A stretch of DNA of 64,000 bases. Source: Pecten maximus (taxonomy: Eukaryota). Numbering within the stretch: the first letter of the stretch is position 1; every line of letters begins with the position of its first letter. The position numbers and the translations under genes are program-made. A model generated the notes under the pieces. The model had not been told where the DNA came from. It saw only the letters and a list, made by a program, of their open reading frames with translations, and did not search any database. The stretch spans positions 32,860,001 through 32,924,000 of the forward strand of contig NC_047021.1 in the NCBI RefSeq assembly GCF_902652985.1, in the 5' to 3' direction. Shown here piece by piece: positions 1 through 64,000 of this stretch.

Positions 1-682
1 GATTATGGCCTAGTAGGACATTGATTCCCAGATGCGTTTCAACTTAGACACAAGCCAAATTGATGAGCGAGCACGTTGTGTTGTGAATCTTCGGTTAGTC
101 TGGGGTAACATGGTATCTGATAGAGGTGTTTAGACTTTATTAGCGAAAACCTTTCTTCTTGTGACACATTTGCCAGTACAATGCAAAACAAAACCAAAAA
201 ACAAACAAACAAAAAGTTTTCAGCTCTCGAGACTGATAGTGGCAAAACGGTTGTCTCAAGGTGGACATGATGGCAGCTGCTGCAGAAAAAAAGGAAGCCT
301 GCAATTGAAAGTGGAGATTATCATGTTTGTATCTGAGCAACAGTTATCGGAGATCGAGGATAGTGTAAACGCAGTCACGAACAGTCTTATAACGCCCTGA
401 AAAATGCATTATCTTTGGTGGTGAGAGAAGTAACATTCTTCACATTCTTCACATTAGTGCAAGAAATATTCACTATTATCTTTGTGTAATGTCAGATGCC
501 ATAAAGACCACCACTTCCCGCCACATCTGTTCCAGGGACTAGACGAAAAGCAGTCGGGTAACGGAAGCGGATATTATTCTTGATGAACTTTTGTATATAG
601 AGATATCATATGGCATGCATTACATGCGAGTGATTGTTGATGACAATTCGGTGTTTACAAGGACCCAACAGACGGGTCCAAT

Positions 683-791
683 CACAGGGGCTTGGCACGA
701 TTTTCCAAATGATAGTCTATATATATATGTATATACCATATACATATATATATATAGACTATCATTTGGAAAATCGTGCCAAGCCCCTGTG
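683..791. mobile_element. 109-bp near-perfect palindromic MITE with CACAGGGG termini and 8-bp TSD (P- or hAT-type)
   Basis: Arm CACAGGGGCTTGGCACGATTTTCCAAATGATAGTCTATATATATAT has an exact inverted copy ending at 791. GGTCCAAT flanks both ends (675-682 and 792-799). Confidence 0.85.
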
Positions 792-907
792 GGTCCAATA
801 TGCTGCAGATATGTAACCAAGATGGAATATTCCTACAGGTATATATGTGTGTTCGTTCAAGTTTAGAGAAATCAGCGGTGGACTAATCACAGTAAAAGGG
901 CTGGGTA

Positions 908-1196
908 TAGTGTTCCGTTAGGGCCAAATTTCCAATATCACTCCTTCGACCTAAACGCGAAAGAGCGAAAACACGATGACAATGGAGCGAAGAAGCGAAA
1001 ACACGATGGCGAAGGAGCGAAAACACGATGACGAAGGAGCGAAGAAGCGAAAACACGATAGCGATGGAGCGATCCTTCGCCAAAAGACGATGGCGAAGGA
1101 GCAAAGTTCCATCGCTCCTTTACCACCATGTTTTCGCTCCTTCGCTTCTTCGCGTTTAGCGGTCGATATTGGAAATTTGGCCCTTACTGAACACCA
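908..1196. mobile_element. MITE with about 35-bp TIRs, TA flanks and internal GCGAAGGAGCGAAAACACGATG-type repeats
   Basis: Left end TAGTGTTCCGTTAGGGCCAAATTTCCAATATC; reverse complement of right end TGGTGTTCAGTAAGGGCCAAATTTCCAATATC. TA on both sides. Confidence 0.8.
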
Positions 1197-2950
1197 TATA
1201 GCTGGGGAATGTTTAGGATGATCCGAATCAGGCTTACAACTAGAAGCAAAACATTTCATTATAAACAGTCGGTACGGCAGTACATCTGATGTAGTTGTTG
1301 AATAGAACATGCTGTCAGATTTAAAATTAGCCTTCTTTGGATTGGGTAGAAACCAAAAGCAACCAGCTTAGTGGAAACTTCACCAGCAACCTAGCTGAAC
1401 GCTGGTTGTCCATACTGATACTATTTGACGAAGCTATCAACATTGTGAAATAACTTGGGTCTTTCCTCGTCCATAGTTTGGCACTACGTTACACTACCAA
1501 GTTTAACATCATGTTGCTCATTATAAAGGGAATTCGTACTTCAACACTCCGATTTAAGTCATAAAAGAATAGAGATACCACAGCAAGACAGGGAAAGGAC
1601 ATGATAACCCCATAGCCTACTAGTATGAAGAGCTAACAGGAATACAGACAAACTGCACTTGAAGTAGTGGATTCTGTGCGTCCACATGTTTTGAAAAGTG
1701 AATGTTCGCATTTCCTGAATAGCTCGATGGATCTGCCTCATCAACAGTACTAGCAGGTTCAACTGACCACACGGGGTTAATATATAAACGTCAGATTAGG
1801 CTGACTGCCTAAAACTTTGGAGATATGCTTCATAAAATACAAATAACTCGGCCATTCTAGTTTTAGCATTTCTCTATTTCTCCTTCCATGAACACTAGCT
1901 ATAGGAATGTGTAAGTGTCTCGACAACGAATAAAAAGCTACTAGTCGTGGTGGAAATGTTGTTTTGCCAGTTGGTTCGTGTGGTATTATTGAAATGAAGA
2001 ACCTTCTCCAACACAGCAAATGAGAAGTTCCGTTATGAGGACATACATGGCTCATTGAAATTGAAAAAGATCACAAGTACTACTATCAAATTGTTCAAAA
2101 CATAATCGATTATTTTTAATTACTGTAGGGATAATTGTAATCGATAGTTTATCATTTCTGATTAACAAATGTCTTAAACACGCGTTTAAATAGTTGTATT
2201 CAATGCAATGCATATATGTATATTGCACTGCCTTCCTCAAGGTCTTTTGCTAGAGAAATTGCAAACTGTGTTTGATGAGTAGATTAGACTTGGTCCTAGA
2301 TTTGACGGCTGGGAAATGCTATGGAAGGGGTCATCCTGAGGTCAATTTTCCGATTACCTATTTTTAATATATTTCAATTAAAAATTTTCATTTCATTTTT
2401 CAAAACCCGGTAACCTTACGAAGAACTCAATACATGTACATGTAAATGAAAATGTAAATTCACTTGAAGACGTTTTAGAAAATGAAAGTAATTTTTTTTA
2501 TAAACTTCATAGATAACAGCTTGGGGGCTTATTCTAAGAAACCTTAGACAATATGTACGGTTTTGGGAAATATTGGTAATCAGGAAATTAACTCTGAATA
2601 TTGTGTTCAGCCTTAATTAGGTGGATACCTAAATAGCACCAGCTTGAGAACCACGTTCCAATATTTATTTATAAAGCATCTAAGCAATCACGCTGTGTAA
2701 AAGAGTATTCGAACCAATAACGAAAAAGGTTCGACCTACCACTACCTTATCACTACATTTCAAAAGAACTTCTGCCTGCAAGTAGGACGTAAGAGGCGAC
2801 TAAACTTGGGATCTTATCTTTTCTCTTCTTTCTAAACAACTTTCTTCTTCCTAATGTCTCTAATGATATTGTCTCACTTTTTCGCCTTTAGTTGAGCCTC
2901 CGCCGCTGTGAGGAAGGCTTCGAAATGTGTTGCTGACCGAGGCATACCAC

Positions 2951-4050
2951 TAACAAGAGGCCCAAAGGACCTGTATCGCTCACATGGATTTTCAGTAATT
3001 GTGACAAAACACTTCAATTTAAGTTATATTACAAATGCTTTCCACAGTTTGTGATCTGCCACTCCGTATCATGCATTACAATCAAAACTTTCATTTCACT
3101 AACATTAAGCTTTCTGGTTCAAAACGTTTGACATTTGGACTTCGAAAATAATAGCAATGGAGTAAAGTATACGTTATTTATGTCCTATGATGCGACTCAT
3201 TTCCTACCACCTCCATATTTGCTGTGCTATAGATTTGATTGGATTTATTTATACCTTTTATATTAATAACCTTTCCACTAACAGGCAGGATTAGAGATCC
3301 ATGTTGTCCTTGACCTTCAGCCTCAAATGACTTTCTCCTTTGACTTGGATTGTTGAACAGTTGAATATTTGTATAATTCCAACCAACTTTTCTCCACAAT
3401 GTCATAACAAAATGTTCATCAGTGAAAAGATACAAAATTTGACCTTGGACTTTGACCTTGATCATTGTCATCAGTATTTGTTTACTTAAAGTATGAGTTT
3501 AACTTGTGAGGCATTGTATTGTGTATCAGAATTCTGAAATAATTGTCGGAGCTCTATACTCCTTGTCAGTGGTATTTCATATTTGGCCTGTGGTCACCTT
3601 GGTTATGCCGTGTATCGCAAAAATCAGGTTGTCCGGTCTTAAAGTGTAACATTTTTTGTGTACATGAGCTCCATCATCTACTTTACTTACAGTATGGAAT
3701 CACCTTGGCGAGGCAGTGTCTCATGTATCTAAGGTAGGCAACTCTTCCCTACATTTTGAACTTTGATCCTACATAAAAAAAAAAGTGTTTGAGCTCATCT
3801 CCTACACTTTTTTTCACTTGAATGCAATAGTTGAGGTACGGTCCGCCTTACTCTGATCGCCCTTTTGACCTTTGACCGATATATACTGCTACAATCAAAG
3901 ACCTGTGAATATGTTACAAAATGTATCTGCCTATTCTTGGCATATAATTTCACATCTGTCGGGGTACTCTGACGAAAATTGTGCATGACCCCACACAAAA
4001 ATCGATCAAACTAGGTCACTCAAGAGACTTTGTCTCGAGTTGCTTAAAAA
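2951..4050 (+). mobile_element. Non-autonomous Helitron/Helentron-like (HINE-like) dispersed repeat
   Basis: Begins AACAAGAGGCCC...ATCGCTCAC, carries internal GACCTT(G) motifs, and ends in an imperfect hairpin GGTCACTCAAGAGACTTTGTCTCGAGTTGCTTAAAAA. This architecture is recalled from common bivalve repeats. Confidence 0.45.
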
Positions 4051-6180
4051 AGATACCTATTATCAAAATGCTTAAATTTTATAAGATTATTTTCTGATTG
4101 TTGCATATAAATCATTACACTTTACCTACATGTAGGTTCGGCCTGCAACTATATTATCACAACACGTTGCCCATACAAAATAATTTGTAGTGAAGGGGAG
4201 ACAACCAGCTATAGGGAACAACCAACCAATTGAAAAAAAATATTTTTGAAACAGCCCCTGTGTATAGAACGTTGAGCCAAGGATAAAATGTCTGGCAGCC
4301 ACTGATTGGCCAGTATGTTATGAAGTGAGAAAATAGATATGTAGCCTGATAGGTAGCTAGCAATAAGAAATGTTGATATAAATTTCGTAAGTCCGATTGT
4401 TTTTTTTCCCAAAAGTTCACGTAATAATAGTAAACAGGTAAACATTTAAGATTTTTGAGAATTTTTACTGCGAAATTCACCTATTTTCAAAATGGCTACC
4501 CTGGAGAAAATTTGAGCTGAAGGACCCAACTTTTTTTTTTGATTAGGTGTTATATCAGACCCTAAACTTTTGTTATAAACCATAATCGTCATATTCAATT
4601 CAAGAATTTGAATGAAATAATCCAAAACGTTAACACTAATGTCTATGGGAAAACAATTGGTTGGTTGGTCTCTTTAGGTAAACCATGCCATTCTTGGTGG
4701 ATAAGCAAAGGCTTGAAGGGATATTGTAAAACAATAACTGTGTGGAGAAAGGGACACGGAATAAGGAAAAGAGGCTCAGTACTCTTCGCCCAAACATGAA
4801 GGAAAAGAGGCTCAGTTCTCTTCACCCAAACATGATTGGTTGTTAAAAAGTCGCTTAATGATGTAACACATTAGACCCAAATGCCCTTAAAAAGTAGGTC
4901 AAAGTGATTCATTTCAACAAACAGGCATTAAATGCCTTCATCCCATGCAGCATTCTAATTGAAATTATCATAAACAAGGACCTCTTGGTTATAGGAACAA
5001 ATTTAACCTATGTGACTTTGAAATTAGGACAAGGTCATTTATCCCAGGATTCTACTGGCCTAATATCATGGTGTATGGCCTATTGGTTATTACATAGGTG
5101 TTTTATGGAAAAGGCCAAAGCTTGACAGATAACCAATGCCACATAACAGCATTTGGTCATCTGCCTCTTGGGTGAAATATCTGGTTGAAGATTGAATGAA
5201 AAATACAAGGAGTGAATGACTTCCATTTTGAATGTTTGACATCCTTTCATAACCAATCTTGTGTACTTTTGGTTTAAAGCTGCCTTCATCTAAAGAAAAA
5301 TAAACAAATTGTTTTTAAAATAGTTTATTTACAACAATAAAATTCTGTTCATTCAGATTAACTTTTCCCAAAATACAAATGTTTGTGAACATGATTTACT
5401 TAATCAGAAATTAAACTTTTACATCTCTCAAACTGATCCAGCCCTTACACACAGATTTTCTTACATATTTGAAACACACTTTCATGCACTCTAAATGTTA
5501 TTTTTGTAGATGTGTAGAATTTCAACATTCTCTTGATGAACTTAAATGTGACAATGAAGATGTTAGATGTAAACTTAATGTAAATTCTTAAATGAACAGT
5601 TTTTCAAACTTCAACACATTATAGAGATTTCATAGATTTTCTCGTACAACTATTTCCAAAAATCACAATATCTTCACAATGATAACAATTCAACCAATGA
5701 AGGTATTTTGTAGGCAATCTACAGATGTTATAGTCCTAAAGGCAGAAGCCAGGATATCAGATACAGTATTTATAGAAGTTTTAAAGAGTACTTATTACCA
5801 AAGAAATAATTTTGTATCATTTCTTAAAGGAAACATTTCACAAAAAGAGGGTTTAGGAGGAGATTTTTTCCATTCACAGTTTCTTATCCATTTAAGGACT
5901 TAATGTGATTACACAAATAAGATTGTATTAAAGAAGATAATTTCTCAAATCCTTCTACTTAATTACTTAAGTATGGCTACTGACTTAAATCTACGAAGTT
6001 TATAGTAAAAAGACCTACAATGTTTATATTACTTATAAATTGTAATTTGACTTTTGATATCCTACTTCAGAAACTTCATGAAAATCTCCTAAATGAATGT
6101 CAACTATTAACATGGTCCTCTTGGATGTTTTCCTCAATGAAGAATGAAATGACAATGAAGATGAGGTCAGATGACAGGGG

Positions 6181-9100
6181 TCAGTGCATAACAGAGTTAA
6201 GAGGTTCTGCTTTGATATTGTTGAAGTCCAGTCCACCATCTGTATCATCATCGATCTCCCCTATCACAGCACTGTAACGAAACACATGTATCATTCAAAT
6301 TGAGTATATATGTTTTTGCAAATAATGTACCAATTCCAGTAACTTTTTCTTTTATTTGATATATTTACTTTAATTAAGTTAAGGAAGTAGAGCAGCTGTC
6401 TTGAACTCATATTAATAAAACTTTTTCCTATTTATTTTTTATTTTTTAGCAAAAATATTACAATAAAAAAAAATCATATCTTCAGCGAAATTGTACAAGT
6501 AATGAGGTCTAAGTTGAATAGATTACTTTCAATCAGTTTCTGCTTCTCAGACATGCAAGCAATTCATTCTACATTATATATCCACATTCTACAGTATATA
6601 TCCACATTCTACATTATATATCCACATTCTACAGTATACATCCACATTCTACATTATATATCCACATTCTACATTATATATCCATAAACAAAACTTAGAT
6701 TATCTCCCTTACACTGATTATCAACAAAACTTGATGATTGTCTCCCCTTAAGCAATAAATATCAGTACGAACATCTGGATGGATATACGTAATTATACTA
6801 ATTAAAGAGGGGATGGTGTTACATTCACTTTCGATCCCTTTCTGCACCTATGGACTATGTGTAATGAAAGCATGGGACTAGCTACATTTTGTTTTTAGTT
6901 GGTTTCAGGGAAAAAATCTTAACAATTACTTAATTGAAGCATTTCTTTTGAAGATTAGGAACCACAACAAATTCAAAGCCAGTCAATTTAATGTAATGGT
7001 ATAACTACTTAAGGTTTGTTTGGTGTACTTCAGAGAATCAAACTAGTCCTTTTGTTTTTGTTTTCACCAGATGCCAGTGACCAAGTCTTCTATTGTTATG
7101 ACATATTCTAGGGGTGCATGCAGAGAGTGAAAGTGAAGATTTTGAACTACAAAGGATGGTTCATAGTTACATCAATCATCTCTGGTTAACAACTTACACA
7201 TTATCCCCTCTGATGATGTATAGTCCCAGTATGACCTGCTCCACACCTTGGGAAGAGCTGTACACACGCTCATGACTTTCATCCAGGATCAAGTTAATGG
7301 TCTGGTCAAAACCCTTCAATGTGCCCTGAAAGTTTAATTTTACAAAATCAAAATCTAGGTAGAGTACACTGATTAATAAAACATCCAATTCATGCAGGGG
7401 TCTGCTTAGTAAAATTTGTGTCTTTGTTGCAAAAGCAGGCAATCATGAAGTTGAGTAATTACGATAATGTGCCCGCTTTGCTGGTTATGATGACTGGAGG
7501 CATCATTATTCAGAACAAATAAAGTACTGTGTCAAAGTCTTCACGAAGTTCAAAAATCGCTTCATTCTTTCGTTTTGGAACTTCCTGTGATAGCCTTCTT
7601 TAAAACATAAGCATGCGGTAGAAATATACATATTCCTAGGTATTGGTGAAGGCAATTCTTTTGATGTGCATTCTTAGATACCCCCCCCAAATAAAATAGC
7701 TATAAAAGACCAGTCATCATTATTATACTTACCACGATAATTCTGCCATCAGCTGTCACTATAGACACAGTATCTGTTGTATGAGTCAAGGATAACTAAA
7801 TAGAACAATATTATGAATAAAAAATATTTGACATATGGAATAAAGGTAATCTAAATGATGTGAAGATATACATATGTATATGCAGCTGTGCACATTTTTT
7901 TTATCCCACAACTGTGTGCTTAATTAACAGATAGCTATAGCTATCCATAAACTATTCTTAAAATTAATCTCTTTAACACTACATAGTACATATAGCCTTG
8001 TCGCACATCAGATTCTGTATATCAAACTTGCACAAACATCTCTCTGTTGATGTAAATAATAAGCAAGCCTACAGATAGGGTACGGAATGGATGGGAAGAT
8101 TGTCCATAAGTATTTAAACATGAGCCAGACATGGTTCATTTATCACTTAAGCTTTCTATACCAAACTTACAATAAACAATGCAACATGTTTTTTGATAAC
8201 AATGCATGCACACAAAACTGACACCTGAAACTTGCTGGGGATGTCAACAAATTAAACAACATTTGACCATAATGTAATCAATTTTGATCCAAACAATGGA
8301 GAAATTATTTACTGAACTGAATTAATTCTGATCAAAACTGCTTTCAATATATGTTCAAATGTTGTTTATAAACATCCCAGGTGTCGGTTTTGTGCGCATG
8401 CATTTTTATTAGAAAAAAAATATTTTTGTCAGTTTGCATTTGGTATAGCTGTATAGATTATAGTTATAGCTATTATAGCTATATATCACTATCACTAATA
8501 CTAGTGATTAATTAACATGTGCCAAACCATAGGCACATGTATCTGGTAACTATAGCTAACACCAGAGTAAAAATTATTTTCAATTACAGATCTGTATATA
8601 TAGTACATATATCAAGGATAATTTTAACTGATATTAATTACATACAAGTGTACATGTAAGAGGAAGGAGTAATGAAAAATACCTTGCCCACGCTGGGGTT
8701 ATTATATAGAACTAGCAAATTCTCGCTCTCAAGTTTCAAGGCAAACATCCTACCACTAGGCTAAAGAGAAATTTCCACTAGTCTGAGCTAGTATACTCTC
8801 TACTTTTACACTTCTCCCTCCTTCACAAACTCTTCGCTCCCGAAGCCACAGCAACACAGCCACAATTATTAACCCAGGTTTTTTATCTCCAAGGAAACCT
8901 GTCAGGCTCCTATAGCTTTCACTTGGGAGTAAACAACGGCCCCAAATTTGTAATAAAATACCCAGCCCAGTTCCGTTATATTCCTCCCTCCTTCAACAAA
9001 GTCTTTAACCCCGAAGACACACACTAAACCCTATACCACCTCCATGGATATTCAGTTGGGCGCCAATGTAATAGGATAGGAAAAATGCATGGCCAGATTG

Positions 9101-10386
9101 GGGTTCGAGTACTACTGTATACCTGGTAATTTTCGCCCCCGTTTAATTTTCGCCATTTTCACCCTTTGAAGTTGGAGCGAATTTAAGATGAAGGTGAAAA
9201 TTTCAAGCTGAATGGAAGGATTTATAAACCATATAGTACATGGGCCAAGTGTAGTCAGATCACAAACATACCCTCTTACTTTTCAACTGTAAAATCATGT
9301 ACTAGGCTTAGAATTTTCAATTAAAAAATGATACATAGTATGTATCATTTTTTAATTGAAAATTCTAAGTCTTTTTTTTTTTAAATTAAGAAGTCTGGTC
9401 ATGAAATACAGAGTGGCATCAAATTCCTGCCATGGAAAAGACGAATTTTATGAGTTAACTGTCGCTTAATTGTGGCATGTGAACAAGAGAAAACACTGGT
9501 CAGTCATTAGTCACGGCGCGGTGAGCTTACAATTGATCGTGTTTGCTTAAAATCACCCATGTATACCCAATACTACATGAATCAATTAATACTACATGAA
9601 TCAGGAGGGAAAAGAAAACATGAGCACAGGTAAATTTTCTTTATTTCACACTGGATTACATTTCACATCTCATGCATATGCTGGTAAGATAATTAGGGAA
9701 CTTGGTAAGTCCAGAGTGTTCCGAGTGCAACTGTATTGAGATTTCTGAACGGAATTCTTCGATTTTACAAACGAAGAAAACCAATTAGTGCAAATTAAAA
9801 ACGGGGCGAATATGTTTTGTGTTGCTCAAGGGCGAAAATAACCTGGGGCGAAAATTACCAGGTATACAGTAACCAGATGCTCTACCGATTGAGCTACCTG
9901 GTCCAATTCTGCTACACAAGTGCCTATGGCCAAACCTGGTATGGCAGGGCTCAAAGTGGTGCCTATTTTAATTTTTGGTGACCTGCATGGTTTAAGATTC
10001 ATCATTCATTGGCAACCAGTTATTGACTTGTTTTGAAAAATATTAGAAATAAAGTAAAACCAGAAAATTTGCTCAAGACTCGGTGCAACCACAGGGGCAG
10101 GTGTAGTGTTAAAATAAAAAATAGCCAGAAATATCTATATATCAAAGACTATCAGCTGGCTATTTTTTACAATATAACGTTAGACATGCATGCCCCGGTG
10201 ATGCAACTGTATGTATTGTTTACATTTTTTGTGCCTTGGTATGCGCGCCGGTCTGTGAAGAAACGTATACATTTGCTATCACACGAATTTCTAATTGATC
10301 AACAAACCGGGAAATAACTTCTTCTTTTGAATAAAGAACATTTTTCGAAGGATACGATTTACATACGATTCAAGTGCGGAAGCCAT
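6181..10386 (-). CDS. LSM8: U6 snRNA-associated Sm-like protein LSm8, 96 aa. Exons 10356-10386, 7733-7773, 7198-7325, 6181-6271
   Basis: Spliced product MASALESYVNHTVSIVTADGRIIVGTLKGFDQTINLILDESHERVYSSSQGVEQVILGLYIIRGDNVAVIGEIDDDTDGGLDFNNIKAEPLNSVMH*. All introns GT-AG with compatible phases; 291 nt total. Confidence 0.97.
6565..6685. repeat. 20-bp tandem repeat (TCCACATTCTACAKTATATA), about 6 copies, in LSM8 intron 3
   Basis: Period-20 repetition is directly visible. Confidence 0.9.
8655..9918 (-). mobile_element. Tandem TRIM-like non-autonomous LTR retroelement with tRNA-like sequences inside the LTRs
   Basis: Minus strand reads: LTR ending ..TTACA (9067), PBS TGGCGCCCAAC (9055-9065, tRNA-Lys type), short internal segment, purine tract GAAGGAGGGAG (8981-8994), LTR remnant, second internal segment, PPT (8811-8825), and a TG...CA LTR at 8655-8810. 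Confidence 0.65.
9115..9869. mobile_element. MITE with TA TSD inserted into the tRNA-like LTR
   Basis: TIRs CTGTATACCTGGTAATTTTCGCCCC and GGGGCGAAAATTACCAGGTATACAG, flanked by TA on both sides. Confidence 0.9.
10090..10200. mobile_element. Degenerate palindromic mini-element with CACAGGGGC terminus
   Basis: CACAGGGGC...AAAAAATAGCCAG and CTGGCTATTTTTT...GCCCCGGTG arms. Flanks GTGCAAC and ATGCAAC form a 7-bp TSD with one mismatch. Confidence 0.6.
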
Positions 10387-10681
10387 CTCTTCTCTTTGGG
10401 ACGAGTTATTGTTTCCGGAAAGAAATGTTAAACTCGGTCCCAAATCATATCAGATAGAGAAATGTAGCAGTACCTGCTCTTATTTTTTACTTATATAAAA
10501 GTATCTCTGGAACAGAAGAAACAAATATATAAATCCGAAAATATATAGAATTACGGCATTATGCGTGACGTTGTAAATGAATGATCCCTTTCGAGCATGC
10601 GCAGTAAATCTTTAATGGCAGCCCCCATGGATTCCATGCCGAGAGCGAGTTGAACACAACATTTATTTCAATTATCTGGAC
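10387..10681. promoter_or_regulatory. Compact bidirectional promoter between LSM8 and MRPL2 (and possibly ERCC1)
   Basis: Divergent start codons are about 295 bp apart. NRF1-like GCATGCGCAG at 10595-10604, ETS-like TTCCGGAA near 10413, CRE half-site GTGACG near 10565. Confidence 0.7.
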
Positions 10682-13600
10682 ATGGCAAAACTTTTTTCCA
10701 CAAGATTATTGTCGACATTGTGTAAAGTGATCACTGAAAGTGGTCTCACACAGCAATCTGCTCTCCAAAGGTAAGTTTTCCTGTATATCAGTAGATTTTT
10801 ATATAATTAAAAACGATGACCTTGTTCCAAGAACCGGCCTGATCGCTGCATCATACAGTTATCTCCCTTTAAGTGTTTGGACATACACATGATAACAATG
10901 GTCAACATCGATCATGATTAATCTTAAATCTATTTAATGATTCCATTCAGCTGTATTGTAAAAGCAACGAGTCCCATTATTTTAAGAATGAGCACAGGTT
11001 CGGGACTAGATTAGCACAATTATTTTTAAGCTGAAGTAATAATAAATAAAAAAAATTAAGGATATATTAAAAAAATCATGTAAATCATTTTTTAACCCAA
11101 TGTCGACCTTATGTACATACATATAAAACATGTAAATACCACATTTATGAAACTAACAAAAATTACTCCTCAAGTGACTTCCATTTCTCTTTAAAATAAT
11201 TAAACACAAATTAGAAACTCTTGCTGGCTAGGTTATATATATATAGGCCATATATTATAAGGTATCCTATTTACATTGTAGCTAGTGTTGTTGGAATCCA
11301 GAGTATCTGTATCTGGCCTTGGGAGACCCTCATGATCAGCCAAGTGACCATATGCATGTAGCCTTTCATGATCATGTCCGATGGGAATCTTATTTATGTC
11401 TGAAGATTCCATTTATCAGAAGTTGATTCCTTCATAACAAAAACTGCAGGGCATCCAGTTGACTTGAATTTTAGTTATTTCAAAAGTCAAAGCACTCTTT
11501 TTCAGAAATTTGAAGGGTCAAAACATGTGAAATAGAAATGTCCGTTCAATCCTAAGAGTCAAACTGACTTTTGGGAGTCAAAAACATACCATCAAGGCAC
11601 AGGGTCATGTCTAGTCTTATATTATAAAATAGCAAGCAATACCTATATATATTGTCAATATATATATATAGGTATTTCTGGCTATTTTTTAATATAAGAC
11701 TAGACATGCCCCTGCCTGCGATCAAGGGTTTATGCATACTTCTGCTGCCCCCATTGCATGATGGTACAAGATGACTAATTAATTTTGGTATGTTGTCTTT
11801 TTTAACAATTGCTTTCTTCCAAATGACTCCCTTGGCACTGTGCATACCTCACTTTTGGTCTTTTGTTGAGCGTTCACCCCTGCAAGGAATGCTTTGGGTT
11901 CTGTTCCCATGCCATCCCAGAGTCTATAAAAATGGCAGTTGCTTCGATTCTCCTGCTTATATTTGTGCACATTGCAGGGCTTTTCTGGGGGCTTTTTGGT
12001 GCCCCATTCCCAATTAAAATTATTTCATATTTAAGCAAGATTCCCAAAATTTACTCCTGAAAAAATCTTTTCCAAATCGCCAATTTTCTTCCCAAAATGA
12101 GACCAAAAGGCCCCATCCAAAACCTGCAGTGAGAAAGCCCTGTAATTTTTGGACATGTATGGCTAATTTCAAATTTGCCCGTTGTCAGTATAAAGCGACC
12201 AGTTGTGAATTGGAATGTCCTGCTTAGTGTCTTTGGCAGTATGCTTCAGTGAGGTAGCACTATAAAGTCAGCATCACTTCGGTTCCTTGCTATCCCAAGG
12301 GGACAAACACAGACATACAATGACTATACTATGTATCATGATCATAGTTCACAAAGCACACACACACACTACACTCATGCATCTCTCACACAATCGATAC
12401 CTTCCTTAAATGATAATAGCTTTTGATATGATGTTAAACAATATACTAAACTAAACCAATCTTAATTAGTGGTCAACATGCAGACAGTAAAACGATTCCA
12501 TTATATGAATTATATTTACAACACCATCAGTGTATGTGTTGCTTTATCATTGCATGAAACAATTGTGACTAGAATCTTAAGTCCTATGAATCAAAAGTTC
12601 ATCAAACCTTTAACCTTGCAGACATAGGTTTTTAATCAGATTCTGAAAATCCCCAAGTGCTATATATACATATATATATATACTTGTATACATTATCTGC
12701 TAATTATGGTGGCTTTGAAGTACTTTACTCTCTCTATAGTATAAAGGTAGACATGAAAAGCTGATTAGAAATGTTGCACAGTAATCAGCCACAAATGTTA
12801 TAATTGGGTTACATAATATTAATGTATTTGTTGCTGGACATATAAATCACACTTGCAGAAGGTAGCCACGACCATTAATTGTCCTTTAGGATATATCACA
12901 TGTACTGTTAGAATATCACATGTACGTACATGTACAACACATATGGTACATCGGTTATTACAATGTTACTAACAGTACCATATGTGTTCCCATGGTGCTG
13001 AAATATATATTTAAAAAAAAGAAAGAAAAACCCATGATATAATCAAGGTTAATTATACACTTCGAATTCAGATATCAGGACCTCAGTTGATCTCTTGCAA
13101 CTGGGATTTAGCTATTACAGAGGTCAAACATATACCCAGTATGTCATATAGACATATATAATATATCTAGCAAACATAAGAGTCAAAATATGATTTTGGG
13201 GAGTCTGTCAAAAACACTCTCAAGGGTCTATGTATACTGGATATGTTATATTACTTCATACTTAAAGATTTTTTCACGTTCATTAAAAATCAATTGATAT
13301 CTATAAATCTTAAAAACAATAACTGGTCATTCTTGTCACTGGTCAGATTAACATAACTGGTGTATGATCATGTGATATCTGTTGTGACCAACTAATATCT
13401 TGTCTTTTGTTCAGTGGTATATATGAGAAGCTAAATGTTATGACATCTTTATCATCAAGGAACAATATCTTTGTGGAAAAATGGATTTGTAATTTTATCA
13501 GCATTGAATTTGATTGGAAAAGAGAACAAATCAAAACAGACTTTGTGATCAGATCAATATTTTTTTGTAGCGTGTGAACTGTGTAAGCTTAAAGCTTGAT

Positions 13601-16600
13601 TTGTGATCCTTTCATACTTCTGGAAAGAGGATGGCTGCTGAGAAAAAGAAATTCAAAATTCCCTCTGCAACAGAGATGGAACAGTCATCAACGAGTACCA
13701 TAAAACCACATGATACTCTTGCTGCTTTCAAGAGACAACAAGTCGAAGATAAATCTTGTAAAACCACAGAAAAGAAGAAAACATTACCTGATCAGAATCA
13801 AGTCAAAATTGCTTCCTTTCTTACATCATCTAAACCATCCACATCAAAAGCTAGCACTTCAACAAACAAATTCAATCAGCCCGAACCTGTAGCTACTGAA
13901 AAAAGGGATGCGTTATCATCATCATCATCAACTGAACCTGAAATAAAAGATAAAGAAGAAACATCAACAAACTCTAGTGATAAATTTATGGCTCCAGTGA
14001 CTGTTGGTAAGGGGAGCACAAGTAACGCCCTGATTGTCAACCCCAGACAGAGAGGCAATCCCATTCTCAAGTCTGTGCGTAACGTAGCCTGGGAATATGG
14101 AGACATTGTGCCGGACTATGTGATGGGCTTGAGTACATGTGCTCTGTATCTGAGTTTAAGGTACCACCAACTTCATCCCAATTACATTCACGACCGACTC
14201 AAGCAGTTAGGCCGGGCGTATGATCTGCGCGTCATGCTGGTCCAAGTGGATATCAAAGAACCTCATCATCTTCTGAAGGATCTTGCCAAGATTTGTATTC
14301 TAGCAGACTGTACACTCATGTTGGCATTCACAACTGAAGAAGCTGGACGCTACCTCGAGACTTACAAAGTTTACGAGTTTAAACCACCTGATGCCATCAT
14401 GGAAAAAACAGATCATGATTTTGTGTCAAAGTTTACTGATTGTATAACCAGTGTGAAGTCTGTGAATAAAACTGATGCGGTGACACTGATGTCAACATTC
14501 AAATCACTCAAAGGTGTCATGGAAGCTTCAAAAGAAGATCTGTCTCTTTGTCCAGGGTTTGGACCTCAGAAAGCCAAGCGTGTGTATGACATATTCCAGG
14601 AACCATTCATGAAAGCCAAGAAACAAAAACCAGAGAAGAGTGATAATAAGTAAAGAAAATATTGGAAATTATTATTTATTTTTTGTTGAAAAAAATAGAA
14701 AAGAAAAAATGTCGAGTGAAATGAAGTTTAACTTCAATTTCAAGTAAATTACTAATTATTTGTATATTGCAATTGAATATAAATGTAGGTGTGTTTACAT
14801 GTATACATGTATAAACTTTGTATATTGGCTGTATTGAACTATATATATCATGAGGAACTTTGATTGTCTGATCTGTTATTGCATTGAATGTACCTTACTT
14901 AGAAATTGAATTATCAATAGTATTGAGTAAAATAGGTGGTTGTGTAATTTTACATACATGTATGTCAGAGTTATTCCCCTTTTTGACAGACAGGTATCTA
15001 GTATGTATCCTGAATTTATTGCATGTAGCTTAGATTTTTGTTGTTGTTGATAAATGGAGATAATGGAATATTTTTGCACAAAAGAAATGGTATCACTTAA
15101 TTTATCAGATGAAATTTAAGAATTGAGAAAAAAAATATAAGTACAGTCAATACAATGTACATTCCTATATGTTAGCTATATGTATCACAGGGATCAATAA
15201 TTCTGGATCATGATCATGATTTATAGAAGACTTTCAGGGTTTTGAATTAAGTAGATATATAGGGTAATGTAAAACTTTCTGAGAAGATTTGTAATGACTT
15301 ATTTTGCAGACCAGTATATCAATTATTTTTACATTTGTGCTATTCATATACAGCTGTATATACATTCAATGTATTAAAGTGTTGGGAGAAAAAAAAATTG
15401 TTTTCTTTTGTTTAAAACAACTTCACACACACAAAATTATATTTGTTATGAACATATATGCAGCTGATATTCTTTTGTTTAAAACAACTTCACACACACA
15501 AAATTATATTTGTTATGAACATATATGCAGCTGATATAAAATGATCTTTCTGTCTCCTGGTAATAAATTTTCTCATGCACCATTAACAAAATACAATTTA
15601 TTACCTTTTAGTATTTATAAATGACAGATATGTTCTGTATTCAGATGTTATAGGATTTTTTTTTTTAAATTGAAGGTGGTTTTATTTTCATTTGCTTCAT
15701 GATCATGACCTATTAACACAAAAATGTCATTTAAGGAGGTGTGATGGGGACACTGAAAGTCACCAAAATTATTGTATAGTGTCATCACACCGAACTGCCA
15801 CACCTGGACACATTTGCTCCACATCCCACCTGGTCACATTATACTGACAATTGGAAAACCAATCTTTAACTTCATCAAGCATAAAGCATGCACAGAAATG
15901 CAAGTACAAATAAATGTACCCATTTTACAGACATGAATAAGGTTTATCTTTGCCAGGGGACAGAACCCATAACCCTTATTCCTCACATTATTCAAGCATT
16001 TGTATGTTATTTTCCTTGTCATTTTTTTCTCTATAATGATGAAAAAGATAATTACAGCTGACTTTTTAAAAGAATGGAATATTTCAAAATAATCACCTGT
16101 AACATGATTGCAGAAAATTATTACCACTTAATTATATAACCCAGCAAGAAGGATATTCGCTGTTTGAGCACTAGGCTACTGTAGTCCTATAAAATAAGAC
16201 TTGGAAGGTTCATTTGAGGTTCGACAAATAACAAAAATCTAAATATCTGATAATGAAGGTAAAAAAATCAGGATATGAACCTTCGAAGTCTTACATTATA
16301 GGACTATAGGCTACTGGCTTGCTTGCAATCCAAGCCTATCATCATAAAGGACCTGTATTTACAGCACAGACAAGTAAGCTGTCAAACGTTCCTCCCCTTC
16401 CTTTATTAGGCCATAAATCTGTTTTTCCAAACATCTCATTACAGACACAGAGCATAAATCGGTAACATCTATTAGATCTTGTAAACCTGGTAAGCGAGAA
16501 ATTATTGTAGAATATTGTTTGTTTGTGCTGATAATCCAAAGTTTGGCTGATTGGACGTCAAAGGCCTTAATTAGTTCATATGCACAAAATGAAAAGGGTT

Positions 16601-19600
16601 CATTGGTGATGTTACGGTGGTGCAAGTCATCTTGAGGGAGTCCACAGAGGTTACATGTCAGTTGTCGACAACTAATTACTAGTACCTGTCCGGTTCTGTG
16701 CCACTTATCTGGCTATTCCTCAGATCCACATCTGAGTGGATGTTTGGCCTGGAGACGCCTGTATGTACATGTCTTGCTATATATTGGGACATATACACAC
16801 AATGTATGTATAAATAATCGTAAACTATGTAGGATTAGGGTTTTAGATCTTTAATAAATTTGATATATCATTCATGAATTGACATTCTAGGCTTTGGTGA
16901 CGGTATATGAGTATATATTAAAATATTTTGTGTATTGCCAGGCAATTAAGGTGATATGAGTCATTTATATAGGGCCAAATAAAATGAATTTACAAAAAAC
17001 TACTTTTAAATCTCTGATCTTTTATAATTATATTGCATGAAGATAATGTAAAGATGAATTTTGTTTACCTACCAACATATGTATAGTACATGTAATACAA
17101 CCTAATACTTCTATAGTATCGTCGATAGAGACACATTGATCTAAAAATATATTAAATTCCATATCCTCCAAAAGGATTTATGCTATCAATAGAAATGTGT
17201 TACTTTTGCAAATTTGTGCCTGCTTAGTCCTCCTATATATGCAGAAATCCAACGAGACAGCTAAGTAACATCAGCCTTGATAGAAATTCAAGTACACTCC
17301 ACTATGAAATTTTTGTCTGTTTAGCCATCCTCAGGCACAAATCTAATGAGACTTGAATTTAAGATGGATGGATGTGACTTAGCTGTCAAGTTGGATTTTG
17401 ATCTGCCCGAGGATGGCTAATTATAAGTAGCTGAAATTCTGCAAATAATAATACTTAGAGCTCGAGTAATACATAAATCTAAAAATAGCTGTGCAAAGTT
17501 TATGACATTCATCTACAAGTTACATTTGTAAATAGGAGTGAGTCTTGTAGCCTGAGTTCTTTCTGCAGGCTACAACACCAGATGTGAATTGGTGTCATAA
17601 TCTGTCCTTTACAGTGACTAAAATCTTGTCTTCGGAACAGCATAAACTCATGTTAAGATGAATGATTATTTTTCTTGTCTGGAATTTTGACAAATGGACT
17701 CTGCTGCCACTCACAATAGAGTAACTTCATCATTTAATGCAGTGTAACCGTGACATTATAAATTGACATCATCATCAATTGCACATGTTAAAGGGAACAG
17801 GCCCATGTAAGACTCTGTTAGTGTTCATGCAGTTGTCTCTAATACAGAACTGTATTTCAGGTATGGAATTCACACAGCAGCTGTCCTGGAGGCCAAACAC
17901 AGGTATACAGATGAAAACATAGACCTGAACAAAGATACCCTCAAACCACAAAGACTGTTCAAAAGTGGAGGCAGGGACCCTGAAACAGGTGTGTTATAAC
18001 TAAAAACTAAGATTTGAAAAAAAAAAAAAAATAGAAACTGCTGGTTCCATAAAGTTTTGATAACCATATGACAAGTTGAATTACTGTACATATTTCTGAA
18101 GGAAAGAATAAATCATAAAATCTCTATAATGAGGAGGCCCTGTTTGAATAATTTTCAAGAAAACATGATATTAGCCAAACCTTGACATTAACAGATGTGA
18201 TATTAAATGGAGTGAACAGCAAATTATGAAATCTCTGTCTATAATCAACATTGACATTAACAGATATTAAATGGAGTTACATGTATAAGCAAATTTTAAA
18301 ATCATATATCATGGAGTTCAAAGTAAATCATAACACCTCCATCTTTAATCAACAGGTGCTGTTTGAATCACTTATAAGTTTAAGGTTATGAAACACTATC
18401 AAATGGCCAAATTACTGTATTCATCAGACAATAAGTGCGTGCCTAGTGTTTATACAACCTACATTCATTGCAATTGAGTAAAACTGTGAACAGGTGTAAT
18501 TTAATTGTCTTCTAATAAGACCATCCCCTTTTATTGTGAAGTGACCTTGTATTACTCGTTATATCACCAGGAAGAGTAGTGTACAAGCGTGTTGGCGGAG
18601 GCCATAAACAGTCCCTTCGATTGGTCAGATTTGATTACAATGTGCCAGAAAAGAAGACAGATGTTGGTTACGAGAGAGTTATCCATGTCCGTAAGGATCC
18701 CTGTCGTACAGCACATATTGCTATCACCGCAAGTGGTAACAGGAAACGCTACACTCTGGCATCGGACAGCACAAAGACGGGTGATCTGATCAAAACCTTT
18801 GCGGATATCCCTGATCTTCCGGGTAAGTTGATACATTCGATTATATTGGGCGTCTGGGTGGTGCACTGGACAACAGTCCATGACCATCCTAAAACTGGGT
18901 TACGCTCACTTTCACTGTAGATCAGCTCCCCTGGAATTTGTCAAGGCAAAATCGAAGGCTTGACCAGTTACCAACTTGTGGATAAAACCAGGAAACTTGT
19001 TGGATGTTTTCATGTAAATCAAATGAATCTGAAAATCACATACCAATAAATTGATTGACTTTGAATTTGGTTGTGGATCCTCTTTAATCTTCAAAAAAGA
19101 AATATATCAGCTTCAGTGATTGCCTGATTGGTCAGATGTTTGCTTTATCACCAATCAAATAGCTAGTTCGATTTTGCCCTGATGTGTTTCAGTGGTGCAG
19201 AATGTGTAGAAGTTTGAGCATTGACAACCTCTGCATTCTGTGGCCACTTCACCAAACAGCCACCCTTAAGGTAGTTAGGGGAAGAGAGTTTGTGTGAACA
19301 GCTTTGTATCACAAAAACAGTCAGGAGTCTAGCCATGTAACCTCAGGTGAATGTCCGAGGTGTGTGGTTCCACACTACCTACCTGTGGCAATTTGTGTTT
19401 CTTGAAAAGCTGAGAAATGGGTAGGTCTGTGCTGTCATGGATGAGTCCTTGGGCAAGACATGAACACTTTACCTTAGTTACTCTGGATAGCATGTGGCAG
19501 GCCTCCTGTATGTTGTTCGGTGAAAAAAAATCACTAAAAAATAAAATAAAATGAATACGTAAATTATATCTGAGGAAGTCTGGTGGGTTTGAAAATTTGT

Positions 19601-20158
19601 GTGCAATTTCTTTTTCCATCATAAGTTTGACAGGCTAGTGAAACAATAAGGCACCAGGTGGCCATCTTCAAAATGGCTATGTTGACATGTATACATCCAC
19701 ATAGAGTATATCTCCTAACCTCTATTCTTTGTGTTGTAGTATCTCCAGAGGCAGGCAATCAGTACCCAGTGGGATCCCTGCCTGTCGGCACCATTATCCA
19801 CAATATAGAACGGTGGCCGAAGGAGGGTGGCAGAGTGGCACGGGCAGCCGGAGCGAGTGGCATGATAACTCGTAAACTAGAAGACAACAGTGTAGTTATT
19901 AGTATGCCGTCAAAGAAAGAAATGCGTGTAGACCAGTACGCTATGGCTACAGTTGGTAGGGTTTCCAATCCCGGTCATCAGGATGTTATCATCGGAAAGG
20001 CGGGGAGAAATCGTTGGAAGGGTATTAGACCCAGCAGTGGATTGAAACAGAAGAAAAGTGGTTATCACGGGAAGAAAATAAACAAACCAAAGGCTATTAA
20101 GAGCTATGTCAAAATACAGGCACCAACTTCTACAGACTTTAAACAAAATCATGACTGA
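10682..20158 (+). CDS. MRPL2: Mitochondrial large ribosomal subunit protein uL2m, about 295 aa. Exons 10682-10770, 17861-17988, 18571-18822, 19740-20158
   Basis: Exons 2-4 encode [70 protein letters not shown], all uL2 motifs. Exon 1 [16 protein letters not shown].. resembles a transit peptide and ends AG/GTAAGT in the phase exon 2 needs. Total 888 nt. Exon 1 is less certain than exons 2-4. Confidence 0.9.
11598..11714. mobile_element. Palindromic mini-element related to 10090-10200
   Basis: Arms CAGGGTCATGTCTAGTCTTATATT and AATATAAGACTAGACATGCCCCTG around an AT-rich centre. Confidence 0.7.
11975..12142. mobile_element. Short hAT-like MITE
   Basis: Termini CAGGGCTTT and AAAGCCCTG; no clear TSD. 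Confidence 0.5.
12176..12460 (+). mobile_element. SINE fragment (molluscan Meta-SINE-like body and tail)
   Basis: Contains TCAGTATAA...TGCTTCAGTGAGGTAGCACTATAAA...GTTAAACAA with an AAAC-type tail. A related motif occurs inverted near 42109-42135. Family assignment is from memory. Confidence 0.4.
13631..14653 (+). CDS. ERCC1: DNA excision repair protein ERCC1, 340 aa, single coding exon
   Basis: Central domain motifs [64 protein letters not shown], followed by tandem HhH motifs [21 protein letters not shown]. The ORF is intact, with a low-complexity S/T/K N-terminus. Confidence 0.97.
15404..15540. repeat. Tandem duplication of about 67 bp
   Basis: CTTTTGTTTAAAACAACTTCACACAC...GCAGCTGATAT occurs twice in direct succession. 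Confidence 0.85.
16182..16306. mobile_element. 125-bp MITE with 10-bp flanking direct repeat
   Basis: TIRs TAGTCCTATAAAATAAGACTTGGAAGGTTCAT and ATGAACCTTCGAAGTCTTACATTATAGGACTA. TAGGCTACTG lies at 16172-16181 and 16307-16316. Confidence 0.8.
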
Positions 20159-20844
20159 CAATTTACAGGACTGTTCATAATTGTTTGAGAGAAAGCTTAA
20201 GCACTTCTTAGAGTACTGTGTTAGATACTGGTGGGAGATAGGTACGTCCTCATAAATATCTAGATAAAATGGTGAGTTGTGGATGTGTTTTAATTATAAT
20301 AAATTATCAAATATACTGTACCCAGAATCTTCTCTTTTTTGTCTATTAATTTATTATCACTTTTAAAATATATTATGTATTTATACCAATTAAATAACTT
20401 AATCGGTTTTTAGTAGCTAGCATTGATATCCAAAAATATAAAGGGCATGGCTGTGTGAATATTTGATGTCCCAAATTATCTTTTCTGTGTTAAATGTTAA
20501 ACCTGAATTAGTAAACTTGAAAAAGTACATGTGAAATTTCAGAATTTAATACATGTGAAATTGACTGTCCATGATTAAAAAGTCTCCTTTATTTAAAGTC
20601 GTTTACAAGGTCGACAATCAACAGAAGCTCTGTAGAGCTCTTGTTATGAAGCCCCTATGGGAACATGTTGTTTTGGATGTTGGAGTAAAATCCATGGATG
20701 AGAAAACGAGCCTTCAGTGGGGAAACAACTAATACAAACATACATCATCCCCTTCCACCAGTACTTCTGTACCACTGTTCTAGAGTAGAGTGGTGTGAAG
20801 CTCATGCTGGACTATATGCATCATGTCGGCATTCAACTGTCAGA

Positions 20845-21965
20845 TAATTAGCAATCATGGCCATTTAAGCACCCATATAGAATTAGCAATTGCTACTACT
20901 TAAGCACCCGTACAGAATAAGACATCACTGATCCTAAGGCATGAATGGAGAATTAGCATCACTACTAGTAAAGCACCCTTAGAGAATTAATAATCGCTGC
21001 TACCAAGGCACCTATAGAGAATTAGTAATAAATGCTATGAAGCAGCGGTAGAGAATTACCAATAGCTGCTACTTAAGCCCCCGTAGAGAATTAACAATCA
21101 CTGCTACTTAGTAACCCTTACATAATTAACATTCACTGCTACTAAGGCACACGTGAAGAATTAGCAATTGTGGCTACAAAGGTACATTTAGAGAATTAGC
21201 AATCATTGCTACTAAGGCACCCTTAGATAATTACCAATCGGTGCTACCAAGGCACTTTTAGATAATTAGCAATCACTGCTACTAAGGCACCCTTAGATAA
21301 TTAGCAATCACTGCTACTAAGGCACCCTTAGATAATTAGCAATCACTGCTACTAAGGCACCCTTAGATAATTAGCAATCACTGCTACTAAGGCATCCTTA
21401 GATAATTAGCAATCGTTGCTACTAAGGCATCCTTAGATAATTAGCAATCACTGCTACTAAGGCATCCTTAGATAATTAGCAATCACTGCTACCAAGGCAT
21501 CCTTAGAGAATTAGCAATCATTTCTACCACGGCATCCGTAGAGAATAAGAAATCGCGGCTACTAAGGCACCATTAAAAAGTTAGTACTCGCTGCTACTAA
21601 GGCACCCGTAGAGAATTAGCAATTATGGCTACCAAGGCAGATTTAGAGAATTAGCAACCGTTGCTACTAAGACACCCTTAGAAAAATAGCAATCGGTGCT
21701 AACAATGTATTCGTAGAGAGTAAGCAATCGCGGCTTCTAAGGCACCCTTAGAAAACTAGTTATCACTACTACAAAGGCACCCGTAAATAATTAACATTCA
21801 CTGTTATTAAAACATCCGTAGAGAATTAGCAATCGTGTATACTAAGGCACTCTTACAGAATTAGCAGTTGCTGCTACTAAGGTACCATTAGAGACTTAGC
21901 AATCACTGCTACTAAGGTATCCGTAGAGAATTAGCAATCATTGCTACTAAGGCACCATTAGATAT
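20845..21965. repeat. 35-bp minisatellite (AATTAGCAATCACTGCTACTAAGGCACCCTTAGAT), about 32 copies
   Basis: Period 35 measured at 21261 and 21296. The core is homogeneous and the edges are diverged. Confidence 0.95.
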
Positions 21966-22188
21966 TCTTCTAGCACATCGCATCTACAAAATGTGTAAAG
22001 ATAAATGGCCTTGACTCATATTTAAGATCATGATCATGGAGCTCCAGAACTGACAAAGCTTATAAACAAAGTCTAGAAACACATGCTCAAAATCACTGAT
22101 TTTAGTATTTCCAAAATATATCTCTGCTGTTTCATAAGATAATCCGTACACTTCAGAAACCTGTATTAATGGGCTCATCAAGTGTGTA

Positions 22189-22924
22189 CCGTATTTGACC
22201 TAATAAGGGCGCCTACCCTAATAAGGGCGCCCCTACCTTTTTTCAAGGAAATAAATCTTTGACTGAGTGTCAAAATGGTGTCAAAATGGTGTTCAAAAGT
22301 AATAATTCATGTGAAATATTTTGCTACTTTATGTGTTCAATTTTCTTCAACAAATTAAGTAACTGAAACACATGTTTTCGCCACATTTTGTGAATTCCTA
22401 CAGGCTACAGATGACATGTCAGTGCAAAGAGCACCCAAAACTAAACACACATACAAATAATAACTTACCATCTTTATTTGAAGATAAAGTAAAGACTTCA
22501 TTCTTGTTGTTAAATAACTTTTGTTCAGAACAGAAAGCTAGTAAAAGACATTGTAAATCAATTATTAGGTCAAAGAAAACGATGTCTGATGTGATCTGGG
22601 AAATCACCTGTTTCTATAAATAGAACACAAAAGAGTTCCATTTGAACATAAATGGTGGAACACACGTTCTCTGGTCTAAAGATCAGCTGGCATGGTTAAC
22701 AAGTTTACAGGAGTATTCAAGTGATGTTTAAGCTTAATATATGATAATGAATAGATATCTTCATCTGGAATATTTTTATGACTGAATATTTTACCGTTTC
22801 CACAACCTTGGGTATTCTGCTATAAGGTATAGTCTGTTTCATAAAACTTCAGAATAACTAATCTTAATAAGGGCGCCCCACTGTCAATTACCCGCGCCCT
22901 GCGCCCTTATTAGGTCAAATACGG
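22189..22924. mobile_element. Tc1/mariner-superfamily (pogo/Tc2-like) MITE with TA TSD
   Basis: TIRs CCGTATTTGACCTAATAAGGGCGC and GCGCCCTTATTAGGTCAAATACGG with subterminal TAATAAGGGCGCC repeats; TA on both sides. Confidence 0.9.
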
Positions 22925-23139
22925 TATATGGATTTGTTGTTGTGCAAAATATAATAGTAGCTCTCAATATCTATAATATCTATATATTGTTGCTAGACCA
23001 GTGTAGATTGAAATTGTCTTGTGATTATAATAAGAACAATAGATATTTGAATTATCACGTAATTACAACTAGATCGATGGATATTTTAATTGCCCTATAA
23101 TTACAACTAGACCAATGGACATGTTAATTGTCCTGTGAT

Positions 23140-35724: not shown

Positions 35725-38312
35725 GTGTGTAGGGGACACCATCAGCAATGGTCACTAGATGACGGGTTTGTGGGGGACACCTACAGCAATGGTCACTAGA
35801 TGACGGGTTGGTGGGGGACACCATCAGCAATGGTCACTAGATGACGGGTTTGTGGGGGTCACATACAGCAATGGTCACTAGATGACGGGTTTGTGGGGGA
35901 CACCTACAGCAATGGTCACTAGATGACGGGTTTGTGGGGGACACATACAGCAATGGTCACTAGATGACGGGTTTGTGGGGGACACCATCAGCAATGGTCA
36001 CTAGATGACGGGTTTGTGGGGACACATACAGCGATGGTCACTAGATGACGGGTGTGTAGGGGACACGTACAGCAATGGTCACTAGATGACGGGTGTGTAG
36101 GGGACACGTACAACAATGGTCACTAGATGACGGGTTTGTGGGGGACACTTACAGCAATGGTCACTAGATGACGGGTTTGTGAGTGACACATACAGCAATG
36201 GTCACTAGATGACGGGTTTGTGAGTGACACATACAACAATGGTCACTAGATGACGGGTTTGTGGGGGACACCTACAGCAATGGTCACTAGATGACGGGTT
36301 TGTGGGGGACACCTACAGCAATGGTCACTAGATGACGGGTTTGTGGGGGACACCTACAGCAATGGTCACTAGCTATAGATGACGGGTTTGTGGGGGGACA
36401 CATACAGCAATGGTCACTAAATGACGGGTTTGTGGGGGGACACATACAGCAATGGTCACTAGATGACGGGTGTGTAGGGGACACCTACAGCAATGGTCAC
36501 TAGATGACGGGTTTGTGGGGGACACCTACACCAATGGTCACTAAATGACGGGTTTGTGGGGGACACATACAGCAATGGTCACTAGATGACGGGTTCGTGG
36601 GGGACACCATCAGCAATGGTCACTAGATGACGGGTTTGTGGGGGACACCTACAGCAATGGTCACTAGATGACGGGTTTGTGGGGGACACATACAGCAATG
36701 GTCATTAGATGACCGGGGTAGGGAGGACACCTACAGAAATGGTCACTAGATGACGGGTTTGTGGGGGCCACCTACAGCAATGGTCACTAGCTAGATGACG
36801 GGTTTGTGGGGGCAACCTACAGCAATGGTCACTAGATGACGGGTTTGTGGGGGACACATACAGCAATGGTCACTAAATGACGGGTTTGTGGGGGGACACA
36901 TACAGCAATGGTCACTAAATGACGGGTTTGTGGGGGGACACATACAGCAATGGTCACTAGATGACGGGTTTGTGGGGGACACCTACAGAAATGGTCACTA
37001 GATGACGGGTTTGTGGGGGACACCTACAGCAATGGTCACTAGATGACGGGTTTGTGGGGGACACCTACACCAATGGTCACTAGATGACGGGTTTGTGGGG
37101 GGACACATACACCAATGGTCAGTAAATGACGGGTTTGTGGGGGACACCTACAGTAGGGGACACCTACAGCAATGGTCACTAGATGACGGGTTTGTGGGGG
37201 ACACCTACACCAATGGTCACTAAATGACGGGTTTGTGGGGGACACATACAGCAATGGTCACTAGATGACGGGTTCGTGGGGGACACCATCAGCTATGGTC
37301 ACTAGATGACGGGTTTGTGGGGGACACCTACAGCAATGGTCACTAGATGACGGGTTTGTGGGGGACACATACAGCAATGGTCACTAGATGACCGGGGTAG
37401 GGAGGACACCTACAGAAATGGTCACTAGATGACGGGTTTGTGGGGGACACATACAACAATGGTCACTAGATGACGGGTTTGTGGGGGACACCTACACCAA
37501 TGGTCACTAAATGACGGGTTTGTGGGGGACACCTACAGCAATGGTCACTAGATGACGGGTTTGTGGGGGACACCTACAGCAATGGTCACTAGATGACGGG
37601 TTTGTGGGGGACACCTACAGCAATGGTCACTAGATGACGGGTTTGTGGGGGACACCTACAGCAATGGTCACTAGATGACCGGGGTAGGGAGGACACCTAC
37701 AGCAATGGTCACTAGATGACAGGTTTGTGGGGGACACCTACAGCAATGGTCACTAGATGACCGGGGTAGGGAGGACACCTACAGCAATGGTCACTTGATG
37801 ACGGGTTTGTGGGGGACACATACAACAATGGTCACTAGATGACGGGTTTGTGGGGGACACCTACACCAATGGTCACTAAATGACGGGTTTGTGGGGGACA
37901 CATACAGCAATGGTCACTAGATGACGGGTTTGTGGGGGACACCTACAGCAATGGTCACTAGATGACCGGTGTATGGAGGACACCTACAGCAATGGTCACT
38001 AGATGACGGGTTTGTGAGTGACACCTACAGCAATGGTCACTAGATGACGGGTTTGTGGGGGACACATACAGCAATGGTCACTAGATGACGGGTTTGTGGG
38101 GGACACCATCAGCTATGGTCACTAGATGACGGGTTTGTGGGGGACACCTACAGCAATGGTCACTAGATGACGGGTTTGTGGGGGACACCTACAGCAATGG
38201 TCACTAGATGACGGGTTTGTGGGGGACACATACAGCAATGGTCACTAGATGACCGGTGTATGGAGGAACACTACAGCAATGGTCACTAGATGACGGGTTT
38301 GTGGGGGACACA
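35725..38312. repeat. 41-bp G-rich satellite (CAGCAATGGTCACTAGATGACGGGTTTGTGGGGGACACCTA), about 62 copies
   Basis: Period 41 measured at 37561 and 37602; variant units contain CCGGGGTAGGGAGG. Confidence 0.97.
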
Positions 38313-39774
38313 ATGACATTTGTTACTGTCTATATAATCATAGAGCATTTATTTACCTATATATTTTTTCTAACTTTCAGTAAAATTGACACCCCTCTAG
38401 ATTGACTGAAGAGAGAGGTGTCGTTACCGAAATTTATTTAGCCACAAAAAATCTAATAACTCTCCAAACACAGACTGTAACAAATTCTCAGGTCCCTGTG
38501 ATACTGGCATTTCAGTGTAATTTAGTTTCGTATTAATCTGAGGAAGACTACGAGTTGTAACATGTCAATGTACAATCTATTCCAGTCGCGAACCGTAAAC
38601 ATACATGTGGTACAAATACTCATCGTTGTGACCACAGAATTGGTTACAGTTTGATTTTATATATGTGTTTTTGTGTTTTGTTTTCGTTTTGTTTTTGTTT
38701 TTTTGGAGGGGGGTGGGGGGAGGCATTTTCCCCCCGAAGTTTAATCTTGTCGCCCCAATTCCACCCAAAAAGTAATCTGAAAACAAATACTACAGGACTG
38801 TTACAAAATCTCGAACCCCTGTGGTCGTCACCACTAAATTACCTGACCTACCACGCTGTTCCAAGGTAAGTTACAAAATGCCAGCCGCCGTAACAAGACC
38901 CGTCCCTATCTCAGGGCTACTAATCAGCGAGTCGGTCTGGTCAGGAACAATGAGGAATAATTTATAAACAAAGCAGTTTAATCTGTACCTTAATAGTGAT
39001 ATGACTGGGGGAACAGGAGAGGGGGGAGGGGAGAGGGGATGGGGCAATGACCATTACAGAGACGGAGGGGAGGTGAATGAACCGTTTACATGGGTTATGG
39101 TAGGAGAGAATGGATGGAGCTGTTTGCAGAAGTGTTTGCGAGGAGTAAAGTTTTAGGACCTGAAGAAAGATGTTTGTTTAATTTATATTAACATAAACCA
39201 GTTTGGGGACGCTGATTAAAAATCGTCTACAAAAACGGTAACTTTACACCTGATGTTCAATAGTAATGGGTATCAAGTTGTTGTTTTTTTCGTTTGCGTG
39301 TGTGTGTGTGTGGTTTTTTTTTTAATTGGAGTAGTATATCATATGTAGGAAGTATCATAGTATATCATATGTATGTAGCATCGATTGACGTGGGTGGGGC
39401 GACCCTGGGCGTTCACCAGTGGTCCTTAATCGTCAGGATGATGAATAAAACAAACGATTAAGTAACTTATATGACTTTCACATTTTACTCTAATGAATGT
39501 GTATGTGCCTCGCTGGAGTAGGATACATTACACAATTCAAGTGTAGAAATCATTATAAATACTAACTGTAATGTCGTCATTACTCATCGGTGTGTTTCGA
39601 TTTGGAATCACATACACACATCATGCGACAAAAATAGTTTATCATTGTTTTCACTGGGAGCACGCTATCGGGTGACACTCAGGAATTTAAACCCTCGCCC
39701 CGAAATGAGAGACTCCATCCTCGGTGCCTGTACATTGTTAGCAGACCTGAGGTAACACAGACCGCTGCAACAAT

Positions 39775-42700
39775 ATGGGATCGTTAACCACGCTGTCTCT
39801 CTACCTGGGTTTGACCGCCTTCACCATTGATGCAGGTAAGCTATAATTATATATATTCTAATTAAAAATTGTATCTCACCATGATATCTTTTTTTAAGTC
39901 ATAATGCCTCTTGGTTTCTTACTTCTATAATCATTATAGAAAATTGGAAATTTTATTTTGAACGCATACTTTTATCTTCACACATGTATTTGTACTGTAC
40001 TTTGAATAAGAAAGTTATTTTTCTAGTATGGATACTAAAATTTTAAATTTGGATTTTCTATTTTAACGTTTAAAACGTAAATATTATCAAGGTCCTATCA
40101 GCCTTTAAGGACCCTATTCTATTTTGTTGAATGAGACAAAAACGCAGACCTTCATCGTGGTTTATCGAGTCGCTACCACGGGGACTTGGTATAAATACCT
40201 AACTCACAGACTAGTATCATTGTCGGAAACACTCGGATCTCTTTTTGTAGTTTGAGTCCCGGTACTCGAAGGACAAGAGGAGTTCCGACGGGGTGTTGGT
40301 ATATATGTAGTATCAATATATTATTATACACACAAATGGACAGTGGGTTTAGTGATGTGTATCAAGTCCATGTGGGCCATGCTTTTATGCTGTATATATG
40401 TGTATTAGACTTATTTTCAAATCCCAGTATTTGGTATGTGCGTTCACAGGGACTTGACAAAAATTCCAACCGGAAAATATACCATGCATAACATACATTT
40501 GTATATAAAAAGTCCCTGTGTGTGAAATATTTTCCATGAACTTTAAGATATATCTGTATTTGCCTAGCGATATTTAGGTTTTTGTCCTGATAATTCCATC
40601 GCCGGAGAGGTCAAACATTAAAATAAATATTGATATTTTATTGCAGGAACTACGGTAGCACAAATAGGACTGTAACAATTGGTTTATAATGACGTAATAG
40701 ATATACTATGTTTTCATCTGTTTAAATGTTACGGCACAAATATTGACGCTAAAACACATGATACACAGATCGCGATGTCCCGTCACACAGTTTAAAACAA
40801 ATTTAACGGGAGAGCATCACAGCTTTGTAATCTACTTTACTCAACCTTTCCAGTGCAAAAAGACACAGGCGTTTGGATATACTAAAATTTATCTTCGAAT
40901 CTTATATATTCACGTTTACACATTATGAAGACTCTAAATCAGGGACTTGACACGGGTTTCAAATCCACTGTCGAATCAATATATGTTACATGTAAACATA
41001 TAATAATTGATAAATGGACTTTGGATTACGAACCCCTGTGATTTCTAGCAATCACATAACAACATCATACGAGCCCCTGTGATCTCTAGCAATCGGACAA
41101 CCACATCGTTCCAGTGAAAACTATTGTTTCACATTTAATGCCATGCTCACTGTCAATCCGTTATTTTAAAAATAAATAGTTTAAACTCAAGCGCCCGTGA
41201 AAAATATTGAAACCATTTCAGATTTCAAGATTTAAAGTAAAAACTCGTCACATATTTTTTATCGGTTACGATTATTGGTTTGCGATTTGATCCATTTTAG
41301 GCGAAGTTCGTGGCTATCATATTTTGATGCAGTGGTTGCATTGTTTTAAGTGTTTTTAGAGCGGATGGGCTGGCCGGCCATTTGTGTACGGGAAATCGAT
41401 CATTACGGGGGAGTAAGGGTGTCATTTCGGTTTAAGTTTAGGAGGAAGTGACTTCTGTCCATTAGAACTGTTTCTATATATGTCACAAAAAGAAAACGAG
41501 GAGTAGGCCACTTAAAATAATATACATGTGTATATTGCTGCTACCCACGCATTATCGCATTACTGACCGAGAATCTCTCAAGATTGTTTTGTATATGTGG
41601 AAAGCTTGGTATAAATATAGCTACAATTTAAATAAAAAAAACTGCCTCTTATTCCCTTTATCCATAAATAAGTACTTGACGTCTTTGTTATGTTTCATCT
41701 AGATCAGTTTAAACCACTTGTCAGAACTCGGCTAATTCCGTAACTACATCCATACGGAAAATTGCAACATCTCGGCCAATTATAAAGCTCGAGCCGAATT
41801 GTCTGAGTGCATCAGGCGAGGTTGGGCGAATTGTTGAAATCGTGTTATCTCGTCGATTCCGTTAAAGAACGGAGTTTGACGGAATCGTTAAACGATATTA
41901 AGAACTCTTCTGTTTTTATGTCCTTTTCCTGTTTAGTTATGTATTATGTCCTTTTTTTTATGATTAGTTAGGTATAATTTTGTCCTTTTTATGTTTTGTT
42001 CTGTTTTATTTTATGTCCTATTTTGTTTGGTTAGGTTTCATTCATATCTTATTTACATAATAAGGTCATTTACGGACGGTGTCAATCAATATTTTGGCCA
42101 TTCGAACGCTTTTATAGTGCCGTCTCACTGAAATTTCACACATGGACACGGAAGCGTGACGCAGTACCGACAACGGACGAACCGTAGTCCTTACCGCCAA
42201 TGTTTAGACATGCTGTCATTGTTGTTTATAATCAATTGTTTTTGCAGTGTCATCTGGCTTATATGAACAGGTACTTGGGATGACCAGCGCTGGTAAGTTA
42301 AGATGTAATGATACCATCTTTCTTTGACCAAATTAAAAAAAAAAAAAATCAAATGTTTTTTGTTCTTTAAGTTATTAAAGCCCCCTATAAAAAAAAAAAA
42401 AAAAAAATACCACCAGAACTTTCCAATTTTATGAATAATTTTATATATGTCACCACTGCAGTCATGATACATGTATTTTTTTTTTTATACCTTTCATGAT
42501 TAAGCTTTTAGAGGATTACCCTATATTGTTTGGGAACATACTGATTAAGTTTTCACAAATTAGTTTTATTCGGGCGCGTAGCATATTTAACGATAAATTA
42601 TAAGCATTGGACGGCCAAAGAACTGCAGAGAAGACACCAACTTTACACCTAATTTCTGTTGAATTCTCTGGTCAATATGATGTGATGTTAAAATTCATGG

Positions 42701-45700
42701 ATTTCCATATTTCCACAGAAATCTGTCAGAATCATACTGTTTTGAACGACAAATGGCGAAAAATAGGAAGCCAAAGGGGAGACAACTGTGACTCCCACAT
42801 CCAGGAAGGCTGGTATCGGTTGACGACAACAGATGGATACTCGTCGTCTCTTCCTACGACATGTGTTAAAGTAACGTCATATTAAATATAATTGATAGAG
42901 TTTATATCTTATCGAACTTAAGGGGTTACGTAACATTTAAGTCTACCTTTTCATGCGTATTATGACGTCAGACCAAAGGACAAATCACTGCAATGCTTGT
43001 GTGAATTTTATAATACAAGTATACATATTATATCAAAAGCTTCAACCTATCGTCAAGGTAGTTATTTGTATTATAGGATTCGGGTGCGTACCTCATATAG
43101 GTCTTCATGGAAAATAAAACTTAATAGTAAGAAGTGTTTCACTTTTCACATTTTAAATATGAGGGTAAAAGGTCATAGCTGTGCGCAACTTTGCTATGTC
43201 ACAGAGAAGTTGTGATGATTTGATGATTGTATGACGCGTTCTGATTGGCTTACAGAATCACGTGTGTGGACTGGTCGTTGCTATGTGGTTAGATATCCAG
43301 GGTGAGGATTTACCCCAGCCTGGCCACACGGTCCCCGGGTTCGTCTGTGGCTCTTACCCAGTATTAAGGATGTGGCAGTGTTGTGTCGTCAAGGAAACAG
43401 CATTTGTTCACAACTGTGGCAACTACTTCGTCTATTGGCTCCGCCCAACTGACAGATGCAGTGTGGGATATTGCGGTGAAGGTAAGGAATATAATTTCGT
43501 ACTTGTTTGGAAAATATATTTGGATTTTAAAATTTATTACAGAATGGCCGTCACATAAAACAAATGTTACCTATATACAGTTCAAAATAATACTATGCAA
43601 TGAATAATGATATTTTGCGCGTTCAATCAAAATAAGCATGGTTTATTACCATAAAGTATAGTTCTTGGGAGAGGGAAATCATCTACTGTAAACAAGCATA
43701 TTTTTTTGCGTACTCAAATTTTTAGCGCATTATCAAAGTATAACAGATCGGCTCAATCATGAATTGTCGTATCGACAATAAATCATGAATTGTCGTATAG
43801 ACAATAAATCATGAATTGTCGTATAGACAATAAATCATAAATTGTCGTATCGACAATAAATCATGAATTGTCGTATAGACAATAAATCATGAATTGTCGT
43901 ATAGACAATAAATCATGAATTGTCGTATAGACAATAAATCATGAATTGTATAGACAATAAATCATGAATTGTCGTATCAACGATAAATCATGAATTGTCG
44001 TATAGACAATAAATCATGAATTGTATAGACAATAAATCATGAATTGTCGTATCAACAATAAATCATGAATTGTCGTATAGACAATAAATCATGAATTGTA
44101 TAGACAATAAATCATGAATTGTCGTATCAACAATAAATCATGAATTGTCGTATAGACAATGAATCATGAATTGTCGTATAGACAATAAATCATGAATTGT
44201 CGTATAGACAATAAATCATGAATTGTCGTATAGACAATAAATCATGAATTGTATAGACAATAAATCATGAATTGTCGTATCAACAATAAATCATGAATTG
44301 TCGTATAGACAATAAATCATGAATTGTCGTATAGACAATAAATCATGAATTGTCGTATAGACAATAAATCATGAATTTTCGTATAGACAATAAATCATGA
44401 ATTGTCGTATAGACAATAAATCATGAATTGTCGTATAGACAATAAATCATGAATTGTATAGACAATAAATCATAAATTGTCGTATCAACAATAAATCATG
44501 AATTGTCGTATAGACAATAAATCATGAATTGTCGTATCGACAATAAATCATGAATAGTCGTATAGACAATAAATCATGAATTGTCGTATAGACAATAAAT
44601 CATGAATTGTCGTATAGACAATAAATCATAAATTGTCGTATAGACAATAAATCATGAATTGTATCGACAATAAATCATGAATAGTCGTATCGACAACAAA
44701 TAATGAATTGTCCTATCGACAATAAATTAAAAGCATTGAGAGACACAAGGAAACTTCATTTAATGTAATAAAAATTTAGTGTGATGAAGATTACTGCCAA
44801 TTTGAAAGTATGTACGGTTATAGTATTATGATCTTTTCTCCATCATGTGAAAATGAAAACAACTTATTCAAAACAGCCGTCAATTTTCGAAAGGAATATT
44901 TATAAAAGAAACACAATTATAACGTTTATAAAGTCACGATGAATACATTTTGCAATACAAGGCGTTAACGTACATGTATGGTAGCTGTTTATTTCCCTGT
45001 GTATTTTACAGGACCCCAGAGTGACATATCACCATACACAGTGAAGACCGGGGAGCCAGCCGCTGAAGCAAGCGACAGATTCAGGAGACGACTTCGTCCG
45101 ATCACAATTGACGACATAACCAGTGAACACACTGATATAGATGGCAGATCGATCAGGGATGTCTCTACTCCAGGTAATACTGATGCATTCTACAGAGAAC
45201 AAAGCCGTGTTATAGATTACATTGTCTGTGATGTTCATCTGTTCGACAGAGAAATAGAACAATGCTTTAGTTCATATCGTCACGGTGACTTCACTGCTGT
45301 TCCCTTAATCTCTAGGTACTGTTTTCATTTGACCTTAGTTGCTTGATGACATAAATTAAAACAAAATGAAGTATTTTTTCTTGCTGTTTTTGTTAACACC
45401 GTTATATTTTGAGACCGTCAATGCTGTTTTCCGTTTTATTTTGGTGTCTCATTTGTTCCTGTTTGAAGGTAATTTCATTTTGAAACTCAACGTTGTTTTC
45501 ATTATGTCATTTATAGACAGTAATGTTATCTTTATAGGTTGGTAGATTTGTTTTTGGTAATGTTAATTTGATATCGACAATGTTGTCTTTCCTTTTGTTT
45601 TGGTGTTGTGTATTGTGTGATGGTAAAGTTAATTTGATACCGACAATGTTGTTTTTCCTTTTGTTTTGGTGTTGTGTATTGTGTGATGGTAAAGTTAATT

Positions 45701-48700
45701 TGATACCGACAATGTTGTCTTTCCTTTTGTTTTGGTGTTGTGTATTGTGTGATGGTAAAGTTAATTTGATTCCGACAATGTTGTTTTTCCTTCTGTTTCG
45801 GTGTTGCATATGCTTATGGTTTAATCCTATATTGCACGCTGATGTTAACAGTATTGTTCATATCTGTCTATCATCCTGTTATTTAAATAACGCATTAGCA
45901 TAGTCGAAATCAAAACTTCAAATGGGTTAACGGTTAATACTCACTGACGTTAAAATATGTTTTAGACGACCATCTGCCTTGTCCAGAAGGTCAGACCAGA
46001 TGTCCAAACAGTGTCTGTGTTGCCTCCAATCACCTTTGTAGCTCAGGTCAGTTCTATCTCACATGGATGCGTAATGTCCAAAAAACAAATATATGTAGAG
46101 CTTGAGGTCATCCAGTTAAAGGTTAAGGTTAAACCTTTTTTGAATTATTTATATATATATATTATTATTTTTTTTTTTTATGGTAAGTCTTTTGGATTCA
46201 AATGATGAATTTTGTTAACCAAGGTTGGTGCCAATGTTACGCCTATGTCAAAGCAGTGGAGTTAAGACTAATGATACTGTTGATATTTTAATGGTAACGA
46301 GAATTGCTAATCAGGGTTATGATGTGTTTAATATGTCTATTTTGGTGATAATTGTATCTGATGTGTAAGTTTGAAATGTTTAAGATATTTTCACAGATGA
46401 ATCTACGTCTATTTCACAACCTACAACTACCTACGTGACCCGCACACCGATCACGTTCTATTTCTCGGTGTTACGTGATAGGACGAGACCACCTGTGAGC
46501 CTCACATCCGGACAACCAGTCGTAGCAGCTCAGACACACGTGGAGAGGAATACTGAGGGTAGGCCTGATAGTGAGGCATTTTCTAAGGAAGAAGACACGA
46601 AACGAATGCTCTTCAGTGGTGATTTGACGCCAACAACTACAAATGAAATGACGGCAACTGCTGGAAAATTAACTATTCCTAGTTCCACCTTGTTGACAGA
46701 TTCTTCTAGAGAAAATGAACGTTCCTTACCAACGCCTATTCCAAGGTCCTCAAATAGTTATAATTTGTCGAAAACCACGCGTGTCTCAACTAGTGAAGGT
46801 CAGAGGTCAGTGTTCATCCAGGCCTATTACACCAACCAACTAACGGCTTCAATGACGTCAACATTAAAAGCTAATTTGACTACGGTTACAAGCACATTTG
46901 TCGATGAATCCTTTCTCTCTTCAACCGCCATTAATAGCGATTATGGCAGTCTAGATACTAACAATCACCTAGGACTTGATACGATGTCTCAATTACCGCC
47001 AAAACAAACAAGTTCTTGTAGCTCTTGTCTTGAACCGTCCATTACGTCATTACCAGTGATGATGAAGGAAATGACAAACACCGATTATTTAGCTGATAGG
47101 GCTTCTCTTGATCTTAAAACTCATGAAAGTATTTCATCGCCTGCAATGGTAAAGGAACCGATATCATCCATAGCTCTAACGACACCTTCTTCTAGAATCA
47201 TTCCACCATCTGCTAGTTTTGTGCTAGAACCGAGTACTTCAAGCGTTGTACAACACCCAATATCTTCAACCGTTTTGTATTTGCCTTCGACTTCTTCAAT
47301 AGATGCGTCTTCGCAAATTTCACATATGCCGTACTCTACACCCAAAGCACTCTTCAAGTGATTTAAAAAACACGCCTTCAACATCTGCATCGTACAACGT
47401 GGCCTATTCCACTTCTTCACCGGACACGCCCCCATTACAACCAATGACAGTATCGAGTGCTGGACCGCAGTCTAAGCGTCCTACTCTATCGACATCAGTC
47501 ACACCTGATGTGGTTACGTCCAAGATGGCCACAGTGACATCTCCTTCTTTTGGCACTACTGGTGATAGATGTACCAAATGCATTGAGGTAGTCTTCAACC
47601 TCCGTGTGACTATCAAAGACAAACAAGTAGGTCTGCATGTGTACAGAGTAGGTTCCTAGAATACATATGTAGTTTTCTTCTGTCTACGTGGTACTAATTT
47701 TATTTTTCAAAAGTGAAATGAATTCAAAATGACATGGGCATGGTTGTTACTCTCTTTGCTTACTGATGTATATTCTGTTTCTAAACTATTTACCGATAGA
47801 CATTTGCCTCAAAACACATGTTATATTGGTTTTCATTGAATGACAATATTGCATGACAAATGGCTTCGGTTATACGATCATTTTAATATTTAGGGGATAA
47901 CCCTTTACGTGGTTTTGAACCTGTGACTGTATATCTGGATATTGCAGTCGCAAATTGAATTTTATGCGCCAATAGTCTAGTTTTGAAGGAAGATCATCCC
48001 ATTCTAAATTCACGCTAATTCAAGGGTTGAACCTGTTCGCTTTTCGTAGCTTTGCCAACGATTGCTGAAACCTGTAACCTCAATTGAACGTTTTGTTTAC
48101 ACTGTCGTTGATGACGTTTCGCAGTCATTCTGGGTCATTAATCGCTATATGTTTAAGCAATGTCAGTTTGTAAATTAATACTATTAATGGCTTCTGGTGT
48201 CCTGGGCAAAACACAAGAAAATCTCAATAGCACACAAATTGAGCCGAAAATCAGCATGTAAAGGGATGGCCTAGCGTCTTTGGAAATTTCAAAACTGACA
48301 GGTGACTTATAATTATTGCGACTGAAAAATAAACTTATATACCATTTTCTTTTCTTATTATTGTTAATTCTGTTATTTTACAGACTGAACAAGAATTTCA
48401 GGTATCCGTCCAAACAGCGTTTTCAATGATGCTTACTCGATTTTATGGACACCGGTTCAGGCGTGACTTAAGGAATGCAACAAACCCTCAACGAAACAGC
48501 ACTCACTTCTTGCCCTCAGATGTTCACATACGGAACACGACATCGATGGGCAACATCGTAGTTCTGTTGTTGGAAGTTAAACACCCATTAGGTAAAGATA
48601 TTAAAATTGGAATTTATCGCAAAGATATCGGTAAAGATAAGTGAATATTGCTTCCTCCGACTTGATAATATTGAAAAATATTACCAACTATGGAGTATTA

Positions 48701-50820
48701 ATGAATTTCACTTTCATAGTTACCTTTTTTTCCAGGCAGAGTTCTGTATCTATTTTGTACGAATTAATTTCATTTCTTAGCTTTATCGTCTAAATATTCA
48801 CTAACACATTTTGTAGGTGACTTCGTGCACAATCAATATCTCGAATACCTGCTACAGAAGAGTGAGGCCAGGCTATCGTTAGAGCAAGACGTAAGTTATT
48901 TATCATACACATAATTTGTGCCTTCTAAAAAAAAAAAAAAAAAAAATCCCTAAAACAGCAAAACAAAACAAAACTGTAAAACAGAAGAAAAAAAAGAACA
49001 AAAAATGATTCCGGGGTGCCGGTAGTTCATCCTGTGCGTCTGCCTCGTGCAACATAACACGTGATCAGCGTTTTTATAGTTCAGTGACTCTAGTCACCAA
49101 TTGACTAAACTATCAATTCACAGTCAAATTTAAACCAGGTCTGTTATGCATTTTCTTCTAACTTCTCATGAAGAGAATTTGCGGATAAAACGTTATATTT
49201 AGGTGTAGTTTGAAGAATGTCTATAGAATATGTTCACTTCAAATTTGATTTTAATTTTACCACAGCAAGAACTCTGATAGAGTAGACAATATTTTTCTCG
49301 CGTCTAGAGAACAGTGACATTTTTGGGGTAAAAACATTATCTTTAGATGAATGTTTAGAATTTGTGTGTTTACGACATTGGTAAAACGTTTTGCAATGCA
49401 GCGATATATTTACACATTGTTGTAGGTATATAGAGGTTGGTAATATCTTGTACTAACATGAAAGTTTCTTTGATAGCTTCTATGAAAAAATAGACATTTA
49501 GTGATTGCCGGAGTTTGCTTATAGATTGCATGAACCTTTCTGACAAATGTTATTATATATTAAACTTATGGGTTGTACTGTAACCAGGTACATCTACTGA
49601 AGTAAAACTCGATTCATGTATATAAAAACTTTATTTTTGAACGGTTCCCTTTTATTTTAACTTTCATGAGAAAGCGATTTTCGTTGGTGATTAAGGATTG
49701 AATCCCTTACATATCCACAAACCTGCATGTATTACATCAGTGCAGTGGACCTGAGAAGTTCTGATTCTCACACAATATAAACAATATTTCATAGCTCTCT
49801 ACATTGTCATAGAAGCACCAACATAGTATAGGATTTCGGGGGAAATGATTATCAGTTATTTCATTCTTCGCTTTAATCCAGCTAAGTGTCTACGGGGCAA
49901 CCTTGACCGAGTTCTCTGTGCCTGACAATCCGTCCACAGACACACCACGACCAGGGGACGAGAGCGGTGCAACATCAATCTTCGCTCAACACTTTGGCCT
50001 CTTTCTTACGGTCATCATTCTGTCGAGCTTTGTGGCGTGTGCTGGTGTGATTGCCATGATATATCTTCGGAACAAGGCGAGGACAGGGATGTGGTACTGT
50101 CCATCTGGTACTCGCTACGCTAAACAAGTATGTATTCTACTTATCATTTCCATCTGGTCAGTGACCTATTTGAAATCAAATGACTATGATTTCGTCGGAT
50201 ATCCGAAAAGTGCATCAATGATTTTGCAGATTTGATCTCCTTAAATGGCTTTGGTATTGATTCAAGAACATTTTCTAAAATATTTTGAATAAGGTTTTAG
50301 TCTCTCTCTGAAATTGTTCATTGTTTCATAGTAGCTCTTTACTTCCGTTAAGAATACAGATTTTCTTCTGTCCTTTAGCGTGAGATTGAAAGCAATCTTC
50401 CATGTTCAGCTTGAAATTGTTAGTTGGTACTCATGGTTTAGCTCGCTATTACTCGTATGAAATATGATATTACAAATATGTCGAATAAATGAAGCTTAAA
50501 CACAGAATGCGATACTCCTACTGTATGTCCTTTTGACATTGTGTTGTATCTCTCCTCAGTTGGAGCGCACCTTACTGACCAAAACTACAAACTGGCGGGT
50601 AGGTCACATGACCAATCCCATTCCAGACGTCGACATACTCCACGGCGAGGACCCAATGACTGAGACCACCGAAGAAGAAAATAGCAGTCACCGCGCGTCG
50701 TGCACAGGTGACAGGACAAGCAGAGAGGGCAGCTGTCCTGAAGTTGATACATGGGTGGTCCCCCTTGGAGATGGAATGGACGAAGGACTAGCAGACGAAG
50801 AGTATGACACGCGTCTGTAA
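39775..50820 (+). CDS. Type I membrane sialomucin: signal peptide, UMOD/GP2/OIT3-like D8C domain, small Cys module, S/T mucin stalk, SEA-like region, TM helix, podocalyxin/CD34-like tail; about 914 aa if the +1 frameshift near 47340 is corrected. Exons 39775-39835, 42248-42292, 42719-42870, 43256-43481, 45012-45173, 45966-46046, 46397-47626, 48384-48591, 48817-48890, 49882-50127, 50560-50820
   Basis: All junctions are GT-AG and phase-compatible. D8C motifs CD..IQEGWYR..LPTTCV..CG..MWL..CC..VHNCGNYFVYWLRP..C..GYC; TM helix FGLFLTVIILSSFVACAGVIAMIYL; C-terminus DTWVVPL..DEEYDTRL. Confidence 0.82.
43755..44728. repeat. 26-bp quasi-palindromic satellite (GACAATAAATCATGAATTGTCGTATA), about 37 copies, with 23-bp variants
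   Basis: TCATGA recurs at 43861, 43887 and 43913. Confidence 0.97.
45555..45806. repeat. 66-bp T-rich tandem repeat, about 3.7 copies
   Basis: Direct repetition, seen as 22-aa periodicity in spurious ORFs. Confidence 0.9.
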
Positions 50821-51614
50821 GAACAATGCCAGTACTCCAAAAATACATATCGTCCATACTTAAGGTATAATTCGTATTTGGTATGGAAAGGATGTCACCC
50901 TTCATAAGATGTTAACAGTATGTTCCATTCATAGTTTCCTCGTATTTAAAGAACATGCGTCATATATCATTCAGGGACTATATTCGGGTGACCATTGCGT
51001 TGAGATTATGTACATGTACATGAAAATCGAGTGTTTTTCTATCCATTCTTTGATTAAAATATAGATGAAATCTGCAATAGAAACAGCGTGACAGTATTTT
51101 GAATGATCAACCATATATGTCTTAATTGACCACACAATCAATGAATGATATATACTCAGGAGTTTAAAAAAAATGTGGTTTAATGTTTTAATAAGAATGA
51201 AAGCGTCCCTTCACTTAGACGTGGACTTTTTTGTGGTATCATATAGTGACAGCTGTGGATAGTGCTTAACGACGGCTATACAGAATCTGACTAAGAGTTG
51301 CTTCCCTTGTAATGCAACTTAGTTTGACCTAACCTATGAAACATTAGTACGATTCTCCTTTTCGAATACTGAATTTACCAGCTTCGTATACCAGTGTATA
51401 ATTCACGAAAGAATATTTTGACATAACTTGGTTTAGAATTTGATCTCCTGAAATGGGTTTGATATTGATTCAAGAAAAATTTCTGAAATATTTTGAATAA
51501 GAATTTAGTCTCTCTATGATATTGTTCATTGCTAATTTGTAGTTCTTCACTTCCGTTAAGAGCGCGGGGTTTCTTCTGTCCTTAAGCGTAAGATTGAAAA
51601 CAATCTCCCATGTT
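50230..51614. repeat. Diverged direct repeat of about 175 bp (50230-50405 and 51438-51614) flanking the last coding exon
   Basis: ATTTGATCTCCT..AAATATTTTGAATAAG..ACTTCCGTTAAGA..TTCTTCTGTCCTT..CCATGTT is present twice. Confidence 0.85.
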
Positions 51615-52394
51615 TATCAAACTTGATAATACCACATAATAAGTGTATCAAGCACAGCTGTTTAAGATTATCTGACTATAATTTTACTATTTTATATTTT
51701 TTATTGTGATGCCAAAATTCATTTATTTTACATCATGAGTGTTTTTTATTAGAATAGTATTATCCCCAAAACATAAAGAATATAACCTTTACTATATTAC
51801 TGTTAATGTTTTATTTGCATATTCATAAACAAATTATTCTAAATCAAATCAAAACAACTAGATGACATGCCAATATGTTGGGTAAGGTGGACTTAAGAAA
51901 TGTCTTTTCTATCCTTAACTATAAAACCCGATCTTATTTGTAGTTTGACTGTAATTTGGTAATAAATGTTGTCACAAAGTCAAAATCTTAAAGAAAGAAA
52001 CTATCATAAAGTATCAACCCATTGAATACCGAATGTCCATTTAAGAGTATTAAAGATATTAAAGATTTTAATGTATAACGTTGCTCTGTATATAACTGTA
52101 CATGTATATAGTGTAATTTCGTGGATATGTTATCTTAGATAGAAATAATAATCATTGACAACAAAATGTAATTTCAAGTGTTTGACATGCATATTTAAGT
52201 TATTTTAACGTATAATCATATACAATGTATGTATTTAAATATATCAATGGTTGTGCTATTTGTAATCTTCTTTAGAAAGAGACCCCACACACATTCCTTG
52301 AGACTTATTAAATAATTCAGCTGATTCGTGGCTTCATTTGAAGTAACATGGGGGTAACCTAATGGCGGATCTGATAATTGGCAGAATTGGTTAA

Positions 52395-52680
52395 GTATCA
52401 TACTTCTCCAACCAGTGGGGCTCGTCATTAAGATTTATACTTCTCCAACCAGTGGTGCTCGTCATTAAGATTTATACTTCTCCAACCAGTGGTGCTCGTC
52501 ATTAAGGGTCATACTTCTCCAACTAGTAGTGTTTCTCATAAGGATCATACTTCTCCAACTAGTAGTGCTTGTCATAAGGATCATACTTCTCCAACAAGTG
52601 ATGCTTGTCATAAGGGTAATACTTCTCCAACTAGTAGTGCTTGTCATAAGGTTCACACCTCTCCAACCAGTGGTGCCTTG
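52395..52680. repeat. 36/37-bp tandem repeat (ATACTTCTCCAACCAGTGGTGCTCGTCAT..), about 8 copies
   Basis: Directly visible periodicity. Confidence 0.9.
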
Positions 52681-53989
52681 GCTAAGAATTAATGCGTCAG
52701 TCTAACTCTTTTGTGAAGTTGATGTAAAGTAGGTCGGTAAATAATTTATATTATAATACTAAGATGTGGAGTTACTGATAACGATGGATCTTCTATGTTT
52801 ATTCCCCCTTAATATATCTAGCAGTCATGGAATTTGTGATTTTTTTTTATTGATAATGATTTACGACTTTTTATTTTTACGGTAAACTATCGGCTCAGAA
52901 ACTTGTACCTTATGAGGCTTATGTGAAGAATGTACTGACCTAACCTAGCTTATTCTGACAATGATTTTGTTGTACGGAAAACTGGAGAGAAAAACAGATA
53001 TATAATATAGAGTAAATTAAAGATGCTAATTTTGTTGTATATCTTTATGCATTACCAAATTTACGTATTTTTCTATATGACATCCTCCAAAAGTTTTAAG
53101 CTTCCAATTTTAGCTTTTAACTTTAGGTGGATGAATAATTATTTGCAATCTGAAGAAATGTTATCTGTTTTCTGTATTGAGCTTTGGGTTCTATAACCGA
53201 TCACTTTTAGGATGCGGTTTACACGTTGATTTATTAGATATATTCAAAAACCGTGAGTGCCATTTTATTTTTTTGTGAGAAGCAGTTGATACGCTGTCAC
53301 AGATGTGACATCAGTTGGTTATGTTCCCATCTTTGTTTTTATATCTGAATTTCCATGTTCACTTAAAATGGTTTTGTTTTACAAATTGCAAAAGTTGGAC
53401 TTCTGTTATCACATTTTATAGGAGTGTATTGACTTGGTGACAGACAATATTTATTTTCCTTTCGTATATAAGTAAAGGGAGATAACAAATGCATTCTTTA
53501 ACGCATTGTTCATTCGTAACTACTCCGTACCTTCCAGCATTTCCTTCAACATTCCATCCCAAACCACCCATACATATCGCTAGTTTATGTCCTTAGAAAT
53601 AGATATTACTTTGTAAAACATTGGAAATTTACAACATTTTGTAGTAATAAGGTGAATCTTTTCTTTTTTAATTCAACTCCTCTAGATAAATAACAGAAAA
53701 CTAGACATGTGGTTTAATTGAATCATCAAAATAACGGGCATATTCTTATATTTTGTATTTTATTGTAAACATGTCAGGTAAAACATCGTGATATGTACTC
53801 GTGACTACAGCATTATAATAATAAGGTGTATTTGTTGATAATAAAATATAAATATATTTATTTCTCAGTTATTTGTTTATGATATAGTAATGCATACTTC
53901 AGCAACAGCCAGTCGTAGTTAGTTTGAGTTCTACAAATATCTGTGAACAATTCATACGAACGGATATCAGCATATTACGTCCAGTGCGA

Positions 53990-54615
53990 ATTCATCTGAG
54001 TGGTACTTCATCTAGAGTGGTACTCCTGCTGGAGAGGTAATTCATCTGAGTGGTACTTAATCTGCAGTGGTACTTCATCTGAGTGGTACTTAATCTGCAG
54101 TGGTAGTTCATCTGAGTGGTACTTCATCTGAGTGGTTCTTCATCTGAAGTGGTACTTCATCTGAGTGGTTCTTCATTTGAAGTGGTACTTCATCTGAGTG
54201 GTACTTCATCTGAAGTGGTATTTTATCTGAGTGGTTCTTCATCCGAGTGGTACTTAATCTGCAGCGGTACTTCATCTGAGTGGTACTTCATCTGAAGTGG
54301 TACTTCATCTGAGTTGTACTTCATCTGAAGTGGTACTTTATCTGAGTGGTACTTCATCTGAGTGGTATTTCATCTGGAGTGGTTCTTCATCTGGAGTGGT
54401 ACTTCATCTGAGTGGTATTTCATCTGAAGTGGTACTTCACCTGGGGTGCTACTTCATCTGAAGTGGTACTTCATCAGGAGTGGTACTTCATCTGAGTGGT
54501 ACTTCATCTGAATGGAACTTCATCTGGAGTGGTACTTCATCTGGTTTTTTTCTTCATCTGAGTGGTACTTCGTTTGCAGTGGTACTTCATCTGGAGTGGT
54601 ACTTCATTTGAAGTG
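53990..54615. repeat. 16/17-bp tandem repeat (AGTGGTACTTCATCTG[A/G])
   Basis: Directly visible periodicity. Confidence 0.93.
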
Positions 54616-55439
54616 CAGTACAGTTGTTTTTAATCAAACGAACAACACATTTACATTCGTAATCAACCATATGTACGGCATAAGTATAATGGTATTCAAT
54701 CAGTACATTATTAATTGTACCTAATCCTGAGTCAAGCACTGTACACTCAAACTTAATCCTGAGTCAAGCACTTTTACAGTCATACTTAATATTAAGTCCA
54801 TAACATTTATAGTGATACCTTATGTGAAGTCATTAACATTTATAGTTATATCTAATCTGAAGTCCATAGCATTTGCAGTAAATCCAGTTCCGTTTATCCA
54901 TATTGCAGTGCAAAATTATTGTGACAACAATTGCCCGGTCCTCCCTGGTGAATAGAGATGATAACACAGCCAAATATTTCACATTTATTTTATTTTCAGA
55001 AGAATTGTTTTTTTTTATTAATACAAGTTTGTACGAAACATTTTTCAAATTACACTTGTTTAAGTTGAAAGTTTATTCAAGCAATGTTTCTACATTTTAC
55101 TAATTACACCGGTATTATGGGGAGAGTTTACATAGGTTGCTGATATACATTGACTTTGTTGATCAAATAAAAATCTTTGTGAAATGTCATACCCAATTGT
55201 TTTCAGCCTTTTCAATAAAATTATTTCTGAAAAGATGTTACAGCGGTTAAAGATTTCATAAAAAAAAAGAAATAAACCTTTTTCAATCGATGATACTGAT
55301 GATCTAATCTTTTCAAATATGTTCAATTGCCGCTTTTTGCTGGAAACAAAGGCATAAACAAACACAACCAGACAGTTTCAAAAAATGTGATTCTTCGCAT
55401 AGAAAGCAATTACCCTTGTAACACAAATATATACCTAAA

Positions 55440-58400
55440 AGACCGATTATTTCATTCCAAATATACTCAGTTTCTTTAATGCAAAACTAATTGTATCTAT
55501 AAATGCAACTGAGAATATCTTTTCAAACATGCCCAGTTTCTTTATTAAACCCTTTGAGATCAAAACAAAACCGATCAAATGTTCTAAAACATGTACACTT
55601 TCCTTAAATGACAATTTCATATTAATAACAAACCGATCATATCTTTTCAAAGATGCTTAGTTTTTTCAATTAACATTTTCATATTAAAATAAAACTGATC
55701 ATGTCTTTTCAAACATGTTCAGTTTCTTTGATAAACAATATCACATCAAAACTAAACCGATCATTATACTTTCAAGTGTTCGGTTCTTTTAATAAACTCT
55801 TTCATATAAAAATAAAACTGATCATATCTTTTCAGACATGTTCAGTTTCCTCATTTAGCAATATCACATATCATACAGAAATAAAACCGATCATATCTTT
55901 TCAGACATGTTCAGTTTCTTTAATAAACAATAGCACATCAAAACTAAACCGATCATTACTTTTCAAGTGTTCGGCTCCTTTAATAAACGATTTCATATAA
56001 AAATCAAACCGATCATTACTTTTCAAGTGTTCGGCTCCTTTAAAAAACGATTTCATATAAAAATCAAACCGATCATATCTTTTCAAACATGTTCAGTTTC
56101 TTTTATACTAGTACACAATATCACATAAAAACTAAACCGATCATTACTTTTCAAGTGTTCGGTTCCTTTAATAAACGATTTGATATAAAAATAAAACTGA
56201 TCGTTTATTTTCAGACATGTTAAGTTTCTTTATTTAACAATATCACATCATATAGAAATAAAACCGATCATATCCTTTCAAACATGTTCAGTTTCTTTAA
56301 TAAACAATATCATATCAAAACTAAACCGATCATTACTTTTCAAGTATTCGGTTCCTTTAATAAACGATATCATATCATAATAAAACTGATCATATCTTTT
56401 CAGACATGTTCAGTTACTTAATAAACAATATCACATTAAAACTGAACCGATCATTACTTTTCAAGTGTTCAGTTCCTTTAAAAAACGATTTCATACAAAA
56501 ATAAAACCGATCATATCTTTTCAAGCATGTTCAGTTTCTTTAATACTAGTTAACAGTATCACTTCAAAACTAAACCGATAATTACTTTTCAAGTGTTCGA
56601 TTCCTTTAAAAAACGATTCCATATCAAAATAAAACTGATCATATCTTTTCAGACATGTTCAATTTCTTTAATTAACAATATCACAAAATATAGAAATAAA
56701 ACCGATCTTATCTTTTCAAGCATGTTCACTTTCTTTAATAAACAACACACATCAAAACTAAACCGATCATTACTTTTCAAGTGTTCGGCTCCTTTAATAA
56801 ACGATTTCATACAAAAATAAAACCGATCATATCTTTTCAAGCATGTTCAGTTTCTTAATAAACAATATCACATTAAAACTGAACCGATCATTACTTTTCA
56901 AGTGTTCGGTTCCTTTAAAAAACGATTTCATATAAAGATAAAACCGATCATATCTTTTCAAGCATGTTCAGTTTCTTTAATATTAGTAAACAATATCACA
57001 TCAAAACCAAACCGATCATTACTTTTCAAGCGTTCGGTTCCTTAAAAAACGATTTCATATAAAAATAAAACTGATCATATCTTTTCAAACATGTTCGGTT
57101 TCTTTGATAAACGCTTTGACATCAAAACTAAACCGATCAAATGTTTTCAAAGATGTACACTTTCCTTAAATAACAATTCAATATAAAAATAAAACCGACC
57201 CTATCGTTCAAAGATGCTTAGTTTTTCAATTAATATATTCATATCAAAATATTTAACAATATCACATCATATAGAAATAAAACTGACCATTTCTTTTCAA
57301 ACATGTTCAGTTTCTTAATAAACAACACACATCAAAACTAAAGCGATCATTACTTTTCAAATATGCTCGGTTCTTTTAATAAACTCTTTCATATAAAAAT
57401 AAAACCGATCATATCTTTTCAAACATGTTCAGTTTCTTTAATAAACAATAGCACATCAAAACTAAACCAATCATTACTTTTCAAGTGTTCGGTTTCTTTA
57501 ATAAACGATTTCATATAAAAATAAAACTGATCATATCTTTTCAAACATGTTCGGTTTCTTTGATAAACGCTTTGACATCAAAACTAAACCGATCAAATAT
57601 TTTGAAACATGTACACTTTCCTTAAATAACAATTGCATATAAAAATAAAACAATAAAACTGAGCATATCTTTTCAAACATGTTCAATTTCTTAAATAAAC
57701 GATATTACATCATATAGAAATAAAACCGAACATATCTTTTCAAACATGTTCTGTTCTTTAATAAACGCTTTGACATCAAAACTAAACTGATAAAATGTTT
57801 TCAAACACGTACACTTTCTTCAATTAACAATTCCATATACAAATAAAACCGATCATAGCTTTTCAAACATGTCCTGTTTCTTTAATAAACAATATCACAT
57901 CAAAAATAAACCGATCATTACTTTTCAAACATCCTCAGTTTCTTTAATAATCGATTTTATGTAAAAACAAAACTTATCATATCTATTCATACATATTTTT
58001 AACTTTTTGGAACTGACCATATCTTTTCTGACATGTCCAGTATCCTTAACTAATTATTCATATCATACGTATCAAAGCAAAACCGATTGTATTGTTTTTC
58101 AAACCTACTTCGTCTCTTTAATCAACAAGGTTTTGTAAATGATACAAATGTACTTACGAATATAATTAAACATTTGAGTGTGATGTTAAATGAAGTAAAT
58201 TGTCAAACGGAATGAAGGTGGAGCATAGGACACAGACTAGGAATAACCATATAACACGTAAACTCCAATTCGTCCAAGGCGTTATAATGATCATTAATAC
58301 GTTTAGGAAGCTTGAGCAAAATCCCTCAAAGTATAAAGCCAGTTGTTCTAAAAATAGAAACGATGACCTTGATTCTGTCCACATGATGCTGAAACTCGAA

Positions 58401-60600
58401 CTCGTCATAGACATTATTATGGACCTTAATACGTTTGTGAATCTTACTCAAAATCCCCCAAAGAATAAAGCGACTAGTTCCAATAATAGTAACGATGACC
58501 TTGATCTTTACCATGAAATGCTGAAACTCGAACTCGTCTCAGTTAGTACACTTTTTTTCCAGTAGGATCGTTGTAGCACTGGGTGTTACTTATGAACACA
58601 GGTACGAGAACACTCAATCTTCAAGTCGCGAGAAAGATAATAATGCCATTTACAGACACAAACTACAGATCAAACTTTTCAAACATGGCTGTCATTTTTA
58701 AGTGCTTCATATCAAAACATAACGGATCCTATCAAACCTGATAAGTTTTCTTAACGAAATATATTATCTTTTAAATATTTATCTTTTCAAGCTTGTTCAG
58801 TTTCCTAAATATATAGATACATGACTTAAAATGTCGTTAAAGCTGGTATTTTTTAAAACATATACTATATTCAGTTTCTATATTACTTGTTTTCAATTAA
58901 ACCCGACCGGTTCTTTTCAAATATGTAATGTTTCTTTAATCAAAATTATTCCTAGAAATAGAACCGGTCATATCTTTTCGAATGCTGTTTTGTTAACGAT
59001 TCCAAAACAAGAATAATGTGACTCGGAACACTATACGTCCATCCCGTGTCAAAAAGAAGAGTATTATCATATCATGTGGAAATTTGTATAACCAAAATGC
59101 CACTAAGAAAGTATAATTTCATGTTGTAGTCGAAAACGATTGAAGGTGAGGATCTACAATGAATAACAGTTAAGGTCGATAACAAAAATAGTCGAATCAC
59201 AATACCATACCACAAAACACCAGTAAATACATTTACCATGATAATAGAGCTTGAAAGACATTCGTTAGCGACTGTAGGAAGAGATCACGAGACAAAAATC
59301 AAATACTGAAATAAACAAATGGTAAAGATATTTGTAACCATAGTCTAATCAAATGCCACTCAGGCCAAAACAACTTATCATCATGATAATAACGCATACT
59401 AAGTTTCAAAATGATCAGTAAAAAATGTCGAACCTCTCCGGACAGAATGTTAAATACTGAAATAAACAAAGGGTAATACATTTTGCAAAAATGATTGAAT
59501 CAAAATTCCATGCTGTTATTTATCATTGCAACTAGTTTCAAAGAGATCGATTGAAAAATGGAGATATCTAAAAAACAAAATCAAATACTGAAATAAACAA
59601 ATGGTAACAACATTTACCAACCCAGTCGAACCAAACTGCTACTCCGGGAAACATAACTCCATATCATGATATAAATCATTAAGATCAAAACAAGATCGAT
59701 CGAAATGTAGGAGATCTCAAGATGAAGAAAACTGTATGCCGAACGGATGAATGGAAGGAATAAAGGACTTAACCGATCATATATTTTCAAACAAGCCCGG
59801 TTCCATTAATCAATAATAATATTTTAAATAAAACCGATCATATCTTTTCAAACAAGCTCATTTCTATAATCAATATCGATACTTCAAATCAAATCGATCA
59901 TATATTTTTAAATAAATATATTCAATATATATATTTCAAATAGAACAGATTACATATTTTCAAACATGTTCAATTTCTTTAGTCAATTATTGTACTTAAA
60001 ATAGTGTTCAATTCTCTTAATAAACAAATGTATTAAAAAATAGGACATATGTCCTTTAAAATATATTCAAGTTCTTTATCAATAATTATATTTACAGATA
60101 GAATCTACCATATTTTAAAACATTTTCAGTGCCATTCATTGAATGTTTACTGTATCAAAAAAAATAGAGCCAATTATATCTTTTCAAACATTTTCATTTC
60201 CCTCAATCAATAATTTTATTTACAAATATAATCTACCATATTTTTTCAAACATGCTCAATTCCTTTAATCACTAATTACATTTACAAAATATAACCGTTT
60301 ATATCGTTTCAAACATGCTCAGTTCCATTGATGACTAGCTATATTTACAAATAAACCTTCCATATTCTTCTCAAATATGCTCAGTTATATAAATGTATAA
60401 TTATATCATATTTTTTGTCAAGCATGCTCTATTTCCTAATTAACAATTTCACGTAAAATGAAACCGATCATATCTTTTAAACATGTACAGTTCCCTTTAT
60501 CGACGACTTCACGAAAAAATCAAACCAATTATGTCTTTGAAACATATTCAGTTTCCTTAATTATTTACTTCAGACATATACAGAAATGGTCATAACTGTT
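55440..60600. repeat. About 60-62-bp AT-rich satellite (AAACCGATCA..TTTTCAA..TGTTC) with alternating A/B monomers, decaying outward and interrupted at about 58100-58660 and 59000-59750
   Basis: Period 60 at 55921 and 55981. Units alternate between TATCTTTTCAAACATGTTCAG and TTACTTTTCAAGTGTTCGG. Confidence 0.88.
58290..58640 (+). repeat. Fragment of GACCTTGA-motif dispersed repeat (two units of about 130 bp)
   Basis: CAAAATCCC..AACGATGACCTTGAT..ATGCTGAAACTCGAACTCGTC is duplicated. Confidence 0.65.
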
Positions 60601-60631
<31 letters not shown>

Positions 60632-62662
60632 TACGCTATGTTAGATAGGGATTGGAAGGGATTTGGTGACATTTACAGATGAATAAAAATGATCATTACT
60701 TTTCAGAAAATGTTCCATTAATCTATCTATTTCATTTACACCTAATCTGTATACAAAAATCATATATAATCATGACCAATAATATCATAAGAGATATGTC
60801 CAGAGTTATACAGTTTTATGGAATTCATGTATAATCACAACCATTAATATCATTAGAAACATATTCAGTAACTATACATAAACAGAAGTAAGATTATTTT
60901 CACTGCCCAGTCCTATAATTCGCATCTCTATGTATATATGCAAACGCAACGTATCATATATGTACAAACATGTTCAGTTCCTATAATTTGAACACAACTT
61001 ATCATATGTCTACAAGTTTTTACAAATGCGAGTATTTCTGTTCTAATATGTACTTTGATTTTCAATCTACAAACAAAATGAAAAGTGAATTATTTTGTAC
61101 ATATATGTAGTATGTATACATCACTTCATATAGGTTCAGTGTGTTTGATGAAGTCATACACTTATCACAATTTATATGATATATATATATACACAGCGAT
61201 ATCGCTAATAACACTGATGGTATACATGTATATGCATTAGAACGTATCTAGCGATGTTTAGAATATGTAACACATAACACATATAAACACAATCGATAAT
61301 AGCATTAGGAGCATTTTGAGTTTCTATAGATGGCATATACAAACACAGCTGGTGATATTTTTGACAAAATTTTCAGTTTCTAAAATTGGCAAATTAACAT
61401 ACAAACACAACTGGTGATGAATTTTTTTTTTTACCAAACTGATCAGTTTCTACACTTGGCAAATATATGTTTAAAAGAACAACGAATTATATCTTTATAA
61501 ACATGTTTAGTTTCAATAATAGACAAAACATTCATCAATGAATATAATTTATAATAACATCTTAAAATATTCAGTTTCTACATCGTGAAAAACCTTGATT
61601 ATAAAGTTGATTATATCTTCCCAAAATTCTTGTTCTCTTTTTAGACTTTAAAAAAAAGGACGATTTCATCAGCAATAGCAAATTGTTTTTTCATATATCT
61701 GTTAAAATATGTTCATTCTCTTTGATGAAATCATACACTTATCATGATGTATACATATATATATATCTACACAGGTAGCGTTATCACAAATATTACCATT
61801 GATGGTATGTACGCAATAAAAAGTATCTAGTGACATGTCATTCCACATTGACTATTTACATTATTACTCTGTAACATCCATTACTCAACTGAACAAATAA
61901 TCTCACACTCAAACAGAAAAAAATATATCAAAATAAAATGTAAAAAGAATAACTTGGTCATACATATATATTGACTAGCATTGTGATACATACTAATTTA
62001 ATAGGTTTGGCTGTTGGACAAATAATGATTAATAAACAAATCTTATGAAATATGTCATATTTACAATAAAGATACGCTATGATAAAAATGGTGAAATACA
62101 ATACAGTGCAGAATTTCAGACAGATCAATGAAAGTTTCACAGAAACATGCTGACCATTCAGTAGTCATTAACACAACAAGAAAACACAGACGCTGACTAT
62201 ATTTGGCTATCTACTATTCAGTTGTCACTAACAGAACAAGAAAACATCGACGCATGATTAAATCTGTGTAATTATTACTAAAAAAACATGGACGCCAAAT
62301 ATAAAAAAAAAATCAATATGTTCACGGTAATTATCAAATTCATACACATTATTTATAGTAGAACCAACTGCCATATATATAAACGAAATTCACGTTCTGT
62401 CGCATTCTCTCAATGAAAACCAGGGCAGTCACAACGAAAGCATAAGGCATTCTAGTTAATACGAAAGTATGTACACATGGGAACTATGTATTTCTAAAGG
62501 ATGTAATCTAATGTGAAAATTTTTACCACATTATTTTTTTTACAGAAGACATTGTGTAGAGACATTTCTTACATTGAAACCTTTATATTTTACTGTGGGT
62601 GATAAAGTTAAAACAACAAATTCATTATAAATGAAAATCAGGATTATTAAGAAGCTTACTTA

Positions 62663-62802
62663 GTTTTATCGAAATATTATTTCGTTTTATCGAAATGTTA
62701 CTTCGTTATATCGAACTATTATTTCGTTTTATCGAAATCTTATTTTGTTTTATCGATTTGTTATTCATTTATATCCAAATGATATTTCATTTTATCGAAA
62801 TA
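62663..62802. repeat. 21-bp tandem repeats (GTTTTATCGAAATATTATTTC), probably transposon subterminal repeats
   Basis: Period 21, located immediately upstream of the transposase relic. Confidence 0.8.
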
Positions 62803-62833
62803 CCATTTTGTCTTGATGTCTACCTGTTTTTTC

Positions 62834-63690
62834 ATGGCGGTTTCTCGTTTGGAGCTGTTGAGGAGAAATCATGTATCATTAGGGTTAAAGCATGATGAAC
62901 TTTGTTGGATCTAAAAGCATAAACATTGATTTAGTCTCAGTAGTAGACAGTTGATACGGATATTTCACAGTGAAGGTTTGTACGGGTATATATATGGACC
63001 AGACGTTAAGGATGTTGTAGATTTTATACAATCTGAACATAAGGGATCAGGAATAATGCATGGATATCACTGGATTTATCAAAAATTGCAAAGTCATGGG
63101 GTCAATGCAAGGCAGAAAGAAGTGGGAATTTTGATCGGTATTTTGGAACCAGAAGTAAGGGAACTTCGCTGAAAACATTAACTCAGGAGACGACTTTATT
63201 GTTCAAAAGAGCTAAATTACATCTGGCATTTTGATGCGTATGACAAGTTCCATGTGGAGTTTGCATCAACGGATGTCTTGATGAATTTTCGGCAAAATAA
63301 TTTCGCTTAACGAATGTCATACAAGTAGTGACCAGAGAGTCATTGTTGGACATTACCTAAAAGCATTACAAAAGCTAGGTAGCTGTCTGTTAATCGTTCG
63401 AGGTGATAGAGGCACAGAAAACAGACATGTTTGCCAGTTCCAACGTTTTCTTCGACGGAATGGCAATGCCAGATTCAATGGAGAAAGTAGCTTTATGTAT
63501 GGACACAGTACTAGCAATCACAGATTTGAAAGCTGGTGGGGGTTCTTGCGGAGAGAATGTAAAGGGTTTTGACTCGCTCCGATTGACCACATGAAAACAG
63601 ATGGCAATTTTGACGGCGGATTTCTCGATAAAAACATTATTTTATTATTTTGTTTTCTGCCACTTATATAAAAAAAATATGTTCGTATAG
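62834..63690 (+). pseudogene. Degraded integrase-core DDE transposase (IS3EU-like eukaryotic DNA transposon)
   Basis: Across stops and frameshifts: SGIMHGYHWIYQKL..LRRRLYCSKELNYIWHFDAYDK..CINGCLDEFS..VRGDRGTEN..FMYGHSTSNHRFESWWGFLRR..LDKNII. Confidence 0.8.
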
Positions 63691-64000
63691 GTAAAAAGTG
63701 TATTTCTCTTCTTCTTCTTCTTGCAGTTATTGGTGAATCGTGTATAGTGGATTTGGCACGATCATGTTACATATATAAAATAGAAAAAAGTAGGTATTAC
63801 TGTAATAGCGAAGTAATTAAATAACCAAACTTTCTCAAATGAAGAGAACGATGAATACAATTTGTGCGTTTAAATATTCTATTCGACTTTGAAGTTCTTG
63901 ATTGACAAATTAACTCGTGTGTGAAGTGTTTTAAGCATCGTTGTAACATTATCAAAACATTTAAAGCGTGGAACCTTTTAACTATTCAGAATGAGCTTGA

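Follow-up and report, generated by a model that had tools for sequence, protein, structure and literature searches.

An intronless ERCC1 gene in the first intron of MRPL2 in the king scallop Pecten maximus: a possible ancient retrogene sharing its host's promoter

Introduction

How does an intronless gene for a repair factor come to lie inside the first intron of a gene for a mitochondrial ribosomal protein, and from which promoter is it expressed? This question is raised by a locus of Pecten maximus (king scallop), in which ERCC1 is nested within MRPL2. In this study, we analysed the locus within a stretch of 64,000 nucleotides, referred to as the window, and compared it with other molluscs. 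The explanation that we favour, at somewhat better than even probability, is that ERCC1 is an ancient orphan retrogene using the promoter and the first exon of its host MRPL2. Of this explanation, we infer the retroposition, the use of a common first exon by the two P. maximus genes and the upstream open reading frame (uORF).

Results

ERCC1 is nested within MRPL2 intron 1

The features of the locus are listed in Table 1. The four MRPL2 exons were joined, and all junctions were GT-AG. The product was exactly the 295-aa RefSeq protein XP_033744937.1, annotated as '39S ribosomal protein L2, mitochondrial-like [Pecten maximus]'. The Ribosomal_L2_N (PF00181) and Ribosomal_L2_C (PF03947) domains were encoded by exons 3 and 4, respectively. 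With these L2 domains and an N-terminal extension that bacterial L2 lacks, predicted to be presequence-like, the protein is assigned to uL2m.

ERCC1 was a single, uninterrupted ORF on the same strand, starting 2,860 bp past the donor of MRPL2 intron 1 and ending 3,207 bp ahead of the acceptor. Its central Rad10 (XPA/DNA-binding) domain (PF03834, E 2.3e-48) spanned 2-115 of the 115 profile positions, and HHH_5, HHH_2 and HHH matches at residues 273-326 marked a C-terminal helix-hairpin-helix region, which also matched the human ERCC1 HhH2 chains 2a1j_B and 1z00_A. Residues 126-329 were aligned gap-free to residues 93-296 of human ERCC1 (E 5e-94), and the scallop protein has the same architecture as vertebrate ERCC1. 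These results place it in the ERCC1/Rad10 family, with a predicted XPF-pairing double HhH domain. A preliminary description of this DNA had reported an intact single-exon ERCC1 ORF inside an intron 1 of about 7 kb, in the same orientation. All of the coordinates were verified, and the models matched RefSeq exactly. The nesting is thus confirmed, and it is already present in the RefSeq models. No further nested gene was evident in the intron, where the ORFs of 75-106 aa had no Pfam match.

On the minus strand, head-to-head with MRPL2, lay a gene whose junctions were all GT-AG and whose joined frame was open. The best PDB match of its third exon was human LSm8 (3jcr_8, E 2.6e-21), and the next family was SmE (3e-5). 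It is assigned to LSM8 from its predicted Sm fold, for which LSm8 is the nearest among Sm/LSm proteins. The preliminary description had joined LSM8, MRPL2 and ERCC1 in a three-gene unit. The head-to-head arrangement stands, with the two start codons 295 bp apart, but to regard the three genes as functionally coupled is speculative.

Table 1. Coordinates of features at the ERCC1/MRPL2/LSM8 locus (positions in the window)
Feature	Position	Strand	Details
LSM8 gene	6181..10386	-	coding exons 10386..10356, 7773..7733, 7325..7198, 6271..6181; 96 aa
Putative divergent LSM8/MRPL2 promoter region	10101..10700		CpG-retaining island; ATGs 295 bp apart
MRPL2 exon 1	10682..10770	+	29-codon presequence-like peptide + 2 nt (phase 2); donor AAG/gtaagt
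MRPL2 intron 1, host of ERCC1	10771..17860	+	7,090 bp, from joined gene model
Candidate 5' untranslated part of ERCC1 exon	13415..13630	+	acceptor-like sites 13415, 13571
ERCC1 coding sequence	13631..14653	+	one exon, 340 aa + stop
Candidate intronic poly(A) signals	15373..15567	+	ATTAAA 15373, AATAAA 15562; motif match
MRPL2 exon 2	17861..17988	+	joined model; protein match
MRPL2 exon 3	18571..18822	+	Ribosomal_L2_N
MRPL2 exon 4	19740..20158	+	Ribosomal_L2_C; carries stop codon

The arrangement is old in scallops and probably present in oysters

In Pecten, Mizuhopecten, Ylistrum and Argopecten, four genera of scallops, ERCC1 and MRPL2 share a contig, the contigs that carry them being of equal length. 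RefSeq lists them as isoforms of one gene under consecutive accessions in Ylistrum (XP_060076418.1, ERCC-1-like X1; XP_060076419.1, uL2m-like X2) and in Mizuhopecten (XP_021370970.1, X1; XP_021370971.1, X2). For Crassostrea virginica, RefSeq lists XP_022298333.1 as ERCC1 X1 and XP_022298334.1 and XP_022298335.1 as MRPL2 X2 and X3, and there is a second such locus (XP_022300348.1 and XP_022300349.1). Since the accessions are consecutive and the isoform labels complementary, the annotation pipeline saw one gene. As a reading of the pipeline's behaviour, this labelling may stem from a splice site common to both. RefSeq treats MRPL2 and ERCC1 of P. maximus and Argopecten as two genes, with names that carry no isoform labels.

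An oyster model, XP_078339427.1, fuses residues 1-270 of ERCC1 to MRPL2 from exon 2 onward, which places ERCC1 5' of MRPL2 exon 2 within a single transcription unit in the oyster as well. In Solemya (chromosome-scale assembly) and Nucella, the two genes were on different contigs. A search with the N-terminal half of MRPL2 yielded no additional molluscan MRPL2 that could have widened the linkage comparison, and a literature search for ERCC1 together with MRPL2 returned unrelated gene lists only. The arrangement is old, being shared by four scallop genera and probably by oysters. It is not a recent event in Pecten, and the compound locus seems to be a feature of pteriomorph bivalves.

ERCC1 may be expressed from the MRPL2 promoter

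Between 2.2 and 19.8 kb, CpG was retained in one island only, at 10.1-10.7 kb, with a CpG o/e of 1.13-1.44 compared to 0.1-0.5 over the rest of the locus. The 830 bp before the ERCC1 ATG held 6 CpG, at an o/e of 0.13-0.5. CpG retention is not a universal promoter mark. In oysters, methylation climbs sharply past the transcription start site and promoters are generally unmethylated (PMC4378273). By inspection only, motifs in the promoter region were TTCCGGAA at 10413, TGACG at 10566 and GCATGCGC at 10595.

Two candidate acceptors of the polypyrimidine-YAG type preceded the ERCC1 ATG, ...ttgttcag/T at 13415 and ...tttttgtag/C at 13571. They were judged by direct reading; a crude acceptor weight matrix failed to separate the three known MRPL2 acceptors and was dropped. 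With the predicted splice 10770>13571, the mRNA would have a single upstream ATG, opening a uORF of 31 codons that stops 53 nt short of the ERCC1 ATG, and the predicted splice 10770>13415 would give an 83-codon uORF. The first canonical poly(A) signals 3' of ERCC1 are the candidates given in Table 1.

Use of the MRPL2 promoter by ERCC1 is indirectly supported by the one-gene RefSeq labels in three relatives, the single CpG island and the acceptors at 13415 and 13571. ERCC1 may thus be expressed by alternative splicing and polyadenylation, with transcription most likely starting at the LSM8/MRPL2 divergent promoter. Splicing of MRPL2 exon 1 to the acceptor at 13571 or 13415, followed by intronic cleavage and polyadenylation, would yield the ERCC1 mRNA, and splicing of the same exon to exon 2 at 17861 would yield the MRPL2 mRNA. 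Translation from the MRPL2 start codon on the ERCC1 mRNA would cover only a short uORF (31 codons with the acceptor at 13571), and ERCC1 would then be made by reinitiation or leaky scanning. Because the context of the MRPL2 ATG is strong, with G at -3 and G at +4, a shared exon would tax the translation of ERCC1.

That cost argues for the chief alternative, in which ERCC1 is an ordinary nested gene with its own promoter in 12.8-13.6 kb, shares nothing with MRPL2, and the one-gene labels elsewhere come from rare read-through or chimeric reads. A TATA-like run at 13419-13427 and the two separate genes listed by RefSeq in P. maximus and Argopecten also fit such a promoter. However, there is no CpG-retaining island upstream of ERCC1, good acceptors lie directly before its ATG, and the genes are merged in the annotations of three independent species. 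We regard a private promoter as a real but lesser possibility, at roughly half the weight given to the favoured explanation. A stronger form of sharing is also conceivable, and we offer it tentatively. ERCC1 and MRPL2 might have formed an obligate single transcription unit in pteriomorphs for several hundred million years, in which the choice between intronic polyadenylation and splicing to exon 2 would set the ratio of repair factor to mitoribosomal protein and the MRPL2 start codon would act as a uORF gating ERCC1. In that case, the oyster fusion isoform might be real.

Origin of the intronless ERCC1

The preliminary description had proposed that ERCC1 is a retrocopy that may have replaced its parent, and had called for a search for a second, intron-containing copy. 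In the 918-Mb P. maximus genome, both the Pfam model search and the protein search (E<=1) returned one match only, so the nested gene is the sole ERCC1. Introns of other molluscan ERCC1 genes were deduced from their protein isoforms. Isoform X2 of Dreissena ERCC1 is short of exactly 24 aa, corresponding to scallop residues 267-290, in the region of human exon VIII, which is alternatively skipped (PMC11488268). ERCC1 isoforms differ by 2 aa in Haliotis and by 1 aa in Patella. These isoform pairs imply introns at at least 4 positions where scallop ERCC1 has none. Unlike the multi-exon vertebrate gene, the scallop coding sequence has no introns, and the stretch matching the skipped exon is continuous with its neighbours.

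Neither a flanking direct repeat indicative of a target-site duplication around ERCC1 nor an A-rich tract (>=19/25) after its ORF was found. The loss of such traces is expected for an insertion so old, and their absence is therefore uninformative rather than contrary. A retrogene replacing its parent is a reasonable reading because ERCC1 is the sole copy and lacks the introns implied in other molluscs, but no trace of retroposition itself remains. A processed ERCC1 copy would have been inserted sense-wise into MRPL2 intron 1 before scallops and oysters diverged, and loss of the intron-bearing parent would have left it as the only ERCC1.

The lack of a poly(A) tail and of a target-site duplication would equally suit an origin by intron loss. 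ERCC1 could have been an old neighbour of MRPL2 from which all coding introns were lost in situ, for instance when the gene recombined with its cDNA, and MRPL2 could later have gained a distant upstream first exon. Wholesale intron loss is a known process. However, Solemya and Nucella carry the two genes on separate contigs, and MRPL2 exon 1 abuts a divergent housekeeping promoter shared with LSM8 and looks like the original MRPL2 start. We consider in-place loss unlikely compared to insertion of a retrogene.

The first exon of MRPL2 lies upstream of ERCC1

MRPL2 needs an upstream exon because the frame of exon 2 is closed by an upstream stop and has no Met, as read from the sequence. Between 9.0 and 17.86 kb, we scanned for ATG-to-donor segments in the right phase. 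The candidate at 10682-10770 scored 12.8. No candidate between ERCC1 and exon 2 exceeded 6.8, and none in the rest of the interval exceeded 9.5. In the window, the N-terminal 30 residues of Mizuhopecten and Ylistrum MRPL2 mapped solely to 10682-10771, at 60-67% identity (E 7e-6 and 2e-6), and the exon-1 sequence was unique in the P. maximus genome. The encoded peptide is basic and Ser/Thr-rich, with one acidic residue.

These results uphold the earlier placement of the first exon upstream of ERCC1: it is the best in-phase candidate, its peptide is conserved and its model is identical to RefSeq. An in-phase first exon downstream of 14653 would have spoken against nesting, and the scan gave no competitive candidate there. 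That the nesting is an annotation artefact, with the true first exon in 14654-17860, would fit the unrelated N-terminus of the Argopecten RefSeq model, but this is very improbable, as that N-terminus has no match in the window and reads like a translated AT-rich intron, the exon-1 peptide is kept in three scallops and appears for Mizuhopecten in both the genome authors' model (OWF41974.1) and RefSeq, and the in-phase candidates there score no higher than 6.8, compared to 12.8 for this exon.

Discussion

The ERCC1/MRPL2 locus resembles the cholinergic locus, in which a single exon within ChAT intron 1 holds the VAChT ORF in the same orientation, and alternative splicing from a common exon 1 gives two unrelated proteins, an arrangement conserved across metazoans (PMC7524744). 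The entire ERCC1 ORF is likewise one exon inside the first intron of MRPL2, on the same strand. Unlike ChAT and VAChT, however, ERCC1 and MRPL2 do not work in a common pathway. The predicted shared exon of the scallop would carry the host start codon and so create a uORF, and the arrangement seems confined to pteriomorph bivalves.

Retrocopies in host introns can be expressed with upstream exons of the host, as for Taf9 in Ak6, and orphan retrogenes can replace their parents (Carelli et al. 2016, PMC4772013; Ciomborowska et al. 2013, PMC3548309). Scallop ERCC1 is like these genes in being intronless, in sense orientation within a host intron, without a parent and with an essential housekeeping function. 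As in the Taf9-in-Ak6 type, it probably uses the promoter and 5' exon of the host. Unlike the mammalian cases, which are mostly younger, it is molluscan, apparently predates the scallop-oyster split and has no surviving hallmarks of retroposition. The locus is a further example of kinds already known from the cholinergic locus and Taf9 in Ak6.

If the favoured explanation is true, the locus would be a clear invertebrate case in which a retrocopy has taken the place of an essential gene and lives off the promoter and first exon of its host. With it, the ChAT/VAChT type would have a second locus of deep conservation, here made up of housekeeping genes with unrelated functions. The locus could serve as a natural system for the competition between intronic polyadenylation and splicing, and for the translation of an ORF that follows a uORF. 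In practice, it matters chiefly for annotation, as loci of this kind can be mishandled when genes are counted or orthologues assigned by automated pipelines. The arrangement also accounts for the RefSeq listing of ERCC1 and MRPL2 as isoforms of a single gene in several bivalves.

Gene Model of MRPL2 and Position of ERCC1

The preliminary description placed an intronless ERCC1 on the same strand within intron 1 of the mitochondrial ribosomal protein gene MRPL2. Both Ribosomal_L2 domains of MRPL2 were detected downstream of ERCC1. The reading frame of exon 2 lacks a Met and runs into a stop codon 51 nt 5' of the exon; therefore, an upstream start exon is required. All ATG-to-GT segments of suitable phase from 9.0 to 17.86 kb were scanned, and the segment listed as exon 1 scored highest (12.8). 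Candidates between ERCC1 and exon 2 scored 6.8 or less, and none was presequence-like. Exon 4 used alone as a query recovered a 295-aa scallop MRPL2, and a follow-up search returned XP_033744937.1, '39S ribosomal protein L2, mitochondrial-like [Pecten maximus]', from a contig equal in size to that of the ERCC1 protein of the window. The joined translation of the four exons, all bounded by GT-AG introns, was identical to XP_033744937.1. This confirms the nesting, which RefSeq already contains implicitly, and ERCC1 almost certainly lies in MRPL2 intron 1, as first described. Apart from ERCC1, ORFs in the MRPL2 intron had no Pfam match.

Features of the ERCC1/MRPL2/LSM8 locus and of the surrounding window
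Feature	Position	Strand	Remark
LSM8 ATG	10386	-	295 bp from MRPL2 ATG
CpG island	10,101-10,700		o/e 1.13-1.44
MRPL2 exon 1	10682-10770	+	donor AAG|gtaagt
MRPL2 intron 1	10771-17860	+
MRPL2 exon 2	17861-17988	+
MRPL2 exon 3	18571-18822	+
MRPL2 exon 4	19740-20158	+
Ribosomal_L2_N	18.6-18.8 kb		Pfam
Ribosomal_L2_C	19.7-20.2 kb		Pfam
Polypyrimidine-YAG acceptors	13415; 13571		upstream of ERCC1 ATG
TGA	13604		in frame
ERCC1 ORF	13631-14653	+	340 aa
Homologue of oyster fusion point	14461		TCT|GTGAAT, phase 0
Poly(A) signals	15373; 15562		canonical, nearest after ERCC1 stop codon
Tandem duplication	15403-15536		two 67-nt copies
MITE-like palindrome	11600-11714		53-nt arms, 9-nt spacing
Related arm	10092-10142		LSM8 first intron
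Inverted repeat	12174-12214 / 15818-15858		41 nt
GC-rich block	36001-38000		GC 0.52, GC skew +0.27
AT-rich stretches	43.6-44.8, 55.8-58, 62.5-62.9 kb		CpG o/e near 2

Exon 1 with its flanks occurs once in the genome. Residues 1-30 of Mizuhopecten and Ylistrum MRPL2 had their sole match in the window at 10682-10771, and these N-terminal peptides are clearly homologous to the Pecten exon 1 peptide. The Mizuhopecten protein was predicted twice, in the genome authors' annotation (OWF41974.1) and again in RefSeq. The Argopecten irradians model XP_069101542.1 has a 48-residue N-terminus unlike that of the other scallops and without a match in the window; it is probably mis-modelled, with a distant first exon missed.

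Identity and Origin of the Intronless ERCC1

The ERCC1 product carries a Rad10 domain (Pfam, E 2.3e-48) and helix-hairpin-helix motifs. Residues 126-329 aligned without gaps to residues 93-296 of human ERCC1 (E 5e-94), and the nearest ERCC1 proteins in the protein search were from scallops (80-82% identity). Searches of the whole 918-Mb assembly with the Pfam model and with the protein each returned a single ERCC1 locus, that of the window, and no second, intron-containing copy. This ORF is very probably the sole functional ERCC1.

Human ERCC1 exon VIII is 72 nt long. In Dreissena ERCC1 isoform X2, exactly 24 residues are missing, corresponding to scallop residues 267-290 and to human residues 234-257 (235-258 given the ambiguity of a flanking Lys). 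This gap falls in the region of human exon VIII, a known skipped exon (PMC11488268). The isoforms of Haliotis differ by two residues and those of Patella by one. These isoform pairs, which are proteins rather than genomic DNA, indicate coding-region introns in ERCC1 of other molluscs. The scallop ORF is continuous through every one of these points, and on this comparison scallop ERCC1 lacks the ancestral introns. A retrogene origin is likely. No A-rich tract after the ORF and no flanking direct repeats (target-site duplication) were found at the locus, as is expected given the age of the event.

Comparative Arrangement in Molluscs

In each of four scallops, the contig that carries ERCC1 has the same length as the one that carries MRPL2: Pecten (46,316,487 bp), Mizuhopecten (2,637,271 bp), Ylistrum (749,958 bp), and Argopecten (42,869,663 bp). 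Separate contigs carry ERCC1 and MRPL2 in Solemya, a protobranch, and in Nucella, a gastropod. The arrangement therefore postdates the protobranch split and predates the divergence of oysters and scallops, which took place several hundred million years ago. The earlier interpretation was largely right overall; the event is much older than was implied.

RefSeq accessions of the two genes are consecutive, with complementary isoform labels, in Ylistrum (XP_060076418.1, 'ERCC-1-like isoform X1'; XP_060076419.1, 'uL2m-like isoform X2'), Mizuhopecten (XP_021370970.1, X1; XP_021370971.1, X2), and Crassostrea virginica (XP_022298333.1, ERCC1 X1; XP_022298334.1 and XP_022298335.1, MRPL2 X2 and X3; second locus, XP_022300348.1 and XP_022300349.1). 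The pipeline therefore saw ERCC1 and MRPL2 as one gene in three species, from which we infer transcripts with common exon structure. In P. maximus RefSeq, they are separate genes.

In a newer C. virginica model, XP_078339427.1 (537 aa), ERCC1 residues 1-270, without the HhH2 domain, are followed by MRPL2 sequence starting at exon 2. This fusion represents either genuine read-through or an error of gene modelling; at the homologous Pecten site, joining to exon 2 would be out of frame. The fusion places both genes in a single transcription unit in oysters too, with ERCC1 5' of MRPL2 exon 2. The oyster cluster also includes ORF calls on ENA and Logan contigs, some of which start in the intron before the last MRPL2 exon, so those contigs are unspliced. 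Oyster contigs of 2.8-5.2 kb yielded full-length ERCC1 (326-327 aa), which suggests that the oyster coding sequence is uninterrupted as well.

Proposed Shared Promoter and Alternative Splicing

LSM8, with four coding exons, GT-AG introns, and a 96-aa product whose best PDB match is human LSm8, starts close to MRPL2 on the minus strand. The region of 2.2-19.8 kb is strongly CpG-depleted with one exception, the island at the two start codons, and the 830 bp upstream of the ERCC1 ATG contain only six CpG (o/e 0.13-0.5). Oyster promoters are generally free of methylation, which rises steeply past the TSS and then holds level over the bodies of housekeeping genes (PMC4378273). The CpG pattern taken with this profile fits one promoter at 10.1-10.7 kb, from which a single methylated transcription unit would extend across ERCC1 and the remaining MRPL2 exons.

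MRPL2 exon 1 would then be joined either to the ERCC1 exon or to MRPL2 exon 2 as alternative terminal exons. The predicted 10770>13571 splice gives a 31-codon uORF, ending 53 nt 5' of the ERCC1 ATG, and no other upstream ATG; 10770>13415 gives an 83-codon uORF and four further ATGs. A fusion of the presequence to ERCC1 would arise from neither splice because of the in-frame TGA. The CpG pattern, acceptors, and poly(A) signals are compatible with alternative terminal exons in P. maximus and do not prove their use. Expression of ERCC1 from the MRPL2 promoter, as proposed in the preliminary description, thus gains indirect support from sequence features, and the balance tips modestly towards a first exon common to both genes in P. 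maximus.

Relation to Known Loci

Two known situations match this locus. In the cholinergic locus, the entire VAChT ORF is one exon within ChAT intron 1, exon 1 is common to both genes, and the arrangement is kept across metazoans (PMC7524744); in the scallop, we infer the exon sharing. In mammals, retrocopies in host introns are expressed with upstream exons of the host, such as Taf9 in Ak6 (PMC4772013), and orphan retrogenes have replaced their parent genes (PMC3548309; PMC4772013). The ERCC1/MRPL2 locus is set apart in being molluscan and deeply conserved and in pairing unrelated housekeeping genes. The literature search found no work tying ERCC1 to MRPL2 in a nested-gene sense.

Repeats and Base Composition

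The CpG landscape is sharply divided: about 2.3-21 kb, with LSM8, MRPL2, and ERCC1, is strongly depleted, and the sequence from 23 kb on is not. The GC-rich block stands against a background of about 35% GC. In intron 1, the perfect tandem duplication (100% identical copies) lies downstream of ERCC1, just 5' of the AATAAA at 15562. The arms of the intron 1 palindrome are 92% complementary, and its translation shares odd peptide motifs with that of the related arm. The inverted repeat (78% complementary) flanks ERCC1 with its halves 3.6 kb apart and may be due to chance or to two opposed repeat copies.

What the first reader, a model, noticed from the sequence alone, without database searches (positions are those of the whole stretch)
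50560..50820. Invertebrate sialomucin with a podocalyxin/CD34-family cytoplasmic tail
Seen: the tail contains GHMTNPIPDV and ends DTWVVPLGDGMDEGLADEEYDTRL. From memory, vertebrate podocalyxin has GYHDNPTLEV and ends DSWIVPLDNLTKDDLDEEEDTHL, a class I PDZ ligand for NHERF. Motif order and the overall layout (mucin stalk, Cys-containing globular region, TM helix) also match. The CD34 family is usually treated as vertebrate. Inference: a lophotrochozoan homologue, possibly a podocyte or haemocyte apical protein.
Basis: partly seen in the sequence, partly recalled or inferred. Interest (0 to 1): 0.8.

Follow-up and report, generated by a model that had tools for sequence, protein, structure and literature searches.

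The report
Scallop membrane mucin, podocalyxin-like tail
The stretch is the last coding exon of an expressed king-scallop membrane mucin whose conserved cytoplasmic tail carries the same short motifs, in the same order, as vertebrate podocalyxin, but no search method here could show that it belongs to the podocalyxin/CD34 family.

Summary
Observation confirmed. Window 50560-50820 (+) is the terminal exon of Pecten maximus LOC117330622. It encodes the quoted GHMTNPIPDV and the ending DTWVVPLGDGMDEGLADEEYDTRL-stop. RNA contigs show the predicted splice joints. The protein has a signal peptide, D8C head, LDLa-like module, Ser/Thr/Pro-rich stalk, predicted SEA-like membrane-adjacent domain, TM helix and a 106-residue disordered tail.

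Relatives were found only in four scallop genera. There the tail (75% identity) is far better kept than the mucin stalk (40%), and VDTWV[VI]PL and EYDTRL are invariant. The scallop block D-T-W-V-V-P-L lies 17 residues from a class I PDZ ligand, against D-S-W-I-V-P-L at 16 residues in dog podocalyxin.

Every formal homology test was negative. Pfam CD34_antigen gave no hit on the exons, the full-length orthologues or the whole genome. phmmer of the tail against 1.84 billion proteins found scallops only. Language-model look-alikes listed podocalyxin only at noise level.

Verdict: a scallop SEA-type membrane mucin that probably works like podocalyxin through PDZ docking. Descent from a shared ancestor is plausible (about 0.35) but unproven.

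The parts
39775..39835 (+). Exon 1: start codon and signal peptide (MGSLTTLSLYLGLTAFTIDA), followed by donor GTAAGC
   Evidence: tblastn of the Mizuhopecten orthologue P0006 residues 1-17, 88% identity; sequence read
42719..42870 (+). D8C head, first exon (EICQNHTVLNDKW...PTTCVK)
   Evidence: tblastn to P0003/P0006, 75-83% identity. The orthologues carry Pfam D8C_UMOD PF23283 in the precomputed annotation and score 16-18 bits in my own scan, below the 27-bit cut-off
43255..43482 (+). D8C head, second exon (NHVCG...CSVGYCGEG)
45011..45172 (+). Linker exon with a basic RFRRR site; spliced to 45965
   Evidence: tblastn. The loose ends of RNA contigs at 45964 carry the last letters of this exon (table 7)
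45965..46048 (+). Small Cys-rich LDL-receptor-class-A-like exon (CPEGQTRCPNSVCVASNHLC)
   Evidence: tblastn; weak Pfam Ldl_recept_a match on orthologue P0003, E 0.039; covered by RNA contigs
46397..47626 (+). Large Ser/Thr/Pro-rich mucin exon. It ends with the CxxC pair and the first strand of the globular domain. The assembly has one base too many near 47347, which breaks the frame
   Evidence: ORFs 46435-47361 and 47303-47659 lie in two frames. The transcript contig of run X2 leaves out 1 letter at 47347 (table 4). In the orthologues the reading frame is continuous and S+T+P is 37-41%
48384..48591 (+). Globular SEA-like domain, main exon: helix 1, a loop with RFRR at 48453-48464, and the beta hairpin SMGNIVVLLLEV
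   Evidence: RNA joints 47626/48384 and 48591/48817; AF2 model; fold matches
48817..48890 (+). Globular SEA-like domain, helix 2 exon
   Evidence: RNA joint (run X18); AF2 model
49882..50127 (+). Last strand of the globular domain, 20-residue stalk, TM helix (49993-50067) and the basic juxtamembrane segment RNKARTGMWYCPSGTRYAKQ. Phase-0 donor at 50128
   Evidence: RNA joint 50127/50560; AF2 helix 235-269 of P0001; the juxtamembrane segment is invariant except one K/N and one I/T change in four scallop genera
50560..50820 (+). The finding: terminal coding exon, 86 residues of cytoplasmic tail plus the stop codon. Conserved motifs are T.PIPDVDIL at 50611-50640, MTET at 50656-50667, DTWVVPL at 50746-50766 and EYDTRL at 50800-50817
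50821..51557 (+). 3' untranslated region, as far as transcript contigs reach
   Evidence: contigs 14-16 of run X2 cover 50565-51557 (table 8)

Best explanation
What is shown: this is the tail exon of an expressed type I membrane mucin, conserved across scallops (Pecten maximus LOC117330622). The ectodomain is signal peptide, D8C head, LDLa-like module, a Ser/Thr/Pro-rich stalk of about 400 residues, and a non-autocleaving SEA-like membrane-adjacent domain. A single TM helix follows, then a disordered tail of about 106 residues. In the tail, short linear motifs are under strong purifying selection.

What is inferred: the extreme C-terminus -D-T-R-L is a class I PDZ ligand of the NHERF/EBP50-binding type. 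The invariant block V-D-T-W-V-[VI]-P-L, 17 residues upstream, is a second docking site. The basic juxtamembrane helix is a possible ERM contact. The protein would then work like podocalyxin: a bulky O-glycosylated, anti-adhesive surface coat held at an apical or free cell surface by a PDZ scaffold linked to cortical actin.

Relation to podocalyxin: the resemblance is real at the level of motifs, their order and their spacing. It is too weak for any profile or sequence search to register, so I do not file the protein in the CD34 family. Whether the shared tail reflects eroded common descent or convergence on the same partners stays open.
For: Gene and expression:
- Splice joints 47626/48384, 48591/48817 and 50127/50560 are seen in RNA contigs of three runs from different studies.

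Domains:
- AF2 gives a beta-alpha-beta-beta-alpha-beta domain with pLDDT 85-93, a TM helix, and a tail with pLDDT below 50.

Conservation:
- Orthologues exist in Ylistrum, Argopecten and Mizuhopecten.
- Identity by region is 40% for the mucin stalk, 64% for the SEA-like domain, 78% for the TM helix and 75% for the tail.
- T.PIPDVDIL, MTET, VDTWV[VI]PL and EYDTRL are invariant.

Podocalyxin side:
- The dog tail printed in PMC4862332 has, in the same order..NPTLEV, METSSE and DSWIVPL, with 16 residues to ...EEDTHL.
- The scallop has ..NPIPDV, MTETTE and DTWVVPL, with 17 residues to ...EYDTRL.
- Over the last 23-24 residues I count 12 identities by eye, with one 1-residue gap.
- In vertebrates too, the TM and tail are the best-conserved parts (PMC2193439), and DTHL is the PDZ docking site.

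Uniqueness:
- The motif pair occurs once in the genome.
Against: - No PDZ, NHERF or ERM binding was tested.
- A search for the NHERF-specific EBP50_C family in the scallop genome was uninformative.
- The tissue and the membrane domain of expression are unknown.
- O-glycosylation is inferred from composition only.
- Pfam, phmmer and the language-model atlas give no significant link to podocalyxin.
- D-T-x-L ends preceded by acidic residues arise repeatedly in unrelated proteins. CFTR ends DTRL (my own knowledge).
Confidence: 0.5

Rival explanations
1. It is a true homologue by descent of the vertebrate CD34/podocalyxin/endoglycan family. The ancestral bilaterian gene already had the build mucin, SEA-like globular domain, TM helix and a tail with the W-x-V-P-L block and a D-T-x-L end. 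Scallops added, or vertebrates lost, the D8C/LDLa head.
For: - Four colinear tail motifs with nearly the same spacing to the C-terminus.
- A seven-residue block with 5 identities and 2 conservative changes is more than typical convergent linear motifs share.
- The domain order from the mucin exon onward is the same, and mucin, globular, TM and tail parts lie in separate 3' exons as in the 8-exon vertebrate genes.
- The tail and TM are the conserved parts in both lineages.
- A podocalyxin-fragment cluster turns up in both language-model searches, at rank 14 (0.83) and rank 6 (0.79), with the highest shared-feature count of the rows listed in the second.
- From my own memory, not checked here: Pei and Grishin (Protein Sci 2017) classed the CD34 globular domain as a divergent SEA domain.
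- Three vertebrate paralogues imply a single pre-vertebrate ancestor gene.
Against: - PF06365 gives no hit at E<=10 on the exons, the full-length orthologues or the genome.
- phmmer finds no vertebrate protein.
- The atlas scores are in the range that shuffled proteins reach.
- No relative was found outside Pectinidae, so there is no chain of intermediates.
- The D8C/LDLa head and the count of at least 11 exons differ from the family.
- The first motif and the acidic run are not invariant in scallops.
Confidence: 0.35
2. The likeness to podocalyxin is coincidence plus a generic acidic PDZ-ligand end. The tail serves other partners and the protein has no functional parallel with podocalyxin beyond being a membrane mucin.
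For: - All formal searches are negative.
- The scan looks at very many proteins, and a reader can recall many famous tails, so some striking short matches are expected.
- By my hand estimate (not a tool result), the C-terminal block alone is worth only about 25 bits, which is not significant in a proteome-wide search.
Against: - The matching residues are exactly the ones that scallops keep invariant: VDTWV[VI]PL and DTRL.
- The match has the right position (extreme C-terminus), the right spacing (17 against 16 residues) and the right protein context (mucin, membrane-adjacent globular domain, TM).
- The motif occurs once in a long ORF in 918 Mb.
Confidence: 0.15

Closest known systems
Podocalyxin (PODXL) and endoglycan (PODXL2), CD34 family, vertebrates
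   Same: - Type I protein with a Ser/Thr/Pro-rich stalk, a globular domain next to the membrane, a short stalk, one TM helix and a tail of about 75-105 residues. The tail is the best-conserved part.
- Tail motifs come in the same order..NP...[DE]V, M(T)ET..E and D[ST]W[IV]VPL, then 16-17 mostly acidic residues and a class I PDZ ligand DT[HR]L at the C-terminus.
   Different: - No Pfam CD34_antigen match and no sequence-search link.
- An extra D8C head and LDLa-like module at the N-terminus.
- At least 11 exons against 8.
- A 17-residue longer spacer between the second and third motifs.
- Only two cysteines (CxxC) at the edge of the globular domain, against 1-3 pairs.
- Known only from scallops.
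SEA-domain membrane mucins (MUC1, MUC13, MUC16 type)
   Same: - A mucin stalk followed by a beta-alpha-beta-beta-alpha-beta domain directly before the TM helix.
   Different: - No Pfam SEA hit.
- The hairpin reads G-N-I-V-V, or N-N-V-V in Ylistrum, instead of the self-cleaving G-S-V-V-V. Autoproteolysis is therefore unlikely.
Uromodulin-type D8C proteins
   Same: An N-terminal eight-cysteine D8C domain (precomputed PF23283 on all orthologues; 16-18 bits).
   Different: No EGF or ZP module. The D8C domain is followed instead by a mucin stalk, an SEA-like domain and a TM helix.
CFTR-type NHERF ligands (C-terminal D-T-R-L)
   Same: The identical last four residues. This rests on my own knowledge of CFTR and was not checked here.
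   Different: An unrelated polytopic channel. It shows only that DTRL ends evolve independently.

Membership tests
CD34/podocalyxin family (Pfam PF06365 CD34_antigen) | Significant match to the family profile | tested here: not met
   No hit at E<=10 on the tail, TM or globular exons, on the full-length orthologues P0001-P0003 or in a six-frame search of the whole scallop genome. HMMER filters drop hits weaker than about E 0.1-0.3, so a very weak local match is not excluded.
CD34/podocalyxin family | Detectable pairwise sequence homology to a family member | tested here: not met
   phmmer of the 86-residue tail against 1.84e9 representative proteins gave 3 hits, all scallop. Word-based searches gave scallops only. 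A direct alignment to a vertebrate sequence could not be run, because no vertebrate sequence was available as a stored protein.
CD34/podocalyxin family | Extracellular Ser/Thr/Pro-rich mucin domain | tested here: met
   S+T+P is 37-41% over about 415-450 residues in the orthologues. Window exon 46397-47626. The domain is not N-terminal here: a D8C head and an LDLa-like module precede it.
CD34/podocalyxin family | Cysteine-bonded globular domain plus juxtamembrane stalk | tested here: inconclusive
   A confident globular domain exists (pLDDT 85-93) with an SEA-like fold, one CxxC pair at its N-terminal edge and a 20-residue stalk. No CD34-family structure was available for comparison.
CD34/podocalyxin family | Single TM helix, and a cytoplasmic tail ending in a class I PDZ ligand (DTEL/DTHL) | tested here: met
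   TM at 49993-50067. The tail ends DTRL, invariant in four scallop genera. DTEL/DTHL are the family motifs according to PMC10220851 and PMC2193439. The third residue differs (R).
Podocalyxin/endoglycan subgroup | Tail block D-S-W-I-V-P-L about 16 residues before the C-terminus | tested here: met
   The scallop has D-T-W-V-[VI]-P-L 17 residues before the C-terminus, invariant. The dog and human sequences come from papers. The comparison was made by eye, with no statistic.
CD34/podocalyxin family | Eight-exon gene with separate signal, mucin, globular, TM and tail exons | tested here: not met
   The scallop gene has at least 11 coding exons. Only the 3' half (mucin / globular x2 / TM / tail) parallels the vertebrate layout described in PMC2193439. 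Intron phases of the vertebrate genes were not available.
CD34/podocalyxin family | Heavy sialylation (sialomucin); binding of NHERF1/2 and ezrin | not testable with these tools
   Needs biochemistry. An EBP50_C search in the genome was uninformative.
SEA domain (Pfam PF01390) | Profile match; ferredoxin-like beta-alpha-beta-beta-alpha-beta fold; G/SVVV self-cleavage site | tested here: inconclusive

The most novel reading that the evidence does not exclude
The scallop gene is the first recognisable non-vertebrate relative of podocalyxin/endoglycan. In that case the tail module (W-x-V-P-L block plus D-T-x-L PDZ ligand) and the build mucin, SEA-like domain, TM helix would predate the protostome-deuterostome split. 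The ancestral family member may have carried a D8C/LDLa head that vertebrates lost.
Probability: 0.35. Interest if true: 0.7.

Novelty: new variant of a known kind. Interest (0 to 1): 0.45.

Why it matters
Podocalyxin keeps kidney filtration slits and new lumens open, and marks stem cells and aggressive tumours. Its family is treated as vertebrate-only: I found no paper in the library describing an invertebrate relative.

A mollusc protein with the same tail grammar would give two things. First, an outgroup showing which tail residues matter; the conserved W-x-V-P-L block has no assigned partner. Second, a handle on whether mollusc podocytes or rhogocytes use the same anti-adhesive coat as vertebrate podocytes.

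If the likeness is convergent, it still points to a bipartite docking signal that has evolved twice. Either way, the domain combination D8C, LDLa, mucin, SEA-like, TM is undescribed, and the RefSeq model of the gene is truncated by an assembly frameshift.

Tried and rejected
1. Pfam scans of every exon and of the full-length orthologues found no CD34_antigen and no SEA, and only sub-threshold D8C and LDLa matches. One search failed because I gave the wrong frame.
2. PF06365 against the whole scallop genome: blank.
3. The tail against PDB sequences at E<=10: blank.
4. The word-index protein search with the tail exon found no candidates, because of the length filter. With the C-terminal 262 residues of P0003, and with the whole protein, it found scallops only.
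5. phmmer over 1.84e9 proteins: scallops only.
6. Paralogue search in the genome by protein and by degenerate DNA pattern found none.
7. JGI metagenome scan for relatives in host-associated samples: 165 pattern hits, none confirmed.
8. The ESM atlas gave generic single-pass and SEA-like proteins first, with podocalyxin only at noise level.
9. EBP50_C (NHERF) in the genome: uninformative, and the control did not ring either.
10. Literature searches for invertebrate podocalyxin found nothing. The Pei and Grishin SEA paper is not held.

Rejected readings:
- Pseudogene. The frameshift at 47347 is absent from the transcript contig, and the orthologues are intact.
- A stand-alone small ORF. The exon is spliced to the TM exon.
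Full report
**The observation**

The + strand frame that opens at 50560, right after an acceptor AG at 50558-50559, encodes 86 residues and stops at 50818-50820. It contains the quoted GHMTNPIPDV (50602-50631) and ends DTWVVPLGDGMDEGLADEEYDTRL. Contigs of public runs laid on 45900-51800 show GT..AG joints at 47626/48384, 48591/48817 and 50127/50560. They cover the 3' UTR to about 51557. The stretch is therefore the terminal coding exon of a transcribed, spliced gene.

**The gene**

An exact database look-up shows the window is Pecten maximus. The C-terminal 370 residues are RefSeq XP_033744940, 'uncharacterized protein LOC117330622' (P0001).

Mapping the full-length orthologues back onto the window, together with the RNA joints, gives these coding exons:
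- Signal peptide, 39775-39835.
- Probably a small exon near 42244-42291 (weak match).
- Two D8C exons, 42719-42870 and 43255-43482.
- A linker exon, 45011-45172.
- A small LDLa-like exon, 45965-46048.
- A large Ser/Thr/Pro-rich exon, 46397-47626.
- Two globular-domain exons, 48384-48591 and 48817-48890.
- A stalk/TM exon, 49882-50127.
- The tail exon, 50560-50820.

The mucin exon reads in two frames in the assembly. The transcript contig of run X2 lacks one letter at 47347, which makes the frame continuous as in the orthologues. This is why the RefSeq model is truncated. It is an assembly error or an allele, not a dead gene.

Whole-protein steps used P0001 and the orthologues that the searches returned.

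**Domains**

AlphaFold2 was run on P0001 with the scallop alignment. Residues 90-216 form a beta-alpha-beta-beta-alpha-beta domain (pLDDT 85-93). A long helix at 235-269 is the TM segment. The tail is disordered, with pLDDT below 50.

The domain's best structural matches come from two searches.
- Foldseek: additionally the collectrin-like neck plus TM of ACE2.

This is the divergent-SEA class of juxtamembrane domains. Pfam itself finds no SEA. The hairpin reads GNIVV rather than the self-cleaving GSVVV, and it varies among scallops, so autoproteolysis is unlikely. A basic RFRR site sits in the disordered loop of the domain.

The stalk is 37-41% Ser+Thr+Pro in the orthologues. The head is a D8C domain (precomputed PF23283; 16-18 bits against a cut-off of 27). 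A weak LDLa match follows it.

**Relatives and conservation**

- phmmer with the tail exon over 1.84 billion representative proteins found three proteins: the P. maximus protein itself, Ylistrum balloti and Argopecten irradians.
- Word-index searches with the C-terminal 262 residues, and with the whole Argopecten protein, added only Mizuhopecten yessoensis.
- The scallop genome has no paralogue.
- A metagenome scan found no relative.

Within the four scallop genera, identity by region is as follows:

| Region | Identity |
|---|---|
| D8C head | 80% |
| Mucin stalk | 40% |
| SEA-like domain | 64% |
| TM helix | 78% |
| Tail | 75% |

Invariant tail elements are the juxtamembrane ARTGMWYCPSG.RYAKQLER.LLTKT, then T.PIPDVDIL.GE..MTET, VDTWV[VI]PL and EYDTRL. 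The depth is only one bivalve family.

**Comparison with podocalyxin**

PMC4862332 prints canine podocalyxin residues 501-571. PMC9633294 prints the human C-terminal peptide. Read by eye against these, the scallop tail shows the same order of elements:

| Element | Scallop | Dog podocalyxin |
|---|---|---|
| First motif | ..NPIPDV | ..NPTLEV |
| Second motif | MTETTE | METSSE |
| Tail block | DTWVVPL | DSWIVPL |
| Residues from block to C-terminus | 17, mostly acidic | 16, mostly acidic |
| C-terminal end | EYDTRL | EEDTHL |

Over the last 23-24 residues I count 12 identities with one single-residue gap. My hand BLOSUM62 estimate is about 25 bits. That is an estimate, not a tool result.

Three things weaken the match:
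- The DEE before YDTRL is specific to P. maximus; the others have DAE, DKE or NKE.
- The spacer between the second and third motifs is 17 residues longer in the scallop.

One thing strengthens it. The residues that do match are exactly those that scallops keep invariant, at the right place in the right kind of protein. The DNA pattern for the seven-residue block occurs 8 times in 918 Mb, against 18 for the reversed control. Only this copy lies in a long ORF ending in a PDZ ligand.

**Formal homology tests**

All were negative.
- Pfam CD34_antigen (PF06365) gives no hit at E<=10 on any exon, on the full-length orthologues or on the six-frame genome.
- phmmer finds no vertebrate protein. A match of about 25-30 bits could not have reached E 0.001 in a library of that size, so this is weak negative evidence.
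- The tail finds nothing in the PDB.
- The language-model atlas put collectrin, PCDH15, SEA mucins and generic single-pass proteins first. A 'Podocalyxin (Fragment)' cluster came at rank 14 (0.83) and rank 6 (0.79), scores that shuffled proteins also reach.

I could not run a direct alignment or a profile-profile comparison with vertebrate podocalyxin. No tool returned a vertebrate sequence as a stored protein, and I did not type the sequence from the paper into a call.

**Family membership**

Reviews define the CD34 family by a mucin domain, a cysteine-bonded globular domain, a stalk, a TM helix, a tail with a DTEL/DTHL PDZ site, and eight-exon genes.

- Met by the scallop protein: the mucin domain, the TM helix, the PDZ-ligand class, and the podocalyxin-type tail block.
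- Undecided: the globular-domain criterion. The fold is SEA-like with one CxxC pair, and there is no family structure to compare with.
- Failed: the profile, the pairwise-homology and the exon-number criteria. The protein also adds a D8C/LDLa head foreign to the family.

From memory only, the CD34 globular domain has been classed as a divergent SEA domain (Pei and Grishin 2017). The paper is not held in the library, so I give this no weight beyond a lead. I therefore do not file the protein as a family member.

**How it most likely works**

Shown: an expressed type I protein with a long Ser/Thr/Pro-rich stalk, a folded membrane-adjacent domain and a disordered tail whose short motifs are under selection.

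Inferred:
- The free C-terminus -T-R-L is a class I PDZ ligand (X-S/T-X-hydrophobic), of the D-T-x-L type that NHERF PDZ domains bind in podocalyxin.
- The W-V-V-P-L block is a second docking site of unknown partner.
- The basic juxtamembrane helix may contact ERM proteins.

The protein would then be an anti-adhesive, glycocalyx-forming coat held at a free cell surface by a PDZ scaffold linked to actin. That is, it works like podocalyxin whether or not it is related to it.

Sialylation, the tissue (podocyte, haemocyte) and the partners are untested. The runs are coded and give no tissue.

**Verdict**

| Reading | Weight |
|---|---|
| Functional analogue whose relationship remains open | 0.5 |
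| True descent from a common ancestor with the CD34 family | 0.35 |
| Coincidence | 0.15 |

No paper on an invertebrate podocalyxin relative was found. The domain combination itself is undescribed. The decisive computations are a profile-profile comparison and a motif-anchored scan of other invertebrate proteomes. Both are simple, but they could not be run with the sequences available here.

Noticed in passing
window 47340-47350: The assembly has one base more than the transcript contig of run X2 at 47347. This splits the mucin exon into two frames. It explains why the RefSeq model XP_033744940 starts at an internal Met and has only 370 residues, while the orthologues have 901-944.
   Followed up: partly
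window 48453-48464 and 45080-45094: There are basic convertase-like sites. RFRR lies in the disordered loop of the SEA-like domain (RLKR, RFRR and RFYR in the other scallops). RFRRR lies in the linker after the D8C head. A furin-type cut inside an SEA-like domain would recall Notch S1 or IA-2 processing and could replace the missing G/SVVV self-cleavage.
   Followed up: no
window 43755-44727: An intronic minisatellite of 38 copies of a 26-bp unit (AATCATGAATTGTCGTATAGACAATA), 91% matching, with a 153-bp higher-order period.
   Followed up: no
window 45555-45806: An intronic tandem repeat of 3.8 copies of a 66-bp unit, 95% matching. It creates spurious ORFs on both strands.
   Followed up: no
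window 52398-52676: A tandem array of 7.7 copies of a 36-bp unit about 0.8 kb downstream of the gene's 3' UTR. It is open in several frames (for example HKDHTSPTSSAC repeats). It is not covered by the transcript contigs laid, which reached only to 51800.
   Followed up: no
P0005 (Argopecten irradians XP_069101539, 294 aa): A second, short A. irradians protein falls in the same 90% cluster as the full-length orthologue. It may be a partial duplicate or a fragment model.
   Followed up: no
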